Below are positions 1 through 64,000 of a stretch of 64,000 nt of DNA, one piece after another; within the stretch, counting starts at the first letter, position 1, and each line of letters starts with the position of its first letter. The notes beneath the pieces were generated by a model that had not been told where the DNA came from, searched no databases, and saw only the letters and a list, made by a program, of their open reading frames with translations. The stretch lies in IMG/VR virus record IMGVR_UViG_3300029911_000001, positions 1 through 64,000 of that record; one strand, written 5' to 3'. The position numbers and the translations under genes are program-made.

Positions 1-10
1 TGCAGTGTGA

Positions 11-823
11 TTATAGCTCGATGCCGTACCGCTTGGCAATACGGTTGCGGGTACGCTCACGAACGGATGCGGCCTTGTTCTCTTCAGAGCTTCCCTGTGC
101 TTCGGGAATCTCCAGCTTGGCTGGTGCCTCAGGCTTGGCGTTGTTGTCGCGGTCAGTGATGAACGGGACGGAGCCATCGGCCTTTTTTTCCTTCTTAGTA
201 TGAATCGGGTCTTTCTCTTTCTTATGGCACTCTTCGCAGAAATCTGTGCTGTGACCTGCCGCAAACGGGGTCATTTTGTAAGCGTGAGGTTTAGTTTTAA
301 TCTTGGCTTCCTTGTCGAAAGCTTCCTCAGCCGGTTTGGCTTCAGAAGACTCAAGTTCCTTTTCGCCTTCCTCGAACTTCTCCTCGTCAACGGTAATCTT
401 CTCTTCAGGATGTTCCTTCTCGCCTTCGACAACTTCCTTCTCACCCTCTTCGGCGAAAGCATCTTCGACCGGGGTCAGGTCGAGGTCAATACCCATGTTC
501 TCGGCGAGAGCTTCAATCGCACCGGCAACATCATCGAGTGAGTGATAAACCTCGCTGATAGCGTCGGCCACAACTTCAGGGGCCTCTTCAGCGATACGCT
601 TGAACGCGGTCGCGTACTTCTTGGTGGTAGCAAGACGGACTTGGATGGAGGCAGTCTTCGGAGCCTCGATGAGGTCGAGATTGTCACGCAGGTTCGACAA
701 GGCGTCGGCCATAGTGCCAAGAGCGTCGGCTACTTCCGCGAGAGCCACATCAGCTTCTTTCGGCTCCTCGCCAGCTACCTGACGGAGACGAGCCCACTTC
801 GATTGTTCATTCTTACTAGCCAT
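11..823 (-). CDS. acidic head/virion-associated protein (hypothetical)
   Basis: 270 aa ORF with GGAGG RBS; E/K/A-rich; K-x-A motifs; small H/CxxC/H module; TDR motif shared with 31319-32899. Confidence 0.75.
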   Translation of the reverse strand: MASKNEQSKWARLRQVAGEEPKEADVALAEVADALGTMADALSNLRDNLDLIEAPKTASIQVRLATTKKYATAFKRIAEEAPEVVADAISEVYHSLDDVAGAIEALAENMGIDLDLTPVEDAFAEEGEKEVVEGEKEHPEEKITVDEEKFEEGEKELESSEAKPAEEAFDKEAKIKTKPHAYKMTPFAAGHSTDFCEECHKKEKDPIHTKKEKKADGSVPFITDRDNNAKPEAPAKLEIPEAQGSSEENKAASVRERTRNRIAKRYGIEL

Positions 824-867
824 GATTCCTCCACTGCACTTTTTGCAGTCTACAGATGGTTTCTAAA

Positions 868-1338
868 TTACTTTTTCTTCAACAACGGATTCTTGTAAGA
901 GGCCGCTATAGCTACTGGTGGAGTATAAGTCGGCTGGGTGGGTTCTTCCACTTCTTCCACAGGAGTTACAGGTTCAGTAGTAACTCCCTCCCTGATTTCC
1001 TTAGCCTTCTTCTTAGCCCCACGCATCGTTCGCTCTTCGTAGGACTCACCCGTCTCCAAATCCTTCAACATGAAAGTCTTGATGCGACGGGTAGGGTCAA
1101 TCTGAGTGATGGTGAAACGCTTGTCGTCGCTTTGCACTGTGTTCATCGAGACGCGGTTCCAGCCACCCCAGCCAGCCATGTGGAACAAGGCATTGGGGAG
1201 TTCTGGGACGACTGTGTGCTTCTCCTGCTCTGGCTCCTCATTGACCGCCATGGATTCCCCCATAGGGGTAGGGGCACCCGGTGCAGGAGGTACAGTCGGG
1301 GTAGTTTGCTGACGAACTGGCATGAAAGGTACGGACAT
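868..1338 (-). CDS. hypothetical protein (late region)
   Basis: 156 aa ORF abutting the upstream gene; Pro-rich termini; ends in KNPLLKKK. Confidence 0.7.
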   Translation of the reverse strand: MSVPFMPVRQQTTPTVPPAPGAPTPMGESMAVNEEPEQEKHTVVPELPNALFHMAGWGGWNRVSMNTVQSDDKRFTITQIDPTRRIKTFMLKDLETGESYEERTMRGAKKKAKEIREGVTTEPVTPVEEVEEPTQPTYTPPVAIAASYKNPLLKKK

Positions 1339-1340
1339 TG

Positions 1341-2771
1341 TTAGTTCCCCACTCGATCATGAGAGGGATTATTAGCATGATGGTTAAGAACGCAATCGCC
1401 GCAGAAGAGACCCTTACATGCGGGGCACTCCGTGGGGTTGTTGCCCTTGCCACAACCCTTGCAGGTCGGGCTCTCCCACATCTTCGCGGTGTGAGCAGAA
1501 GCAGCCAACGCCATACCACCAAGTTCTGCAAGTGTGTCGCCCCCGATAGCACCTATAGCCCCTTCACCTTCGCCACTGATAGGAGCTTGCATGTTGAAGC
1601 TCTTACCCTTATCATCCTGTGAGCCGCTGTCGGGAGGGGGGTTGAGGAAGTCTGCTACCGGACCCGCTACCTTCTTGTCAGGGGTACGATGGCAGCTACA
1701 GCAGTTGGAGTTACACTTGTGACCCTTATTTGATGTACGGGTCTCGCCGCACAGAGCACACTTGTCTTCAGCCGTCTTAGCCGAAGCTGCTACTGCCATG
1801 GCTTTCTGCTTTTTGCCAATCTGCCGCATGATTTCGAGGAAGGGGTTCGGACGGTAGCCCTTGCCCTGACGCTTGATGGCGATGTCAATCAGCTTGGGGA
1901 AGTCACGCCAGACCTTCTTGAAGACAACTGGGTCTGCACCAATCTCAGCGTTCCATTCTTCGAAAAGGGTGGACTGCTTGACCGACTCCGATGCCTTGAA
2001 TGCATCGTAAATCAAATCGAACAGCACCACGTAACGAGTAGCCTGAGATTCGCCGATGTTGGTGTTAAGCCAGTTGACGAAGAAGCTGCGGAAGTGGTTG
2101 ATGTCGATGTCGGTTTCGACAGCTTCATACTCACCCTCACTCGCGTGCTCTTCCGTGTCCAACACATTAACTTCCTTGCTGTCGTCATTACCCGGCGACC
2201 ACATGGAGTCCGTGTTCTCTTGACGCATGACCTTCTTGATGTAGTTGTTGGCTTCTTCCACACGCCACATAAAAGTCTGAATCAGGAACAACGTGACCTG
2301 ACGTTCTAGAGTTTCGGATTGTGTCTTCTCGGGGAAGGAGTGGATGCGTTCTTCGAACCGGCTAAGCACCTTGCGCTTTGCCAGCGCGTTAATGATGATA
2401 TGGTGGATGGCCTCGTCCTGCTCTTCCTCATCGCGAGACATAAGTTTGGGAGCGATTACTGCCGCGAACCACTTAGCCCAGTTCATGGTTTCGTCAACCG
2501 GCAGACCGGACTCACGTATGTATTCCTTTACATACTGATCGAAGTCTTTGTTGAAAGCAACAATGTAACGCATCCAAGCAGCGTGACGTGCAAGGGCGGC
2601 AGTGACTGGAAAAAAATCAGTTGGTGGTTGGACAGGCTTGCCCTGCAAGTCGGCGAAACAGTAACGTACCGTTCCTTCGGATGCCAATTTAGACGTGCAG
2701 CGAAAGACACTCCCGTCAGCAGAATGGACGATAGCACCAGCACGGATGAGAGGGGAGAATTTGGCGTTCAT
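1341..2771 (-). CDS. hypothetical virion protein with C-terminal Cys/His modules
   Basis: 476 aa ORF with AGGTG RBS; two small Zn-finger-like modules following K-x-A motifs. Confidence 0.75.
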   Translation of the reverse strand: MNAKFSPLIRAGAIVHSADGSVFRCTSKLASEGTVRYCFADLQGKPVQPPTDFFPVTAALARHAAWMRYIVAFNKDFDQYVKEYIRESGLPVDETMNWAKWFAAVIAPKLMSRDEEEQDEAIHHIIINALAKRKVLSRFEERIHSFPEKTQSETLERQVTLFLIQTFMWRVEEANNYIKKVMRQENTDSMWSPGNDDSKEVNVLDTEEHASEGEYEAVETDIDINHFRSFFVNWLNTNIGESQATRYVVLFDLIYDAFKASESVKQSTLFEEWNAEIGADPVVFKKVWRDFPKLIDIAIKRQGKGYRPNPFLEIMRQIGKKQKAMAVAASAKTAEDKCALCGETRTSNKGHKCNSNCCSCHRTPDKKVAGPVADFLNPPPDSGSQDDKGKSFNMQAPISGEGEGAIGAIGGDTLAELGGMALAASAHTAKMWESPTCKGCGKGNNPTECPACKGLFCGDCVLNHHANNPSHDRVGN

Positions 2772-2781
2772 GCTTTTTCAC

Positions 2782-2841
2782 CTACTGTAGGTTTAGAAAA
2801 TATTTACCCGTGACATGGTTGACAATCAAATAAATGAACAT
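2782..2841 (-). pseudogene. truncated GIY-YIG homing endonuclease (N-terminal 19 aa)
   Basis: Translates MFIYLIVNHVTGKYFLNLQ*, resembling MFIYLVTNTINGKAYIG at 22735; keeps the upstream promoter/hairpin element. Confidence 0.7.
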
Positions 2842-2877
2842 ACGAATAACCCTCTAGTATAGAGGGTTATTCGTAGT
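2841..2877 (-). promoter_or_regulatory. RBS-sequestering hairpin with embedded putative late promoter
   Basis: Perfect 16-bp inverted repeat tacgaataaccctcta/tagagggttattcgta; ACTAC motif at its 5' arm. Confidence 0.65.
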
Positions 2878-2892
2878 TGACATTTCGACTGG

Positions 2893-3114
2893 TCAATCCG
2901 TGAGAGGATCGTTAGGTGCTCCGTCAGTCTTCTTATCTTCTGACATCACTGCCTTCAAAGTTTCGAGGTACTCGCTGTGATCCTCGAATGCTTGTGGGTC
3001 GTGGGGAGCACCCTTGTCGTCGGAAGCAGCGTACTTGACGCCCATGCGGTTCAATTCCGAACCGTAAAGTGAGTTCATCGCGTCTGCGTCGGACTTTGCG
3101 ATTTTCTTAGCCAT
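2893..3114 (-). CDS. small hypothetical protein
   Basis: ATG at 3114 preceded by AGGAG; 73 aa. Confidence 0.65.
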   Translation of the reverse strand: MAKKIAKSDADAMNSLYGSELNRMGVKYAASDDKGAPHDPQAFEDHSEYLETLKAVMSEDKKTDGAPNDPLTD

Positions 3115-3193
3115 GGTAACTTTTCTCCTGTTTGAGGTCAAAATGAAATCCTCTATATAATAGAGGCTTTCATAGTTGAAAATTAGAGGTTAT

Positions 3194-3601
3194 TCACTTC
3201 TTTGGCGTTGCTGGTGGTGCTGGTGTTGCCGCGGGTGGTGCTGGTGGTGCAGCCGTTTTGTACCACGCATCCTTGCTCTGGTCATACACATAACTGGTAT
3301 CCCAGCCATTGTCCTTGCGAACACGTTCGACCCATGCGGCCTCCTGCCCTTCAAGGACAGCGTACTGAGCCTTCATTTCGGACATTTTCTCCTTGTACTC
3401 TCCGCTCATGGCAGCGGCGGAGAGAGTCAAAGTCGTTTCCTTCTCGATAGCGAGAAGAACCTGAGCATGGGCAAGGGGGTCAAGCACTTTGGCCGTCACT
3501 TCAGTAGGAGTGACTGTCGGGGTCGGGGTTGGCGGTGGGGTTGACTGAGCAAGGATGCTGGTGGACACCATTGCTAAAGTAAGTAGACCGATTAGCTTCA
3601 C
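3194..3601 (-). CDS. secreted coiled-coil protein
   Basis: Sec-type signal MKLIGLLTLAMVSTSILA-Q; Pro-rich linkers; overlaps the upstream membrane-protein gene. Confidence 0.7.
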   Translation of the reverse strand: MKLIGLLTLAMVSTSILAQSTPPPTPTPTVTPTEVTAKVLDPLAHAQVLLAIEKETTLTLSAAAMSGEYKEKMSEMKAQYAVLEGQEAAWVERVRKDNGWDTSYVYDQSKDAWYKTAAPPAPPAATPAPPATPKK

Positions 3602-3942
3602 TGTGGGGGTTCTCCTTGGGGGGGTACTGTAGTTGTAGGTACTGTGCTCTGCTGGTTATTCTCTGCCCAGCTAGACACTTTGTTAATACCGTACAAAGCC
3701 CCACAAGTAGTGACAATAAACGTTGCTCCAGAAGTAAGAAATGCATCGAACTGTTCGATGGTAACGTACTTGTGATGAACTGAAACAGCGAAGGAGATAC
3801 CGACGCCGAGAATAAAGGCAATAAGACCAGCCATGTGAACTCGGGTTGAAGAGCCGGAACCATCCGACTCGCTATAGACAGACCTCAGCCAGCTAAACAA
3901 GGAAGAAAGAAACTTAAGTATGTAGGTAAATGCAGTGTTCAT
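3598..3942 (-). CDS. two-TM membrane protein, possibly holin-like
   Basis: Two hydrophobic helices after a GSSTR motif; late-type promoter motif upstream. Confidence 0.55.
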   Translation of the reverse strand: MNTAFTYILKFLSSLFSWLRSVYSESDGSGSSTRVHMAGLIAFILGVGISFAVSVHHKYVTIEQFDAFLTSGATFIVTTCGALYGINKVSSWAENNQQSTVPTTTVPPQGEPPQ

Positions 3943-3978
3943 GGAAGCTCTCCTTACTATGGAGTTTAAAGTCCAACT

Positions 3979-6900
3979 TTATTGAATGTAGCCTTTCAGA
4001 GTTCCCCCGTTAAGGGAGCTTCCCTTATGTGCAGTTACCCCCGATGATTCCACCCCGCCTATCGATGGCGGATTTGGCCGTGTGGTGCCATAGTAATCGG
4101 TCGTCAGCCCAGTGTAGATTCCGGTGTATATTGCTGGGCTTATCCCACTGAGGTAGAAACTATTGCCAGAGCCTGCGAACGGGTTGTATACATCAAACGC
4201 TGCTTCTGAAACCCAAGTTTGCGACGGCTCACTCAACATGAGCGGGTCGGCACAGAGGATGTGGTTCGTCCCGCAGGTATCCCCGCTTTGAACGCCGTAC
4301 TCGATGTTGTACGAGGACACCATATCAACCGGATTCGTATCATCGAAGTAGTACATATCGGGCGGGTTGCCGGGGTTGAACGGAGACGCCGTGTATGGCG
4401 AGGTGTAGCCGAGAACGATGTTGTTTGTGAAGTTGTACGGCGTCGTCGTGCAGGCTCCGACCGTGTTGCATCCCGGCTCAAAGAAAATAGGCTGATAGCT
4501 AACGAACGTGTTGTTTGTGAAGTTGACCGTGGCCCCCGCGTCCGCAAAGTAGTCGAACAGCGGACCACCGGCGCGGCAGTAGGTTGAGAGATATGAGCCG
4601 GGAAGCCCAGTCGTGATGTTGAAGTTCTGCGCCGCCCCGGTGAGCTGGACGGACAGCCTCATGCAGTTGCCCATCATCAGGTTGTTGTCGAAGACGAGCG
4701 TAGAGTTTGCGTCCTGCCCCCACTTCCCACTCTGTCCCATGTTGCCAATCCAAACGGAGTCTGTCAGGTTCAGATTGTGGATGAGCGTGTGTGGGCCCAT
4801 GGCGCCGTCCTTCACGTTGTAGCCGATGTAGCAATGGTCGCAGGTAAAGGTATTGAGCAGAGAACCTTGCCCAGACCACGCATCGCCAAACCCGCCACTT
4901 CCTTGGTCCCAGCACGACTTCGCCGGATACGCGGTGTTGACGATTGGATACTGCTCCAGGCATCCGTTTCCGACCATGGTCACGTAGTGCTGCGTCAGTG
5001 TTGAACCAGAAGCGTCTGGAGTCGCGTACCTTTGATAGGTTCCGCTGGTTGTAGCGGAGTCGTTTGCGTGAGTGAGTGGTCCGGTGATGGTTGTTGATGT
5101 CGCGCCCGTGATGATAATGGTCTGAGCGTTGAGGTAGGTGTACGGCGCGGAGAATCCTTCCAGTTGAATGAGGTTTCCTGCAACCAAGGTATTGCTCGCT
5201 GTCAGAGTGATGACGTTACTGGTGATGGAAAATGCAGTGACTGGTTCAGCCCCTCCACCTCCGTCATCGAAGTTCCAGCCAGCGAAGGCATTGAAGTCTA
5301 CGGAGACTCTGTTCAGGGTCGTAGGACCACCCAAGGGTCCACCGATCCCAAGGTTTGTGAAGCCGTGGATGTATAAATCCTGTAGTAGGATATTTGACGT
5401 AGCTTGGTTGATGATGACACCCCAGTTGGCGTAGTCACTTGCTGGTGAGCCGGAGCTACAAGTCGATGGATACTGCTGACCTCCTCCACCAATCGTCGTA
5501 CACGCACCATTGTGTGAGGTAATCTCCAGACCTTCTACATCAACGTATGAGCTACCACTCAAGTACAAGACTGCTCCTACTCCGAATCCTCCGAATAGCT
5601 GAGTTTCGTTACCGGAGAAAGGGTATCCAATCACAGGAGTGCAGTCCCCATCATAGGCACACCCTCCGAAGATTCTAGTAGGTTGCCCCGACGTTCCATT
5701 TTTGGGTGGAGGAATAGAGCACCCGTAGGAGGTTGTAACTCCATGACACAGGCCGTAGGTATTATTTGGATCGACTTGACCGATTCGGCAGGCCGGTGAC
5801 GCCGGGTTGACTTCATTCGGCTGGTTAGCGCAGCTACGGATGACGTACGTGTCACCGCCGTTTCCAACCCACGCTTGATTGCCATACCCGCCTGTCGTGT
5901 ATAGATAGGGGGCTTCATTGAATGCACAGTGCTGATTCGGGGTTGAGCCTATAGGCGCTGTGTCCGCCGTACCATCGCAGGTACCGGTGGGGTTGTCCGT
6001 AGCATCATAGCGAGGTCCACCATTTGATCGTACGAACCATGTCTGGGCTCCGACAAGGGTGTAAACCGCACTCACTACTGAAGAGTTCGTAAGCCCAGAT
6101 TTAGTACCTATAGCCTTCACAGTCTGTGTGGAAGAGACTGTGATCGGAGCAGAGTATGTAGACCCGCTTGAGCAGGTTCCGGGAGTTAATGCTGCGGGGG
6201 TTGAACCATCAGTCGTGTAGCAGATCGTCGCGCCACTGGTAGAATCGCTGATCGTTACTGTCTGAGTGGATGTGTATGTGCCTGTCCCCGGCGAAAAGGT
6301 TGGGTTGGCGACCGGGGTTCCTACGTCGTCGGCCACATAAGGCGACCCAATTGAGTCGCTTGGATAGATAAACATAGCAGGCATAAGCCCAGAGACGGCG
6401 TTGTTTGACCCCGAGGTGCCCGAGCAGATGGTTGTGCTGGTGGTCACATCGGTGACTATATAACTATTTGGGGATGACCCTACCGTACCCGGCGTGAATT
6501 GAAATTTAATCGTGTGGCCTGACGCCGGTGCGGTCGAGCACCCGCCTAAATCTGCTCTAGAACCGCTACCCGCGACAATGTAGAAGACAGACCCGATATT
6601 GGGAATGTAAAAATACCCATCGCCGGTTGTGTCGGCTACGCCTAGTCCAGAATATCCGCCCCCAGACCAATTCAAAACTGCCTGACTATAGTAGGGGTTG
6701 GTGAACGTCAGACTATTGAGTGAAACCATGCAATAGCTGCCGCCCGATGTTACAGCGGTGCCAGAAGATGCTATGCAGGTTGACGGAGCAGTGCTGTCCT
6801 GAGTCCAATGGGAGCCAAGTGTTGAGCCTGTAAAGTTGTCCGTGTAAATCGGACCAGTAGCCCATGTGTACGTGGTCATCGAGAACGGGGGGAGCGTGTC

Positions 6901-9363
6901 GCCGGACGGATTGCTCAACGTCGTAGGCGTAGGCTGGACGATGGGGGGCGTTCCGCTGCTGATTACAGTGCTCTCATTGTTGTCCGTGATGTTCGTGCTG
7001 GTAAATACGGTCTTCGTGACTGTCCCGGTTGGAGCCGCCGCGCCTGCAAAGGTCACCGCCTCGCTGCTGGTCAGGTTCAAGTTGTAGACGATGAGCGAGT
7101 AGTTCCCCGCCCCATCCCCGAATCCAAATGCCTGCACATACGGAACAGCGGGGTTAGCCACGATTTGATACGTGAGCGTCGTCCAGCCGGGATTGGGCTG
7201 CGCCGCTGGTGAACTGTAGGTCGGGGTTCCCGTCTGCGTGACGGCAAGCAGATTCGGCAGCATGGCGGCGTTGACCATATTCAGCGCGATTCCAGACGGC
7301 CTGTCCACCACGCTTGCATTCGTCGGCCCCGGCATGATGCGATTAAAACCCCACAAGGGAGACTTGAGCGCACTGGAGGTACCGCAGGCTCCCGCCGTGT
7401 CGCTGGTCGCTGTATAAAAGGCGTTGGCGTCTTCCGGCAACGCAAAGGCGTTCTGTACCAGTACACCAGCATCGCGCACGCCGAGCAACATATTGAGCGT
7501 TGCATCCAAGCCTGAACCAATACCAGCTACCACGCCGTTGATGGTGCCTTGGGTGACTCCAGCCAGTCCGCATTGGGTGCCGAGGTTGGTCTCGTAGATC
7601 GCTCCCTGCACGCCGAAGTTTGATTGCGAATAGTGCTGGAGGAAGTAGGTATAGCCTGTGCCGGGAATATTAGACGACACCGAATTATAGTTTGAAAGCT
7701 CGGCGAACATCGGTCCAAAAATGTTGGCATTGGAACTGGTGTCGGTCATGATGTTGAAGACATATGGAGCGCCGTCAATGTAATCGGGGGCAGAGCCCGA
7801 ACTGGCGGCTTGCGTCAAGACGTTCTGGTTCCAGCCGCCGTTATCGTTCGACTCCAACACGAAGCCGGAACCAACCATCTTCATCTTTGAGTTGTAAAAG
7901 GACGAATCCCTGAAAATCGCCGTATTCTCGCCGAGAAGGGTGCCGTAGACTAAGCCCTGATTCGCATACAGGTTCTGCCCGTTCGGGCCATTCCAAATCT
8001 CATTACCCATCTCCAGATAGATGTGGTTAAAAACCGAAGTCCATGGGGTAATCTGCCCCGAGTTGCAACGGATAGTAGTGTAAGCATTGCCATTGCCGCA
8101 CGTGCCTGACAGATATGCCTCAAGACTCTGCACGTCATAAGGGGTTGCGTAGGCGGAGAATGTTATCCACGGGTCAGCACCAATTGCAGACGCCAGTTGT
8201 AGTTGCTCTGGCCATCCAATGTCGATGATCCCGCCGTACTGACCAAAAGTACTCGCTGCGCACATCGCACGCGACTCGTAGGGAAGCATGACATTCTCGA
8301 CTGTGCATCCCCAGATGCCTCCCGTCATCAGACGTAGAATCCCCGGCTTCAACGCTAGAAGCCGCTGGTAGACGGCGTTGCGGAACGGTGTTGTGTTGCC
8401 ACCGGTGGGTGCTTCGGTGAGCGCCACGTCCTGCACAATGACTGTGCCGCTGGCGACCGTGAGTTGGACGTTGATTCCTTCGGTTACTTGAGAGCCTGTC
8501 TCAGACGCTGTGAAGGTCTCGGTGTAGTTCGTCCACCCGGCTCCGGCAGTTGCATTAACTGTGGGAGTCACTGTCCCAGTGGTGAAATATGTACCGCCAA
8601 TTCGGTTTACCTGATACGAAATCGTCGGGGTTCCTGTGGTGCCCTTGGCACGGAAGCTCAGCGTATACGACCCATTCAGGTTGATCCACACGTTACCAAG
8701 GGCAGGCTGATCGGCCTGCATGGTCAGCGTATTTGGCGCGACCATATGGAGAGCCTGCGGGGCGGTAGAAGATGGCGACAGGTCTGTGGTCTCGAAAGAG
8801 CCGTTGGCTGTGCTGCTCAAGCCAAAGTAACCCGCTGAACTCGCCGCCGTCGATGTATACCCACCGGCGCAGGTGCTGAGAGCCGACGTACACCGCACGA
8901 TCATCAAATCGCCGTTCGAGCATCCTGTTCCCCATGTGCCATGGAGAGTCTGCCCGTTGGACCCGGAGGCTGCGTCGCTTGACGTGATCGTTCCTGTCTC
9001 ACCCGTGTCTGCGCCGTAAACAACCTGAAAAGTAGCTCCCTGCCAGAAGTTCGCAGGCTGTGGGGAGTACTGGTTCTGGTCAACCCATGTCGATGTGGTT
9101 CCCGAAAGGCAGGTTGTTGCCATGTTCCACATCTGCGGGTTAAAAGAACCACCCGCAGCGGCCAGCAGATTTGCCGACATCTGACCGTTGAGATAGAGCG
9201 CGCCATCGTCAAGATTGACGCCAAAGACGTGCCCATTTGGACCTGTTGGCAGGACGGATTGGATACCGCCGCCCGACGCCACGGGAATCGTGATCGTCGT
9301 CTGGGCAAAAAGAGCCCCTGAAAACAATAAAACCAAAAATAGAACTAGGTTTTTACTTAGCAT
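3979..9363 (-). CDS. secreted multidomain protein: clan-A (GH51-like) glycoside hydrolase, Fn3/CHB_HEX_C-like domain and right-handed beta-helix
   Basis: Signal peptide (SGALFA-Q); FRNAVYQRLLALKPGILRLMTGG, EMGNEIWN and IYETN motifs; PTFSPGTGTYTSTQTVTISDSTSGATICYTTDGSTP; C-terminal beta-helix repeats ending TDYYGTTRPNPPSIGGVE. Confidence 0.75.
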   Translation of the reverse strand: MLSKNLVLFLVLLFSGALFAQTTITIPVASGGGIQSVLPTGPNGHVFGVNLDDGALYLNGQMSANLLAAAGGSFNPQMWNMATTCLSGTTSTWVDQNQYSPQPANFWQGATFQVVYGADTGETGTITSSDAASGSNGQTLHGTWGTGCSNGDLMIVRCTSALSTCAGGYTSTAASSAGYFGLSSTANGSFETTDLSPSSTAPQALHMVAPNTLTMQADQPALGNVWINLNGSYTLSFRAKGTTGTPTISYQVNRIGGTYFTTGTVTPTVNATAGAGWTNYTETFTASETGSQVTEGINVQLTVASGTVIVQDVALTEAPTGGNTTPFRNAVYQRLLALKPGILRLMTGGIWGCTVENVMLPYESRAMCAASTFGQYGGIIDIGWPEQLQLASAIGADPWITFSAYATPYDVQSLEAYLSGTCGNGNAYTTIRCNSGQITPWTSVFNHIYLEMGNEIWNGPNGQNLYANQGLVYGTLLGENTAIFRDSSFYNSKMKMVGSGFVLESNDNGGWNQNVLTQAASSGSAPDYIDGAPYVFNIMTDTSSNANIFGPMFAELSNYNSVSSNIPGTGYTYFLQHYSQSNFGVQGAIYETNLGTQCGLAGVTQGTINGVVAGIGSGLDATLNMLLGVRDAGVLVQNAFALPEDANAFYTATSDTAGACGTSSALKSPLWGFNRIMPGPTNASVVDRPSGIALNMVNAAMLPNLLAVTQTGTPTYSSPAAQPNPGWTTLTYQIVANPAVPYVQAFGFGDGAGNYSLIVYNLNLTSSEAVTFAGAAAPTGTVTKTVFTSTNITDNNESTVISSGTPPIVQPTPTTLSNPSGDTLPPFSMTTYTWATGPIYTDNFTGSTLGSHWTQDSTAPSTCIASSGTAVTSGGSYCMVSLNSLTFTNPYYSQAVLNWSGGGYSGLGVADTTGDGYFYIPNIGSVFYIVAGSGSRADLGGCSTAPASGHTIKFQFTPGTVGSSPNSYIVTDVTTSTTICSGTSGSNNAVSGLMPAMFIYPSDSIGSPYVADDVGTPVANPTFSPGTGTYTSTQTVTISDSTSGATICYTTDGSTPAALTPGTCSSGSTYSAPITVSSTQTVKAIGTKSGLTNSSVVSAVYTLVGAQTWFVRSNGGPRYDATDNPTGTCDGTADTAPIGSTPNQHCAFNEAPYLYTTGGYGNQAWVGNGGDTYVIRSCANQPNEVNPASPACRIGQVDPNNTYGLCHGVTTSYGCSIPPPKNGTSGQPTRIFGGCAYDGDCTPVIGYPFSGNETQLFGGFGVGAVLYLSGSSYVDVEGLEITSHNGACTTIGGGGQQYPSTCSSGSPASDYANWGVIINQATSNILLQDLYIHGFTNLGIGGPLGGPTTLNRVSVDFNAFAGWNFDDGGGGAEPVTAFSITSNVITLTASNTLVAGNLIQLEGFSAPYTYLNAQTIIITGATSTTITGPLTHANDSATTSGTYQRYATPDASGSTLTQHYVTMVGNGCLEQYPIVNTAYPAKSCWDQGSGGFGDAWSGQGSLLNTFTCDHCYIGYNVKDGAMGPHTLIHNLNLTDSVWIGNMGQSGKWGQDANSTLVFDNNLMMGNCMRLSVQLTGAAQNFNITTGLPGSYLSTYCRAGGPLFDYFADAGATVNFTNNTFVSYQPIFFEPGCNTVGACTTTPYNFTNNIVLGYTSPYTASPFNPGNPPDMYYFDDTNPVDMVSSYNIEYGVQSGDTCGTNHILCADPLMLSEPSQTWVSEAAFDVYNPFAGSGNSFYLSGISPAIYTGIYTGLTTDYYGTTRPNPPSIGGVESSGVTAHKGSSLNGGTLKGYIQ

Positions 9364-9676
9364 TGGTTACCCGAACTCCTGAAAGACCGTGTTGAACGGC
9401 GGGGATTATTATGGTTTTACCGTCCACTTTTACTCTCTGTTCATTACCAGTTTGCCTAATTTGCACGTAGGTTCCCGTTCCCGTAGCACAGGTTGAAGGC
9501 GACCCTGTGAGCGTTACCGAGTCAGCACAGGTACCAATTTTATGATGTGCCCCGTGTGGTAGAACTATCTTATTCAGCTTCGTGTCCCCTACTATAACGT
9601 AGAGGGGGGTGAATACGATGGTCTGAGCCATCGCGGGGAGGCAGAATAGGAACAGTAGTAATCGAATATTCTTCAC
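9353..9676 (-). CDS. small secreted protein
   Basis: GTG start after GGAG; signal MKNIRLLLFLFCLPAMA-Q. Confidence 0.6.
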   Translation of the reverse strand: MKNIRLLLFLFCLPAMAQTIVFTPLYVIVGDTKLNKIVLPHGAHHKIGTCADSVTLTGSPSTCATGTGTYVQIRQTGNEQRVKVDGKTIIIPAVQHGLSGVRVTNAK

Positions 9677-9867
9677 TGGTCGTGCTCCTTCTTCCAATTA
9701 ATACCCGCGTCCCAGAATAAGACTGCGAAAGCACGCATCTTTTCTTCCCCTGCAATTACCGGGAGCGAATCGGCGACAGGAGAAATGTGTCGCGACTTCC
9801 ACCGCTCCCACTGCTTGTTGAAATGTAACCTGCTGTTGAACTGCAATCTGCTCTGCTGTTCATCCAT
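9673..9867 (-). CDS. hypothetical protein
   Basis: 64 aa; GAGGGG RBS; 4-nt overlap with the next gene. Confidence 0.5.
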   Translation of the reverse strand: MDEQQSRLQFNSRLHFNKQWERWKSRHISPVADSLPVIAGEEKMRAFAVLFWDAGINWKKEHDQ

Positions 9868-9879
9868 GCCATACCCCTC

Positions 9880-12800
9880 TTAGTTAGCCTGTGTAAGAGT
9901 ACAGTCCACCGTGTACCCACCGACAGTACCCGATGTTGATACAGCATAGGTGAAGTTATTAGTCGCGAACGTTGCTACGGTGGATACCTGAATCGGTGAT
10001 CCGTTGAGGTTCGGGTGCCCTGTCGTCGTGTTTAGCGCCGGGTAGGAGTAGGACTGCGCATTTCCGGCTGGGTCTGTATACCCAAGGGTAACTGTCGCTG
10101 TACCAGCCCAAGCTGTGGTAACCCAAAGAGAACAACCGTAATACCATGGCCCACTCTGGTTCTGCGAATCGTTGAACAAGGTAGTTGTGCCTATTGGACC
10201 TGTAGCAGCTATCTGACCTGTGTCGGCACGGTCTGCTGATGTCCCGACGCCAACCGTTGGGAATCCTTCCAGATTGTTGATTGCGCCCGGTATACCCAAG
10301 TGTCCATATAGGTCGAAGTGGAAGGAATACCCGTTAGGCAGCTTAATGTCGAGAGGGTCACCCAACTGTCCGGGACCAGAAAGAATTCGTACGGCGGTGT
10401 TCCCAGTTCCAGACGTTGTATCCTGTATGTCCAAAGTATCTGTTGGCACAAATGTAGTTGGACCAATTCCAAGGGAGCCTGCGTTAGTGTATAGGTTGCT
10501 TACACTACCGCCTGCCGCAGCGCAAGCCCCGTCGCCGCGTAGGAAGGTTGACGATGAGCAGGAACCAGACCACAACCCGTACACGTCAGCCGCTACCGCA
10601 TCCGAGATTGCTCCGGTCGTAGTCGTGTTCTTGACGATACCTGTAGCCAGAGTAGCCCAATTCTGGTTGCTCGTTCCGAGTGTGAGAGTTGCTGTGTTAG
10701 CTACCCCCGAGCCGCCCTGAGCAGGACTCCATATGCTTGTCTCACCCGCCGCACCCACATCCCACGTTACCTTTCCGGTTGAAATTGGAACATACATATA
10801 GAACTGACCCACCGTCGGAGTACCTGACCCCGTAGCCTCGTTCAGCCCTAAACACCCGCCCGTGATTGTAGAGCATCCCGTAGGAGGAGAGACCCCTGAT
10901 GAGAGGGAACCGGTGGCCGTGAGAGCTACAAACGTTGCGTCGCCACTGGCATCGATCTGCGCCGGGCATGTCCCAACTACAGTGGTGCTCGACCCGGAGC
11001 ATCCGAATCCTGCGATGCCATGCACTGACAGTGGGTACGGAACGGCATTTCCAGCCGTCCAGTTCAGCCCTACGTTGCCAACGTGGGCAGGCCACAGGCT
11101 GTAAGGGTTGTAACTATCAATCCAGACCATTCCGGTATTGGGTCCGTTCTCGCCTCTTAGCGCGACGCCACCGGCAAAGGAATTTACCGAAGGGTAGCCA
11201 AAACCGCTTGCGTACAAGTCGATTCGGTCTGAAGTTGAACCAATGCTGGCGAAAGACTCTCCGCTCATAAGCAGATGTCCGGCTGTGCTGCTATTGCCGA
11301 AAACACCATCCAGCGGCGCAAATGGAGCGTTCGCTGAAATCACACCACCTTGCGTCACTCCATAATCGAGATAGCTACTGTTACAAAATGTTCCACCTGA
11401 GAAGCAAGCCGAGTTACCGTTAAACAACCACTGGCCACTTGTGTTGCTGCTGATTGTATTTCCAGCAGGGTCTTTGAACTCCGTCATACTGGTTTGTCCG
11501 GTAGCCCAGTTGTTCCACTGAAAGGCAATACCATATGGAGATAAATTACTGATGAAGTCGGACCCAAACAGTCCAGATGTCGATCCTCCAAATCCCTCAG
11601 TTCCAGCACTCATAAAGGTTGGAGGAGCGGCTCCTTTTAGCGAACCGTCAGCGTTTAGGTAAAAACTCTCATCGTTTGCATTTTCGATATCAATAGCACC
11701 ACCGTTACTAGCAGTCGCTCCGAGACCAGATTCCTGAAAAAAGAACCCTTGGCATCCGGCTTCACCAGCAGTAAGGCACCGATTTGTCCCTTGTATGAAT
11801 GCGGTGCCTTGTTCATCGAAGTTAGTGTCAGAGACTACCTCTGCTGACCACGTCCCACCGTTAGGTCCTAGCTGAAAAGTAGACGGAGGAGTTCCTGACC
11901 CAGACTTCACAATTCTTGCGGCAGGATAAAGGGTGACGTTCGATGGCGTTGTTCCCCGGTTGGCAAAGGTACAGGTTCCCCACGTTGTGTGTCCATTCAG
12001 AGAGCTATTCCAAGCTGGGAAAGTGCTGCCAGAGGTGCAAGATGAGGTAGTAATATTTTGCTGATCGTTCACACCATCAAACACGTAGGTGTTTGTGTAG
12101 TTGTACACAAATGACGTAGTAGCAGGTAGAGACACTTGCATTTGTTCAGAGTATTGTTGCGGAAGTTGAAATGGGTTGACCGACGAAGTACCTTCAGTCA
12201 TATAGATAAGGTTTGTCCCATCAAGAGAATCTGTCGCCCAGTACCCCGTACGCAAGTTGTAAGGCGAGGCAAGGTCGGCTGCTGATGTTAGGTTGTGAAG
12301 ATGGCTTTTCAGGACGACGACACTGACGTTCGGACGAGTAATTGGCAACGTGATTGTCTGAGTCGGAGCCGAGCCGGATACACCTGTGATTTTGGACTCT
12401 TCAAGAAACTGATTACCAATTACTGCAACGGAGTCTCCTATGCTAAAAGTACCTGACCCTCCTTGCATGGCGATGGATGTGGACACAGGAGCATCTGGCG
12501 TTGTGTTAGGCTCCAGATTCACGTTAATTGCGCATCCACCAACTGAAGTGGTGGGAAGACCACCAGAAGTCGCCATCTGGTACATCCAATAAAGGGCTGC
12601 TGTATTGCATGGTGCAGACCACGCAGTGAATCCCGTCGAATATCCTCGCAACTGAGTAGTAACAATTGGTGCAGTAGTTTCCACAAGCTGTGATCCCGCC
12701 GAAGGCCAGCACTGCTGAGGAATACCGGGTCCACCACAATTATGTGCCGAGAAGGTTATGTTCGGTGCTGAGTAGGTTCCAACGGTAGGTGAGTCGGGGA

Positions 12801-13659
12801 CTGCTTCACCACCCAATTCGTGAAATGCGACATTGCCTTCGTCACTGGAATAAGCCCTTCCAGCTTGCGATGCATTGTAGAGATATATCCCTCCGGTATC
12901 ACCTACACTAGGGGCAAAGTGCCAGATAGTCAAAGCCTGCTTTGTCGAAGCCGCCGACATATTGTCATAAATTTGAACCGTGGTGGCAGACGTTCCTTCT
13001 GCGGCTAATAGCCCATTCGATAAAGAGTAAGGTCCATACGAGGTCATATTAAATGTATGACCTGATGTCCCATTTGTGAGTGGAGGTTGCAAGGTGTAGT
13101 TTTCCTCAAAAGCGGACAGACCTCCGTAGATCGCCCCCGGTTGAGTGAAGAATGACGCATTGGGTGCTGTGAGATTCTGAGTCGAGGTGCCCAGCGTCTG
13201 TGTAACCTGCGTAATACCCGCCGTGCTTTCGTTGATGTGTGAGGGACCACCAATAGTGTTAGCATTAGTTGCCAGACCTACATAATTGGGGGTTTGACCT
13301 ACGACCGAGCCACTGCCCCCACTCCCGCTACAGGAGAGCACTCCCGCTGAAACCGTGCAGGAAGTTCCGTCTGGCTTCATAAGTCCAAGGGTTGAGTTAG
13401 TTGCGACTGGAGCATTGGAGGACAGTGCATCCCAATAGGAGGATAGAGATGCCGGAGTGTGCCCCGAGTTATTGGCGACCTTGGAGATGTAAGTCAACCC
13501 ACCATAGGTAACCATGTCGTTGACGTTATAGGATATTGAGCCACTCCACGCCCCCAGATATACTACCAGCGTACGTGTAATTTGGGCGGAAAGGGGGGTG
13601 GGGGCGGCTACACCCAGTCCAACAGCCATCGCCAATATTACCAACAAAAGTCGCTTCAT
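9880..13659 (-). CDS. signal-peptide-bearing fibre/adhesin-like protein with an N-terminal CBM5/12-like domain
   Basis: Signal MKRLLLVILAMAVGLGVAAPTPLSA-Q; WSGSISYNVNDMVTYGGLTY..YW; fibre-type motifs ATNSTLGLMKPDG, STFLRGDG and SLGIG; G/S/T-rich 1259 aa. Confidence 0.7.
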   Translation of the reverse strand: MKRLLLVILAMAVGLGVAAPTPLSAQITRTLVVYLGAWSGSISYNVNDMVTYGGLTYISKVANNSGHTPASLSSYWDALSSNAPVATNSTLGLMKPDGTSCTVSAGVLSCSGSGGSGSVVGQTPNYVGLATNANTIGGPSHINESTAGITQVTQTLGTSTQNLTAPNASFFTQPGAIYGGLSAFEENYTLQPPLTNGTSGHTFNMTSYGPYSLSNGLLAAEGTSATTVQIYDNMSAASTKQALTIWHFAPSVGDTGGIYLYNASQAGRAYSSDEGNVAFHELGGEAVPDSPTVGTYSAPNITFSAHNCGGPGIPQQCWPSAGSQLVETTAPIVTTQLRGYSTGFTAWSAPCNTAALYWMYQMATSGGLPTTSVGGCAINVNLEPNTTPDAPVSTSIAMQGGSGTFSIGDSVAVIGNQFLEESKITGVSGSAPTQTITLPITRPNVSVVVLKSHLHNLTSAADLASPYNLRTGYWATDSLDGTNLIYMTEGTSSVNPFQLPQQYSEQMQVSLPATTSFVYNYTNTYVFDGVNDQQNITTSSCTSGSTFPAWNSSLNGHTTWGTCTFANRGTTPSNVTLYPAARIVKSGSGTPPSTFQLGPNGGTWSAEVVSDTNFDEQGTAFIQGTNRCLTAGEAGCQGFFFQESGLGATASNGGAIDIENANDESFYLNADGSLKGAAPPTFMSAGTEGFGGSTSGLFGSDFISNLSPYGIAFQWNNWATGQTSMTEFKDPAGNTISSNTSGQWLFNGNSACFSGGTFCNSSYLDYGVTQGGVISANAPFAPLDGVFGNSSTAGHLLMSGESFASIGSTSDRIDLYASGFGYPSVNSFAGGVALRGENGPNTGMVWIDSYNPYSLWPAHVGNVGLNWTAGNAVPYPLSVHGIAGFGCSGSSTTVVGTCPAQIDASGDATFVALTATGSLSSGVSPPTGCSTITGGCLGLNEATGSGTPTVGQFYMYVPISTGKVTWDVGAAGETSIWSPAQGGSGVANTATLTLGTSNQNWATLATGIVKNTTTTGAISDAVAADVYGLWSGSCSSSTFLRGDGACAAAGGSVSNLYTNAGSLGIGPTTFVPTDTLDIQDTTSGTGNTAVRILSGPGQLGDPLDIKLPNGYSFHFDLYGHLGIPGAINNLEGFPTVGVGTSADRADTGQIAATGPIGTTTLFNDSQNQSGPWYYGCSLWVTTAWAGTATVTLGYTDPAGNAQSYSYPALNTTTGHPNLNGSPIQVSTVATFATNNFTYAVSTSGTVGGYTVDCTLTQAN

Positions 13660-13709
13660 TTGTCCTCCATCTTGTATATAAGAATCTCGTAGTCTGTTTT
13701 TATCTTTGA

Positions 13710-14606
13710 CTACAAAGAGATGAGGTCAAAGGCACCATTGGTGATATAAAGCTTATAGGGGAGATTGGTTTCAATGTCAGTAAACGGCAGGTAGGGAACC
13801 CCCACTCCACTCAGCACTGGGATAAACTCCAATGCACCACTCGTGACTTGAAGCTGGTACAAGCTGCTCGTAACCGAGTCAATCAGTATCACCTCACTCA
13901 CGCCTGCTGCCACTACAACAGGGATGACAGTCACTGCTCCATCTGCAACTACAACGTTATAGGCACCCTCTGTAACGGTATCCACAAATGTGAATACAAG
14001 CACCGTAACTTGAGCCGTTGTAGTAAGTGCGAGGTGCCCCACCACGTCATAGGCGTCCAACGTAAAGAGAGTTGTTGTAGACACTCCTTCTGGAAAGAAC
14101 ACACTCCCAACGCCCCCTGTATCGATGAGCCCAGAGTCATACCCCGTCGCCGTTATTCTAATTTGAACAATACCCGTGGTCTCCCAGATAAGGGTGAGGG
14201 GGACGTAAAGGGCTGTGACCGAGTTAGGGATAGCTCTAAGGATTGCAGTTGGGGTGGGGTTTGTTCCTACGTCTCCTGCGCTACTGTACCCTGCTATCAA
14301 AGCGAAGCTGGGTAACCCCCTCACCCCTGAGTCTATAAAGAAGGGTCTGGGCATGTGGTGTATGGCTTGAATCACTCCCTGTAGGTTGATTGAAGTGTCC
14401 ATATAGAGCAGGTACCTATTATTTTCGACATCGAACGCGAATGTACGTACCGGGGTGAGGTACCCATCCACATACACTTCAAGGTCGCGGCGAGGGTCGA
14501 ACTCCCCTAGAGGTCCTTCCTGCACAAATGGACCGAGGTAGTCATTCAGAATCCACTGGATGCGGTCAGGGTAGGGGGTATTGGTTTCAAAACTAAACAT
14601 CGTCAT
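13710..14606 (-). CDS. putative virion structural protein with three C-terminal ~23-aa repeats
   Basis: Beta-rich 298 aa; three D-x-x-T-x3-Y-x-[LV]-x-[VI]-x2-G-A repeats. Confidence 0.65.
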   Translation of the reverse strand: MTMFSFETNTPYPDRIQWILNDYLGPFVQEGPLGEFDPRRDLEVYVDGYLTPVRTFAFDVENNRYLLYMDTSINLQGVIQAIHHMPRPFFIDSGVRGLPSFALIAGYSSAGDVGTNPTPTAILRAIPNSVTALYVPLTLIWETTGIVQIRITATGYDSGLIDTGGVGSVFFPEGVSTTTLFTLDAYDVVGHLALTTTAQVTVLVFTFVDTVTEGAYNVVVADGAVTVIPVVVAAGVSEVILIDSVTSSLYQLQVTSGALEFIPVLSGVGVPYLPFTDIETNLPYKLYITNGAFDLISL

Positions 14607-17064
14607 CCCCCACCAACATAGACAGCAGTTTCATCTCTAGTGAAGTCTGCTTGCGTTTCTTCATCTTCTGTTCAACCTGTTCTTTGGTTTTACGCATGGT
14701 GCTCAACAGGTCGTCGTCCGTTGGAACGTTGTGTCCATGCTCTGCCTTCTCAGCCTCAGTCTCATAGGGGAGCCCCTTATGCAAGTGGGGTTCCTTCTTT
14801 ATCTTGTCGTGCTCCTGTTGCTCAAGCTTATGTTCTTCGTTCTCCACCATAGCGTTGAGGTCGTCTTCCCCCTCCGGCTCTTCCTTGGACACATCCTCAG
14901 TCTTCGGCGTGTCCACAACCAAGGGTTCTGTCGCGTTCTCATTACGTTCGACAACACCGGGGACTTCTTCCTCTTCGGGAGCCTTCTTACCTTCTTCCTG
15001 TTCACGCAGGGCATCGATGAGCTTTTGTTGGATGCTCTTGTTTTTCTTCTCGCGGAGCTTCTTTATCTCCTGACGCTTCTTCATCGCGTCCTGTTCCTTC
15101 TTCAGTTTCTCCGACTTCTCCGTGGGCTGTTGTTTGTCCTTGTTCCGTTTAACCGTATTCTCACGGATAATGTTCTGAATGTTGTGCTGCACAGAGGGTA
15201 GGATACGTTCCAGCACAGCCTTTTCGTGCTTGCAATTGTGTACGACCACACCATTAGCTATAAATGATTCATCTTCATCCACGGTCAAATCGTGAAAATA
15301 TTCCGGGGCATCAACATCATTCGCTGAGTGAAGCACTCTAGTAAACCCATCTTGCCATACATCGGTTTCTTGGTTAGGAAGACCTGTATTCAACTGGTCG
15401 ATAACATGAGTACGCAACCTACCCCTCATCAAATCAAGAAGCTGGGGGTACTGTTTGTAATTCCAGTAAAGGCGGAAATACCTGTTTTTCTTTCTAACCC
15501 CCTCCTTTTTACCCCGCCAATCTTGGTGGAGACGCCCATGCCAAATACCCATGCTATACAGCATGGTAGATATTTGGGATACAACATGAGGAGAGATTGA
15601 ATACACATATTGTTGCCCCGAAGCATCAAAATGCCCATCCCCCAAAGCGTAAGATGACACAAGGGCTTGAATGGCCTCTGTGTTCCACTTAAACACATCA
15701 GGAGCGAGGCGCTTCGTAAGGGAGCCGCACCCCGCCAATTGAATCATCTTAGCCGCAAACTTACCGTCATTGACAATGACATTGAGCCACTTTTTCCCCC
15801 CATAGTTGCGAAACTTAATTTGAATATCAGCTTCAGCCCCGAGAACCCCAAACAATTTGGACTGGATATCCTGCCCAAGAGTTTCGGCCTCGTCCTGATT
15901 AATCGTAAAGTTTACCCCCCATACACGAGAGGTTACCCCGTTTATATCGCATACCACTCCTTTTGTGGTGGGTCTGCCTGACTTGACCTTATTCGGGATT
16001 CCCTTTCTATATATTGGGCTACCTTCTGCCAAATAATACCCCAGCAAAGAAGCAAAGTTGGAATCAACTTCAGTGCCTCCATCCCATTGTATTTTTGGGA
16101 AAAACAGGTACTCGTGAAACTCCAATTTATCCGATTCAACCCACCCCAACTTGCCTTGTGAGCAGTCTTCAATTTCAGGATCGCCCACATGGGCGACCCG
16201 GTTTTGCACTCGGGATATAGTGCCCTGACTAACCCCATACCTCTCAGCCAGAGTGTACTGATTTTCTATACTTGAATGTATCTCAGCTATTGCTTCCTCA
16301 GAGAGTTTTCGAGAAGGACGATTACGGTGGTGACCCGGCAAGAACTTACGCCCCCACTTTACCCCCCTATAACCGAGGGGCAGTGAACCTTTACAGCCAC
16401 AGAAGCAGGTTTCATTTCCTCGCACAACAGCTAGTGGGTGCTCTTTAGATACAATCAGGGGTTCGGATGCCCCTTTAGCTCTAACCTCCCGAGCTATCTC
16501 TCCAACATGTGCAGGTCGTCCAGAAACATGAGTAACTTTACGAGCACGCCCTTTATGAGTGACAACCCAATCCCCCACCTGTACATTTTCAATCAGTTTT
16601 TCAGTACCATCCCCCATCAGGACGCGGGTTCCGGGGGCTACGCATAAAACAAAATTCTTACGTAGGTCAAGCCGCTTCGTAGGAGCAGTAAGTTCCGGGC
16701 GTGGCTCACCCAGCAGGGCATCTCGCTGGTGAAGGTTCCACTGAGCCCCCCAGTAGAGATGGGCAGGGCAGCTACAATTAAGCTTCACATCAAGGTCGTT
16801 GGCGTTCTGAGTATCCTCCACCTTGTCCACGTCAAACTTCACCGTCACGTCGTGACCGGCAGGGTCTGAGTAGGACTCACGGCACTTAACGTTGTAGCGA
16901 AGAAACAACTGCTTCGGGTTCGAGTCGAGCAGGGAGGGAGTACAGCCGGGACGACGCTTGATACTAAAAGAATTCGTCTGGCTCACAAGTTCGGGTACGC
17001 TAATCGCCACTTTAGTTTGCGGGTAGCTGATGTTGCCGAGTGAGATGGTGATAAAGGAAGCCAT
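14593..17064 (-). CDS. SWIM zinc-finger protein interrupted by an intein (353 aa extein)
   Basis: CSC...CKH SWIM motif is restored after removing a 470 aa insertion; charged C-terminal tail. Confidence 0.8.
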   Translation of the reverse strand: MASFITISLGNISYPQTKVAISVPELVSQTNSFSIKRRPGCTPSLLDSNPKQLFLRYNVKCRESYSDPAGHDVTVKFDVDKVEDTQNANDLDVKLNCSCPAHLYWGAQWNLHQRDALLGEPRPELTAPTKRLDLRKNFVLCVAPGTRVLMGDGTEKLIENVQVGDWVVTHKGRARKVTHVSGRPAHVGEIAREVRAKGASEPLIVSKEHPLAVVRGNETCFCGCKGSLPLGYRGVKWGRKFLPGHHRNRPSRKLSEEAIAEIHSSIENQYTLAERYGVSQGTISRVQNRVAHVGDPEIEDCSQGKLGWVESDKLEFHEYLFFPKIQWDGGTEVDSNFASLLGYYLAEGSPIYRKGIPNKVKSGRPTTKGVVCDINGVTSRVWGVNFTINQDEAETLGQDIQSKLFGVLGAEADIQIKFRNYGGKKWLNVIVNDGKFAAKMIQLAGCGSLTKRLAPDVFKWNTEAIQALVSSYALGDGHFDASGQQYVYSISPHVVSQISTMLYSMGIWHGRLHQDWRGKKEGVRKKNRYFRLYWNYKQYPQLLDLMRGRLRTHVIDQLNTGLPNQETDVWQDGFTRVLHSANDVDAPEYFHDLTVDEDESFIANGVVVHNCKHEKAVLERILPSVQHNIQNIIRENTVKRNKDKQQPTEKSEKLKKEQDAMKKRQEIKKLREKKNKSIQQKLIDALREQEEGKKAPEEEEVPGVVERNENATEPLVVDTPKTEDVSKEEPEGEDDLNAMVENEEHKLEQQEHDKIKKEPHLHKGLPYETEAEKAEHGHNVPTDDDLLSTMRKTKEQVEQKMKKRKQTSLEMKLLSMLVGDDDV
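15235..16644 (-). mobile_element. intein with LAGLIDADG-type endonuclease and extra HTH/Cys module
   Basis: Starts CVAPGTRVLMGDG and ends HDLTVDEDESFIANGVVVHN followed by +1 Cys; LLGYYLAEG and YALGDG motifs. Confidence 0.9.
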
Positions 17065-17099
17065 TGACCTAGTAAGCCCTCATGATAGATTCATGTAGT

Positions 17100-17444
17100 T
17101 CAATTGTCAGAGAGACTGCGGAAGTCGAATGGGCTACTGTTGTTCTCACCGTAGAAAACAACTTGAATCCTACTGTGTAGGTTAGGTACCCCAGCGTACC
17201 CCATAGAAAGGAGGCGACGAACGACGAGGGCTCTCAGGTATTTTCGAAACCCCCTTATATTTTGGTCAGCCTTTGTGTTATTACACCACTCACAGGCGGG
17301 GAGGAGGTTGTCGATGGTGTTCTGTCCACCCATGCAGCGGGGAGTGGCATGGTCTATGGTCTTAGCTTCCCGACCACAGAACCAGCATCTCCCCTCACAC
17401 TTTCTAATAGCTTCAATCCAAAGGGTTCTAGAAATGCGGGACAA
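17100..17444 (-). CDS. HNH endonuclease
   Basis: CWFCG..TIDHATPRCMGG...NLLPACEWCNNTK. Confidence 0.85.
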   Translation of the reverse strand: MSRISRTLWIEAIRKCEGRCWFCGREAKTIDHATPRCMGGQNTIDNLLPACEWCNNTKADQNIRGFRKYLRALVVRRLLSMGYAGVPNLHSRIQVVFYGENNSSPFDFRSLSDN

Positions 17445-17449
17445 GAAAA

Positions 17450-17887
17450 TTACTTCTCAGTTTCTACCGGCTCTTCAACCGGTTTTGGTTTGAGTTCGAG
17501 GAGGACTTGCTTCAAGCGGTAGGGAACCTCATCAGCGGAAAGCTCGATGGGATGAGCCTTACGACGCTTCAGTTCGCGATCCTTGTCCTCTTTGCTGGGC
17601 TCAGACGCGGCTACAGGTGTCTCTGCGACGACAGGGGTAGACTGGGGGGCTGGGGGAGGGACAAGAGCCACAGCGGGGGTATCGAGTACAGGTTCGATGA
17701 ACTTGTTCTTAAGAAAGACCCCGATGCCTAGCGGCTCCTGTTTGACCACCTTCACAATCTGACCATTCCGGTATACGGTGAGTCGATTGTGATTACCCGT
17801 GTCATGCACCAGCACATCTCCCGGACGGACGTAGAAGTGGAAGTCCATGAAATCAATGGTGGTAGTTGCGACGTAACTACGCTGCAT
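17450..17887 (-). CDS. hypothetical protein
   Basis: 145 aa with AGGGG RBS. Confidence 0.7.
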   Translation of the reverse strand: MQRSYVATTTIDFMDFHFYVRPGDVLVHDTGNHNRLTVYRNGQIVKVVKQEPLGIGVFLKNKFIEPVLDTPAVALVPPPAPQSTPVVAETPVAASEPSKEDKDRELKRRKAHPIELSADEVPYRLKQVLLELKPKPVEEPVETEK

Positions 17888-17987
17888 CTTGTATCCCCTT
17901 ATACCTTACTCAAGTAGGCAATTATGATTCAACACCTACAAAAGGGGGGAATATTGGTAAAAGTAGGTTATAACCCCCTACCCCCTA

Positions 17988-18647
17988 TCAGGAGGGGGTA
18001 ACATCCACGGCTCCGTTCACTATGCTTAGGACGAAGGGTGCTCCTGTTATGCTGTCTAGCACTGTAATCCCGGTTACTCCTAGTTGATAGAACCCATCTA
18101 GAGAGCACCCCCATAGGTTATTGCCGTTTCCATTACCGTTACTTCCAGTACAGATGAGCCCCGTTTGAAATGTTGGAGCTATGTAGTAACCCACCCTGAA
18201 GTAGTTCTCCCCCGAGCCCAACGTGGTGAAGGGGGAATCTATACCAAGGTTGCCATAACCGTTGGATACCACTGCGATGCATAACTCACTGATGTAGCTG
18301 GTAGTGAGAGGAGGACTCTTCCATATGGCGTCGGGTCCGGCTCCCGATATTAGACTTCCAGTGTCGTAGGCATTGACACCGGAAAACTCCCCTACAGTCA
18401 TGGCCTGTACCCCCTCCGAGCCGCTGATGGTTACAGTGGTGGGTCCGCCTACACATCTTGAGCAGTACCAGAGTCCTGTTCCGGTAGCAACCCATGTGTT
18501 ACCCGCAGTGTCAGAGCAGGACGAGCCCCCTCCGCTCATCGAGGCTATTAAAAAGTTACCCAACGTGGTGTTGGTTAGATAGGTCAACGACCGAGAGCCT
18601 CTACCAGCAAACCCCACTGAATTTGATTGTACGTATGCTATGGACAT
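17988..18647 (-). CDS. putative virion/fibre-associated protein
   Basis: G/S/T-rich beta protein; C-terminal motif matches the repeats of 13710-14606; late motif upstream. Confidence 0.7.
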   Translation of the reverse strand: MSIAYVQSNSVGFAGRGSRSLTYLTNTTLGNFLIASMSGGGSSCSDTAGNTWVATGTGLWYCSRCVGGPTTVTISGSEGVQAMTVGEFSGVNAYDTGSLISGAGPDAIWKSPPLTTSYISELCIAVVSNGYGNLGIDSPFTTLGSGENYFRVGYYIAPTFQTGLICTGSNGNGNGNNLWGCSLDGFYQLGVTGITVLDSITGAPFVLSIVNGAVDVTPS

Positions 18648-18739
18648 CCGAAGCCGCCTAAACTTGAGTTCTGTATAAGACCTTGGTAGTCTATAAAAGG
18701 GACTTCATTCCCTTTCTGCAAAATAGTTTGAAATAACTC

Positions 18740-19260
18740 TTGACAAGAGTGCGGGAATCCCTTAGAAACATAGAGGGGCAACAAACCTCAATCTAGAACG
18801 GCTTCGGAGGCCAGCATGAAATCCACCCCTATTAGCAGGCTTGGGCAGTCGCAAAGCTCTTGTGATTGTGACCGCAGTTGGCAAGCTCCTCATGGATGCC
18901 GGTCGATGCGCTCCAAGAGTTAGGGTTGCGGACGATAACGCTGTAGGTATGACCGGCTTACCGCATGGCGCGACGGCGCTACTTCGGCCCGCTGGTACAA
19001 CGCTCGAATCGAAGACAGCACGGGCCATGAAATCGCCCCTGATGGTTCCCAACTCCCCACCGATCAGGAATGCCGCTGAATTTGAGGGGATGTAACCCAT
19101 GGGCAAATCCACAATCAGCACCTTTCAGCTTTTCGCGATGTTCCCCCGAATACTTGTTCCAAAACACACAAGTGCCCAGTGGAGCTTAGTTTCCACTGGG
19201 CACCTATGCAGGAGGTAACGATGATGCATAGACTAGGGGTCGTCCAAAACCACAGCCTAC
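18740..19260. ncRNA. candidate large structured non-coding RNA (family unknown)
   Basis: ~500 nt with no credible ORF and many nested inverted repeats; promoter-like motifs at both ends. Confidence 0.4.
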
Positions 19261-19315
19261 AGTAACATAATACTCACAAAAAATGAGTTGATGATTTGTT
19301 CTTTCGTCGTCATAC

Positions 19316-20749
19316 CTAATTAATATTCAGTGAGAAGCGTTTCTTCCCGCTATCCCAAATACGATACCATCCCTTGGCTTCCGCTTCGGATTTCTCATCC
19401 ATGCCTGCCTTGACCCTTAGAGCGTACTTGCTTTTACGAACTGAACCGTTGGTGTACGAGTAATCCGGCTTTAACTCCTCTTCGAATGTGAACCCCAGCT
19501 TTCCATAGAGCCCACCCGTGTGAAACCGATTATCACTAAAGGTGACCATTCGCTTGAATCCCATAGAGCGTAGCTCAGGAAGAGCTAGATGAAGAGCCTT
19601 TTCATGAGGATTCCATGCTTTATATTCATGATTCCAACTAGCCCGATGCCACAGGATGACACCCTCTTCACGTTTCATAAAAACCCATACACCCACAAGT
19701 TGGGTACCATGGTGGGCAGTCACCGTCAGGCCACCGGATGCGGCTCCGAGGTAATGGTACGCATCTAGAAAGGTTCGAGCTTCAAATGGAGTTTCATGAT
19801 GGATAGCAAAAACCGGCTTGATGCGCTTCCCACTCCGGGGTTGAATCATCGAACGTACGAGTGCCTTAACTACATCAGGTTTCTCATTCCACTCATCCTG
19901 ATAAATCTGGAGAAGGCGGGTTGCGCCCTGTTGTAACCACTGAAACTTATCGGCGTCTTTAGACCCTTGAAGGTATCTCTCCGAGTGCCATATCAGTCCA
20001 TGGTACTCAATAGCTAACGAGGCCGAAGGAACGTAGATATCCACTGTATGTCGTCTGGAAAACTGGGGAACCAAAGAGGACAAAGGGACTTCCATCTCTA
20101 CCGGAACGTGGTATTCGTTACGAATGAAATCGGCAATATGGGTGGCTGGAGAGTTCGCCATCATACCCATTCGGTGACATCCACAGGACTTAATCAGTCC
20201 TTGTACGAGGGAGTCGCCGTAAACCACTGACGTGTTCCCGCAATCACAAGTCACATTCCACTGGTACTTCCCCCCCTGACCCACTCCATGTACAGTCGTT
20301 GTCGTAAGAGCGCCGAACCGCTGCCCTTCTATGTCCTTGAAGTTAGCGAGTGTGGCTTGTTCTCTCATGTAACAACCACATGAAGACGTGTGTCCACTAT
20401 TCAAGTGAGCAGTGGATACCAGTGCCATGCCCCCACATTCACAAGAGCACTGCCAGAATGACTGACCGTTATACGACCCCTCGTTACGTTGGTGGTCTAA
20501 TGTTATAACTAGAAGCCGTCCGAATTTCCTGCCCACCATACTGGGGATACGATTCTGGCGACTCTCTTTTACCAGACAACCACATGACTTGGATAACCCT
20601 CGCAGCACAGAAGCCCACGATATTTCTTTTGTTCCACCGCAGGAGCACACGAACCGATACTTCGTATGAGACACCCTAAGATTAAGAGGTAGGTTCTCCT
20701 GCTGAGGGTCAAGACGAAGTCGGTTCCACTGCATACCCAGCATATCCAT
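19316..20749 (-). CDS. putative homing endonuclease (Zn-ribbon repeats, PD-(D/E)XK-like nuclease, GNAT-like C-terminus)
   Basis: Three G.RFG.L.V/CxCG/SCGC repeats; VDIYVP..LAIEYHGLIWH; C-terminal FLDAYHYLG...TFSDNRF..G.LY..LGF. Confidence 0.75.
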   Translation of the reverse strand: MDMLGMQWNRLRLDPQQENLPLNLRVSHTKYRFVCSCGGTKEISWASVLRGLSKSCGCLVKESRQNRIPSMVGRKFGRLLVITLDHQRNEGSYNGQSFWQCSCECGGMALVSTAHLNSGHTSSCGCYMREQATLANFKDIEGQRFGALTTTTVHGVGQGGKYQWNVTCDCGNTSVVYGDSLVQGLIKSCGCHRMGMMANSPATHIADFIRNEYHVPVEMEVPLSSLVPQFSRRHTVDIYVPSASLAIEYHGLIWHSERYLQGSKDADKFQWLQQGATRLLQIYQDEWNEKPDVVKALVRSMIQPRSGKRIKPVFAIHHETPFEARTFLDAYHYLGAASGGLTVTAHHGTQLVGVWVFMKREEGVILWHRASWNHEYKAWNPHEKALHLALPELRSMGFKRMVTFSDNRFHTGGLYGKLGFTFEEELKPDYSYTNGSVRKSKYALRVKAGMDEKSEAEAKGWYRIWDSGKKRFSLNIN

Positions 20750-20759
20750 ACTAATACCC

Positions 20760-20795
20760 AAAAAGCGAAGGGACTGAGATTTCTCTCAGTCCCTT
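20760..20795 (-). terminator. intrinsic terminator after the major capsid gene
   Basis: 12-bp stem aagggactgaga/tctcagtccctt followed by a T-run on the minus strand. Confidence 0.75.
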
Positions 20796-20817
20796 TAACC
20801 TTATCTAGTCACCTAGA

Positions 20818-21774
20818 TTAGTTCTCGCCTACGTTCGGGGAAGCGAAGCGACCACTTACAGTCAGACGCTGTACGCCGGACGGGTTGAAGACCAAGAAGC
20901 CGAGGTTCTCGAAGATGGAGAAACCAATCTGGCGGAGGTCAGGACGGTCTGCACTCATGACGGTTAGCGGGATACGCTCTGGGATGACACCGAGGAACTC
21001 AGCGTCGGCCAGAATGTACACGCAGCCATAACCAACCTTACGGGACTGGAGCAGAGTTGCGCCCCACAGGTAACCCATAACACCGGTCTTCAAGAGCTTG
21101 CGCTGTGTCTCACGGTCGATGTTCTGCTGTGTCCACTTGAGCAAGTCAGTGTAGTCGCGGGGGTTGAAGAAGCAGAAAGCCACCGAGAGGTCGTGACGCT
21201 GAACCTGACCGAAACCATCAGCCATGCTGTTGATGTCGATAGGAGCCGAAATCGCGATGTCCACGTTGTACACGGGGTCGGTCTGCGCCTTGCCTGCTGC
21301 GGCAGTTGCAACCGCGTCAAACAGGGTGAAAACGTAGCCGTCTTCTGCTGCACCGACTTCAGCCTTCGCCAAGTTAAGCGAATGGGCCACGAGGTCGAAG
21401 CGGCGTTCCTTAATCTGGGTGATAGGAATCATCGGGTTGGATACGATTTCGAACGTCGGAACCGTAACACGCTTCGGCTTTGTCACGCGAACGATGTCAC
21501 CACCTTCTTCACCGACGACGAAGGCTTCCACGAAGCTACCACCGGGGGCCGAGCCCACAGTCATAGCAGCAGTGTCAAATTCCTTATCGTAGATGGGCAG
21601 AGCACCATCGGGCAAAGTCTCAACCATCAGCGCCTTACGGGCGATGGACATATAGTCACGACGACGACGAAGTGACGGGCCAAGCGAGGCAGCAAGCTTC
21701 TGACGACCACCGGCAGTCTTAAGCAACTGTCCGAGCATCGCGGTCTGCTGCTGTGTGCGAGAAAGATTAGCCAT
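20818..21774 (-). CDS. major capsid protein (HK97 fold)
   Basis: 318 aa; RKALMVETLPDGALPIYDK and IGFSIFENLGFLVFNP; order protease-scaffold-decoration-MCP; strong codon bias; followed by a terminator. Confidence 0.85.
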   Translation of the reverse strand: MANLSRTQQQTAMLGQLLKTAGGRQKLAASLGPSLRRRRDYMSIARKALMVETLPDGALPIYDKEFDTAAMTVGSAPGGSFVEAFVVGEEGGDIVRVTKPKRVTVPTFEIVSNPMIPITQIKERRFDLVAHSLNLAKAEVGAAEDGYVFTLFDAVATAAAGKAQTDPVYNVDIAISAPIDINSMADGFGQVQRHDLSVAFCFFNPRDYTDLLKWTQQNIDRETQRKLLKTGVMGYLWGATLLQSRKVGYGCVYILADAEFLGVIPERIPLTVMSADRPDLRQIGFSIFENLGFLVFNPSGVQRLTVSGRFASPNVGEN

Positions 21775-21798
21775 AATATTCCTTTTCCTTTTCTCTCG

Positions 21799-22530
21799 TT
21801 AGAGCAGTGAAGCTACGCCAAGCCAAGGCTCAGCAGCGGAAGGAACATGGGTGCAGATACCGACCGCAGGATTGCCAGAAAGCGTTCCCTTGTTGGTGGT
21901 GTCGGTGTACAGACCAATGTTGCTGTGAGTGGTTCCACCACAGTAGATGTACTTACCGATAACAAACGTCGGCGAGTTCACTGTGTCGTAAGACTCAGAG
22001 TTGACGTTGCCCTGAAACAGGGCGCGGACAATAGGAGCCTTCTTGGAACCGGAGGGACCAATCGCACCAGCGAATTCGCCGGGACCATTGAGCAGGACGC
22101 CAAAGGGCACAAGTGCCGCAGCGGTGTCAGTGTCGGCGGGAACGATGACAGCTTCCAGCGAGGTGTTGACAGCAGGAACCTTGAGGGCAACAATCTTGCC
22201 ACCGAGGTACCCAGCCGCAGTCAACGTCTGCTGGTCAGTGCCGGGGTCACCCGTGAGCACAACGTCAGGCGACCACTGAGAGTCGTTCTGTCCGTAATAC
22301 CTATGTGTTATCCACTTTCGTGGAGGTAGGGCATTTCTGCCTACCTCTTATAGTTCACTATTTCCTATAAGAGCGGACTATCGCATCACCGTTTAGGTGC
22401 CCTCTCGCTTAGTCTCTCAGGCTGCACAGTAACTGTTTGTTACTTGCTTGCCCCCTGTTGGCATCTCAGCTTCCAAGTCGATCAGAGTGGGTTTATACTG
22501 GCCTAGCTATTAAGTCAGTTTAAGAGCCAT
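21799..22530 (-). CDS. capsid decoration/stabilising protein, spliced (exon 1 22530-22513, exon 2 22299-21799; 172 aa)
   Basis: GGAG RBS then MALKLT joins in frame to YYGQNDSQWSPDVVLTGDPG after intron removal; immediately upstream of MCP. Confidence 0.8.
22300..22512 (-). mobile_element. group I intron, 213 nt, no ORF
   Basis: Exon ends in U paired to G in P1 (ACTGACT/GGCCAGT); terminal omega-G; P10 TAATA/TATTA; core GAGAGACTA and GATAGTCC elements. Confidence 0.88.
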
Positions 22531-22734
22531 TTTGACTTTTTCTCCATGTAGAAGTTTTGAATTAGCCCTCACTCCAATTCTTAGTCGAGGAGACCGACCG
22601 TTGAACTATAGAGCAGTGACTTACTTCACATACCTATGGGGTGGGTATTGGGAGAAAGCTAGACTTACATTAAATTTTAATTTTATGCCCGTTTTTCTGT
22701 CCATAATAAATAAGTGAACTACCTATACCTTAGT

Positions 22735-23412
22735 ATGTTCATATACCTAGTTACCAACACGATAAACGGCAAAGCCTACATTGGAAAAACCTCGAAAACC
22801 GTCAAGGGACGGTGGGAAACCCACCTTCAGAACGCAAAGATGGGGTTGCCCTACCATCTATACCGAGCTATTCGAAAGTATGGGGTTGACGCTTTTCATG
22901 TACAGACTATCGCAGAATGTAATAACTCAGAACAGTTGAGCGAGTTGGAGAAGATGTGGATTTTGTTACTAGGTACTCACAGCACCAAATATGGGTACAA
23001 TATGACCTATGGAGGTGAGGGGGTTACCGGAACTGAGGAGGTGCGTGAAAAAATTAGACAAAAGGCCATGGGTCGGATTCCGTCTAAAAAACAGAGAGCA
23101 GTTGCGTCAGCCCTCTTCAAGGGTAAGCCAAAGCCTATAATTCAGCGGAAGAAAATGGCTGCTTGGTGGGATGAGACCACACCTATAGGCCAAGCTAGAC
23201 GTAGTAAACAGGCGTTGGTAGCCCGTCGCGTCAATGACATTGAAAACAAGAAACTGAAGGACTACCTATGCCCTGACTGCGGGAATGAGTTTGAGCAAGT
23301 TACCAAAGGCGTATACGGTGGGCACCGTAAGGCGTGCCTACACTGGAAGAGAATGTCTGAGATTGTCGAAGAAGAAATTGGGCTGACCCTAGACGAGGTA
23401 CTAGACTCCTAG
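22735..23412 (+). CDS. GIY-YIG homing endonuclease
   Basis: FIYLVTNTINGKAYIGKT...RW..H...GYNMTYGGEG plus NUMOD-like tail. Confidence 0.9.
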   Translation: MFIYLVTNTINGKAYIGKTSKTVKGRWETHLQNAKMGLPYHLYRAIRKYGVDAFHVQTIAECNNSEQLSELEKMWILLLGTHSTKYGYNMTYGGEGVTGTEEVREKIRQKAMGRIPSKKQRAVASALFKGKPKPIIQRKKMAAWWDETTPIGQARRSKQALVARRVNDIENKKLKDYLCPDCGNEFEQVTKGVYGGHRKACLHWKRMSEIVEEEIGLTLDEVLDS

Positions 23413-23509
23413 CGAAGTTTTTTCTTTATCGAGTTCCCGCAAAGCTTGGTATCTACTACTGTGAGGGCGAAAGCCCAGCTTTACGTCTAGTCTAGTCAAA
23501 AGGAAATAT

Positions 23510-23779
23510 ATGAATCAGCCATCCGATGTGTTCTACACGGTCGTCTACGAGGACAACTCTATCAAGAAGCCACACCGCCGCCAGAAGTTCACTGGCTATG
23601 TAACCACAAAAGACATGAGGGCACTTTTTGGTGCCCCTTCACCCCAGTTGTTCAGGAATTGGGATGAGGCCAAGGAGCTACTGGACATTGCCAACCGGGA
23701 CTTGGGAGTAAAGGGAGTAAATCCGACGTTCTCCGTCTTCATCATGACCTTCCGGCTCACCGAGCTGGGTGGTCGGTGA
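23510..23779 (+). CDS. hypothetical protein
   Basis: 89 aa with AAGGA RBS. Confidence 0.6.
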   Translation: MNQPSDVFYTVVYEDNSIKKPHRRQKFTGYVTTKDMRALFGAPSPQLFRNWDEAKELLDIANRDLGVKGVNPTFSVFIMTFRLTELGGR

Positions 23780-23958
23780 CGCGGGGGAGAACCGCATCCG
23801 GGATGCACGCCGCGTAGGCTATCAAGGATTTGGTGAAGTCGAGTTTCCGTTCGCAGTTGAGCGACGTTCACCGTGATGCATATGAAGACCCTGACTGTGA
23901 GTCGGCTGAGGGCTCTTATGAGAAAGACATTCTGGACGACTAAGGAGAAACAAACATT

Positions 23959-24249
23959 ATGGGTTTTTGGAAAGACACGCTCAGGGACAGCCTTCGTCCC
24001 GTATCACTTCTCTTCTCAGCACTTGGTATCCTCTTGCCGTACTACCTCCTCGTATTTATCGCACCCCAGCACTGTGTGAGGATTGCTGTCGGGGTTCTCA
24101 TCGCTAACCTTGTGGGCTATGCCGAAGGCCGGAGCAGAAACGATAGGAAGAAGTCGGAGAAGGCAGTATGTTCCCGGTTCCACAGGGAAGATGACGATGA
24201 TACCTATGACGATAACTGCCCTTGCTGTCACGACCGTCCCAGCGTATAA
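23959..24249 (+). CDS. small two-TM membrane protein
   Basis: TAAGGAG RBS; two hydrophobic segments; Cys/Asp-rich tail. Confidence 0.65.
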   Translation: MGFWKDTLRDSLRPVSLLFSALGILLPYYLLVFIAPQHCVRIAVGVLIANLVGYAEGRSRNDRKKSEKAVCSRFHREDDDDTYDDNCPCCHDRPSV

Positions 24250-24252
24250 GGC

Positions 24253-24292
24253 AAAAGAAAACGCCCCGATACTCTCGGGGCGTTCCTGTTTC
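24253..24292. terminator. bidirectional terminator between convergent genes
   Basis: aacgccccga-tactc-tcggggcgtt flanked by A- and T-rich tracts. Confidence 0.7.
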
Positions 24293-24306
24293 TGTTGTAC
24301 AGAGGG

Positions 24307-26511
24307 TTAGTTGTCGTCGGAGCCGAAAAGTGCCTGACCGATGTCGAACTTAGGGGCACCAACGGTCGGGCCACCAGCGGTACGAATCTTCTTCAGGATG
24401 GGAGCGGAAGCAGCCTTGGGAAGTTTAAGCTCGTTGGTCGAGTCCTGCTTCACACGCTTGGCACCCTGCTCTTCGGGGGTGATGTCCTCGATGGTCTCTG
24501 CCCACAGGTCGCCCGAGTGGTCGTTCTCATTGTCGCGGCCTTCACCGGTGGCTTCGTCGGACTCAAAGTGGTTGGCAGCTTCCCCGGTTGAGGACGGAAC
24601 AATGTCGAACCCGTCAACACCGGCAGCTTCCTTCAGACCAGCGATGAGAGAGGCAAGCGGATCACCGTCAGAGCCCTGCAAGGAGAACATGTCGTGCATG
24701 TCGCCCATGCCGTCGTCGTCCATCGAGGCTCCAAGGTTGCCAGAGGGAGCGAAGAAATCGTCCTCACCAGCAGCAGACTTCTCTTCACCCTCGTTCGCCA
24801 AGGAAGCGGCCTTCTCTTCCATCGCGTCGGCGTCGAATACCTTGGAGAAGTCGAGTTCGTCACCCTCTGGGTCACCTTCCACTACTTCGCCGTCGAGACC
24901 TTCGATTTCGCCTTCGCCTTCGCCTTCCATACCACCAAGTGCCTCTTCCTCACCCTCAAGTTTGGCGAGGTCAAGTTCCTCATCCCCCTCTTCAAGGATT
25001 TCACTTTCGATAGCCTTGATAGCAGCCTGAGCTTCGTCAATCTTCTCTTCGAGAACCTGCTTCTTCTCGTCGGTCAGAATTTCTGTTGCTTCACCCTCTG
25101 GGTCGCCGGGAACTTCTTCGGGAAACTCAGCCGGAGCTTCGATTTCACCTTCGACAGGTGCAGCAGCTTCCTCTACAGGAGCGGCCTCTGCGGGAGCAGC
25201 GGTCTCTTCAGCAGGAGGGAACTCGCCGTCAGCCTTCTTGGTGGAAGCCTTCTTGCCCTTGCAGTCGGCGTTGGTGCAGCCCTTGCAATCCTTGCCTTCG
25301 CAAGCGGTCTTCTTGGCAGCAGCCTTCTCGGTCTTGCCATCGGACAAATTCTGGGTCTGACCCGGCTTCTCGCCAGCGTCGGGACGCTCAGCAGCCTTGG
25401 ATGCGTCAATCTCCTTCGGCTCAGAGCCGTCGCGACCGTCATCATAGGTGCCTTCCTGAGGTCCGTTTTCTTTACGGTCGTCAGCCTTCTTGACGTTGGC
25501 GTTCTTCGCATCACCACTGAGTTCCGAGGACACAGCCGACTTCTCGGACTTGAGAACGGACGGGTCTTCGAGCAAGTCGTTCAACTCGACCTTGTGGACT
25601 TCCTTGAAAGTCTCAGCAAGCTTCTGATAGTGCGCGTTGATAGCGGTCTGACGGAGCATAGCCTTGATGGCTTTTGTGCTGTTGCCCGAAAGAAGAGAAG
25701 CCGCGAGAGACTTCTGTACAGAAGTCGGTGCCGTGGGAAGCATAGTCTTGGCGATAGCCCAAGCTGAAGCTACACGGGTCTTTGCTTCCTTCGAAATTGC
25801 CTCCCGCTTGTTCTTAACCTCAGCCAGCTTTTCCTTCAGCGAGAGGTTGTTCGTATTTGCCATGTGAGTATCGCCTTTCTTCAAGTGAGAGGAGTCAGCA
25901 GCAGACCCCTTCTTATCAGAAGTTTCATAGTTGTTTTTTTGTTTGGTTTGTGCATTTTTGTTGCTTGCCACAGGTGCTTCGAGTGGTTCAGCCGGTGGAG
26001 CATCCATCGCCGCGTCGGGCATTGGCTCCAAAGCTGTATCACCTTCTGGCGTGGCAACAGATGCATCCGCTGCCGGAACTTCGGGGGTGGGGGGTACTTC
26101 CGGCAAGGCCGGTGCCTCGGGAGCCATCGGAGCAGCGGGAGCCGCGAGGGCATCAGGAGCCATAGGCATGTCGGGGGACATCATGTCCATACCCGCATCA
26201 TCACCATCGGCGATAGTTGCAAACTGTGAGTCGAGAGCGTTTAGCTCAGTCTGTACATCATCAGACCAACCCGAACCTTTGAACTTCTCCCACTCGGAGA
26301 TAAGCTGTACCCGTTCACGCATAGCGCGAATCTCGGTTTCGAGTTCCTCACGTTTATCGGTGAGCAAGCTGAACTGCTCCATACCCTCGCCCTGAGGCAT
26401 AGAGGCATCAAGGTCAGCGAATTCGTTATCGAGCATGTCCAGTTCAGCGAACTTAGCCTTGACGTTCGCGATAACCTTGAGAATTGATTGTGTTGCTTCT
26501 TTGTTTGCCAT
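24307..26511 (-). CDS. putative capsid scaffold protein
   Basis: 734 aa, very acidic coiled-coil/low-complexity; directly downstream of the protease; K-x-A motifs. Confidence 0.65.
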   Translation of the reverse strand: MANKEATQSILKVIANVKAKFAELDMLDNEFADLDASMPQGEGMEQFSLLTDKREELETEIRAMRERVQLISEWEKFKGSGWSDDVQTELNALDSQFATIADGDDAGMDMMSPDMPMAPDALAAPAAPMAPEAPALPEVPPTPEVPAADASVATPEGDTALEPMPDAAMDAPPAEPLEAPVASNKNAQTKQKNNYETSDKKGSAADSSHLKKGDTHMANTNNLSLKEKLAEVKNKREAISKEAKTRVASAWAIAKTMLPTAPTSVQKSLAASLLSGNSTKAIKAMLRQTAINAHYQKLAETFKEVHKVELNDLLEDPSVLKSEKSAVSSELSGDAKNANVKKADDRKENGPQEGTYDDGRDGSEPKEIDASKAAERPDAGEKPGQTQNLSDGKTEKAAAKKTACEGKDCKGCTNADCKGKKASTKKADGEFPPAEETAAPAEAAPVEEAAAPVEGEIEAPAEFPEEVPGDPEGEATEILTDEKKQVLEEKIDEAQAAIKAIESEILEEGDEELDLAKLEGEEEALGGMEGEGEGEIEGLDGEVVEGDPEGDELDFSKVFDADAMEEKAASLANEGEEKSAAGEDDFFAPSGNLGASMDDDGMGDMHDMFSLQGSDGDPLASLIAGLKEAAGVDGFDIVPSSTGEAANHFESDEATGEGRDNENDHSGDLWAETIEDITPEEQGAKRVKQDSTNELKLPKAASAPILKKIRTAGGPTVGAPKFDIGQALFGSDDN

Positions 26512-27401
26512 TAGCGTATGCTTCTCCCACGAAGGTCATCTTCTTGCATTAAAACCTCGCCTAAATTAGGTGTCCGATATTCACTATCTTCTGACGCTGC
26601 TTTCGTAATCCCATCCAAACTGCTTGATTTGCGGGTGTAGGGAGTCTTAGGGCCGACCCATTCATCAGAAACGATTGACCGCTTAACTGCTCCGGGGAAG
26701 GCCGGGGTACCTACCCACGAGGCTTCCACGAACTTGACTCCACCGTTGGGCAAAGTGTGATGACCACAGAGTTCACCTACACGACGAGAGATGCCGTCAT
26801 CATCTAATAGAAATTGGCCCTTCTGGAAGTTTAAATGAACACAATAAGAACTCTGATCGGTTACATGGGCTCCGCAAAAGGAGCAGATAACAAGGTCAGT
26901 CACGCAGCCCATCGACAGGTAACGAACTTCACCATTGCGAATGTCATTGATGAGCTTCTCGTGAGCAAGGTCGGTAGCAACAAGAATGTCGCAGAAGTAA
27001 ACCCAATCTTCAGCTTCTGGGCCAAGATGAATCTTGCGGAGCACCGAGTCAAGAATATGGCCTTTCGCATACTTCGAATTTTGGAAGTGTTCAACGAAGT
27101 TGAAGGCACCAACGAAGGAGCGGTGCGACAGGCGCAAAACCGGGTTGGACCAACCGTCGTCGTTGTTGTTGAAAAGATGAGAGGAGGAGGGGCGCACCAA
27201 ATAGTCGAAAGGTGGTGCCTCTGTGGCTAAACTGCTCATAATTGTGCAGTGAGACAAAAGGTATTTACTTTGATCCGCTGCGATTTTATTGAAGGCGGCG
27301 GTTTTCTGCCCAAACGTACGGGTGCCATACAGCTTGCTCCAATCCTGTGTACTCAGGATAGGTTCTTTAAGTTCCGCGTTGGCTATCTTCTCGAATGACA
27401 T
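26511..27401 (-). CDS. prohead (capsid maturation) protease
   Basis: FVEH...KGHILDS, YLSMGC, CSFCG..YCVH and FVEASWVGTPAF motifs; head-module position. Confidence 0.8.
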   Translation of the reverse strand: MSFEKIANAELKEPILSTQDWSKLYGTRTFGQKTAAFNKIAADQSKYLLSHCTIMSSLATEAPPFDYLVRPSSSHLFNNNDDGWSNPVLRLSHRSFVGAFNFVEHFQNSKYAKGHILDSVLRKIHLGPEAEDWVYFCDILVATDLAHEKLINDIRNGEVRYLSMGCVTDLVICSFCGAHVTDQSSYCVHLNFQKGQFLLDDDGISRRVGELCGHHTLPNGGVKFVEASWVGTPAFPGAVKRSIVSDEWVGPKTPYTRKSSSLDGITKAASEDSEYRTPNLGEVLMQEDDLRGRSIR

Positions 27402-27439
27402 ACTACTTAGAGGATACGTAGTTCACTTTCTTTGGGTTC

Positions 27440-29446
27440 TCACATCGCAAAAAAGCATCCGCAATCGACACACTCAACCAAGCTGCCATCTTCTGCGTCC
27501 GAATTTTCAAACTTTTTTACGTTCTGGCTGGAGCACGCCGGACACACTTGGTTGACCCCATCCTCAGTAAGCGGGACAAAGCCCGTTGTGGAAGGAAACG
27601 AAGTAGCCGTGCTCCCTTTGATTTTCAAAGTATCCATGAACCACTTATCGAACTTGCTGCGGGGGGTGTACTTCTTGGGATTCGAAGGTGAGGGAGTTAC
27701 CGGCTCATCTTCCTCTTCTCCAAACTCGGGAACCCCTGCCGCTTCTAGCAGTTCGTCACCCGGCTCGATATGGTCGGCCAAGTCCTGTAGCTCCATGAGT
27801 TCACCTTGGCTGATAGATTCAGCTTGAAGCTGACTTCTCAGGTACTCCAGACGGTCTTGAATCGAGGGTGTGGTGGTTCCTCCCAGCGGCTTACCATAGA
27901 GAGTACCCATAGACCCCCCTTCATCATCGTCCTCATCATCATCCTCATAGTCCCACTGGATAGCGGTCTTGTCAGTAGCAAGAACCGTGTTCAGAAGCTG
28001 TTGCTCAGCCGTGGGCGGAGCTTGTATCTGTTGCTGGGGTACTGGCGTGGGCGGGGCTTGTATCTGTTGCTGGGGTACTGGCGTAGGAACGTCAGCAATG
28101 CCTTCCTTGACTTCATCCTTCGCACCCTCGTCAAGGTGACGGCGCATGTCGTTACGGGGCGGGAGACTCTTCGGGCTGGTCTTTTGCTCGATGTCGGCGG
28201 TGCGTACAAAGTAGTCTGGGTTGACTGCACCATTGACACGACGTGCGATGTCCTTAACATCTACCTGCGACCCCTTCTTGTGACCTACAATAAGTGTGAT
28301 ACCTTCGCTGGCTCCGAGAGATGAGAGCTTCTGTGTGGCTCTATGAATAGTGTATCCAGCCATCTCCAACGCTTCAGCCGATGCCTTCACAACGGTGCTT
28401 ATGGAAGGAGCGAACTCCTTGTCCACTGCACAAGAGAGGCGGAGCTTGACGGATGAAGTTGTCATCTGACGCAACTGTTCGAGAGGGTCAGGTACCATAC
28501 CCGGCTGCATCGGTTGTTGCACAGGCTGACCCGGAGGCGTAGGTTGACCCGGCTGCTGTTGCTGTTGACCCGTCTGTGTCTCCATACCGGTCTGCTGCTG
28601 ACCCTGAGGTAGCTGGGGCAGCGTGCCGGGGGGTGGTTGTAGGTCTTTCTGTGCAGGAGCAATGGTAGTGGACTCAGCAGACTGCGAACGCTGCTCTGGG
28701 GTCATGTGTGCGACACCCGGAGTTGCGTTGGGATTGGTAACCGGGGGGGTTACACCATAGGGTGTGCTGGTGCCATAGGACTGGGTAACGGCTATCTTAC
28801 CTCCCACTCGGCTCACAGCGAAGTCCTCATCGCCTTCCTTGAAGAAGGTAGCGTCTTCTATCTCATTCTCTACGGGCTGCACCAACTCATGAACGGGAGA
28901 CGCAGTGTGGATGCCACAGTCACCGGCCCGAGGGTCTTTCCTCTTCTTAGCATCGTAGGATGCATATACAAAATTATTGGGGATTCCAATCATGGATGAG
29001 GCTGGGATTGTAGGAGAATCCAAAGCACCCTGCTCCTGCTCTGTACCCTTCCCCATCATCTTGCCGTTCTGCGTGGTAAAGTCTGGGTCGGAGTGGTGCT
29101 GATGAGTCGCGTAATCTTCATCTGCGATTTGCTCAAGTAGAGCGTCAAGGGCGGTCTTGCTTGAGGCAAGGCGAATACCCAGCTTACTAGCTGACTCAAT
29201 AATCTGCTTGTACTTGTGGTCGCCAAGAAAGTCAGGCTCGTTCAGCTTCTTGCGTACTATCTCTTTGAATTGGGGACGTTCCTTCCACTCATTGAACACA
29301 CCACCGTTAGAAGGCGTAACGATGCTGAAGCCTTCCCTATTCGGGTTGCCTTCAGGGTCGGTAACTTTGAACGCCTTCCCGTACAACAAGTCGAAGTCGA
29401 GGGGAGTACGTGCGTCTTTTTGGAGAAGGGGATTCTTGGGCTTCAC
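27440..29446 (-). CDS. head-associated protein, low-complexity, with C-terminal Zn ribbon
   Basis: 668 aa; Q/P-rich segments; K/R-x-A motifs; CPAC..CVDC. Confidence 0.75.
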   Translation of the reverse strand: MKPKNPLLQKDARTPLDFDLLYGKAFKVTDPEGNPNREGFSIVTPSNGGVFNEWKERPQFKEIVRKKLNEPDFLGDHKYKQIIESASKLGIRLASSKTALDALLEQIADEDYATHQHHSDPDFTTQNGKMMGKGTEQEQGALDSPTIPASSMIGIPNNFVYASYDAKKRKDPRAGDCGIHTASPVHELVQPVENEIEDATFFKEGDEDFAVSRVGGKIAVTQSYGTSTPYGVTPPVTNPNATPGVAHMTPEQRSQSAESTTIAPAQKDLQPPPGTLPQLPQGQQQTGMETQTGQQQQQPGQPTPPGQPVQQPMQPGMVPDPLEQLRQMTTSSVKLRLSCAVDKEFAPSISTVVKASAEALEMAGYTIHRATQKLSSLGASEGITLIVGHKKGSQVDVKDIARRVNGAVNPDYFVRTADIEQKTSPKSLPPRNDMRRHLDEGAKDEVKEGIADVPTPVPQQQIQAPPTPVPQQQIQAPPTAEQQLLNTVLATDKTAIQWDYEDDDEDDDEGGSMGTLYGKPLGGTTTPSIQDRLEYLRSQLQAESISQGELMELQDLADHIEPGDELLEAAGVPEFGEEEDEPVTPSPSNPKKYTPRSKFDKWFMDTLKIKGSTATSFPSTTGFVPLTEDGVNQVCPACSSQNVKKFENSDAEDGSLVECVDCGCFFAM
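28011..28082. repeat. 36-nt in-frame tandem duplication (PTPVPQQQIQAP x2)
   Basis: gtgggcggRgcttgtatctgttgctggggtactggc occurs twice. Confidence 0.9.
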
Positions 29447-29447
29447 T

Positions 29448-30401
29448 TTATATGTCCTTCACTAGAGGAATAGGTAGTTGGTGTTTCCTCTTTGTTTCTT
29501 GCATCTTCGCCATTACATCAGGGCTAGAGGCCGGAGAGTTGCCGCCATAACGTAGCTGGTTAGTCTTGATACGTTTCTTCTCTATGTCGGGGCGACATGA
29601 TGGGCTTAAGCCGCCAAATCGCTCTAGTATGGTCGCATTCTTCTTAGCTTGTAGTGTCAAATTGAGAATTGGGTTGGTTACCCCATACTTAGCCAGCATG
29701 GTGGTTTCTGCTTTTTGTTTTAACTCTGGGTCGGCGAAAGTACGTCTGTTTCTCCAGTGTGCCGAGCATTCGTAGAAGGTCTTTGAACAGCACGGCTTCT
29801 CATTATTTCCCAACAAGAACAGAGCTTGAGCACCACAACCATAGCCACAAGCTGCTTCCTTTTCAATCATCTTTACCTTCATGCTCTTCTTATGCTTACT
29901 GTAGGCTGAGCATGAACCTTGATGGTGTGAACAACAAGGGGTTTCCTTCTTACCTACAAGGAATTTGGCGGGGTTGAAGCAGCCGTACTCACACAGCAGC
30001 CTATCATCAGGAGAAATTGGGTGTACACGGGTCTTTGCCCCCTTGCGCCTACCCGTGTTACCTTTTTCTTTGGCTATACGTCCCGCACGACCGGGGTCAG
30101 AGAGTCCCTTATCATTGATGTATTTGAAACCTCCCTGACCCCCCTCATGGAGGTTGTAGCATAGTTGGTCTTGACAGGCCGATTGGAGGAGTTCTACCTC
30201 TTTAGCATATGCCTCGGATGCAAGGGAGAATTGGGTTATAACTTCTTTGGTAAAGTTATGGCGACCGTACTTCTTAACAGCGCGTTTGATGACAATACCA
30301 GAGCCAAGATAATCATCGTTGGGATTATTAGTCTCGTGAACCCCAAGGTAATACCGAGAGTTGAGAAGGTTGGTAATTTTGTAGACCGTAAAAACACTCA
30401 T
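29448..30401 (-). CDS. GIY-YIG homing endonuclease with Cys-rich and KYG repeats
   Basis: FTVYKITNLLNSRYYLGVHET..YLGSG..YNLHEGGQGG. Confidence 0.85.
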   Translation of the reverse strand: MSVFTVYKITNLLNSRYYLGVHETNNPNDDYLGSGIVIKRAVKKYGRHNFTKEVITQFSLASEAYAKEVELLQSACQDQLCYNLHEGGQGGFKYINDKGLSDPGRAGRIAKEKGNTGRRKGAKTRVHPISPDDRLLCEYGCFNPAKFLVGKKETPCCSHHQGSCSAYSKHKKSMKVKMIEKEAACGYGCGAQALFLLGNNEKPCCSKTFYECSAHWRNRRTFADPELKQKAETTMLAKYGVTNPILNLTLQAKKNATILERFGGLSPSCRPDIEKKRIKTNQLRYGGNSPASSPDVMAKMQETKRKHQLPIPLVKDI

Positions 30402-30502
30402 GCGACTCTCCAAGTATCAGTTACTTCTAACTAATACCCAGAAAGTCGCAAAGTTGATTCCACTATCAATAAATGGCTGATACCAGAATCAAATAACAGT
30501 AA

Positions 30503-31168
30503 CTAGATTGAATACAGCAGGCTACGCCCGGTTGTATCTGATGTATTTAGGCCCGAATCAATAAATTCTCCGTAAACCGAACCTGCCACGTCAAAGATGT
30601 CTGTGACAAGGATGTTGCAGTTCTCCGTCACCGCCGCCGTCTCAATAGCGTAACCGGTTTGATAGCTCGACATCCAACATCCCTCAAATATCGTAGCTAC
30701 GGCAAACAGGCCGGGGTTGCCAGTATTGTTCAAGCCGCCCTCGTTAGGAATGTCAGCAGTAATAGCCTGACCTACGTTAGGGTCTTCAGAGGCAAGCTGC
30801 GAGAAGACGATTTCCGTCTTGATGTCGAATGGCCACTTGTGATGACGGAGTGAGCGAACAGCACCAGATACCCCAGCCTTGTATCCGAGAACCTGCTGAA
30901 GGTTGGCGAGATACAGACAGGTACGGGTGATGGTCAAGCTCATAGGCTCGGTCACACCGGGCACGAGTTCGGCAACTTGGTCACCATACCCTAGACCACG
31001 GATAGTCTCGATATTCTTTGATTCCGAAATATCGAACGACGAAGTGACGCCAAGCTTCACGAACTTACCTACGTCTACAACGTCGGTGAAGATTTTAAAT
31101 CGGGATGAAATCACCGATTCCGTTTGCGCTGTCGTTCCTTGCTGGTACACATACCCACCCTGTGCCAT
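30503..31168 (-). CDS. tail tube protein
   Basis: 221 aa; IETIRGLGYGDQVAELVPG, PFDI and FEGCW motifs; downstream of the sheath gene. Confidence 0.75.
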   Translation of the reverse strand: MAQGGYVYQQGTTAQTESVISSRFKIFTDVVDVGKFVKLGVTSSFDISESKNIETIRGLGYGDQVAELVPGVTEPMSLTITRTCLYLANLQQVLGYKAGVSGAVRSLRHHKWPFDIKTEIVFSQLASEDPNVGQAITADIPNEGGLNNTGNPGLFAVATIFEGCWMSSYQTGYAIETAAVTENCNILVTDIFDVAGSVYGEFIDSGLNTSDTTGRSLLYSI

Positions 31169-31318
31169 GTTTTTATCTCCTTAACCTTGTACTGCTTGCT
31201 CATATAAGGCAGCGGGTAGTTGCTTTTGTAAAAATAACCGTCTCCGCGCCCATCCATCTTTAATTGCTTGCCTATGTGTTCCGAATTATGTACACGCCGC
31301 AATCAAACCAAACCATAC

Positions 31319-32899
31319 TTACTCTTCTTCATCTTCCCCTGCAACATTGAGCCCAAAGAGCAGGGAGGAACTCTTGGACGAATGAGGCTTGGTGCTGAAG
31401 AGAATACGCCCACACTCGGAACATTCATCGTTGCCTTTAACTGACTTTGGAGTCACATCCTTCTTGCACTTGGTGCAATACAACTCCTTTGAACTCTTCT
31501 TACCCTTGTTCTTTTCCTTGACTTCCAGTGCCTGCGCTTCGGCTTCTTCCTGCATCTTTTGCTTGTTCAACACCTTGGCAGCTTCGCCAAACATGTCGTA
31601 TGCACGGTAGACCGATTCAACGGCTTCACGCACGGGGCGGGAGTCAAGAGTCTTGGTTACCTTCTTGATTTCGAGGTACAGAGCCTTGAGGTCATCGCCA
31701 GCCTTCTCAACCTTCTTAAGTGCAGTACCTGTGCTCATGTCCTCAGCGAACTTGGTGACAAGTTCAGTCGCGGGAATCTTGATGCCGGTGTTGTCGTCAA
31801 TCTCCGCGTGGGCCTTGGCTACTTCAGGAGTGCGACCCCCGTCTTCAACGATGCTCCCGGTCTCGCCGTCGTTTACGAAAGAACCACCCTGATTGGAAGC
31901 TTCCTTCTTCTTGCCGTCCTCATCCTCTTCCTTCTTCTTACGCTTCATGTCATCGGCGAAAGGATTCTTGCGACGGTCAGCAGCAACATGGCTGTCTGCT
32001 TCCTCCTCTTCTTCCTCAGCACTGGCCAAGTTCAAGCCAGCGAATGAAGCGGCCATCGGCATAGGAGCAGCAGCCGCTGGAGCAGCAGCCGGTTCAGGGG
32101 CTTCCTGTTCAACAGGACGGTCAGCGATAATCTTGGCGATAGCACCAATAAACCGATTCGCTGCCTTGTCGTTCATGAGGTCTTCCGCAGTGGACAGAGC
32201 CTTCAGCATCTTAGCGAGAACATCGCTGGACAACTGCTGGATGTCTGCATCTGGATTAGAGGCGGCTGGTGCAGGAGCCTTGGCAGGTACAGCAACTGGA
32301 GCAGCCTTCTTGCCGTAGAACAACTCAGCCGTAATCTTTGAAGCGAGACGAGGAACTTCAGCCAGTACAGGCTCTTCCGGCTTTCCGTCAACGCGGTCGG
32401 AGACCCAGTTGTCGCTACCAGAAGCTTCCTTTACTTCTTTCGGTTCGCCATCGTTCTCCCTGTCCGTAACCCAGTTGTCACTGCCAGAGGCTGCGCGAGG
32501 AGCGGGAGTGAAAGTTTGCTCATTCTTCATTTCAACATTCCTATCGGGCGAGTTGCCCATGGTTTCTGAAGGTGTCCCGTCGCCTTTGAGCTTGGCAATC
32601 AAGTTCACATTCTCAGAAATTTTTGTCGCCATCTCTGGCATTACGGTGTCGTCCAAGTAATCTTCCAGAGAGGATGCACCTTCTTGCCGCATATCCAAGG
32701 GAGCCTTGTTCAGCACACTGGTTAGAAAACTGATGGCGTCATCAAGCTGTTCCAAACGCTCATCCTGTACATCGGCCTCCACAAGTTGCGAGACCAGCGA
32801 TTCTGCTTCCTGCACCGCACTCTCCAAAGTCTGCTTGGATACAAGTACAGTTGCTTTCTTCGGCTGCTGCTTGCGACGAACTATCAATTTCGACGCCAT
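31319..32899 (-). CDS. acidic virion/head-associated protein
   Basis: 526 aa; duplicated ASGSDNWV[TS]DR; K-x-A motifs; C-terminal CTKC..CSEC. Confidence 0.75.
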   Translation of the reverse strand: MASKLIVRRKQQPKKATVLVSKQTLESAVQEAESLVSQLVEADVQDERLEQLDDAISFLTSVLNKAPLDMRQEGASSLEDYLDDTVMPEMATKISENVNLIAKLKGDGTPSETMGNSPDRNVEMKNEQTFTPAPRAASGSDNWVTDRENDGEPKEVKEASGSDNWVSDRVDGKPEEPVLAEVPRLASKITAELFYGKKAAPVAVPAKAPAPAASNPDADIQQLSSDVLAKMLKALSTAEDLMNDKAANRFIGAIAKIIADRPVEQEAPEPAAAPAAAAPMPMAASFAGLNLASAEEEEEEADSHVAADRRKNPFADDMKRKKKEEDEDGKKKEASNQGGSFVNDGETGSIVEDGGRTPEVAKAHAEIDDNTGIKIPATELVTKFAEDMSTGTALKKVEKAGDDLKALYLEIKKVTKTLDSRPVREAVESVYRAYDMFGEAAKVLNKQKMQEEAEAQALEVKEKNKGKKSSKELYCTKCKKDVTPKSVKGNDECSECGRILFSTKPHSSKSSSLLFGLNVAGEDEEE

Positions 32900-32901
32900 G
32901 C

Positions 32902-33342
32902 TTACACCGTCACGTCTGGGATAGTGGGAACCAAGGTCTTACCACGGAGTGCAGAGAACGCCGCGATAATACGGCTGGTAACTACGTTCACCCAAGCTGC
33001 CGCTGCTTCACTTGGGTTAGTGGTGATACATGCCATCGGACCTTGAACTGGAGCGAGGTTGTACTGGTTCGGGTTCACTGCCGTTGGGAGTGCCAACATG
33101 AACTGAGCTTGCTGTGAAGAAAGCTGAGTTGTAACCCCTACATAGTTCTCCGTAGTGGGGAACTGAAAGGTAAAGATCGTGTTGTTGGGATCAGTGAAGG
33201 TACCTGCGATGTTGACCTCAGGGTCACCGAACGCAGCGATCAACGCCTTATCATTCGCGTCAGTCATGTCTCCCACGAAGGAGGCTTGAATGGTGACGCT
33301 AATAATACCGTTTGCTTGTGTGGTGACGGTATGCAGCTTCAT
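32902..33342 (-). CDS. hypothetical structural protein
   Basis: ORF between sheath and tube; start at MKLHTV. Confidence 0.7.
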   Translation of the reverse strand: MKLHTVTTQANGIISVTIQASFVGDMTDANDKALIAAFGDPEVNIAGTFTDPNNTIFTFQFPTTENYVGVTTQLSSQQAQFMLALPTAVNPNQYNLAPVQGPMACITTNPSEAAAAWVNVVTSRIIAAFSALRGKTLVPTIPDVTV

Positions 33343-33363
33343 CCTATATAACTCCAAGTGCAT

Positions 33364-33392
33364 CGGGGGTGGATGAACTCCACCCCCATTTT
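33364..33392. terminator. hairpin after the sheath gene
   Basis: gggggtgga-tgaac-tccaccccc. Confidence 0.45.
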
Positions 33393-33393
33393 G

Positions 33394-36300
33394 TTAGTTA
33401 GACGACGTTGCTGAAGTCGTCGTAACCGTGAAGGTGACGCTGATGTAGAGCAACGAGAACACCGGCTGGATGGTCATGGTGATGTTCACCGTGGTCGGAT
33501 CAGACGGGTCAGGTATGACACTCAGGTTCTGGTAGCTTGCGAGAATCTCGTTCGCAACCAAGGAGCGGAGACGTGCGTTGCAGACCGCCGTGATGTCATT
33601 CACAAGACTGGTAACCAGCTTGCGACCAATGAACTGCTGAAGGTCAGAACGGAACAACTGACGGGTGTAGTCCACGATGGTAGTGCATGTCGGCTCCGAG
33701 TAGATGGGGTTCGACGGGTCGGTGGACTTGTAGTGGCGAATCTGGAGAGCCCCGCTCTGGTTGGTGAGAACCACGAGACCCTGTGACGCCATGTTGTTGA
33801 GCGTTGCATCGTCGTAGGTAACGAGGAGGCGAGTGAACCCAACCAAGTCCTGCAAGGTCAGAGTCGTCGCAACGTCGTTCGCCGGGTTGACTTCAAGACC
33901 AGCCATAGCAGCCGCCATGAATTCGCCGGAGATGGCGTACTCAAGAGCAACACCGGTCAAACCGTTGGTCACCTGAATACCAGCAACCGGCATACCGACG
34001 GCAATCATACGGGAGTTCTTCAAACCGGTCGCGTTCGCAATAGCCTGATAGGGCGAGGTGAACTGCGAGTAGCCGACGAAGCCGAGTGCCTCACCCTTGT
34101 AACGGGCAGTGGCCTGAGTGGTAAGCTGACGGCTCAAGAACTGATGAACAGTCGTGCTGGTGGACAGAGGAACAATGACGTTCGCCTTGCTGGTTTGACC
34201 CGGCAGGTTAGCAGTCAATGTACCAATGGCCGATATGAAGGAAGCGTCCGAAGCCACGGCGAGACCGGTCTGCTTAGGCACCTGAATAGCACCGAAGACC
34301 TGAGCACCGTTCTGGTTCAGAAGCGAGATACCCAGCGACAGACGGTTGGTGACATTTGGCTGACCATACTGGGTGTAAGCGTCGGCCACATTAGTGAAGA
34401 GTTTGATTGCCATATCTGTCACAGTCTTGTTGACCGTGAACGAAACATAGTAGAACTCTCCCACCGCAGGTTCATTACCCGAAGCATGATTGGTTGTGAT
34501 GATAGCCGTGTCGCCAGTGTTCGCACCAAAGGTTGTGACAACCTCAGTCTGAAGCCCAGAGACGGCAATCAGGCTGTTAGGCTGTGCAGTACCAAACGGT
34601 ACATAAGTGGAACCTGTATAGCGGACAGCAGCCTTGCTCACAACGTAGGTGAGAGTGTCGCCGGGGGCGAAGCTGTACTGAGGAGAAGGCAGCGACGTGT
34701 AACCATAGCCGAGAGCATCAGCCGGGTTCACAACGGTGACCTTGAAACCAGTGGCGGCATCAATGTAGGTCTGGTCGAGGTAGCCAACGCCAGCAGAGCC
34801 AGCACTCGCCGAGGAAGTCACGGTGTAACTGTGAGTGTAAGGTTGAGTGATTGCGTTGGCACCGTGGGCGAGATTGGCAGCAGCCGAAGAAGTTCCGATG
34901 GCATCGGAACCCGTACCAGCGGTCAAAGTTGCGGTGATGACACCAACAGTGACGGTGAGCGGGAACATCGCGACAAGCGAGTTCACATTACCTGTGCTGT
35001 GCAGGGTAATCGCGTTGCCAGAGATAGTCGGAGCAGCGTTGGTCGTGTTGTCGATGGCAATGGTAACCGCATTGCCAACCGACCCCGGAGTCGAAGCCAA
35101 GAAGTGAACGGTCGAAGCCGAGAACGTTTTGTCCAAGTAAGCCTGAATGGCCGGGGTGATAACCGTAGAGCCATCGTTGTTGAAGGTCAAGGTAACCGTC
35201 TCGTCAACCGCGTTTGGTTCGTCCCATGCATCTGAGAAAGAGTGCGGATAGACAATGCCCGTGGTTGCGAAAGCACCCGCAGCAACCGTGTTGGTTCCGT
35301 TGGAAACAACTGGTAGAACCTGACCGAGTTCGTTCTTCAAGGTGTAGGTGCCCTGCCCTGACTGAGCCGGGTTGACAACTGTCACCGTGTAGACGTGGTC
35401 GTTGATGGTGTTGCGGTAGTAGCTGGCATACACCTTCTGACCGGATGCTGGCGGATTGTACAAGGTGATAGTCGCCGAGTCGCCGGAGAGACGGGAAACT
35501 TGAACTGCGCCAGCCTGATAGGCGGTGAAGGGGTCAACCCCGACATACACGGTAACCTTTGTAGGGTCATCAGTAGGACGAGCCAAACCACTTCCGTCCG
35601 TGGGTACATCCGGGAGGGTGAAGGTGGCAGTGTTACCGTTGCCGTGGCCGGCGAACTGGAGGTACACATGCTCGTCAACCAGCGTGGTGGTAATCTGGGT
35701 CGGGCCGAACGGGGTGTAACCCGTGGTCGAAGTTCCAACCGCAGTCGATGCTGCGGCACCCCATTGGATGACAGGGTTGCCAGCGGCATCCGTGCTAAGC
35801 ACGTAGTCCACGTCTTCGATGAAGTCTGCACGGTTAGGACCGAACCCAACCTGAGTGATGGTGGATACAGTGGTGGCCGGAAGCAGGTCGTAGGTGTTCT
35901 GGTAGTTGTTGGTGTAGTAGGTCGCAGTCAGAGTCGAGCCAAACACAACGGGGTTGGCCAGAGTGATGAGGCTATTAGCACCATCAACCGCTGTCACCGT
36001 GGCAGCGGAACCGTTCACGAGGACAGTGACATTGGCCGGATTTGTGGTGACCACTCCGCCGTTGGTACCGTCAACGATGGGGTTGTTCTTTACCTTGAAG
36101 ATGGTGTTAGTGTTCGGACCTTCCCCACCAGATAAAGAGGCAGCACCTGTGACCGATAGAGCACCGGTACCGACCGGAGTCGCACCCACCAAGTAACCCG
36201 CCGAGAGGGTGAGAATACCAGCCTCGATGAGATTGTGAAGGTCAACCACCGTACGGATGGTGTTGTCGGACTTGCGGATGTTGATGACAATTGCGTTGGT

Positions 36301-36936
36301 GCCGTAGCCAGAGACCGCCAGAGCATCCACCACGCCCGGAGTCGGGGGCGACAGCAAGGTTGAATCGATAAGCTGGATGCTCACTTCGTTACCAACCGCA
36401 CCCGGAAGGGTTGTGGTAACAACCTCGTGAGCCCCCCCGGCACCGGCAACAGTCAGAGAAGCGAAGGCTGGAATTTGAGCCGACAGATTCTCGTTAGAAA
36501 TGAGGGTGTCCATGCGCTTGAAGTAGTAACTGACGTCAAAATTGGTTCCCGGAAGCACAATATCCTGAGTCTGGAAAGCACCAGTGGAGCCAACCAGCGA
36601 AACAACAGTGACAGGAACGCCATCAGCGGTGACCTGAATGAAGGAGGGGTCATTGGTAACCGTACCACTTCCATCACCCGTAACCACCGGGAAATAGGTG
36701 GTGTTAAAGTTGCTGGTCAAGCCAGTAACTTGGTCAGAAATGTTCTCATCCACAACTTGGTCATCGGCGACGGCTGAAGAGCCGCGATGAATCTCTTGGT
36801 TGTTCTGTGTGAAGTATTCGAGACCTTCACCAATGATTACCGGGATACGAGCGGAACCGAACAGCGGCTGACCACCGTTGTCTATCACCACACTTGTAAA
36901 AACGCCGGGAGCGGCGTAACTGCCAAAAAGTGCCAT
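33394..36936 (-). CDS. tail sheath protein
   Basis: N-terminal YAAPGVFT; sheath-type C-terminus (L..FIGRK...DPSDPTTVNITMTIQPVFSLLYI); 1180 aa with inserted beta domains. Confidence 0.9.
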   Translation of the reverse strand: MALFGSYAAPGVFTSVVIDNGGQPLFGSARIPVIIGEGLEYFTQNNQEIHRGSSAVADDQVVDENISDQVTGLTSNFNTTYFPVVTGDGSGTVTNDPSFIQVTADGVPVTVVSLVGSTGAFQTQDIVLPGTNFDVSYYFKRMDTLISNENLSAQIPAFASLTVAGAGGAHEVVTTTLPGAVGNEVSIQLIDSTLLSPPTPGVVDALAVSGYGTNAIVINIRKSDNTIRTVVDLHNLIEAGILTLSAGYLVGATPVGTGALSVTGAASLSGGEGPNTNTIFKVKNNPIVDGTNGGVVTTNPANVTVLVNGSAATVTAVDGANSLITLANPVVFGSTLTATYYTNNYQNTYDLLPATTVSTITQVGFGPNRADFIEDVDYVLSTDAAGNPVIQWGAAASTAVGTSTTGYTPFGPTQITTTLVDEHVYLQFAGHGNGNTATFTLPDVPTDGSGLARPTDDPTKVTVYVGVDPFTAYQAGAVQVSRLSGDSATITLYNPPASGQKVYASYYRNTINDHVYTVTVVNPAQSGQGTYTLKNELGQVLPVVSNGTNTVAAGAFATTGIVYPHSFSDAWDEPNAVDETVTLTFNNDGSTVITPAIQAYLDKTFSASTVHFLASTPGSVGNAVTIAIDNTTNAAPTISGNAITLHSTGNVNSLVAMFPLTVTVGVITATLTAGTGSDAIGTSSAAANLAHGANAITQPYTHSYTVTSSASAGSAGVGYLDQTYIDAATGFKVTVVNPADALGYGYTSLPSPQYSFAPGDTLTYVVSKAAVRYTGSTYVPFGTAQPNSLIAVSGLQTEVVTTFGANTGDTAIITTNHASGNEPAVGEFYYVSFTVNKTVTDMAIKLFTNVADAYTQYGQPNVTNRLSLGISLLNQNGAQVFGAIQVPKQTGLAVASDASFISAIGTLTANLPGQTSKANVIVPLSTSTTVHQFLSRQLTTQATARYKGEALGFVGYSQFTSPYQAIANATGLKNSRMIAVGMPVAGIQVTNGLTGVALEYAISGEFMAAAMAGLEVNPANDVATTLTLQDLVGFTRLLVTYDDATLNNMASQGLVVLTNQSGALQIRHYKSTDPSNPIYSEPTCTTIVDYTRQLFRSDLQQFIGRKLVTSLVNDITAVCNARLRSLVANEILASYQNLSVIPDPSDPTTVNITMTIQPVFSLLYISVTFTVTTTSATSSN

Positions 36937-37075
36937 AAAGTAAATCTCCTTAAGCTGCTGCTTGTTCCCTACCCAAGATGTCAGTAGTCAATTTTTGTGC
37001 TTGATGTTGAAAAATAGTAGCCATAGAATAAAACCGCCTCATGACTTTCCTTTTTTCAAGACACCGCAATAATCG

Positions 37076-37600
37076 CTACTCATCCCGATTTACGGTTCTT
37101 TCAGGGACGGTTACTCCAACCAGCCGCCCTTCCTTAATTGGTCGGTATTCATCTCTTCCAGTGGCTGTCAAAGCCTGAGTGCCGGTTTTCCTGCGGACCC
37201 TATCCCGTGCTGTCTTCCGGTCGTGTATTTTGTTCCACCTTGTGTCCGCATCGCGCCCAATTACAATGTCGATACTTGCGCCCTTGCTCGTGTTTTTCCC
37301 ATGAACAATGGCAAAGCTCGACTTCAATTTCGCTGTTACTCCGCACATAGGACAGGCGAACGTATCTGGAGCCTTACCAGTCGGGTGCTCTACGCTGAAA
37401 ACTTGTCCACATCCACCCTCACTTTGCCAGCACTGGTAGTTATAGTCTTCGGTACTAATCGGTTCGTCGTATGTCAGTGCTGACATACAGAGAGGACATG
37501 GAGGAACTGGCTTTTGGAAACTAACCCCGAAGTCCAGATATTCGTACTCGAAATTACAAGGGACGCATTGATACATTTTCTTAGTGGGCACGGATGTCAT
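37076..37600 (-). CDS. double zinc-ribbon (FmdB-like) protein
   Basis: YQCVPC..CPLC and YQC...C..CPMC. Confidence 0.7.
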   Translation of the reverse strand: MTSVPTKKMYQCVPCNFEYEYLDFGVSFQKPVPPCPLCMSALTYDEPISTEDYNYQCWQSEGGCGQVFSVEHPTGKAPDTFACPMCGVTAKLKSSFAIVHGKNTSKGASIDIVIGRDADTRWNKIHDRKTARDRVRRKTGTQALTATGRDEYRPIKEGRLVGVTVPERTVNRDE

Positions 37601-37717
37601 CCTTTTAATCGGTTATGCTTACGGACAAACCTCATTCCCGATTGTGTTCTGCTATAACAGCAAGTGAAAGTCCACTTGCATATAGACCTTTGACCTGTGC
37701 TATTTTTCAGCCATGGA

Positions 37718-39343
37718 TCAACTGTAGGACTGCACAAACTGGAACCTCGTGTTGCCAAGAGCCTGAACGCGAGGAGCCATCTGTAATTTCCCCTGAAAGT
37801 CAGGCAGACCCGCAGTGTCGGTGATTATGAAAGAAACAAGACGTGTGACTTTCGGTACGAACACCTTCCAGTCAGCCATGGCCGACACTGAAATGCTGTA
37901 AGTGTAGGTGGGGGCGGTCCCGGAACTATCGCGCTGTGCGCTGCGGAAAGAACGGGGAGCCTCGAAGATAGTAATGCCATCAGCTTCCATGTTCTCGCGG
38001 CGGTAGATAAGAATCTGCTGCTTGATAAGTTCGCTGAGGTCAGAAGATGTTTGAAGGTCGTTGGTGCGAACGTCAATCGTGAAGTTTAGGTTCTCCTTGG
38101 AACCGTACACATCATAAGTCTCAGTAGTCGTGGGGTTTACAATAATAGCCGCTTGGTCTCCTACCACAACAGAATCTCCGATTGCAATAGCCAGTCCGGG
38201 TATAGTATCCGTCCGCAAATTAGTAGTTGGATCAGTGACGAATTGAACCACGTTGCTCTTATCCAAGTAAGTGTCGTAGAAACCATTCAGGGAGAATTTT
38301 TTACCGCGACACGTAGTCTGACCGGAGGCGATGCGGACCTCCCAACGCACCCAGTCTCCCGGCTTCAACAGAGTTGGAAGAGTTACAGTACCATCAGCGT
38401 TAACAATGGCATTGTAATAGTCATTCTCGGTAGTGTGGATGAAGACCTGCCCCGGAGCCAGCGATTCAGTGGGGAGAACACCCACCTGAAGAATATTCTC
38501 GGGATTAGTGCCCACCGTTGTGCTGGGGTCAATCTTGCGGATGACGTTGGCCGTGATGGTGCTGCCCGGAGGAGCCGATGAACTAAGCTGAATGAAGTTG
38601 AGACCGAAGAAATTCCAGTCGATACCCTGACGAAGCTGGTAGCCCGTCTGGTCAACCAGAGTGAATGACACCCATGGCGGGAGTATGTTAGCGACCTCTG
38701 CACCGCCTACTGTGTTCTGAATGATGACCTCAGGTACCAGACGCTGGTACCAATAGTCGGTCATAGGTGTGAGGGGGTTGTTGTTCGAATCGTAGAGTTC
38801 AAGAGTCTGAGTGGGAACAAGCAGATACACATAATTGCTGGAGCCTTCGATGGCAACCGCGTTTCCTGTGGCTCCATCCTTGGCTGTGAGCGTAGTGCCG
38901 TCGATGCCGGGGCGGAGATAAACGAGGGAACCCACCGCGTTCGTGTAGTGCCCCTGCACCCAGCGATACTTTTCCACGGTAATGTCGATGTCGTTGGTTT
39001 CTTCGTTGACTGCATCAATGTTGAGATAGTAAACGCCAGCCTCTGGAGTCACGAGCGTTTTATCGGTCTCAGTAATCCACTCGATGAACGTGCCTTCCTT
39101 ACCTTCTACTTTGGCGACCAAGGCTCTGCCGTACTGGTTGCACAGGAAGTAGTCGGGGCTCAAGCGGTTGCCTGATGCGGAGATGTCGCGAAGGGTAATC
39201 TGCGTGTCGCCGTACTTCAAAAAATTGTTGGATTGAAACGTAACTTGACCGAGTGTGTTATTGAAACGGGGGTTCCGAGAAACGGAATCCCTGATAATTC
39301 TGAGCAAATAGCCTATAAGGTTGGCACCAGTTAAGTCCAGCAT
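37718..39343 (-). CDS. putative tail completion/neck protein
   Basis: 541 aa beta-rich protein upstream of the sheath. Confidence 0.55.
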   Translation of the reverse strand: MLDLTGANLIGYLLRIIRDSVSRNPRFNNTLGQVTFQSNNFLKYGDTQITLRDISASGNRLSPDYFLCNQYGRALVAKVEGKEGTFIEWITETDKTLVTPEAGVYYLNIDAVNEETNDIDITVEKYRWVQGHYTNAVGSLVYLRPGIDGTTLTAKDGATGNAVAIEGSSNYVYLLVPTQTLELYDSNNNPLTPMTDYWYQRLVPEVIIQNTVGGAEVANILPPWVSFTLVDQTGYQLRQGIDWNFFGLNFIQLSSSAPPGSTITANVIRKIDPSTTVGTNPENILQVGVLPTESLAPGQVFIHTTENDYYNAIVNADGTVTLPTLLKPGDWVRWEVRIASGQTTCRGKKFSLNGFYDTYLDKSNVVQFVTDPTTNLRTDTIPGLAIAIGDSVVVGDQAAIIVNPTTTETYDVYGSKENLNFTIDVRTNDLQTSSDLSELIKQQILIYRRENMEADGITIFEAPRSFRSAQRDSSGTAPTYTYSISVSAMADWKVFVPKVTRLVSFIITDTAGLPDFQGKLQMAPRVQALGNTRFQFVQSYS

Positions 39344-39433
39344 AATCAGTTACTTAGCCCTTTCAATGAGTCACCTTGCCGTTTATTTTGTTGGTTACCT
39401 TGTAGATGAACACACACGCCTCTACAATAGGGT

Positions 39434-39802
39434 CTAAAAGTCCCAATCAGGAATCTCAACCGTCTGTCCGGCAAGTTTGTGCGTGGAGTCGTCAAGGAAT
39501 TGAATCTTGCCATCGGTCACGAAGCTGTGGCACACACGGCAAAGGAAGGGATTTTTATCTTCCGGGTGCTCCTCGTTGTAAGTACACCAGCATGAGTCCG
39601 ACTGATGACCGGGAGCATAGTGACCTGAGCGAACGAGGATGCTGGGAGTGAAAGTAGGCCGGTCTACATTGCGGTTCCATCCCCACTTGGGGTGTGTGTC
39701 GTCACCGTCTACCTTGATACCATGGTACTCTTCGCAACCCGGACACCAAAAGGAAACAAGACCTCCTTCCAGTGACCGTAACTTGTTGCTAAGAGCACCC
39801 AT
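39434..39802 (-). CDS. DUF6527-like Cys/His protein
   Basis: FWCPGC..H...W.WN....PTFTPSILV...CHSFVTDGKIQFLDDSTH. Confidence 0.7.
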   Translation of the reverse strand: MGALSNKLRSLEGGLVSFWCPGCEEYHGIKVDGDDTHPKWGWNRNVDRPTFTPSILVRSGHYAPGHQSDSCWCTYNEEHPEDKNPFLCRVCHSFVTDGKIQFLDDSTHKLAGQTVEIPDWDF

Positions 39803-40318
39803 TTACCAACCACCTGTGCCGTCGTCTTTCTGGTAGTCGGTGATAGCGTCAGCCGAACCGACGCTATCCTTATCGACCATACGCACAAGCTGTGCAGAGT
39901 AGTCCACACCCGGAGGCGGTGGTGGTACTGTCTGGGTGATAGGTTCAATCCACTGGTGAATCGAACGGCGGATGTCCCACAGGCTGACGTGAGGCGTAGA
40001 GCGGGGGTACCAGCGGTTCTCAATCTCGATGTCATCATTGCTGGAGTACGACAGGATGTTCCATTCAGAACCTGCGTGGTCTTGGAAGACCGCACCGGGA
40101 ATCATGTACGCAAAGAAGATTTCATCGCCTTCAATCGGCGAGAGGGGACTTGGCGACTGCATCGTGCCGGGGTTCGGCTTGAACTGCACGAACGTGGAGG
40201 TACGAGCGTCATTTGGGTCGCCCACAATTCCCTGTAGGGCGGAGTCCGAGTTGACCTCTTCATCCTCGCAGAGGATACGGGCTTGCTTTACTAGGGCGTC
40301 AAACATCGAAGCGTTCAT
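39803..40318 (-). CDS. hypothetical protein
   Basis: GAAGG RBS before MNASMFD. Confidence 0.65.
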   Translation of the reverse strand: MNASMFDALVKQARILCEDEEVNSDSALQGIVGDPNDARTSTFVQFKPNPGTMQSPSPLSPIEGDEIFFAYMIPGAVFQDHAGSEWNILSYSSNDDIEIENRWYPRSTPHVSLWDIRRSIHQWIEPITQTVPPPPPGVDYSAQLVRMVDKDSVGSADAITDYQKDDGTGGW

Positions 40319-40540
40319 ATTTTTTCCTTCCAATTTTGAGAGTGTGGGTCTAAACCCACATTTTTCAGTTCCCCCCAAATACCGAGCAACGAAAGTAGCC
40401 TTCACGGTCGTTCCATTCCCGCCATTCGCATTCGCCACATTGCGTCGGACTGCTGGGGTTGATAATTATCTGGTGTACGAATGACATTGCTCTTCCCTCT
40501 AATTCTGTAATCAGGTAGTCGAAAAGTTATTTTCCTGTCA

Positions 40541-41842
40541 TCAAGTTTGGATTCTGCCGAACGTTACCGTCCGACCAATAGGAATCTCCGCCTTGTTCTC
40601 CCATGGAGCCTTACCCGGCTGGGTCAGAGCGTTGAACAGAGGCTCACCGTCACCCTTGAGATTGTTCGGGTCTTCACCCTGAAGGTAGTTCTTGCCGACG
40701 ACTGGATTGAATAGGGTGGGCATACCTGTGTTGATGGGAATGAGGTATCGAGTATCGCCCCAAGGCAGCAGGGACGTGTTGAAGTCCTGCTGTAATAGAA
40801 TGCCACGCGGGGACTTATAGGTCACACCACTGATAACCAGACGCTCACCGTTACGACGGACGATGAGGTCACCGTCCTGCACGATGGGCGTGTTGGTAAG
40901 GTAACTACGACTCTCGCGGGTTGCCTTGATGCCACCACCCTCATCCAGTTCACGAGTGATAGCGGAGTCTGGCGGAACGTACGTGATGTCGTAGGGGCCA
41001 AAATATCCTCCGACGATACCAATCTCGAAGCAAATCTTGCAGCCAGTCTTGGCTTGACCTAATCCACCTTCAGACCCTCTGCAACCGCACAACTTACCCC
41101 GCGTTTTGCGAAATAAGATGTAGGCAGGCTCCCCTATCTGTTCGAACAGCCACTCGTTGCGGCGAACCATCTCTGCATACTCCCACGTCATCTGGTCAAC
41201 TTCCTGCGTGTTGACAATCTTGGTGCCGGGGTGACCGGGCTTATGCAGTTCCTCGCCCACCGGTCCCAAAGGAACGATGCAATAGAAGGTGCGGGTCATA
41301 CCGGTGTAGATGTCCACATAGTTGATGAGCTTGTTGTAGACGACCTTGAACTCCTTCACGCCGGAGTAGTCAGCCTTCCACACGACACCATTATTCACCG
41401 CAGCCAAGTCAGTGACGTAACCGCCCTGCTTCAACTGATTGTCCATGGGGAGCCACACGGTGCGGTCGAGACCTTGAACCTCAGCCGGGGTGAGGGCAAC
41501 ATCGTCTACGTACACTGTCACGTCCTGAGGACGAATAGAGACGAAGGGGCGTCCGGTCACGACATCAGCGTATGGAGTGTCGGGGATTCGGAAGCCCCAC
41601 CTTCCCATGATTCCCTTGTCTACCCAGTCGGGCTCCTGAACAATGTACGTGACCTGCTGGAGAGCTACTTGATCCCGGTAGAAATGACCTGACCATGGAT
41701 TAACATTTAGTTTGTGCCAGTTCACCGGGGCATCAAAGGCCCGGTAGATATTGTAGCCATGAGCAGCGTCGGGGTCGTCCTGCCACCAGAGGTCGCGGGA
41801 GCCGACGTAACTGGAGTTCATAACTATTAGGGTTTGAATCAT
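40541..41842 (-). CDS. putative neck/head-completion protein
   Basis: GYNIYRA; CGC..CKICF..GIVGGY; structural context. Confidence 0.6.
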   Translation of the reverse strand: MIQTLIVMNSSYVGSRDLWWQDDPDAAHGYNIYRAFDAPVNWHKLNVNPWSGHFYRDQVALQQVTYIVQEPDWVDKGIMGRWGFRIPDTPYADVVTGRPFVSIRPQDVTVYVDDVALTPAEVQGLDRTVWLPMDNQLKQGGYVTDLAAVNNGVVWKADYSGVKEFKVVYNKLINYVDIYTGMTRTFYCIVPLGPVGEELHKPGHPGTKIVNTQEVDQMTWEYAEMVRRNEWLFEQIGEPAYILFRKTRGKLCGCRGSEGGLGQAKTGCKICFEIGIVGGYFGPYDITYVPPDSAITRELDEGGGIKATRESRSYLTNTPIVQDGDLIVRRNGERLVISGVTYKSPRGILLQQDFNTSLLPWGDTRYLIPINTGMPTLFNPVVGKNYLQGEDPNNLKGDGEPLFNALTQPGKAPWENKAEIPIGRTVTFGRIQT

Positions 41843-41843
41843 A

Positions 41844-42197
41844 CTATTTACCCTCGCTGAGGCGGATGACATCAATGGGAGTCACAGGAACTCTGTGCAA
41901 GTACCGCCATATTCGAACATCCTTAGCACTAGACAGGGAACCCGGTAGGAGTCGTTTGACCAAATCGAGGTCTTTCTTTATAAACTGGGTACCATGGATG
42001 CGGAGAACTATGGGGGCTCCCCCTGTTTTCCCCGCCTTGTTTTTGGCGAACCACTCAGCAACAGGTAGTGTGAAGTAGCTTCTTTCAACCAACCCCTCTC
42101 GAATAATCTCAGGCAGCACACTGTCGTCAGTTCCGTGATACAAGAACTCAGGAACTACGGACACCCCTTGTTTTAGAAACTTACTTTTCCAGTGCAT
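41844..42197 (-). CDS. possible ADP-ribosyltransferase-fold protein
   Basis: LYHGT...I.REGL...YFT...A..FA...IVLRI pattern. Confidence 0.5.
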   Translation of the reverse strand: MHWKSKFLKQGVSVVPEFLYHGTDDSVLPEIIREGLVERSYFTLPVAEWFAKNKAGKTGGAPIVLRIHGTQFIKKDLDLVKRLLPGSLSSAKDVRIWRYLHRVPVTPIDVIRLSEGK

Positions 42198-42207
42198 ATC
42201 GCTCCTA

Positions 42208-42936
42208 CTAAGGTACTTGGGTAGTGCAAAAAGAGCAGTTCGGATTAATCAGACCACGATTGGTGTGCCAACGCACATGCTTGGCCTTTATAAGACTGCC
42301 GCTGGCAACACTAGCTGCGGCGGCTCTCTGCTTCGCTTCGCGAGAGCCTGACTTGCCTCCGAGGCTGTGAACTTCACGGGACATGCGGGTACGCATCTCC
42401 TCAGGGTGTTCGTCAGCCCACTTCCTACAAGCCTCGATACGAGTAGATTCATCTTGAAGGGCACGTTTGGTTTTTATTTTCTTCACTGAGTCTTCTGTGA
42501 GAAACGAGCCACCCTGCTCCTGTCTTGCTTGCTCAACAGCAGCTTTACGCTTCTCCTCTTGTTCAGCCGAACGCAGGAACACAGGGTTACCTACTTCCTT
42601 CAATTTGGCCTTGGTCTCTTCAGACATAGTGCCGGTGAACCCTTCTCCACCCCGGCAGATGTTGTAGCCGATTTCTGGATTGCGGGTGTCGTAAAGGGCG
42701 ATGAGTAAACGTTCGAGTCGGTCTAGCTCTTCTTTGGTCTCGATACCCTCGAAAAGAGGCTCTATCGACCAAACCTCCTTGGGGTGCTTACGCATGGAGT
42801 TGAAGAGATGGGATGAACCTCTGTTTCGCTTTGCATGAGAAAATTTGTCTTGAAGGTACTTCTTCAAGTTATTGCCCTTATGCTGGCCGATGTAAATCTT
42901 CCCTGTGATTGAGTTAGTGATGGCATAGATGTACAT
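42208..42936 (-). CDS. GIY-YIG homing endonuclease
   Basis: YIYAITNSITGKIYIGQ..GYNICRGGEG. Confidence 0.9.
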   Translation of the reverse strand: MYIYAITNSITGKIYIGQHKGNNLKKYLQDKFSHAKRNRGSSHLFNSMRKHPKEVWSIEPLFEGIETKEELDRLERLLIALYDTRNPEIGYNICRGGEGFTGTMSEETKAKLKEVGNPVFLRSAEQEEKRKAAVEQARQEQGGSFLTEDSVKKIKTKRALQDESTRIEACRKWADEHPEEMRTRMSREVHSLGGKSGSREAKQRAAAASVASGSLIKAKHVRWHTNRGLINPNCSFCTTQVP

Positions 42937-43023
42937 GAAAATGGACTCCTCTTGTAGGAGTCCATAGTTGGGTTTCGATTTGTTATAAAACACAAATTAT
43001 TGAAACTAAACAACTTATCGTCG

Positions 43024-43950
43024 TCAACCCAAAAGCCAACGCTGCTGTCTTAATCCTGCACTGAACGGTCTGTTCGCCGTAATCAGTGGAGCCCACTCAT
43101 TGAACTCTTGGGAGTAGGTTTGACCTAGCGACTGGTAGAGGTTGGCCTTGTTGATGTCGAGGGACACACCGTTCAAGCTGTAGCTAAACTCATCCGCAGC
43201 CCAGCGTGCCCCTTCCTTGGTGAGGCAGGAAGACGCAGCACCGATGGCTGCACAACGTCCCCAGTCAATCGGGATGTTGTCCAGCGTCCAGCCGTACAGG
43301 TTCTTCACGTTCCATGTGTTGAGCTTGGAGATGGCAATATCCAGCATCCGAAGGATGGTGGAATCAAGCCAGATGTACCCCACGCGAGTGGTGTACCCGG
43401 CTACCACCTTACCCGGAGTGGGTGGGCGGAAATGGTAATTACGGTCGGGGTTCTCATCGCTAATCAATTCCCTGACGTACATGATGGCCGGAGCATACTT
43501 GCTGGTGGTCGTCTTCGCCGGGGCAAGAATCTGAGAGGGAGCTTCAAAGGAGTTCGAAGTCGGGTCAATGGTCTGAACCACGAAGTCTTCGGTTACCTGC
43601 TGCTCAGCGTTACCGGGGTACTGTACCATGTACCAGACTAGACGATACACACCCTGCCACGTTGTAGGGATGGTAAGGTTGATCCAGTACATGCCCTGAG
43701 ACGCACGTATAGGTATCATGCGCGGCTGACCCACCAGCATAGCCCCTTCCGGGTTGTAGTCTACTGGGAGCGACTGAAGCTGTTGCTGGTCATAGTCATA
43801 GGCACCCCGAATCTTGATGGGCACCTGTGACGAAATCTGGAAGATGCTGAAGCTTATTTGTGCGGGGTCTACTAGCACACCAGTAGCGTCCCGAACGATA
43901 ATGTTCAGGTTGCCTGTGCCTAAAGCCATCCCTTGCGTTAAAGTTACCAA
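43024..43950 (-). CDS. putative head-tail adaptor/neck protein
   Basis: VRELISD.NP...FSYSLNGVSLDI pattern; position in the structural block. Confidence 0.6.
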   Translation of the reverse strand: MVTLTQGMALGTGNLNIIVRDATGVLVDPAQISFSIFQISSQVPIKIRGAYDYDQQQLQSLPVDYNPEGAMLVGQPRMIPIRASQGMYWINLTIPTTWQGVYRLVWYMVQYPGNAEQQVTEDFVVQTIDPTSNSFEAPSQILAPAKTTTSKYAPAIMYVRELISDENPDRNYHFRPPTPGKVVAGYTTRVGYIWLDSTILRMLDIAISKLNTWNVKNLYGWTLDNIPIDWGRCAAIGAASSCLTKEGARWAADEFSYSLNGVSLDINKANLYQSLGQTYSQEFNEWAPLITANRPFSAGLRQQRWLLG

Positions 43951-43952
43951 AA

Positions 43953-44549
43953 TTACACCTCCTGTAAGTGATGCCCAAACCGTTTTTTCTTGTGTATCTC
44001 AACCCAGTTTTTCTGAGGAAGAATGCGCCTAAGGGTTGGACTCAGTTCCATCATCTCTTCGTAGGAGAGGTAGTTGTTTTTCATTCGATTGCAAATAATA
44101 CATGCAACCACCAAGTTGTCCTCTACGTACCCCTCTTCATTGTTTTTTCGGTCGAGGTTAGTTCGAGCGTGACCTTTACCCAAATTGTGGGCTGTCCAAG
44201 TGACAGGTGAACCGCAGTAGTGACATACACTAACTGTAGTAAAAGTCAAGAATTGTTCGTAGGTAATAGTGAACGCGAGTCCGCGTGACGCCGCTTGCTG
44301 TTTAAGTCGGTGCCAAAGCCACTCATAGGGTCGCTTACGCAACCCTCGATTTCCGGGATAGTTTTTCTGGATTAGGTTTCGACCAGTGCAAGACCTACAC
44401 TTACCCTGCCGTCTTGATAAACGGCTAGATTCCACCCACAGTTCGTTAGAACAGTTATCGGTCGCACACTTGAACAAGTACATCACCTTATTCTGGCGAC
44501 CTTGGGGGCGTAGCTCTTTTCGTAGTGCGTCTGTGATATTCAAACTCAT
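43953..44549 (-). CDS. HNH-type homing endonuclease
   Basis: CHYCG..NLDRKNNEEGYVEDNLVVACIICNRMK. Confidence 0.85.
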   Translation of the reverse strand: MSLNITDALRKELRPQGRQNKVMYLFKCATDNCSNELWVESSRLSRRQGKCRSCTGRNLIQKNYPGNRGLRKRPYEWLWHRLKQQAASRGLAFTITYEQFLTFTTVSVCHYCGSPVTWTAHNLGKGHARTNLDRKNNEEGYVEDNLVVACIICNRMKNNYLSYEEMMELSPTLRRILPQKNWVEIHKKKRFGHHLQEV

Positions 44550-44582
44550 GGGAAGTCTCTACCTATGAGTTTGAAAGTTCAC

Positions 44583-44984
44583 TTATTCTTCACCCAACTC
44601 ATCCAAATGGAGCTTATCCCACTGTTCGTAGACAATGCGGTTGTTCTCCTCAATGTCCTCACGAGTGGGGTACTTACCCCCCACCATAAGCAGAGAAGAA
44701 CAGTTAATGCAGCGAGGGGCATCAGGCCAGAAATGCTTCTCGAAGCCTTCAACTCCCATCCGGTCATGCCCGTAGATAGTGCAGTTGACCCGATTCCAGA
44801 CACGGCATATCAGGTGCTTGACCCATCCGGGAGCCCACAACAAGTAGCCGTGCTCACAGCCGTAGGCCATGGGGTAGCCTTGCTGACCGTCGCGTCGAGC
44901 GACCAGCCCCATGTTCCGTCCGAAGACCTTATTGAATCGTCGCTTCTGCTGAAACTTCTTCCACAATTTCTTCATCGAGTTCAT
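44583..44984 (-). CDS. hypothetical protein
   Basis: ORF with GGAG upstream; start uncertain. Confidence 0.5.
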   Translation of the reverse strand: MNSMKKLWKKFQQKRRFNKVFGRNMGLVARRDGQQGYPMAYGCEHGYLLWAPGWVKHLICRVWNRVNCTIYGHDRMGVEGFEKHFWPDAPRCINCSSLLMVGGKYPTREDIEENNRIVYEQWDKLHLDELGEE

Positions 44985-45702
44985 GTATGAGGCTCCATGC
45001 AATGATGCAGTAACCGAGTAGGTCTTTTGCTGAGTCAAGCTTTGGTTCGTATGTTGCCGTCCGTCCCAAAGCTGAAAGCTGTGCATAGCGTGCAATCTTA
45101 TCCCACAGCCGGGGTAGTGTACCTTGAATGCCATGGCGACGGTAGCTTTCACCATACTCTGCACCCTTAGAGTATAGTGTGCTGGTGAGTTCCTTCACTG
45201 CATCCCTGACATGGGATTCGGTATATAGGAAATTGTCGTTCACCACGAGTGCCTTGAACTTGTTCTGTTCGTACAGGTAGATGAGAGCCGCCACGTATGT
45301 CATCACATGCATGTGCTCTTCAACCAGAGTAACGAAGGAAGGGTTCCAATGGGGGAGCAGGACGTTGTGCAGATGGTTGGAGACGCCTTCAACGATTACG
45401 AAGTTGTAAACCCACTGAAGGAAAAGGTTCTCCACGTTGTAGTAGCCGCCGTCAAACAGCACACCGTACTGAATCAGCTTCTCCGGGTCGGGACGGACGG
45501 TGATGATTTCGTTGCCTACAGTACCGAGGCCGGTCAGGCCGGAGCTAAGAATCTGAGTAGGGGACTGTAGTTTGGAGAGAACTTTTTCTGCGGAGATTAG
45601 GTCGGGTAGTCGTTCGATTACCTTATCCCAAGATTCATTGTGGACGAAGAGACCTTCTCGAACCTCTTGCCAGTATACTGTACCGTTCAGGGCTTCACTC
45701 AT
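44929..45702 (-). CDS. protein with a C-terminal DUF1599-like (nucleotide-modification-associated) domain
   Basis: K..EYG.S......G...RL.DK..R...D...DL.GY motif. Confidence 0.6.
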   Translation of the reverse strand: MSEALNGTVYWQEVREGLFVHNESWDKVIERLPDLISAEKVLSKLQSPTQILSSGLTGLGTVGNEIITVRPDPEKLIQYGVLFDGGYYNVENLFLQWVYNFVIVEGVSNHLHNVLLPHWNPSFVTLVEEHMHVMTYVAALIYLYEQNKFKALVVNDNFLYTESHVRDAVKELTSTLYSKGAEYGESYRRHGIQGTLPRLWDKIARYAQLSALGRTATYEPKLDSAKDLLGYCIIAWSLIHELDEEIVEEVSAEATIQ

Positions 45703-46348
45703 ATCCCATAATACTGGCTATAGATGAGTTTCCTATCAGGCGATATACCTTTGCTGGTGGCTTTTCTCCAGCGAACTTGGACACACGTGGGGCCTGTACG
45801 AGTCTCGCGTCCCTCAGAGCCTCCAAGGTGACGCGACCGAAGCCGCGTATCCTGTTTCCCCGTGTATCGAAGATGCCATAGGTGCGTACCCACTCTGGAA
45901 CGTGGGAGATACCCTTTGCGACTATTGGTCTCTCATAGTCCACCACGAAGACGCAGCCCTTGCGAAGATAAGCGACCGCCGACTGAGAGAGCCAGCTAAG
46001 CCCCGGTATGCGATGCTTGATGATGAAATCTACGCGAAGCTTAAATGCTTTCTTCTGAAATCTGGTCATGCCTTTTCTCTCGAAGTAGTGCCGCACCCCT
46101 TCTGACGGTGGTTCAGGCTCCGGCTTGTACGCCTTGGCAAAGTCAAGGATACGACGTCGCACTTCTGACTTGGTGGGACCGAGACCCACCTGTGTGAAGT
46201 CCCGCACCATCATCCCAAGGACTTCATCCTGCGAGGGCTGGATGGGCTCGGGGTCGCTGGAGGGATGAGCACTGAACCGTGCCTTCATAGCGGACATATG
46301 GGCTTCCACTTGTTCCTTGGTCGCGCCTGCTGGTGGGTTAAATGACAT
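45695..46348 (-). CDS. hypothetical protein
   Basis: 217 aa with GGAGG RBS. Confidence 0.65.
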   Translation of the reverse strand: MSFNPPAGATKEQVEAHMSAMKARFSAHPSSDPEPIQPSQDEVLGMMVRDFTQVGLGPTKSEVRRRILDFAKAYKPEPEPPSEGVRHYFERKGMTRFQKKAFKLRVDFIIKHRIPGLSWLSQSAVAYLRKGCVFVVDYERPIVAKGISHVPEWVRTYGIFDTRGNRIRGFGRVTLEALRDARLVQAPRVSKFAGEKPPAKVYRLIGNSSIASIMGYE

Positions 46349-46439
46349 GACTTCCTCCTATGTTATCCCTTGCCTCTCGCAGTAGCGAGGAGCGGTCAGT
46401 TCCAACGTGGGGTACATCTGTCCGATGCCAGCCACGACT

Positions 46440-46919
46440 TCATTTCTTCACCTGTTTGAGTTCGGTCTGTACGTAGGCCGCAACCGAATCATCCTCGTGC
46501 TTGACCCAAAACAGGTCTCCGCCAGCACCCGGTACGGTGCCGTAGAAGGTGCCCTTCGTGCCGATGGGCTTACGATTGTCGATGTGCGACTGATGCACAA
46601 GGAACGCAGACGTGTTGCCGTCGTACTTCCGGTTCGCCACAATCAAATGAATCGGCACAATCAAATGAATCGGCTCAGTGGGGAGTTCATCCCAAGTTTG
46701 CTGCTCTTCCTTCTTCAAGCCGCGATTGAACATGAACATATCGAGAGCGCGTGACTGCTGCACCGCATCGTTCAGCACCAGTCGGTAGAGTTCACCGAAG
46801 GGTTGCGTGGCATCTACAACCTTCTGGTAAGCATCCATCAAGAGTTGCATCTCACTGTCAGTAAGATGCCCACCCTGTTCGTACTTGCGAAGAATATCTT
46901 TCATAGTTCCCCTGTCCAT
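46440..46919 (-). CDS. hypothetical protein
   Basis: 159 aa; contains an 18-nt duplication. Confidence 0.6.
   Translation of the reverse strand: MDRGTMKDILRKYEQGGHLTDSEMQLLMDAYQKVVDATQPFGELYRLVLNDAVQQSRALDMFMFNRGLKKEEQQTWDELPTEPIHLIVPIHLIVANRKYDGNTSAFLVHQSHIDNRKPIGTKGTFYGTVPGAGGDLFWVKHEDDSVAAYVQTELKQVKK
46638..46673. repeat. 18-nt exact tandem duplication (PIHLIV x2)
   Basis: cacaatcaaatgaatcgg occurs twice. Confidence 0.9.
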
Positions 46920-47171
46920 GCGGTCACAATGGGTTCCGCTATGATTATCAAGACTATCACCTTGTCCATCGGGTACGAAAAGAAGTCAGCGAGGCGGTCG
47001 GCGAGAAGTTCGAGTTTCTTAACGTTCATTTCAGTTTCCTGTCACCTTGATAGGTTCATTGGTGAGACGGGTCTGGTCATCCGTGCGACCACACAGACTA
47101 TCTTTTCCGTGGAATTGATAGAAGTGCAGCCGCCCGGTGACCTTCCTCGTCTTGTATGTGTTCCGCTCATG

Positions 47172-48587
47172 TTACTCCGCGTCCTGAAAGTAGTCGAAGC
47201 TGGCTGCGGTACTGCGAACCTCATCCAGCGTGAAATCCTTCTTCAGTTCGCCGTTGAGGAACACGGTCTTGAGGTAGTTGCCGTAGCTGTCCTCTTCCGT
47301 GGTGTCGATAGTACGCCAGCCGCCGTCGCTGTTGAACAGGTTGAAGCGGCCACCGATGGATGCCTTCGAAGAATCCGTCTTCGGGTTCTTGAAGACCGGA
47401 CTCCACTGCCCTGCCCGGTTGATGGCCGAGCACTTGATAGCAAAGCGCATCGTGTCGCGGTTCTGCTGCTGCAACAGGGCACCGCCCATGCCGTAGCCCC
47501 AGTTGTCCATCGACCAACCCGACCGGGTGAGGGAGGAGTTGATGCGAAGGATGTTCTGATAGTTCACGCCGTCGCCCTGAATCGCACGAATCTGTGCCGG
47601 GAGAACCTTGTAGCCCTTGGCGTTGGTCTCGAAGCCGAACTTCTCCGCAACTGCGTTGAAGATGTCTTCGAGGACAACCACAGGGTCACCTGAGTCCGGG
47701 CGAAGCACGACAGTACCGTCCCGACGCAGAACCTTCTCACGAAGCTGGTTGCCGAAGATTTCAGCGACCGCGTTGTGCGTGTCGTAGCTGTCAACCACGC
47801 ACGCGAGAAGCGCAGTGGGCGACTTGTCGAGCATGTTCTCGTAGGCATCACGCTCGTTAGCCTGACCCCATGACGTGACCGTGCTGTGTTCCATAGCAGG
47901 GATAGAGAACCCCGGCATATCCTTGGCTCCGTAATAGTCACGTAGCAGTATGGCCGCTTCCATCGTGTCTGAGCCCATGAAGTTGACCAGATGTGCTGCT
48001 CCGCCGATAGCCGCCGATTCTTGCGAGGAGACGCCACGGGCTCCAAAGTCATGCAGCTTGAACGGCAAGCCAGCAGGAGTTCCGGTGCGAACCAAGTCCT
48101 TGCCAATTTCCTGCTTGATGTGCCATGACAGGGTGCCGACCGTGATGGGGTACCATGTTCCTCGGAGGATGATGGTCTCCGCCCAGTTTGTCAGCCAAGG
48201 AAACTCATCATCCGTGTTCTCAATGGTCAGCAGGGCGTTCTTCACAGAAACAACTGTACCCTCCGGCACCGCACGAATCTTGAGGGGAAGGCGACCGTCG
48301 TGCTTCTCCAGCAACCTGAGCCAACCCGTCGTATTGAATACCTTATCGGAGCCAAAGTGAGCCGCCGCAAATGCTTGAGCCTCGTCTACGTCTTCCTTAG
48401 TGAAGACCTTACCGACCAAGTAGGTCTTGAGGGTGTACTGAAGACCGAAGAACATCGTGTCCTTCCAAAAACCTCCGCGAGACATAAGGTGGGAGTAAAT
48501 AGTTCGAGTATCTGGGGGGTACTGAAAATGGTGGGAAAGCTTGTAACTGTCCGTTGTCAGTAGGGGGTTAACTCTCAGTTTTTGCAC
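47172..48587 (-). CDS. nadV: nicotinamide phosphoribosyltransferase (Nampt)
   Basis: TDSYKLSH..QYP, LHDFGARG, IPAMEHS, RPDSGDP, IQGDG and FAIKCS motifs. Confidence 0.95.
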   Translation of the reverse strand: MQKLRVNPLLTTDSYKLSHHFQYPPDTRTIYSHLMSRGGFWKDTMFFGLQYTLKTYLVGKVFTKEDVDEAQAFAAAHFGSDKVFNTTGWLRLLEKHDGRLPLKIRAVPEGTVVSVKNALLTIENTDDEFPWLTNWAETIILRGTWYPITVGTLSWHIKQEIGKDLVRTGTPAGLPFKLHDFGARGVSSQESAAIGGAAHLVNFMGSDTMEAAILLRDYYGAKDMPGFSIPAMEHSTVTSWGQANERDAYENMLDKSPTALLACVVDSYDTHNAVAEIFGNQLREKVLRRDGTVVLRPDSGDPVVVLEDIFNAVAEKFGFETNAKGYKVLPAQIRAIQGDGVNYQNILRINSSLTRSGWSMDNWGYGMGGALLQQQNRDTMRFAIKCSAINRAGQWSPVFKNPKTDSSKASIGGRFNLFNSDGGWRTIDTTEEDSYGNYLKTVFLNGELKKDFTLDEVRSTAASFDYFQDAE

Positions 48588-49497
48588 TTGTTTTCTCCTT
48601 CAAAAAAGCCTTTACATCATTTATGAAGAACGGGATTCTCACCATTTGGTATCCGTTATCTTCCGCCCACTGGTCTTTCAACTTGTCCAAACTTCGTATG
48701 CGTTCCAAGTCCTCGGGCTTCTTCCCTGTCAATACCTTGTAATGCTGTGCTCCATCAAATTCAATGAGTAGCTTCATCCCCTCAACACAGAAGTCATACC
48801 GTAGATGGCGACCTGACTTTGGGTTTATGAGTCCGGGGAAACACTTCTGTGGTTTGTACTTCCAACTCCACGCTTCCAAACACTTTCTAACTTCCTCCTC
48901 GCCCCACGAATAGTACCGTGAAAAGCATTTTGGACAACCTGCACCCCGAAGATGATTACTCGCCAGTTGTTTAAAGTCCCCATGCACCTTACATGTAATG
49001 GTAACCGATTTCAAAGAGTAGGTGTAACCTAGTCGGTCATAACCATAGCGGTCACCGTGGAGCCTTCGAGCTTCGATGATGAAATCTTCGGGGGACTTAC
49101 GCTTTTTATCGCTCCTCTGTACTATCCCACATTTTGGACAGCCACACCCATTCAAATGGTTATTCGGGGTCATCTCAAACCCCCCGTGAACCGGACAAAG
49201 AATTGTTACTTTGTCCAAAGTTGTGGTTCGGTATACAACGTTGGAATAGTCGTATAGATCACCATGCTTCTTCCTTGCTTTCTCGATGAACTTCTCAGTC
49301 GTTGATGTTGCTTCCTTCCGAGCACATTTAGGACAGTTCTGGCCCACTCTGTGACATGAGGGGAGTTGCCAAAACACACCATGTTCTCGACACACAATTT
49401 CTACCTTGCTACGTTTGTTTTTGTACACCAACCGGGAGTAATCATACCGCTCTCCGTGTACCTGTTGCACTGCTACCAAATACTCCTGTGTCGTCAT
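48568..49497 (-). CDS. homing endonuclease-like protein (DUF723-type Zn repeats plus Vsr/PD-(D/E)XK-like nuclease)
   Basis: Three HG.RYDYS/C..HG.F/CPKC repeats; LRYDF...LIEFDGAQHY..D..K. Confidence 0.85.
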   Translation of the reverse strand: MTTQEYLVAVQQVHGERYDYSRLVYKNKRSKVEIVCREHGVFWQLPSCHRVGQNCPKCARKEATSTTEKFIEKARKKHGDLYDYSNVVYRTTTLDKVTILCPVHGGFEMTPNNHLNGCGCPKCGIVQRSDKKRKSPEDFIIEARRLHGDRYGYDRLGYTYSLKSVTITCKVHGDFKQLASNHLRGAGCPKCFSRYYSWGEEEVRKCLEAWSWKYKPQKCFPGLINPKSGRHLRYDFCVEGMKLLIEFDGAQHYKVLTGKKPEDLERIRSLDKLKDQWAEDNGYQMVRIPFFINDVKAFLKEKTSAKTES

Positions 49498-49537
49498 ACC
49501 CACCTCTAACTAAGGGGTGGGTATTGCAAACAGTAAC

Positions 49538-50115
49538 TTAGTTTATTCTCAAATACCTATTCCTTGACACGTAACCCAGCCCTAGCAGCCCTGTGCCCAG
49601 CAGCAGCAAGGAGGAAGGCTCAGGAGTCGGGGCTGGGATGGGGACAGCGAAGGTGTCCAGTGGCGTGACTGACAGGCTTACGATCCCCCCTTCGGGTGTG
49701 TCCCCACTCATGAATGAAATCCAGTCCAGCCCGTCCGCCTCAAAGCCCTCCGAAGTGCGTGTAAGTCCAGCGTATAGGGAATACTCCAGACCGCGTTGTA
49801 GCCCGTAAATGCAACCCCCGTCGCCGCCTCAAACCACGGGCTGGAAGCAGTCAACACGTTGTTGTTGAATGTCGTACCGGGGGCTGACAACACCATGGAG
49901 GCAGTATGCTGGGCATCCGATATCACACCCGTGAGTCCTGTGATAATTCCGGCTGAATTGGTTGTGAAGGTTCCGCGTCCTGCGAGGGGTAGATAGGGGA
50001 TACCGTCAGGCGTGTCGGCTGAATTGAAGAAAAAAGAATACTGACTGGCAGAGGCTGCTGGAGTTCCTAGTACAACCATCAAGGTCAAGGCAAAAGAAAG
50101 TAGGGCGGTTTTCAT
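49538..50115 (-). pseudogene. PEP-CTERM surface protein, frameshifted by one base near 49790
   Basis: Signal peptide in one frame; TPEPSSLLLLGTGLLGLGYVSRNRYLRIN* in the adjacent frame; span 578 nt = 3n-1. Confidence 0.8.
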
Positions 50116-50162
50116 TGTTTTATCCCTTTCATTATTTTATTTAGTTCCCAAGAAACCTCTGG

Positions 50163-51164
50163 TTATTTCAATCCTTCCGCTGCGAGTTCCTTGGGCGTCA
50201 TGTGCGTGTAGGTGACGTTCATCCGGCCAACCTCGATGGTGTCCCACACGTACAGGCCGAAGTGCTTGTACACGACGGGGAAGACACTCTCCCGGTGCGT
50301 GTCGATGAGCAGTTCTGCCTTCATCTGGTCGATGGGAAACCACTTAACCTCTTCAATGTCATCGCCAGCAATCGCATTGAGCGAGGGTGACTCCGCCGCG
50401 AAGACGAGCGACTTGATTTGGTCGGGCTCCCCTTTCCACCGCCAGTCAGGGATGAGAGCAGAGCCGATGAACTGAGGTTCATTCACCACGAGGCTGGTCT
50501 CCTCCATGGCTTCACGGGCAGCGTCGTACTCGTAGCTGGGGGTGTAGGGCTCAGAGAAGCCACCGATGAACCGCCACTGCGTCTCACCCGGCTTGCGACC
50601 GAGCAGGAACAGCGTTTTGGTGTCGTCGTTCTCCGGCTTGTGGTAAATCACCACGTCCACCGTCGCCTTCACAGCAGGACGGATGTTGGTCATGGCGTAG
50701 ATGACGCCAGCACGGAACTCCGGGGACTCCATGACCGTGTTGGTAATTTTCGCACGGATGGTGGTGCCGCTGATGCCGTCGAGCGTGTTGGGGAGAGTCA
50801 GTTCAATCGGCTTGTACGCCCCATGGTAGTGCGGTACGAAAGAATCGCGAGAGCCGTACAGCGTCACGTCGCCGTAGTCCACTACGTCACGAATAGCCCT
50901 GTCCAAGTTCCGCGACCACGTTGCATCTTCCTTGGTGTCGGTGAGGGGGAAAATCATGAAGTCGGGATACGCAGCCTGAACCATCGCCTTGCGAGTCTCG
51001 AAGTCGAGGGGGTTGTTGTAGGTCGAGCCAATGGACTTCTGACCGAGGAACAGAATGACCTTGCTGTGCCGTGCCCTTACTTCATCGAACAGGGCTCTGT
51101 GTCCAGCGTGAAGAGCATCGACTTGGCAGCGTGCGACAAGAACGCCGTAGTTAGGCTTTTGCAT
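50163..51164 (-). CDS. nadM: bifunctional NMN adenylyltransferase / Nudix hydrolase
   Basis: ARCQ..LHAGH, NPL, ISGTTIR; Nudix box GGF...AAREAMEET; AGDD. Confidence 0.92.
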   Translation of the reverse strand: MQKPNYGVLVARCQVDALHAGHRALFDEVRARHSKVILFLGQKSIGSTYNNPLDFETRKAMVQAAYPDFMIFPLTDTKEDATWSRNLDRAIRDVVDYGDVTLYGSRDSFVPHYHGAYKPIELTLPNTLDGISGTTIRAKITNTVMESPEFRAGVIYAMTNIRPAVKATVDVVIYHKPENDDTKTLFLLGRKPGETQWRFIGGFSEPYTPSYEYDAAREAMEETSLVVNEPQFIGSALIPDWRWKGEPDQIKSLVFAAESPSLNAIAGDDIEEVKWFPIDQMKAELLIDTHRESVFPVVYKHFGLYVWDTIEVGRMNVTYTHMTPKELAAEGLK

Positions 51165-51789
51165 TACTTTCCTCCATGTTGAGTTCCAATATCCTTACGC
51201 CCCGGTTCAATCCGTTGAGCACTCTGCCGAGCCGATAATCAACACCACTTGAGGGCACGTTGAATAGCTTAGCCAGTTCGGTGGTTTTTGTTACCGCTGG
51301 TCGTCCATCCAAACCAAATGCTCTGACTGCGAGGTCGGCAGCGATTGGCTTGTATCCCGCCTTCACAATGCCATACACCTTGGCGAAAATCGCCAGCTTC
51401 TCACTCCGAGTGGGGTTGTAATTTGGTTTGTGCCATGACCGCTCACCCGCCGCACGAAACATAGCATTGAGGCTGGCCGATGAGGGGTTCAAAGAAATAG
51501 CAACCTGCTCCGCCTCACGTAGCACCCGCTCATACTCCGCCTTCTCAATAGCCTCCGCCCTCTCAGCTTGTTTGCGTTTCTCCTGAACTACCTTTTTACG
51601 TTCATCCAGTTCATCGAGGATTGTACGTAGAGCTTCCCTTTCCTTTTTCAGAGAGACCACCGATTGGTAGAAGTCGAACAGAGCCGAACATCCCTCGCAC
51701 AGTATCAACTCAGGAGGGGTCTCCGGGTTGAACTCTGGGTGCTTGGGACACGTCGAACTCCATATCGAGACACCAAAGGGTTTCATCAT
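51151..51789 (-). CDS. hypothetical protein (Zn motif, coiled coil, C-terminal HTH-like)
   Basis: CPKH..CEGC; TTELAKLFNVPSSGVDYRL. Confidence 0.65.
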   Translation of the reverse strand: MMKPFGVSIWSSTCPKHPEFNPETPPELILCEGCSALFDFYQSVVSLKKEREALRTILDELDERKKVVQEKRKQAERAEAIEKAEYERVLREAEQVAISLNPSSASLNAMFRAAGERSWHKPNYNPTRSEKLAIFAKVYGIVKAGYKPIAADLAVRAFGLDGRPAVTKTTELAKLFNVPSSGVDYRLGRVLNGLNRGVRILELNMEESNAKA

Positions 51790-51954
51790 TTCTCCGGCAC
51801 TTCAACCGTCCGCAACCGGACGGGTTTGGGGCCGAACTCCTGTTCGACCTCTGCGTGACAAAAGTCACAAGTACCGACGTTGAAGATGGCGTCCGCCGTC
51901 TGAATCATCGGGCCGGTAAATGTGACCTTCGGGTGTTGACACGTGTTGCTCAAG

Positions 51955-52152
51955 TTAGAACCACCGTTCGTAAGATAAAAACACCGGCTCGTAATCGCCG
52001 TTGACCAGCCTGTCCAGCATCATGCGACGGAACTTCCGGTGAAGGGCCTTGTTCAACTTGCGAACCTTCCGGGCACCGTTGCGGGTTGACTTGATATGAC
52101 GCTTGTAGCCGTCGCAGATAGGGCAGCAGCCCTTGATGAATGTACGTTGCAT
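51955..52152 (-). CDS. small basic protein
   Basis: AAGGAG RBS inside a hairpin; CC.IC; K/R-rich. Confidence 0.6.
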   Translation of the reverse strand: MQRTFIKGCCPICDGYKRHIKSTRNGARKVRKLNKALHRKFRRMMLDRLVNGDYEPVFLSYERWF

Positions 52153-52209
52153 TAGGTACGGCTCCTTAGGCCGCGCTAATGCATGGTTGACTCCTTCATG
52201 ACTTCCTCC

Positions 52210-52410
52210 CTATGGGAGCTTGAACATCAGTATAACAAAACTTGAGAGTACGGCGATAGTAACACCGATGACACAGAAATCATAGGTGTCGTAGTTGAAG
52301 GTAATCCACCACGGAGCTTCTCCGCCAGCGGCTTCAACCCCCCGAACATAGCCTCGCATCCCACGGAACAACAGACAGTAGACGAGGAAAAAGAAAGCGA
52401 ATCGCATCAT
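52210..52410 (-). CDS. small two-TM membrane protein
   Basis: Two hydrophobic segments; overlaps the neighbouring gene. Confidence 0.55.
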   Translation of the reverse strand: MMRFAFFFLVYCLLFRGMRGYVRGVEAAGGEAPWWITFNYDTYDFCVIGVTIAVLSSFVILMFKLP

Positions 52411-52832
52411 GCCCCCTTGTGAATCGCGTCATACCGAGCGCGCATTTCCTTGGTGACCGGGTAACCGTCCGGTGCCTGTGCTCCGGGCTTCTTCGCCGAA
52501 AAGGTGACAACATCGTGGTGATGCTGCGAGACTTCCAGCCGCATCAAACGCCAGTCGAACTCCACATGCTCACGAGCCATGACCATAGCAGCATCAACGC
52601 CCTGAGCCTCATCAAAGGTGCCATGGATGCCGGTCTTCTGCCAGCACTCACCCGAAGCACTGAATCCCGGAGGGGTGCCGAAGCTGTCAAGGCTTGCCCT
52701 GAACCACTTTTTGTCCTTACCAGTGGTGTACCGGGCTTCCAGTACGTAGATAGTGAACTCGCCGTCGCATCTCATACCCACAGTATACACACGCTGGGGA
52801 CGTTTTGAACAAACTTTTACTGAGGCGTCCAC
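52407..52832 (-). CDS. hypothetical protein
   Basis: GC3-rich coding pattern; start uncertain. Confidence 0.55.
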   Translation of the reverse strand: MDASVKVCSKRPQRVYTVGMRCDGEFTIYVLEARYTTGKDKKWFRASLDSFGTPPGFSASGECWQKTGIHGTFDEAQGVDAAMVMAREHVEFDWRLMRLEVSQHHHDVVTFSAKKPGAQAPDGYPVTKEMRARYDAIHKGA

Positions 52833-53026
52833 CTTTTTATAGCCGCTTGACGCGATATTTCAATGAGACAGCCTCTACCACAAGTCTTAGCCCCGCTAGA
52901 TTTAGGCGTAAAGGGGGTATAACATACGAGACACGTAGGTTGTACAAACTGTAGACCATATTTGATACATGTTTTAAGTGAAAATAAGGCCCCTTTGGCT
53001 TGCTGAGCCATGAAGGTTTTTGCCAT
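52817..53026 (-). CDS. small Zn-ribbon protein, possibly an endonuclease remnant
   Basis: CLVC..F......KTCGRGC; AT-rich codons. Confidence 0.35.
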   Translation of the reverse strand: MAKTFMAQQAKGALFSLKTCIKYGLQFVQPTCLVCYTPFTPKSSGAKTCGRGCLIEISRQAAIKRWTPQ

Positions 53027-53067
53027 AGCATCTAGCGATTTTGGTTTGCCCCTGTGGGCTGATTTAA

Positions 53068-55002
53068 CTAATCATCATTAATTAATCCCAATTCCACAAG
53101 GAACCGGCTAGGAGCTACTCTACGTACATCAGCCCCCCGCTGTTCCATAGCATGAGCGCAAATAGTCAACTGGTCTTTAGCTCTAGTACAGGCGACGTAC
53201 CATAGCCTGCGCTCTTCCTCAATTTCCTCGGGAGATTGACAGAAGAGATGAGGTAAACTCCCCTCCACTACATTAGTCACATACACCCTTTGAAACTCTA
53301 GACCTTTAGCACTATGTATTGTGCTCACTGTTACTTGCCCTTCCTTGTCATCCTCGCGTGCCCGTTCAAGTGTAATCTGGAAGACCACATCTTCGGTAGT
53401 CATCTTCTGGTCTTCAGAGAGACCGCGAACAAGTTCCTTGAAGCGTTCGATGTTCTCCAGCTTCGACTTTATCTTGTCCGGTTCCTTCTTGTACTTGTTG
53501 TCGATGTACTTGTTGTAGTCCATCGCCGAGATGATTTTGTCGAGAGCCTGAACCGGATACTCTCGGTACCTCTGGATGTTCTCCATGGCAGACACAAACA
53601 AGCTGAGCTTGTCGATGATGTTGCAGCCTTGAATCAGGTCGCCATCATATTTCTCATTCGCCGTCTTGCGGATGCGTTCAAGAGCCACATCACCAACACC
53701 ACGTTTCGGTATGCTCACTGCACGAGCGAGAGCGGTGAAGTCTTTCGGGTTGGCGACAAGACGCAAGTAAGAGATAATATCGCGTACCTCTTCTGTCTGA
53801 AGTAAGCCGCGACCACCACGCACCACGTAAGGGATGCGGTAGCGAACGAGGGCGTTCTCAATGTCCATAATCTGACGAGCAGAGCGGACGAGAATCGCGT
53901 TGTCCTTGTATGCGATGTGACCCTTCTTCCGCATATTGTCCTTGTTGATTTCGGATGCGATGAGCAGGGCAATGTCGATGGGCAGAGAGGCTCGTGTTAG
54001 TTCAACCGTTCCCTTGTTCTCCTCGTCTCCACGGAAGGTGGACATACGAAGGGGCACCGTGTCCACCATCTTCGCCTGTATGTGATTGGCGAGGTAAACA
54101 ATGCGAGGAAGACTGCGGTGATTCTTAGCAATCCGGTAGAGAATGGGGGTGCGTCCTCTCCACCCCTCTGAGAACTCCTTGAGGAGATGGGGAGCCGAGC
54201 CGTTGAAGCCCATGATACTCTGAGAAATATCTCCTACCGTCATCAGGTTGGGGTTGTCGGGCGCGAGGAGCCCATTCACGACGCCCCACTGGGGAACAGA
54301 TAAATCCTGAGCCTCGTCCACCAGCACAATGGTAAATGCCTTATGCAACTGAGCTAACCACACCGGGTCTTGCTCACATCGGCGATTGAAGAAACACAAC
54401 ATATCCGAGAAGTCGAGGTTGTTGGCCCGATGTTTTTCTTCCTCATACAGCTTCCAGATTTGTAAGTCGAAGGGCTCCATCGCATGATAACCTGCGTGGG
54501 CGACAAGAGCCTGTTCATGCACATCATCGGTGTAGTCTACACAAAAGCCGAGGCCACGAGCGCGATGGTAGTTCACCTTCTCTAAAAATTTGTATACAAA
54601 TGAGCCAAGGCTAATACCCTTTTCTTTGACGTTGACCGTACGTTCCACAATCCGGCGAATCATCTGGCTCTGGTCGTAGTCATCCAGCGGCGTCACTCGC
54701 TCCTGTAAACCAAAACCAGCAGGGTTCTTACGAATCGCGGAGAGAGCAATGGAGTGGATGGTGGATACCTTAGGGGTGAAAAGTGAGTCAGGGGATATGT
54801 CCAACCGCTCTAAAAGCTCACCCGCCGCTTTATTGGTGAAGGTCACGCAACAAATTCGTCTAGGTTCCACCCCCTGAGCGATAAGCCACTTCACACGCTC
54901 TGTTAGTACACGGGTCTTCCCGGAACCCGCACCGGCGATGAGACAGGCAGGAGCACCTAGCGGGTGTTCAACCGCTGCCATCTGTTCTTCATTGAGTTGC
55001 AT
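53068..55002 (-). CDS. uvrD: UvrD/Rep/PcrA superfamily 1 helicase
   Basis: LNEEQ, AGAGSGKT, VTFTNKAA, VDEAQD, NHRS, TIHSAKGLEF and EERRLWYVACTRA motifs. Confidence 0.95.
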   Translation of the reverse strand: MQLNEEQMAAVEHPLGAPACLIAGAGSGKTRVLTERVKWLIAQGVEPRRICCVTFTNKAAGELLERLDISPDSLFTPKVSTIHSIALSAIRKNPAGFGLQERVTPLDDYDQSQMIRRIVERTVNVKEKGISLGSFVYKFLEKVNYHRARGLGFCVDYTDDVHEQALVAHAGYHAMEPFDLQIWKLYEEEKHRANNLDFSDMLCFFNRRCEQDPVWLAQLHKAFTIVLVDEAQDLSVPQWGVVNGLLAPDNPNLMTVGDISQSIMGFNGSAPHLLKEFSEGWRGRTPILYRIAKNHRSLPRIVYLANHIQAKMVDTVPLRMSTFRGDEENKGTVELTRASLPIDIALLIASEINKDNMRKKGHIAYKDNAILVRSARQIMDIENALVRYRIPYVVRGGRGLLQTEEVRDIISYLRLVANPKDFTALARAVSIPKRGVGDVALERIRKTANEKYDGDLIQGCNIIDKLSLFVSAMENIQRYREYPVQALDKIISAMDYNKYIDNKYKKEPDKIKSKLENIERFKELVRGLSEDQKMTTEDVVFQITLERAREDDKEGQVTVSTIHSAKGLEFQRVYVTNVVEGSLPHLFCQSPEEIEEERRLWYVACTRAKDQLTICAHAMEQRGADVRRVAPSRFLVELGLINDD

Positions 55003-55178
55003 TAAACTATGACCCCACCTTCGTGTCTAACAGTAACTTTGTAGATAGCTCCATCCGAGAGAATCACAGTTCTCTCGGTATAGTCTGCACCCATGCGATG
55101 GAGATGCTCCGCAAAAGCGTTGGCTGTTTGCTCACCGATAGTGAGTTCCTCGTTTAGTTCATCATCTTCACTTGCCAT
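55002..55178 (-). CDS. small hypothetical protein
   Basis: MASEDDELNEEL... 58 aa; AGGAG RBS; TAATG overlap with the helicase gene. Confidence 0.55.
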   Translation of the reverse strand: MASEDDELNEELTIGEQTANAFAEHLHRMGADYTERTVILSDGAIYKVTVRHEGGVIV

Positions 55179-55183
55179 CGGTT

Positions 55184-55606
55184 TTACTCCTTGACTCTAC
55201 TTATGGCTGGCTTGTTCTCGTAGGTTCCCCAAAAGGTCTTACCTTCTAGGTAATACTGCCAAGCCGAGTCAAACTGACAGTTATCTGGAGCAGCAACAAA
55301 CATCGGAGCCATATCGGCTGCGGTGTACTTCGAGTGCCCGCATCCAATCTGCGTTATTTGGAAAGCCAGTTCAGGGTGGGCGATAGCGTAGGCGATGAAC
55401 TCGTCCACGAATCCCTTGATGCGGTCGATAGGCAGGATAGCCAGCTTGGCATCCTTGGTGGGGATAGCATAACTGTTGCCATGGTGACCATTACCGCGAC
55501 CATACTTGGCCCCGTGTTGTCGAGCGGCGATAAGAGCCGCACCGAGTCCGTGGGCTCCTGCTAGGTTAGAGCCGAAGACAAATATCATTTGTGGTCTTCT
55601 CTCCAC
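55184..55606 (-). CDS. A1S_2505-like phage protein (macrodomain-related)
   Basis: IFVFGSNLAG.HG.GAA..A...GA.YG.G.G..G.SYAIPTK and T.IGCG motifs. Confidence 0.7.
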   Translation of the reverse strand: MERRPQMIFVFGSNLAGAHGLGAALIAARQHGAKYGRGNGHHGNSYAIPTKDAKLAILPIDRIKGFVDEFIAYAIAHPELAFQITQIGCGHSKYTAADMAPMFVAAPDNCQFDSAWQYYLEGKTFWGTYENKPAISRVKE

Positions 55607-55938
55607 TGATCTTCATAGAGCTTCTGCACATCAGGTGAAAGGATGGCCGGATGGCAGTCTGCTGGGGCACCAGTGGACGTGAGCCCTGCACAATAGTATG
55701 GGGGTGGCGGGGAGTCCTTCTGGCTCTCTTCAGCCCAGTGGGAGATGAGCAGGGGCATACCTACGAACGGGGCGAGGATGATAAACAGCAGCATACCACT
55801 GAGCCACATCCCTTTCTTGACATCCTCATCAGGCACAGGCTTGTGGCAGTAACATGTACAGCCGCCAGCCTTGCACACCTGAGCGACCGATGGCTTCTTC
55901 TCTTCCTTGCGCTTGTTACGACGAGTCCAGCCGACCAT
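55585..55938 (-). CDS. single-TM membrane protein
   Basis: CxCxCH motif plus a hydrophobic helix. Confidence 0.6.
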   Translation of the reverse strand: MVGWTRRNKRKEEKKPSVAQVCKAGGCTCYCHKPVPDEDVKKGMWLSGMLLFIILAPFVGMPLLISHWAEESQKDSPPPPYYCAGLTSTGAPADCHPAILSPDVQKLYEDQWREDHK

Positions 55939-55941
55939 GGT

Positions 55942-56445
55942 TCACCTCTCTTTCGCTAACTCACATTCACGACAAATCATCTGTATCATTTCTTTGTCTG
56001 GTTGGAACACGCAATTGCACATAGAGCACTGATACTCTGACACGTTGGAATTGTCTTCTCCATTGAGAGGGAACTTGCGAATCTTCAAATCGTTGTTGGC
56101 GAAATCGCAGAAACTACAGGTGCATTCACCATGCTTGGATGCCACTTCCCTACAATACTTCAGCTTGTCATGATATGACGTGAAGAATCTTGGTAACTCC
56201 CCGGCTCCCTCTGCGGCAAGCAGCCACATACGGATGTTAGGCAGCGAGGCCATCTCTTCGATACGGGCGTGGCAGTGGCAACCACAGTTGCTTAGTAAAC
56301 TATCGTCCTGCCATGTCATGCAACAGGCACAGTCATATGCTTCAGCAAAGGGAGATGAGTCGTTGCCTGTCCAGCACCAGAGCCAACGTGCTTGGTTACT
56401 TGAGAGAAGCTTTTCGAGGATGAGACCGGCTTTTGTTCTATACAT
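55942..56445 (-). CDS. Cys-rich hypothetical protein
   Basis: Several CxxC/CxCxCH motifs. Confidence 0.6.
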   Translation of the reverse strand: MYRTKAGLILEKLLSSNQARWLWCWTGNDSSPFAEAYDCACCMTWQDDSLLSNCGCHCHARIEEMASLPNIRMWLLAAEGAGELPRFFTSYHDKLKYCREVASKHGECTCSFCDFANNDLKIRKFPLNGEDNSNVSEYQCSMCNCVFQPDKEMIQMICRECELAKER

Positions 56446-56457
56446 GATGGATAATAC

Positions 56458-56853
56458 TCAGTCCTTGGGTTTGTATACGGGGAAGTTCGGGCCGCAGGGG
56501 TAAATGTACCGAGTTGACGCCTCGAACAGAGCATCCCGGTTGATGACCCGACCATCGTTCCGGGTCTCGATGTTTCTCCAACACTGCTCCGGGTCGTTCT
56601 CCCACACCAGCCACTGAATCTGGCACTCGTAGTTCACGCCCTTGAGATAGGCGACGGCATTGTGGCGAACGTCAGGAAAGATGAAACCATAGTCTGAGAG
56701 AACTATAGTACCGCTGCTAAGCAATCTGGTTGGCACCACTCGATACAACTCTCCTGTCTGTGTCACGTCATCGAGGAACGGGTGTCCTGAGTTGTTTCCA
56801 AAATAGGACTTCCCGCTCCCCGGTAACCCGACAAGTAGAATGAACTTTGTCAT
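56458..56853 (-). CDS. P-loop kinase (polynucleotide-kinase-like)
   Basis: ILLVGLPGSGKS Walker A; C.RN...R lid. Confidence 0.75.
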   Translation of the reverse strand: MTKFILLVGLPGSGKSYFGNNSGHPFLDDVTQTGELYRVVPTRLLSSGTIVLSDYGFIFPDVRHNAVAYLKGVNYECQIQWLVWENDPEQCWRNIETRNDGRVINRDALFEASTRYIYPCGPNFPVYKPKD

Positions 56854-57341
56854 TTGGGCTCAGCCTCTCCGATGACCCCAACAGTCACCAACGCAAGGTA
56901 GAGGTTGTAGGGCGTGCATACCTTCCGCACGTAGTTGGATGAGTTCCCGTAGTAGTCGTTGGTACCTGACTCCTCGCTCGTGAGTTCTGCTTCCTTCACC
57001 AAACGCTTGTACTGAAGGAAGGTAATCTCCGGGCAGAACTTTGCCAAGATGTCGTCAAGGCATTCAATGGTGGGGTCGTCGTGAGCCTCAGTGTAAGCGT
57101 GGTGCGGGTCGCCACCCCAGCAGCTACCGCCAGAGATACCACCTACGTGAACTTCAGAACCTTCGAGACGGGTCTGACGATTGATGTCAGCAGCATCCTT
57201 CACCGTCTCCCACGTAGTGTAGTAACCCCGGCCCCGGTCGTTGTTGGGGTTCTTCAAGGAGCCACGTGCGATGGCGAAGACGCGGATGGCAAACTCTCCG
57301 AATCCAATGTCGTTTGTCTTTTCCAACTTAGTCTTGGCCAT
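56850..57341 (-). CDS. hypothetical protein
   Basis: GGAGGT RBS; GG.SGGSCWG motif. Confidence 0.7.
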   Translation of the reverse strand: MAKTKLEKTNDIGFGEFAIRVFAIARGSLKNPNNDRGRGYYTTWETVKDAADINRQTRLEGSEVHVGGISGGSCWGGDPHHAYTEAHDDPTIECLDDILAKFCPEITFLQYKRLVKEAELTSEESGTNDYYGNSSNYVRKVCTPYNLYLALVTVGVIGEAEPK

Positions 57342-57367
57342 GGTGTACCTCCTGTGGCATTATACAT

Positions 57368-57398
57368 GAAAACGCCGTGAGTCTCCTCACGGCGTTTC
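57368..57398 (-). terminator. intrinsic terminator closing the TerD/RNA unit
   Basis: aaacgccgtgag/ctcacggcgttt stem with a short T-run. Confidence 0.7.
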
Positions 57399-57406
57399 AA
57401 CTTTTC

Positions 57407-57480
57407 TCGGCGGAGAGCAGTAGACCTTATTTTTGAGTTTAAGTCAATGGTTTAGAAGGAAGGGTTACAATAGCCGCCGA
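57407..57480 (-). ncRNA. structured RNA repeat copy R1
   Basis: Closing stem TCGGCGG/CCGCCGA; conserved GGCTATT-N4-CCCTTCCTTCT ... AGGT-N4-TGCTC. Confidence 0.7.
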
Positions 57481-57487
57481 TTCTTGA

Positions 57488-57574
57488 TTGACGAGGGTGT
57501 TTCAGATACACGCCCAGCATATGCCACTGAGGTTGTTAGACCACGCATCTCGCGTAGCACCATGCCCTCGTCAA
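57488..57574 (-). ncRNA. candidate multi-branched RNA
   Basis: 10-bp closing stem TTGACGAGGG/CCCTCGTCAA with internal hairpins. Confidence 0.45.
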
Positions 57575-57579
57575 AGTTG

Positions 57580-59769
57580 TTAGGCCGACTTCGCCTTGGA
57601 CTTTGCCTTCGGCTTCACGACTTCATCAGTCATGAACTCCGACGCAATCTTATCCAGTTCGAAGGGAGTTCCGGCCTTTACCGAGAACACCACGTCTGCC
57701 TTGGTTTCGTCAGTTACAAGCTTACCACGTCCTGCGGCGTGGAGAGCAAACAAATCGTACAGGTTCGGCTTCTTGATGTTCGTGAAAGCCCTACCGAGAA
57801 GTTCGATGGTACCGCGAGTCGAGGCAACAGTGTTCCCGCCCCAACCGTAGTCACGACGCGAGTTCATCGCAGCGTCGGCCCAGATGACCTTGCGGTCAAC
57901 GAGGTCGATAATCATGGGCACACCTGAGCGTGCAGCCATCGACAGGTCAGCCTTGTCCTCAATGGTACGAGGGTCAAAGACTTCTCCCGACTGTGCCTTC
58001 TCACGCAGCATGAAGCCAGCGAAGCACTCCGGCAGGTCGCAGAAGTTCTGCTCCGTGTATCCGTGAACCGTCATGACAACGTAACGTACACGCTGCTTGA
58101 TAGCCTTTGGGATGTCCACGTCGATGAACTCCGCAGCACCGTTCGGTGCCGACGTGATGTCGCCGCTGTGAACCGCGTAGCCTTCACGCAGGTTGTAGAA
58201 CGTGACCGCACCGAGAGCGTTCCAGTTCTCGTCATAGGATGACGCCGACAAGTCTAGGTCTACCCGGTTGCCCCAGTAGGTGTCCGCCTTGTCCTCCTTC
58301 ATGTCATGCCACCAGATGAAGAAGCGGAGGGTGTCCTTGTCATTGCCGAAGGCCAGCTTCGAGCCACGCACGAGAGTACGCAGGGACTTGCTTGCCGAAC
58401 GCTGTGAGAAGGGCACGAGGCACTCCCTCAGAGCCGGGTCAATGTAGACCTTGCCCAGCTTCGGCAGAGCGGAGAACCGCTCAGCGAGAACACGCTTGAT
58501 GCCATCGACCACGAGCAAGCAGATGCTGGGACGCAGCGTCGGCAGGTCGTTCTCCAGAGCCGTGCAATGAGCCACGTTGCCCTTCGGGAATACCACACGC
58601 AGAACATAACCCTCCGCACGATTCGAGAAGTGCGTCATGACCTGCAACAGTACCGGCGTAGAAACATCCGATGCTACATCCAAGAAAGACTCCGCGACAC
58701 GAGTCTGAGTACGAGCCGCCGCATTGCGGAGCACGTGGTCGAGACGACGAGCGAACTCACCCGGACGCTGCTGAAGCAACGTGATGCTCTTGATGGTCTC
58801 GCCAGCACGCACGGACGCTTCTACCTGCGAACGGTAGGTCTCAATGGTCTTGTTGTTACGCAAGTCCTTGAACGCATAGAACGAGGTAGGGAACTTCTTC
58901 TGGAACTCGCCCGGATGCAGACGCTCACCGAGACGAATCCAGCGGGACGGCCAACGGGCCATGTCCTCTGCCTTGTTCTTGATGGGCTCCAGCAAGCCGA
59001 GAATGTAACGACGCTCCGAACGCTTGAACGCCTTGAACTTGGACTTGTCCGTAAGAGACACGTCACCGCCGCTCATCGCCGTAGCGAGACGAAGTACGTC
59101 CGTGGCCGTCTTGAAGTACGGAGTGAGGTCGATGACACCGTTGACCAGCAAGGAACCCACGAAAGCGAGGTTCTCCTTGTTGCTGATGAGAGCAAGGGAC
59201 TCTTCCACGTTGCCGTAGCCAGCCGTGATGAGAGCCTTCAGGTCTTCCTTGTCGGATGCCGACAGAGACGTGTTCGACTTGGCGAGGTTGTTGGCAATCT
59301 CGTCTGCCTCATTTGCCGTGGCAACTTCAATGACACGCAGGTTCACACGCTCATCGAGCGGGGCACGCTTATCCTTCGCGTACTTCGGCAACCAAATCAT
59401 GTCCGGGTCGCCGGTCGCGTCTACCAGTCGGAACGAGAAGTAGTGGATGATGGCGTTGAAGTACAACTCCGCCGCGTCGGCCTCGATGACCTGCTGAGGG
59501 AAATTCGGGTACATGGGCGTGTAGTTGCGGACGCCCTTCTGCTCCTTGAGAACAGCGAGGATGTCATCAAAAATCTTGAACGCGGTTACGCCGTTCAAGT
59601 TCGTCAACGCACGGAAGAGCGTGGGGGAGAGGGTGTAGCCCAATGACTGAAGGTTCAAGTTGAACGTCGATACTGCCGGGACATTCAAAGTGAACTTGTG
59701 AGCAGTCTTCGTCCCTGCCGGGAGAAGAACCTTGTTCTTACGACGCAAAAGAATGGACTGGACGTTCAT
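57580..59769 (-). CDS. large helical (putative Ro/TROVE-like) protein with a C-terminal TerD-like domain
   Basis: 729 aa; PMYPNFP, RPGEFARRLDHVLR; TerD motifs VDLDLSA and HSGDITSAPNGAAEFIDVD; strong codon bias. Confidence 0.7.
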   Translation of the reverse strand: MNVQSILLRRKNKVLLPAGTKTAHKFTLNVPAVSTFNLNLQSLGYTLSPTLFRALTNLNGVTAFKIFDDILAVLKEQKGVRNYTPMYPNFPQQVIEADAAELYFNAIIHYFSFRLVDATGDPDMIWLPKYAKDKRAPLDERVNLRVIEVATANEADEIANNLAKSNTSLSASDKEDLKALITAGYGNVEESLALISNKENLAFVGSLLVNGVIDLTPYFKTATDVLRLATAMSGGDVSLTDKSKFKAFKRSERRYILGLLEPIKNKAEDMARWPSRWIRLGERLHPGEFQKKFPTSFYAFKDLRNNKTIETYRSQVEASVRAGETIKSITLLQQRPGEFARRLDHVLRNAAARTQTRVAESFLDVASDVSTPVLLQVMTHFSNRAEGYVLRVVFPKGNVAHCTALENDLPTLRPSICLLVVDGIKRVLAERFSALPKLGKVYIDPALRECLVPFSQRSASKSLRTLVRGSKLAFGNDKDTLRFFIWWHDMKEDKADTYWGNRVDLDLSASSYDENWNALGAVTFYNLREGYAVHSGDITSAPNGAAEFIDVDIPKAIKQRVRYVVMTVHGYTEQNFCDLPECFAGFMLREKAQSGEVFDPRTIEDKADLSMAARSGVPMIIDLVDRKVIWADAAMNSRRDYGWGGNTVASTRGTIELLGRAFTNIKKPNLYDLFALHAAGRGKLVTDETKADVVFSVKAGTPFELDKIASEFMTDEVVKPKAKSKAKSA

Positions 59770-59796
59770 TGGACGTTACCTCTTTCAAGCAAAATA

Positions 59797-59871
59797 GTCG
59801 GGGAGCATCAGACCTAATCGTTGGCAAAGCCCGAAGGCTTTAAGTGAGAAGGAAGGGCTGAAATAGCCGAC
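59797..59871 (-). ncRNA. structured RNA repeat copy R2
   Basis: Closing stem GTCGG/CCGAC; same conserved blocks; TCAG/CTGA covarying helix; UUCG hairpin in the variable loop. Confidence 0.7.
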
Positions 59872-59876
59872 CAGTA

Positions 59877-59948
59877 TGGGCTAGGGAGTAGTGTACCTGA
59901 GTCTCATCCAATAGAAGTGTAGAAGGAAGGGACACAATAGCCAGCCCA
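59877..59948 (-). ncRNA. structured RNA repeat copy R3
   Basis: Closing stem TGGGCTGG/CTAGCCCA; same blocks; GTGT/ACAC covarying helix. Confidence 0.7.
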
Positions 59949-59954
59949 GTTTCT

Positions 59955-59985
59955 ATAATACGACAGAAATGGAAAAATGTGTGAA
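59955..59985 (-). promoter_or_regulatory. putative promoter for the RNA-TerD unit
   Basis: GTATTAT (-10-like) 6 nt before the first base of R3; weak -35; same GTATTA motif at ~19270, ~56455 and ~63907. Confidence 0.5.
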
Positions 59986-59992
59986 GTATTTT

Positions 59993-60220
59993 TCAGCACA
60001 TATCCCATGCACGGATTTCGGAGTGTTCGAAGTCTACATCGGCGAGGTTCTCTTCGCCTACCATCTCAGCCGCGAACGCACGGTAAGTCTCTTCCGTGGA
60101 GTCGGAGGGGTGGTGGAACTCGAACTGGAACTTACGAGGGTCTCCGTCTTCGGTCTCGACACGATGGCCGCAGCAACCGGAGTCGCAACCGTAGTAGCTA
60201 TGTAGGATTAGAAGTTTCAT
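59993..60220 (-). CDS. small hypothetical protein
   Basis: GAGG RBS; YGCDSGCCGH motif. Confidence 0.6.
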   Translation of the reverse strand: MKLLILHSYYGCDSGCCGHRVETEDGDPRKFQFEFHHPSDSTEETYRAFAAEMVGEENLADVDFEHSEIRAWDMC

Positions 60221-60515
60221 TCTGTAACCTCACTAATTCTGCGTACCCCGCAGGGTTCCACTCTTTATACACCCGAGGGTTGACGAACATGAACGTAGGT
60301 GCAAGGTCATACCGTTGGACTTCTGCGAAGGCGTCAGCCATACCCTCAAGGGTAATTGCACCCGGAGTGGGCTGGGGGGTTGGTACGTTCCACAAATACC
60401 CCATCACGCCACGCTGCTTCAGCAACTCAAGGTCAACAGGAACAGGTGCTGGCGTCGGGAGTACCGCCGCGACCGCTACTGCAACCATGGTGCCTAAAAA
60501 GTTTCTACGGTTCAA
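60198..60515 (-). CDS. Tat-signal protein with permuted major-capsid-like segments
   Basis: MNRRNFLG plus hydrophobic core; GVMGYLW and MADAFAEVQRYDL..F.NPR.Y match this phage's MCP. Confidence 0.75.
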   Translation of the reverse strand: MNRRNFLGTMVAVAVAAVLPTPAPVPVDLELLKQRGVMGYLWNVPTPQPTPGAITLEGMADAFAEVQRYDLAPTFMFVNPRVYKEWNPAGYAELVRLQNETSNPT

Positions 60516-60750
60516 TCTCCTGCCTCCATGAAGTGCGTGATGGGACCATACTTCGGCTGGGCTGCAATCTTCCAGCAGTTTATGATTCGGAATGCTCGAC
60601 CTGTGCCGGTGAGAATACGACCAGTCTGAGTCTTCACTGCGAAGAAGCGTTCCTTCGATTCATCGGTGGGGGCTCCGGGAGTCCATGCCTCTGGAGGCAG
60701 GGTACCGGCCCAGTCACCAATCGCTTGCAGATGTTTTTCTTTTTCTCTCA
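60512..60750 (-). CDS. hypothetical protein
   Basis: Overlaps both neighbours; start uncertain. Confidence 0.5.
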
Positions 60751-61359
60751 TGCGAAGAACTGCTCCCCAACTTTCTCGTTCACGAACAGCACGACGTTCC
60801 AATCAGTGGGCTTGCGAGTATAGGTCGCAGTGTGATGGAAGAACCCCTTAGTAGAAAGCTCAACCCAGTCCACAGGTGCGGACGCCCTGTAACTCTTCGG
60901 CCTGTCTCCGACGTACCGGCGTTCGGTACGAACACGAATCTCATCCATGGGGAGGTCGAGGTCACCCACCACGATGGCTCCCCACATGTACCCCATGACC
61001 GGGCGACCCTCGGTGTAGTGATAACTCGCACAGACCATATCGCCGGGACTACCGTTGAAGTGACGACCCTTACTCCATGACTTCTTAGCCCCTCTGCTGT
61101 ATCGAGACTCCCCCATAAAATCCTCCCAACCAATGGTGTCTTCAAGCCAGAGAAGATTGTCGGGGTTGATGTAAAGAACCTCCGCCCGATCCCCATGAGC
61201 TTCCATCTTGTCGAAGGCGTCCTTGATACTTTCAGGAGATAGCCCCGGCGTCAGCTTGATAGGCTGGGGTGTGGGAACGTACTTCGCCAACGCTGTGAGC
61301 GGAGAGACGAGGGCGAGAGCCACCGATGTTTGGAGAAAATTTCGACGCGATACTAACAT
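60748..61359 (-). CDS. Tat-signal protein with a major-capsid-like domain
   Basis: SRRNFLQ...ALA-K signal; SIKDAFDKMEAH...YINP and VMGYMWGA match the MCP. Confidence 0.75.
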   Translation of the reverse strand: MLVSRRNFLQTSVALALVSPLTALAKYVPTPQPIKLTPGLSPESIKDAFDKMEAHGDRAEVLYINPDNLLWLEDTIGWEDFMGESRYSRGAKKSWSKGRHFNGSPGDMVCASYHYTEGRPVMGYMWGAIVVGDLDLPMDEIRVRTERRYVGDRPKSYRASAPVDWVELSTKGFFHHTATYTRKPTDWNVVLFVNEKVGEQFFA

Positions 61360-61374
61360 GATTCCTCATTTCTA

Positions 61375-61431
61375 GTTCCGGCGCAGGGAGTCGAACCCCA
61401 GTTCAAGGCTTCAAAGACCCGTGTCCTACCC
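61375..61431 (-). pseudogene. 5'-truncated tRNA-Gln(UUG)
   Basis: D-loop GGTA, CTTTGAA loop, T arm and 3' acceptor strand present; 5' acceptor strand absent. Confidence 0.7.
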
Positions 61432-61512
61432 AAAATAGTACCTTCCGTTAAGGATGTTCTGTGTCCGGTACACTGTGTAAAACCGGGTTGTAGCTTTCTT
61501 ATAGTTTCTCAT
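61426..61512 (-). pseudogene. truncated GIY-YIG endonuclease (28 aa)
   Basis: MRNYKKATTRFYTVYRTQNILNGRYYFG*; upstream promoter/hairpin retained. Confidence 0.75.
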
Positions 61513-61577
61513 GAACCTATCAACCTCTCAGATGCTGAGGAGCTAACCTCTACTAAAGAGGTTGATAGTCACGAAAG

Positions 61578-61658
61578 AGCTACGAGAGGGATTCGAACCC
61601 CCGGTGTTTGTATGCCGCATTACAAGTGCGGTGCATTCGACCACTCAGCCATCGTAGC
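61578..61658 (-). tRNA. tRNA-Thr(UGU) with a 12-nt variable region
   Basis: GCTACGA/TCGTAGC acceptor; CCGCA-CTTGTAA-TGCGG; GGGGG-TTCGAAT-CCCTC; no encoded CCA. Confidence 0.85.
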
Positions 61659-61664
61659 ATACCT

Positions 61665-61934
61665 TTACATTTTTACAAAAGAGAGTACCGGTACATCTGG
61701 GTAGCTCTCCCTGACTTCTTTATTCCAAACCTCGTGCCTTGCATGACATTCTGAACAGTAGAACGCTCCCGCATCGAAGGAGTGGTCTTGATAATCACTC
61801 GACCAACCCCCTGTGCCGGGAGGGCACCAGAACTCAGCCGAGTTTTCACATCTCCCCTTGTAGTTCTCAATGTCCGTGGATACAAACCCCACAGACTCCG
61901 GTACGCCCATGCATTGAATCTTCAAATCGGTCAT
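61665..61934 (-). CDS. hypothetical protein
   Basis: GAGGA RBS; Cys motifs. Confidence 0.6.
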   Translation of the reverse strand: MTDLKIQCMGVPESVGFVSTDIENYKGRCENSAEFWCPPGTGGWSSDYQDHSFDAGAFYCSECHARHEVWNKEVRESYPDVPVLSFVKM

Positions 61935-61942
61935 GTATCCTC

Positions 61943-62251
61943 TTACTTATACTTCGGGAAGAATCCAAAGTTCTTGGGGTACTCTTCTCTCGGTATGAAA
62001 ACGATTGCAACTTCTTGTCCGTTCAACGTGGACTCGGTGATGACTTGATGCTTCGGCACTTCCTTCGCCTTCTCGAACTCCTCGTCGGTTACCTTGCACA
62101 CAACCTTGGCGAAGGACGTTTGCAGCCACTTGACCATATCCGGGTCGGTGGGGAAGTTCAGGTAGAGCGACAGAGGCCCGTGTGCTGCGGCCACGATGGC
62201 GTTACCTACCGGGATGGAGCCCTTCACCAAAACGTACATCTTCAATTTCAT
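61943..62251 (-). CDS. peptidyl-tRNA hydrolase, PTH2-like
   Basis: KMYVLV...G....AAH....W.....KVVCKV; true start at 62251 (the longer ORF overlaps tRNAs). Confidence 0.7.
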   Translation of the reverse strand: MKLKMYVLVKGSIPVGNAIVAAAHGPLSLYLNFPTDPDMVKWLQTSFAKVVCKVTDEEFEKAKEVPKHQVITESTLNGQEVAIVFIPREEYPKNFGFFPKYK

Positions 62252-62340
62252 GCTGGCCTCGTGTATGAGTCCGATAGGGCTCATTGGACTCATATATGAA
62301 GCACTAAAGCCGTTAGTGCTCCATATATGGGACTTTATCT

Positions 62341-62413
62341 TGGTGGGCACTTCGGGAGTTGAACCCGAATCACCGTTTCCCTTGGCAGGGTGCCACGGTG
62401 AACCAATGTGCCC
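62341..62413 (-). ncRNA. tRNA-like RNA without a D arm
   Basis: GGGCAC/GTGCCC-ACCA end; TTCGGG-TTCAACT-CCCGAA T arm; single long arm TCACCGT/ACGGTGA. Confidence 0.65.
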
Positions 62414-62419
62414 GAATCT

Positions 62420-62506
62420 TGGTTGGGGAGGCAGGATTCGAACCTGCAATGAGCTTACGCTCGGGGGCTTCAAAGGCCCTTGACCTACCATTGGTACGAC
62501 TCCCCA
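62420..62506 (-). tRNA. tRNA-Gln(UUG) with a long variable arm
   Basis: TGGGGAG/CTCCCCA-ACCA; GGGC-CTTTGAA-GCCC; variable hairpin GAGC-GTAA-GCTC. Confidence 0.8.
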
Positions 62507-62511
62507 ATAAC

Positions 62512-62745
62512 TTATGCTGTGACCAAATCCTTCGGAGGCCACTCAAACTTCCAGTTGCTCCGCTCACGAATCTTGTTATCGCGAATGTTGTAGAACCCGG
62601 CGTACGCTGCACACGTGATAGAGCAGAACACAGGATGACTCAGGTCGTCCGGCATCTCAACCATCTGAGGCCCACGTGGGGTGTCAGGGTCTTCGTGATG
62701 ACGCCGATAATCTGCACAACCGGGTGCTGGACACGCAATCAACAT
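62512..62745 (-). CDS. small Cys-rich protein
   Basis: CP..GC and FCSITC motifs. Confidence 0.55.
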   Translation of the reverse strand: MLIACPAPGCADYRRHHEDPDTPRGPQMVEMPDDLSHPVFCSITCAAYAGFYNIRDNKIRERSNWKFEWPPKDLVTA

Positions 62746-62748
62746 AGC

Positions 62749-63348
62749 TCACTCCCAGTACAGCCTATAGTTCGTTCCGTATACTTCGTTCAACTTCTTG
62801 AAGAAGGCATCGGTCTTTATCTTGACCATGAAATCGTCACCCTTGGCGACGACGCCTTCCCACACTGGATACTTTCCGCTGCGGACATCATCAACGAACT
62901 GCTTGTTGAGGTTGCCCTCGTAAACCACTTCAGCCGCGTATGGCAGGTCTCCGTACTGCTTGAGAAACTGCCGGGGCGACATCATCCCCTTCTTGAACAG
63001 GTACACATCGAACAAGCGAAGCTGCTTAGGCTCCCCCGGCGTATGCACACCCGCGAAACTTGAGTCCCCGAAGAACTCTGTGAAGACCGTGGTCCTCTGG
63101 CAGTTCCGGTCGTAGTCCTTCACCCGGCGAGTCAACTCATCTGCCATGGTATCCATGAAGACCGGAATCGCTTCACCGAAGACCGGGTTGCTCTTGTCGA
63201 ACAACTCATGTCGGGTACCAAACTTGAACCAACCCTTCTTGGGGTTCCACTCCCAACGAAGGTTCGAGCCATCGTACTTGTAGAAAGCGATGCACTGCTT
63301 ACCTAGAGGGGCTTTGGAACTTCCTTCGATACTTGGGTACTGCTCCAT
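62749..63348 (-). CDS. ATP-dependent RNA ligase family protein
   Basis: Nucleotidyltransferase motifs KYDGSN, EFFG, LFDV, EGVVAK and KIK. Confidence 0.8.
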   Translation of the reverse strand: MEQYPSIEGSSKAPLGKQCIAFYKYDGSNLRWEWNPKKGWFKFGTRHELFDKSNPVFGEAIPVFMDTMADELTRRVKDYDRNCQRTTVFTEFFGDSSFAGVHTPGEPKQLRLFDVYLFKKGMMSPRQFLKQYGDLPYAAEVVYEGNLNKQFVDDVRSGKYPVWEGVVAKGDDFMVKIKTDAFFKKLNEVYGTNYRLYWE

Positions 63349-63456
63349 ACATCCCTTTCAATTTCTCCAATACCACTTCCATAATCAGGGAGTGGTTTAT
63401 GAAATGCCTTCAATGTGATACCGACACGAGTAATCCAAAGTTCTGCTCCAACAAGT

Positions 63457-63613
63457 GACCATATTGATGGAAATTACATGAACAACCATCGTAATAACTT
63501 GCGGTGCAACTGCCCAAACTGCGATATACAACTACCTACGTCAAAAGGGGAAGAACCGAGGCAACGGTAGGCATTGGCGTCGAGTTCGTTATGCGGAGGG
63601 TAAGTCCCGCTAA
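63457..63613 (+). pseudogene. HNH endonuclease remnant
   Basis: DHIDGNYMNNHRNNLRCNCPNC..LPT then a frameshift into KNRGNGRHWRR.RY.EGKS*. Confidence 0.7.
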
Positions 63614-63616
63614 AAA

Positions 63617-63692
63617 TGGAGCCGGTTGAGGGACTCGAACCCTCTGCCTTTTGCTTACCAAGCAAATACACATCCATATATGCTTAACCGGC
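63617..63692 (-). tRNA. tRNA-Thr(GGU)
   Basis: GCCGGTT/AACCGGC-TCCA; TTTGC-TTGGTAA-GCAAA; canonical T arm; atypical D arm. Confidence 0.85.
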
Positions 63693-63698
63693 CTTTCT

Positions 63699-63902
63699 TT
63701 ACTTACAACAGCGACTAATCTGCTTATCAAGTTCCTGTGCAGTCTCGTGCGCTTTTTCAAAAAACTCATCAACATCTTCGGAGTAGGTGACTCCGTGAAG
63801 CAGAGCACGTCGCCGCTTGTCCTCTGCTACGTTGTGGCGAAGGTTCTCCAGCATCTGCTGAGCGATTGCTGCTGCGGCCTCATCCAAGTTTTCCATACTC
63901 AC
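63699..63902 (-). CDS. small hypothetical protein
   Basis: 67 aa ORF between tRNA genes. Confidence 0.5.
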   Translation of the reverse strand: MSMENLDEAAAAIAQQMLENLRHNVAEDKRRRALLHGVTYSEDVDEFFEKAHETAQELDKQISRCCK

Positions 63903-63917
63903 CTAATACTGCGAAAC

Positions 63918-64000
63918 TGGAGCTAGGTGAGGGACTCGAACCCTCGGTGTTTGTATACCGCTTTACGAAAGCGGTGCCGTCGCCACTGAGCCAACCTAGC
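63918..64000 (-). tRNA. tRNA-Thr(CGU) with a 12-nt variable region
   Basis: GCTAGGT/ACCTAGC-TCCA; CCGCT-TTCGTAA-AGCGG; 5' end coincides with the window edge. Confidence 0.85.

Follow-up and report, generated by a model that had tools for sequence, protein, structure and literature searches.

Small genes in a giant soil phage that join a predicted twin-arginine export signal to rearranged pieces of the phage's own capsid protein

Can a phage build predicted exported proteins from pieces of its own capsid protein? This question is raised by two small open reading frames in the DNA analysed here, which is 64,000 nucleotides long (positions 1 to 64,000 of IMGVR_UViG_3300029911_000001) and is referred to as the window. 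A preliminary description made from the sequence alone proposed that both ORFs begin with Tat-type signals, share a VPTPQP linker, and are built from pieces of the major capsid protein (MCP), with one of them permuted. It inferred that the copied segment is probably the HK97 A-domain and that the products may be exported or membrane-tethered capsid mimics that serve as immune decoys, in superinfection exclusion, or as anchors for procapsid assembly. The findings in this work confirm the observation. The interpretation is only partly supported, and the number of such genes had been under-counted.

Both ORFs exist at the stated coordinates on the minus strand within one translationally coupled operon, and all motifs quoted in the preliminary description are present. 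ORF2 (60748-61359, minus, 203 aa) starts with an ATG that is preceded by an AGGA Shine-Dalgarno sequence. ORF1 (60198-60515, minus, 105 aa) starts with a TTG that is preceded by GGAGG. The middle ORF (60512-60751, minus, 79 aa) lies between them, where its ATG overlaps the ORF2 stop (ATGA) and its stop overlaps the ORF1 start (TTGA). A Cys-rich ORF of 75 aa (59993-60220, minus) overlaps the end of ORF1 by 23 nt and belongs to the same operon. The middle ORF and the Cys-rich ORF have no known family. A tRNA-Thr(UGU) gene (61577-61658, minus; identified with ARAGORN, Rfam tRNA 54 bits) is located immediately upstream of the operon, and the cassette sits inside the tRNA and accessory region of the phage. 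A promoter and terminator scan of the operon found nothing. The GC and GC3 of the genes resemble those of other genes of the phage, so a foreign origin is rejected.

The MCP (20818-21774, minus, 318 aa) was identified by its matches to the major head protein family phrog_2522 (E 3.4e-42) and to phage G gp27 (PDB 6WKK, E 6e-52), and it is 72% identical to gp334 of the cultured relative Tunturi_5. A lack of significant alignment to the MCP had been named in advance as grounds for rejecting the observation, and both ORFs were found to align significantly. The BLASTP alignment of ORF1 to the MCP has E 4e-10 (19/45 identical, MCP 168-210), and a second, out-of-order HSP, ELLKQRGVMGYLW against MCP 226-238, has E 0.002. 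The match of ORF1 to the MCP still has E 8.6e-8 against all 799 six-frame ORF segments of the window. An HMM of the MCP family finds only ORF1 (E 9e-8) and ORF2 (E 0.007) besides the MCP itself among these segments, where the next hit has E 0.4. The hhalign comparison of the ORF1 family with the MCP family gave Prob 96% and E 3e-9 to 1e-8, and that of the ORF2 family with the MCP family gave Prob 89-92% and E 5e-7 to 2e-6 (ORF2 34-155 against MCP 173-267). The real scores are 51.3 and 60.4, whereas 100 column shuffles gave maximum scores of 20.7 and 23.3. The similarity of ORF2 to the MCP is visible only with profiles, since BLASTP gave a single short HSP with E 0.006. The pieces are closest to MCPs of the phage's own clade, the Tunturi clade (16/34 identical), and far from phage G (9/34). 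No DNA-level similarity was found between ORF1 or ORF2 and the MCP gene, so recent gene conversion is rejected.

The region represented in these proteins is MCP 173-267 (20974-21258, minus). ORF2 is colinear with this region. ORF2 aa 34-68 (61156-61260) match MCP 173-207 (hhalign; hmmsearch domain HMM 173-207), and ORF2 aa 116-155 (60895-61014), which carry the VMGYMWGA strand and the following strands, match MCP 227-267 (hhalign; hmmsearch domain HMM 232-266; BLASTP). Between them, ORF2 aa 89-115 (61015-61095) form a 27-aa insert that is absent from the MCP and is seen as a gap in the hhalign alignment, and much of it is invariant in a three-sequence alignment (KKSWSKGR..NGSPGDMVCA). ORF1 is permuted. 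ORF1 aa 30-42 (60390-60428; ELLKQRGVMGYLW) match MCP 226-238 (hmmsearch domain HMM 227-238) but are placed before ORF1 aa 50-85 (60261-60368), which match MCP 175-210 (hhalign; hmmsearch domain HMM 174-210, E 1e-6). ORF1, ORF2, and the third paralogue described below align only to MCP 173-267, with no match to MCP 1-170, and ORF1 and ORF2 have no PHROG major-head hit. They do not represent the full-length HK97 fold with N-arm, E-loop, spine helix, P-domain, and A-domain. Superposition of predicted structures on the A-domain had also been proposed as a test of the permutation. The AlphaFold2 model of ORF2, built from its three-sequence alignment, had pLDDT 31 and that of the MCP, built from 17 sequences, had pLDDT 37, so that no fold search was run and the presence of an A-domain fold (two helices around a four-stranded sheet) is left undecided. 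The A-domain assignment rests on the position after the spine helix, using general HK97 topology, and the fold, this assignment, and the structural meaning of the permutation are untested.

Both proteins have Tat-type N-termini followed by a Pro-rich linker. The signal peptide of ORF2 (aa 1-25; 61285-61359) consists of SRRNFLQ, an uncharged h-region, and ALA before K26. The N-terminus of ORF1 (aa 1-19; 60459-60515) consists of NRRNFLG and a hydrophobic stretch without a clear AxA cleavage site, so it is possibly a signal anchor. The motif is followed by 19 uncharged residues in ORF2 and by 23 in ORF1, which fits the pattern of an (S/T)-R-R-x-F-L-K-like motif and an uncharged hydrophobic stretch. 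Among all possible starts in six frames of the window, only these two ORFs and one evidently spurious ORF have an RR motif followed by a hydrophobic stretch. The curated Tat HMMs gave divided scores that leave the assignment undecided, where ORF1 passes TIGR01409 (17.3 against a cut-off of 16.7 bits) and fails Pfam TAT_signal PF10518 (19.9 against 22.7), and ORF2 is below both cut-offs (12.7 bits for TIGR01409 and 15.8 bits for PF10518). The motifs were read from the sequence without TatFind or SignalP, and Tat-dependent translocation was not assayed. There is no Cys near the signal end in ORF1 or ORF2 and no lysis genes are in the neighbourhood. A spanin or lipoprotein reading is rejected, because there is no lipobox.

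Homologues of the genes were identified in four other contigs. Loci are denoted by L and homologous proteins by P, each followed by a number. Homologues of ORF2 with 84% and 63% identity keep the full N-terminus, and the RR, F, h-region, and ALAK are invariant in three homologues. Homologues of ORF1 have 67% (P0130, L014) and 40% (L001) identity, and the RR.F.G motif is conserved in L001 and L014. Non-conservation of the signal peptides in homologues had been listed as a ground for refutation, but the RRxF(L/F) motif plus hydrophobic N-terminus is conserved in every homologue, including P0002, P0003, and the L001 orthologue, although P0130 has a Glu inside its hydrophobic region after 11 residues. 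The permuted order of ORF1 is kept in the 67% homologue (P0130, L014), but the permuted strand is lost in the L001 orthologue. The shared VPTPQP linker is conserved in ORF2 homologues (PTPKP) but not in ORF1 homologues. ORF2 is under purifying selection (dN/dS 0.10-0.16). The middle ORF is conserved in L014 but replaced by an unrelated 62-aa gene in L001, the Cys-rich ORF is conserved next to the ORF1 homologue in L014, and the gene order is rearranged among relatives.

A search for further fusions of this kind, which had been suggested as a check, identified two more genes. A third paralogue (ORF3) sits 1.7 kb beyond the window. It carries a Tat-type signal and is colinear with the same MCP region (hhalign against the MCP family, Prob 87%, E 3.7e-6), although its C-terminal third looks degenerate. 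Tat-type signals in this phage occur only on the MCP-like ORFs, which holds for 3 of 3 in the 12.6-kb locus L135 and for the only two credible ones in the window. Tunturi_5 encodes gp172 (PP885688.1 122430-122723, 97 aa, annotated as a hypothetical protein), in which a Tat-like signal (TRRQFF) and a Pro-rich linker are followed by pieces of that phage's own MCP in permuted order (MCP HMM E 2.4e-13; BLASTP E 1e-12 and 2e-7 to MCP 92-120 and 267-295). This is therefore a recurring design in this phage lineage. However, an MCP piece also occurs in a small ORF without a Tat signal, which may not be a real gene (L144), so the signal is not obligatory. A whole-genome scan of the more distant LR745208 (485 kb, MCP 49% identical) with the MCP HMM found no MCP-fragment ORFs.

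The genes are rare and variable. They are absent from 33 related loci, from 185,579 GTDB species genomes, and from the rest of IMG/VR, which returned only the same phage. A metagenome scan found only the same phage and L014. The blastn and tblastn searches of the locus against 50,697 phage records found no homologues beyond MCP hits, and for the ORF1 piece that matches MCP 175-210 a tblastn search of 2.3 Gb of phage records hits only the Tunturi_5 MCP. A HMMER search of 1.84 billion representatives with the ORF2 profile recovered as genuine hits only the protein itself and one 46-aa fragment (P0124), whereas three other hits (P0125-P0127) are repetitive proteins and spurious, and MCPs were not recovered. 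The Pfam (E up to 0.1 for ORF1 and ORF2), PHROGs, NCBIfam, and PADLOC searches gave no functional hit other than the Tat signal, with no PADLOC hit for seven proteins of the cassette and its neighbours at E up to 0.01.

We consider that ORF1, ORF2, and ORF3 form a lineage-specific accessory gene family under selection in an acidobacterial-type jumbo phage, where each protein joins a Tat-type N-terminal signal and a proline-rich linker to a small domain copied from the phage's own HK97-fold MCP. This explanation as a whole is about as likely as not. The analysis itself demonstrates that the copied region is MCP 173-267, that it is colinear in ORF2 and ORF3 and rearranged in ORF1, and that the family arose by duplication of capsid-gene segments within this phage clade. 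It is by inference that the region is placed in the A-domain half of the MCP, that the proteins fold in the cytoplasm and are targeted by the host Tat pathway to the inner membrane or periplasm, and that ORF2 is probably cleaved after ALA while ORF1 is possibly left as an N-terminal anchor. Since gp172 attaches a similar signal to different capsid pieces, being a compact piece of the capsid protein seems to be the selected property, rather than one particular fold. No result bears directly on function, and the functional ideas were not examined. Our best guess, which is tentative at most, is a conflict role at the cell envelope, such as superinfection exclusion or interference with other phages or host envelope factors that recognise capsid surfaces.

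Other explanations were also considered. The proteins may be capsid-interface mimics that act on the cytoplasmic side, where the fragment binds a partner of the capsid protein (unassembled own or rival MCP, a decoration or scaffold protein, or a host capsid-sensing defence protein) while the Tat-type peptide tethers the complex to TatBC or the membrane, or disposes of it by export. This view covers the decoy and membrane-anchor ideas of the preliminary description. Two different MCP substructures were recruited to the same kind of signal (A-domain pieces here and P-domain pieces in gp172), and the fragments keep the most conserved MCP motifs at 42-55% identity. The A-domain helices form the inter-subunit contacts of HK97-fold capsomers (PMC8346489). 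Tat can carry bound partners, and T4 proheads assemble on the membrane. However, an essential assembly factor should be conserved across the clade, so an essential procapsid anchor is unlikely for genes this rare and variable. A decoy for cytoplasmic sensors gains nothing obvious from an export signal, no PADLOC or other defence-related hit lies nearby, and no interaction data exist. We consider this explanation unlikely.

It is equally unlikely, in our view, that the N-termini are ordinary Sec signals or single-pass membrane anchors that happen to contain RR, in small membrane proteins whose capsid ancestry is irrelevant to targeting. The Tat HMM scores, the short signals (about 19-25 aa), the missing AxA site of ORF1, and the charged residue in P0130 favour this reading. 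However, (S/T/N)RRxF(L/F/I) is kept in all eight family members examined, even at 40% overall identity, it matches the canonical S/T-R-R-x-F-L-K consensus closely, and ORF1 passes TIGR01409. It is very unlikely that the genes are non-functional debris of illegitimate recombination involving the capsid gene, with a similarity and signal-like N-termini of no biological consequence. Jumbo phage genomes are rich in small orphan ORFs, the ORF3 C-terminus looks degenerate, the L144 ORF may not be a real gene, and the family is tiny. Against this reading, ORF2 is under purifying selection, and the intact reading frames, coupled starts, and conserved N-termini persist across relatives diverged to a saturated dS. 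The copies share no DNA-level identity with the MCP gene, so they are old and have been maintained.

Capsid proteins are usually seen only as virion building blocks or as triggers of bacterial immunity. Here, a phage lineage has repeatedly cut compact pieces out of its own capsid gene, rearranged them, attached export signals, and kept them under selection. If they are exported, this is a new route by which structural genes seed accessory functions and a new kind of envelope-acting phage protein. It is possible, although doubtful, that a clade of acidobacterial jumbo phages repeatedly fuses pieces of its own capsid protein that are compact and, by inference, contiguous in three dimensions to Tat export signals to give exported or membrane-displayed capsid-surface mimics. 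These would be a previously undescribed class of phage accessory protein, used for example to exclude or misdirect superinfecting relatives or to titrate factors that bind capsids. The question is open to experiment, because Tunturi_5 and its host Tunturiibacter psychrotolerans are in culture and gp172 is small. The minimal permuted modules (about 60-80 aa) could also show which HK97 substructures fold on their own.

We found no described protein of this kind, but several known systems share part of the design. Small, accessory, variable, and envelope-targeted phage proteins with signal peptides include the superinfection-exclusion and envelope proteins T4 Imm/Sp, T5 Llp, and Cor, although none of these is known to derive from a capsid protein, they have no sequence relationship to the proteins described here, and such a function is not shown for the latter. 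Duplication of capsid genes is represented by T4 gp24 and gp23, and activity of a short capsid segment in phage-host conflict by the Gol peptide of T4 gp23, which triggers the Lit protease. However, gp24 is a full-length virion protein, Gol is part of the MCP itself and not a separate gene, and neither carries an export signal. The same architecture is found in gp172 of the Tunturiibacter phage Tunturi_5, the nearest cultured relative, which is not mentioned in the paper on that phage. It uses MCP 267-295 followed by 92-120, which we infer to be the P-domain sheet and the start of the spine helix, instead of the 173-267 region, and it is not a sequence homologue of ORF1 or ORF2 outside the signal.

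The family 4 A-domain encapsulins (PF08967/DUF1884; PDB 2PK8; Andreas & Giessen, 2021, PMC8346489) are stand-alone proteins of about 100 aa that consist only of a piece of the HK97 fold (two helices and a small sheet), and they show that this substructure can exist without the rest of the capsid protein. Those proteins are cytoplasmic, lack a signal peptide, sit in two-gene operons with enzymes in hyperthermophilic archaea, and have very low sequence similarity to capsids. Here, the proteins are phage-encoded, recently derived from the phage's own MCP (42% identity), and carry Tat-type signals, with no PF08967 match and with small orphan ORFs and tRNA genes as neighbours in place of an enzyme partner. 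The non-circularly permuted HK97 fold of the Bordetella phage BPP-1 capsid protein (PMC3863775) is a precedent that the order of HK97-fold elements along the chain can be rearranged in nature. That protein is a full-length, functional capsid protein, whereas here only a fragment is rearranged, in an accessory protein with a predicted export signal.

The 231-kb IMG/VR contig IMGVR_UViG_3300029911_000001, the first 64 kb of which form the window, belongs to a jumbo phage. The major capsid protein (MCP) of this phage (20818-21774, minus strand, 318 aa) is 72% identical to gp334 of Tunturiibacter phage Tunturi_5, a 309-kb myovirus of Arctic-soil Acidobacteriota (PMC11924767). The MCP is also 49% identical to the MCP of uncultured phage LR745208 and 35% identical to Bacillus phage G gp27. 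The MCP matches phrog_2522 'major head protein' (E 3.4e-42) and the solved phage G capsid protein 6WKK (E 6e-52). Directly downstream of the MCP gene is a 481-aa ORF (19316-20761, minus strand) with several repeated Cys-rich (CxCG) units that could be a mobile endonuclease-type gene; this ORF was not examined. 

The two ORFs under study are located on the minus strand just downstream of tRNA-Thr(UGU) and are part of a four-gene operon. ORF2 (60748-61359, 203 aa) starts with an ATG that is preceded by AGGA. It is followed by a 79-aa ORF (60512-60751) whose ATG overlaps the ORF2 stop (ATGA). ORF1 (60198-60515, 105 aa) has a TTG start that overlaps the stop of the 79-aa ORF (TTGA), with GGAGG 7 nt upstream. 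The last gene is a Cys-rich 75-aa ORF (59993-60220) that overlaps the end of ORF1. One gene caller started ORF2 twelve codons later (protein record P0001). However, residues 1-12 are conserved in both homologues and only the upstream ATG has a ribosome-binding site. The surrounding region holds four tRNA genes and an RNA-ligase-like ORF with a KYDGSN motif (62749-63348). A 199-aa ORF (61943-62542, minus strand) with a weak PTH2 peptidyl-tRNA hydrolase match (aa 100-157) overlaps tRNA-Gln (62420-62506, minus strand) if it is read from its first GTG, so its true start is probably further downstream. A ThrRS-like gene is located next to the cassette in L001, a contig of a relative that encodes an ORF1 orthologue.

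The resemblance of both ORFs to the MCP is real. A lack of significant alignment to the MCP had been named beforehand as grounds for rejecting the observation, and the alignments that were obtained are significant. The BLASTP search of ORF1 against the MCP gave E 4e-10 (19/45 identical, MCP 168-210) and a second HSP, ELLKQRGVMGYLW against MCP 226-238, with E 0.002. When every six-frame ORF segment of the window (799 segments) was searched, ORF1 still found the MCP at E 8.6e-8 and ORF2 found it at E 4e-5. The HMM that was built from 11 MCPs returned only the MCP, ORF1 (E 9e-8), and ORF2 (E 0.007) from the same 799 segments, where the next hit has E 0.4. Profile-profile comparison gave Prob 89-92% for the ORF2 family (ORF2 34-155 against MCP 173-267) and 96% for the ORF1 family (ORF1 50-85 against MCP 175-210). 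The real scores are 51.3 and 60.4, while 100 column-shuffled MCP alignments scored at most 20.7 and 23.3 and the reversed alignment scored 12.7 and 16.7. The tblastn search of ORF1 against 2.3 Gb of phage genomes has only one hit, which is the Tunturi_5 MCP.

The pieces are closest to MCPs of this phage's own clade, where 14-16 of 34 residues are identical and the LLK.GVMGYLW motif is exact only there. The pieces are far from LR745208 (11/34) and phage G (9/34). The similarity of ORF2 is the weaker of the two. Plain BLASTP detects only the VMGYMWGA strand of ORF2 (E 0.006), and a HMMER search of 1.84 billion representatives with the ORF2 profile did not recover MCPs. There is no DNA-level identity to the MCP gene and the base composition resembles the rest of the phage. 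The copies are therefore old duplications made within this lineage.

ORF2 consists of a signal (aa 1-25: SRRNFLQ, an uncharged stretch, then ALA before K), a PTPQP linker, a piece matching MCP 173-207, about 20 residues that align weakly, a 27-aa insert (aa 89-115) of which much is invariant among homologues, and a piece matching MCP 227-267 that possibly continues to the C-terminus at low confidence. ORF1 consists of NRRNFLG and a 12-residue hydrophobic stretch with no clear AxA site, a PTPAPVPV linker, a piece matching MCP 226-238, a second PTPQPTPG linker, a piece matching MCP 175-210, and a C-terminal helix-like tail. The strand that follows the helix-strand-helix unit in the MCP precedes that unit in ORF1. 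HMMER reported both domains in this swapped order in the window and in the 67%-identical homologue in L014 (VFSW01530932.1). The 40%-identical orthologue in L001 has lost the recognisable strand motif. It is inferred that a tandem duplication of the segment followed by trimming at both ends would produce this order. The 604-bp contig L015 (ENA ERZ27249796 k141_1449116), which was compared with window 59980-60640, is 100% identical to the window from the codons for ELLKQRG of ORF1 onward. Its upstream part is unrelated and encodes an N-terminus weakly like acidobacterial 'permease prefix domain 1' (E 0.017). This contig is either an assembly chimera or a natural recombinant that replaces the Tat signal, and the junction falls exactly at the start of the permuted piece.

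MCP 173-267 is located after the predicted spine helix (about 119-140). This position corresponds in the HK97 topology to the A-domain followed by the first C-terminal P-domain strands. The preliminary description had proposed the A-domain and named structure models as the test for it, but the AlphaFold2 models have only pLDDT 31 for ORF2 (three sequences) and pLDDT 37 for the MCP (17 sequences of at least 79% identity), and no fold searches were therefore run. The assignment rests on general knowledge of the fold and was not tested. 

The HMM support for the Tat-type signals is borderline. ORF1 scored 17.3 bits against a TIGR01409 cut-off of 16.7 and 19.9 bits against a Pfam PF10518 cut-off of 22.7, while ORF2 scored 12.7 and 15.8 bits on the same two models. 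The comparative evidence, which concerns the conservation of the signals that had been set out in advance as a test, is stronger. The (S/T/N)RRxF(L/F/I) motif followed by an uncharged stretch is kept in all ORF2 homologues (84% and 63% identical). It is also kept in both ORF1 homologues, including the one that is only 40% identical overall. One homologue (P0130) has a Glu inside the hydrophobic stretch. Among all possible start codons in six frames of the window, only ORF1, ORF2, and one evidently spurious ORF have such an N-terminus.

ORF2 is under purifying selection (dN/dS 0.10-0.16 in three comparisons). ORF1 has diverged much faster between the same two genomes (40% vs 84% identity; dS saturated). 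The family is very small. ORF2 has three relatives among 5.8 billion clustered proteins and one further fragment among 1.84 billion representatives. ORF1 has two relatives in the protein search (P0129 and P0130) and the L001 orthologue that was found from the contig. Only the same phage was found in IMG/VR and nothing was found in 185,579 species-representative genomes, whereas more than 1,400 MCP homologues were found. The cassette is also fluid. The middle gene is replaced by an unrelated gene in L001. An ORF2-like gene (L014:704-1054, plus strand; MVSRRGFIQ...) is located downstream of the ORF1 homologue and the Cys-rich gene in L014. The gene order there differs from the window, so the cassette is rearranged or has an extra copy in that relative. 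The ORF2 homologue in contig L002 stands without an ORF1. Thirty-three loci from other phages that were anchored on the neighbouring 729-aa gene lack the cassette.

The architecture is not limited to these two ORFs. The scan of the DNA just beyond the window with the MCP HMM identified a third paralogue, ORF3 (202 aa), at contig 65742-66347, minus strand (plus-strand 6001-6606 of L135, a 12.6-kb stretch that extends past the window), 1.7 kb beyond the window end. ORF3 begins with MNRRKFLL, has a hydrophobic stretch ending with APKLLA, and aligns colinearly with MCP 176-259 without the insert (Prob 87%, E 3.7e-6). Its last 70 or so residues are R/S/P-rich and look degenerate, so it may be decaying. 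The three Tat-like N-termini and the three MCP-HMM hits in L135 are the same three ORFs.

A search of related jumbo phages for such fusions had been suggested as a check, and the whole Tunturi_5 genome (4,335 ORF segments) yielded one. Besides the MCP, the HMM found only gp172 (PP885688.1 122430-122723, minus strand; L139:24430-24723 in the extracted stretch; 97 aa, 'hypothetical protein') at E 2.4e-13. It consists of an N-terminus beginning with MQTMTRRQFF and a hydrophobic stretch, a PAPAPKP linker, a piece matching MCP 267-295 (E 2e-7), and a piece matching MCP 92-120 (E 1e-12, 55% identical). These are again two segments in swapped order but from a different part of the capsid protein, which is inferred from HK97 topology to be the P-domain strands and the start of the spine helix. 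The Tunturi paper does not mention gp172. Only three annotated Tunturi_5 genes (gp19, gp162, and gp172) have Tat-like N-termini by the filter used here. The signal of gp162 (117114-117689, minus strand; L139:19114-19689; 191 aa) resembles that of ORF3 (MNRRK..., ...PKLL) but its passenger domain has no MCP similarity, so the signal module may be shuffled between passenger domains. Tunturi_5 gp90 (68759-69988, minus strand) is also annotated as 'major head protein' but is not matched by the MCP-family HMM (E > 1), so it is either a different capsid-like fold or an annotation artefact. The more distant LR745208 (485 kb) has no MCP-fragment ORF. A 106-aa ORF in another IMG/VR contig (L144:2791-3111, plus strand; IMGVR_UViG_3300041809_002179) carries the MCP 102-127 motif (MCP HMM E 3e-5) behind a CxxC zinc-ribbon-like N-terminus without a signal peptide, and it may or may not be a real gene.

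The observation made in the preliminary description, that two proteins with Tat-type signals are built from pieces of the phage's own MCP and that one of them is permuted, is confirmed and extended by this work. Its interpretation is supported only in part, where ancestry, permutation, and signal type hold while fold, export, and function were not put to the test. The architecture, ancestry, selection, and recurrence are demonstrated by the analysis. It is inferred that the proteins fold in the cytoplasm and are taken by the host Tat pathway to the inner membrane or periplasm, where ORF2 is probably released by cleavage after ALA and ORF1 may stay anchored. Two different capsid substructures have been attached to the same kind of signal, and the joined pieces in both permuted cases are likely neighbours in space by fold topology. 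We therefore think that the selected property is being a compact piece of capsid protein delivered to the envelope.

The genes are rare, fast-evolving (ORF1), rearranged among relatives, and located in the tRNA and accessory region, which fits conflict genes better than core assembly factors. Superinfection exclusion or another envelope-level interference is our best guess, and it is a tentative one at most. Action on the cytoplasmic side as interface mimics that are tethered or disposed of through Tat is considered unlikely, and so, to about the same degree, is the reading of the N-termini as ordinary Sec signals or membrane anchors. The reading of the ORFs as debris is considered very unlikely. 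The preliminary description had also suggested immune decoys and membrane anchors for procapsid assembly. However, a decoy for cytoplasmic capsid sensors does not explain the export signal, and an essential procapsid anchor does not fit the patchy distribution.

Exapted HK97 sub-domains are already known, and the finding would carry more weight if export and capsid mimicry are confirmed. Full-text searches for capsid proteins with twin-arginine signals and for capsid-fragment decoys returned nothing relevant. Permutation of the HK97 fold has a precedent in the BPP-1 capsid protein (PMC3863775), but that protein is a full-length capsid protein. The nearest described proteins are the Family 4 'A-domain' encapsulins, which are stand-alone HK97 A-domains of about 100 aa (PMC8346489). 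The proteins in this work differ from that family in that they have no PF08967 match, are not in an operon with an enzyme, and carry a signal peptide.

Follow-up and report, generated by a model that had tools for sequence, protein, structure and literature searches.

What kind of entity is a gene that keeps the top half of a tRNA, ends in an encoded CCA, and carries a hairpin where the D and anticodon arms should be? The question is posed by a 73-nt element (62341–62413, minus strand) that lies among tRNA and RNA-repair genes of a huge phage. The window – the whole 64,000-nt stretch of DNA that was analysed – comprises positions 1–64,000 of an IMG/VR huge-phage record of 231,108 bp, estimated to be 74% complete. 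The same sequence is present in many peat metagenome runs, and the element itself is identical in IMG/VR, JGI and Logan contigs, the last from many peat runs, which indicates that the sequence is real. A critical issue is whether such an element still decodes, whether it is what remains of a tRNA gene, or whether selection maintains it in some other role. A preliminary description had favoured the last of these, proposing that the element is a tRNA mimic.

Results

Structure of the element

Read on the minus strand, the element folds exactly as the preliminary description had claimed: the minimum free energy (MFE) structure is that structure, at -35.7 kcal/mol. It accounts for 58% of the ensemble (z = -3.2; none of 200 shuffles is as stable), and its pair probabilities range from 0.71 to 1.0. 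The 5′ strand of the acceptor stem, GGGCAC (nt 1–6; 62408–62413), pairs with GUGCCC at 62345–62350 with a probability of 0.99 and is followed by the linker AUUGGU (nt 7–12; 62402–62407), in which we take a U to occupy the position of U8 and the GG to be capable of acting as G18–G19. The place of the D and anticodon arms (nt 13–44; 62370–62401) is taken by a 7-bp helix (UCACCGU/ACGGUGA), an internal loop (GGCA/AA) and a terminal hairpin (CCCU-GCCA-AGGG). The T arm (nt 45–63; 62351–62369) has a 6-bp stem, UUCGGG/CCCGAA, and a loop, UUCAACU, that fits the T54-Psi55-C56-R57-A58 consensus; the molecule is completed (nt 64–73; 62341–62350) by the 3′ acceptor strand GUGCCC, a discriminator A and the encoded CCA.

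The top half of this structure is without blemish. Six acceptor pairs and six T-stem pairs, all of them Watson-Crick, form a 12-bp stack, the T loop keeps to consensus and the ACCA end is in place. A scan of the 231-kb genome, on both strands, for NCCA combined with a 5-bp T stem, the T-loop consensus and an acceptor stem in which 6 or all 7 pairs form recovered only ARAGORN-called tRNAs, the tmRNA and the element. Since the pattern is otherwise confined to known tRNAs and the tmRNA, the top half of the element is no chance match.

The middle hairpin, folded alone, reaches -16.0 kcal/mol against -10.4 ± 2.55 for dinucleotide shuffles, 2.45% of 2000 of which are as stable; its stability is modestly unusual (p about 0.025, post hoc). 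No second copy of this core hairpin was found in the genome. That the locus might be a repeat or mobile element was rejected, given that the core hairpin and a 17-bp hairpin further downstream are each single-copy in the genome.

Relationship to tRNA

The element is not a working tRNA and is probably unable to decode. Against the Rfam tRNA family (RF00005) it scores 19.4 bits (E = 1 when 2.6 kb were searched), short of the gathering score of 29. Only in the acceptor and T arms is the alignment confident; elsewhere it would require a D loop of 2 nt and an anticodon loop of 3 nt, neither of which is feasible. A D arm (3–4-bp stem, loop of at least 7 nt) is absent: the sole D-like pairing is GGU/ACC, with that 2-nt loop, and the MFE fold leaves AUUGGU unpaired. 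So too is an anticodon arm (5-bp stem, 7-nt loop), in place of which the MFE fold has a 4-bp stem and the tetraloop GCCA. ARAGORN made no call on the element in bacterial, intron (-i) or tmRNA (-m) mode; at 80% stringency it drew an implausible tRNA with a four-base anticodon, and in the permissive metazoan-mitochondrial mode (-mt) it reported a 73-nt 'D-loop mtRNA-Gly(gcc)' with 2 Watson-Crick pairs in the anticodon stem. The thermodynamic ensemble instead forms the slipped 4-bp stem and tetraloop, with a probability of 0.96–0.97. These features leave unsupported one of the roles proposed at the outset, that of a decoy for anticodon nucleases, there being no 7-nt anticodon loop and no anticodon-like reading other than this GCC with its two stem pairs.

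Judged by its sequence, the element is clearly tRNA-derived. The acceptor GGGCAC/GUGCCC-A together with the T loop GGUUCAANUCC has 132 matches in viral and GTDB contigs, every one an ARAGORN tRNA: 63 are tRNA-Val and 44 tRNA-Leu, followed by Met, Ile, Phe and others, with one lacking an isotype. Aligned to these tRNAs, the element displays recognisable remnants of a D loop (UUGGUU), an anticodon loop and a variable region. In the best alignments, and relative to a canonical tRNA, it has lost about 5 nt in the D region and gained about 2 nt in the variable region, length shifts that point to a rewritten class-I tRNA gene of near-normal length rather than a truncated fragment. A D-armless, tRNA-like gene with an encoded CCA, as the preliminary description had it, is borne out. 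No ancestor tRNA sharing the element's acceptor was found in 16 related records, BLAST against GenBank phages returned ordinary tRNA matches only, and we found no phage RNA of this architecture described in the literature.

Two further candidates were rejected. An intron-containing tRNA is contradicted by the negative result in ARAGORN -i mode and by inspection, which revealed no bulge-helix-bulge that would leave a U33-containing 7-nt loop. An attP-like partial tRNA is ruled out because both acceptor strands are present.

Genomic setting

The genes around the element all lie on the minus strand, in the order RNA-ligase-like gene, 77-aa ORF, tRNA-Gln(UUG), element, two hairpins, PTH2-type peptidyl-tRNA hydrolase gene, 89-aa ORF and tRNA-Thr(UGU). 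The ligase-like protein (62749–63348; 199 aa) carries a KYDG motif and matches PHROG 548 'RNA ligase' (E = 7e-9); Pfam and PDB sequence searches gave no match. The tRNA-Gln (62420–62506; recognised by ARAGORN and Rfam) ends at 62420, and from its CCA to the element there is a 6-nt spacer, AGAUUC (62414–62419), so the reported position 6 nt downstream of tRNA-Gln is correct and the element occupies a normal tRNA slot. AGAUUC also follows tRNA-Val(UAC) elsewhere in the genome; this leader and the A/U-rich trailer of the element (AGAUAAAG) both resemble in style the flanks of real tRNAs in the genome. Neither a sigma-70-like promoter nor a terminator was found between the element and tRNA-Gln or PTH2.

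The PTH2 gene (61943–62251; 102 aa) is preceded by a ribosome-binding site, GAGG, at 62257–62260. Its match to Pfam PF01981 (E = 0.0016) falls below the cut-off; a profile of 7 homologues matches the archaeal Pth2 2zv3 (E = 1.3e-5). In jumbo phages a setting of tRNAs, RNA ligase and PTH2 has been presented as a counter-measure against tRNA attack (PMC7824862), and the neighbourhood of the element matches that setting.

Between the element and PTH2 lies the near-perfect 17-bp hairpin (CAUAUAUGGAGCACUAA / UUAGUGCUUCAUAUAUG; 62291–62329, minus strand), which has no U tail (z = -3.9 for a 101-nt stretch). It is unique in the genome, is absent from the closest relative (L225), and might serve either as a site for RNase III or as a palindrome bound by a protein. 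Further along (62277–62287, minus strand) is CCAAUGAGCCC, an inverted copy of nt 1–11 of the element with one mismatch. In the MFE fold of a 271-nt precursor, pairing of CCAAUGAGCCC with the 5′ strand of the element beats the acceptor stem; the complementarity is probably due to chance (p about 0.1 after multiple testing, by our estimate).

The 231-kb record contains 32 tRNAs and a permuted tmRNA (ARAGORN). No gene for a CCA-adding enzyme was found in these 231 kb (74% complete); the absence fits with the fact that 30 of the 32 tRNAs, like the element, have an encoded CCA. The two CCA-less tRNAs, Thr-UGU and a second Tyr, each stand directly before the same 20-mer, TTTCGTGACTAYCRACCTCT (61557–61576, minus strand; G000:C1:187256–187275 of the full record, plus strand), and peat-run contigs of other organisms also align, with indels, to 61509–61577. 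A 9-nt unpaired extension of the variable loop, AUACAAACA, characterises tRNA-Thr(UGU) and tRNA-Thr(CGU), the genes of which lie at 61577–61658 and 63918–64000 (both minus strand); it is also found in a relative (L225:1317–1400). Stop-codon recoding in part of the phage genes is hinted at by an amber-suppressor tRNA located beyond the window (G000:C1:67323–67396, minus strand), which has the anticodon CUA and an encoded CCA. The tmRNA, in two pieces (G000:C1:71374–71774; locus L091:216–483), matches Rfam RF04321 with 85 bits, encodes the tag ANSNVALPIAA and has G3:U70; no SmpB gene was found in the 231 kb. Elsewhere in the window are NAD salvage genes (47172–48587 and 50163–51164, both minus strand), for a NAMPT/NAPRTase-family enzyme and a NUDIX-domain protein whose additional cytidylyltransferase-like match is weak and falls short of the cut-off. 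Both genes are situated upstream of that for a UvrD-like helicase (53068–55002).

Distribution and conservation

A covariance model built from the single element sequence and its fold was used to search 20 viral loci containing ligase and PTH2 homologues, 18 whole related huge-phage records (36–463 kb), 36 metagenome loci and 6 contigs found via PTH2 homologues. The sole real matches were 100% identical copies, the remainder being ordinary tRNAs or pieces of larger tRNAs and tmRNAs. IMG/VR was also scanned with two patterns, the T arm with ACCA and the core hairpin; these scans found two identical contigs and nothing else. The preliminary description had named two findings as refuting it together, a lack of homologues with compensatory changes and a lack of processed RNA. 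The first holds for the loci and records searched, where identical copies were all that turned up; as to the second, no RNA run was found among the runs that contain the locus. As a positive control, the neighbouring tRNA-Gln proved to be conserved in four diverged phages (62420–62506, minus strand, of the window; L003:5106–5194; L083:3523–3610; L225:908–996) with 5 compensatory pairs. The 4-bp variable arm of tRNA-Gln(UUG) is class-II-like, GAGC-GUAA-GCUC, and the five compensatory pairs lie elsewhere in the molecule.

The corresponding sites are empty in the closest relatives whose copy of the region is intact. In L225, whose ligase is 86% identical, the CCA of tRNA-Gln is followed by 6 nt and an ATG, and the called PTH2 start comes 17 nt after the CCA; in L003 (ligase 74% identical) an ORF directly follows tRNA-Gln and the element is absent. 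From these empty syntenic sites it follows that a 168-nt block (62252–62419, minus strand) – the element plus the two hairpins, all missing at the same place in L225 – is specific to the element's lineage. The intermediate relative L083 (84% nucleotide identity) ends 7 nt after tRNA-Gln, and the contig L226 starts 79 nt before PTH2, too short to span the site. L225 also carries, directly after its tRNA-Thr, a class-II aminoacyl-tRNA synthetase gene (L225:1415–2650; tRNA-synt_2b and HGTP_anticodon domains) that has no counterpart at that place in the window's phage.

The PTH2 genes of relatives adjoin ordinary tRNAs or none, and the element is absent beside them, so the adjacency of element and PTH2 is explained by the gene cluster. 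The idea that the element is a ligand of PTH2 is accordingly left with a genuine PTH2 gene, and with relatives whose PTH2 genes have no such element.

All copies of the element belong to one nearly clonal population, with 99.99–100% identity over 8 kb. Contigs of four further peat runs contain no variants within the element, and PTH2 gene calls that read through it are protein-identical in 12 contigs. Near-clonal, invariant copies of this kind offer no variation by which selection might be judged.

Other aberrant tRNA-like elements

The element is not the only oddity among tRNA-like sequences. The same genome holds three more (G000:C1:146097–146200, 146375–146432 and 144025–144157; loci L089 and L090): an Asn(GUU)-like one, right after tRNA-Asp, with a 42-nt insert in the D region and a GCCA end; one of 58 nt without an anticodon arm; and one of about 115 nt with an expanded D region. 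Of 274 CCA-ended top-half elements counted across the relatives' loci, 16 unique ones, the present one included, are missed by ARAGORN. Some of the missed elements resemble suppressor or otherwise odd tRNAs. Most like the present element is an anticodon-armless element of 62 nt with G3:U70 (L033:877–938, the same as G002:C1:307457–307518), which is confined to its own genome and not conserved in other records. Related phages are rich in tRNAs, with up to about 70 tRNA matches each among the matches listed. With other aberrant tRNA-like elements present in both genome and relatives, and with a hairpin whose p of about 0.025 is post hoc, the contention that novel pairing argues against decay is weak.

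Discussion

The explanation that we prefer, and to which we give somewhat better than even chances, is that the element is a young, lineage-specific, non-decoding derivative of a class-I tRNA gene that is probably still matured like a tRNA. It is not a proven new kind of RNA, and most likely it is a recently remodelled tRNA copy rather than a conserved functional RNA family. As to decay versus design, the odds are near even, leaning to a remnant.

The element's top half is a type shared chiefly by tRNA-Val and tRNA-Leu, along with a small number of tRNA-Ile, and the element occupies a normal tRNA position in the phage's cluster of tRNA and RNA-repair genes. Its D region would have shrunk by about 5 nt and its anticodon stem would have lost its pairing; leftover sequence from the D and variable regions would then pair as the 7-bp helix and close the lower limb as a hairpin, so that the RNA cannot decode. 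The element is presumably co-transcribed with tRNA-Gln and the PTH2 gene. Bacterial RNase P and 3′-trimming enzymes read the acceptor/T helix, the T loop, G+1 and A73-CCA; because the 12-bp coaxial acceptor/T helix, the canonical T loop, G+1 and A73-CCA have all been kept, a 5′ cut by RNase P and trimming to the encoded CCA are probable. The product would be a stable 73-nt non-decoding RNA with, at most, a 'punctuation' role in processing, marking off tRNA-Gln from the PTH2 mRNA. Rapid birth and death of tRNA genes in tRNA-rich huge phages would account for its origin.

With tRNA pseudogenes the element has in common its tRNA ancestry, the loss of canonical arms and the lack of conservation. 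What speaks against a remnant is that the damage is not spread over the whole gene: all change falls within nt 7–44, where 9 of 9 canonical D and anticodon pairs are gone, while in the top half all 12 pairs, the T loop and ACCA are perfect. We estimate, post hoc, that about five independent events placed at random would all have fallen in the middle with a probability of about 0.04, or about 0.16 when the four aberrant elements of the genome are corrected for. In addition, 97.5% of dinucleotide shuffles are less stable than the new hairpin (again post hoc). A further argument – that phages shed useless DNA, yet the element is identical across many peat samples – says little, since the copies come from one nearly clonal population.

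A top half left intact above a rewritten lower half is also what might be expected had selection favoured a trans-acting mimic, a molecule whose CCA-ended minihelix and elbow titrate or distract a protein that recognises the acceptor/T domain and not the anticodon. Its target could be a toxin of host defence, acting on tRNA 3′ ends or acceptor stems by modification or cleavage, or else an enzyme of phage or host such as PTH2, EF-Tu or a synthetase. The stability of the middle hairpin beyond chance, a CCA encoded as in functional tRNAs, and a place among RNA-repair genes (RNA ligase, PTH2) in the setting of PMC7824862 are consistent with such a mimic. We nonetheless judge it unlikely: the lack of any homologue found means that there is no covariation, the closest relatives (L225, L003) do without the element, no lineage-specific partner protein accompanies it, and the similar aberrant elements of relatives are not conserved either. 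The broader conjecture that huge phages make anticodon-less 'top-half' tRNA mimics as a class, as decoys or sponges for acceptor-end defence enzymes, with the element as one example, is more doubtful still. We are more sceptical again of a role in cis, in which the element would be a leader of the PTH2 mRNA whose 5′ strand, GGGCACAUUGG, has two possible partners, the element's 3′ strand and CCAAUGAGCCC, the choice between them setting PTH2 processing or translation. The alternative pairing, of 10 bp, does win in the precursor fold, the 168-nt block stands directly before the PTH2 start with CCAAUGAGCCC just upstream of the ribosome-binding site, and the 17-bp hairpin lies between. However, the complementarity is not significant after multiple testing, the PTH2 genes of relatives work without such a leader, and co-transcriptional folding would favour the tRNA-like form, which would be complete before its competitor is made.

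Taking the mitochondrial-mode ARAGORN call at face value would make the element a genuine decoding D-armless tRNA-Gly(GCC) with the loop CUGCCAA, in which U33 and A37 are suitably placed around GCC. This we regard as very improbable: -mt mode is permissive by design, the two-pair anticodon stem gives way to the slipped stem and tetraloop, and the lower limb would, by our count, exceed the proper length by about 3 layers. Its discriminator, A73, does not match the U73 of the phage's three tRNA-Gly, which have the acceptor GCGGGAU, and a canonical tRNA-Gly(GCC) already exists at 143173–143247. Least credible, and largely refuted, are the ideas that the element is a tmRNA-like tRNA domain standing alone or that it binds Ro in the manner of a Y RNA; the preliminary description had entertained both a tmRNA-like molecule and a Ro ligand. 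The outline – acceptor, short D-loop analogue, long helix, T arm, ACCA – and the typical T loop do recall the former. Against it, the third acceptor pair (nt 3 with nt 67) is G3:C70, so that the alanine determinant G3:U70 is missing, and the element has no Rfam tmRNA match, in a phage that has a complete permuted tmRNA of its own and in whose 231 kb SmpB was not found. Y RNAs (YrlA) have their free ends in the Ro-binding stem, not in an acceptor, and a six-frame search of the 231 kb (74% complete) for PF05731/TROVE gave no match at E ≤ 1. Taken as a whole, then, the preliminary interpretation survives as a tRNA-derived, D-armless gene with a CCA; its argument against decay is weak, and the specific functions that it proposed are not supported.

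If the element is only a remodelled tRNA copy, it cleanly captures how tRNA genes come and go in huge phages rich in tRNAs. It then also carries a warning for annotation, in that about 5% of the CCA-ended top-half elements in these phages are missed by ARAGORN. Should it be true that selection keeps the top half, the phage would make a non-decoding tRNA mimic, with a bearing on phage counter-defence against tRNA-directed systems.

Comparison with known systems

Several known systems resemble the element in part. The tRNA-like domain of tmRNA has the same order of acceptor, reduced D loop, long helix, T arm and ACCA; the element differs from it in lacking G3:U70, an mRNA-like part, a match to Rfam and, in the 231 kb, a gene for SmpB, and in sharing its genome with a separate, true tmRNA. 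D-armless mitochondrial tRNAs likewise have a short unpaired loop for a D arm, and ARAGORN -mt accepts the element on these terms. They keep, however, a 5-bp anticodon stem, a 7-nt loop and a variable region, whereas the element has lost that stem and its 7-bp helix abuts the T arm with no variable loop. Allo-tRNAs are reported to occur in certain bacteria and their phages (PMC5389517) and have a 12-bp acceptor/T stack divided other than 7/5 – 8/4 or 9/3, where the element has 6/6. Allo-tRNAs retain D and anticodon arms and decode; the element does not.

Comparable, too, are RNAs that are processed like tRNAs and do not decode. The stable 'species 1/2' RNAs of the T4 tRNA cluster, which we take to be processed, non-decoding tRNA-like RNAs, are one example. 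A second parallel is mascRNA from MALAT1 (PMC8457004), which has a top half recognisable by RNase P and 3′-end enzymes, no usable anticodon loop, and a position within a longer transcript. Both differ from the element in being conserved and experimentally processed; the element, of which only identical copies were found, shares no sequence homology with either. Its lineage-specific character has a parallel in tRNA pseudogenes and non-canonical tRNA genes within prokaryotic arrays (PMC9897764), which, like the element, are tRNA-derived, have lost arms, score below threshold, are restricted to particular lineages and stand beside intact tRNAs. From these the element is set apart by its full length of 73 nt, by flawless acceptor strands, T arm and CCA, and by a stable hairpin – rather than random sequence or a truncation – in place of the arms that were lost.
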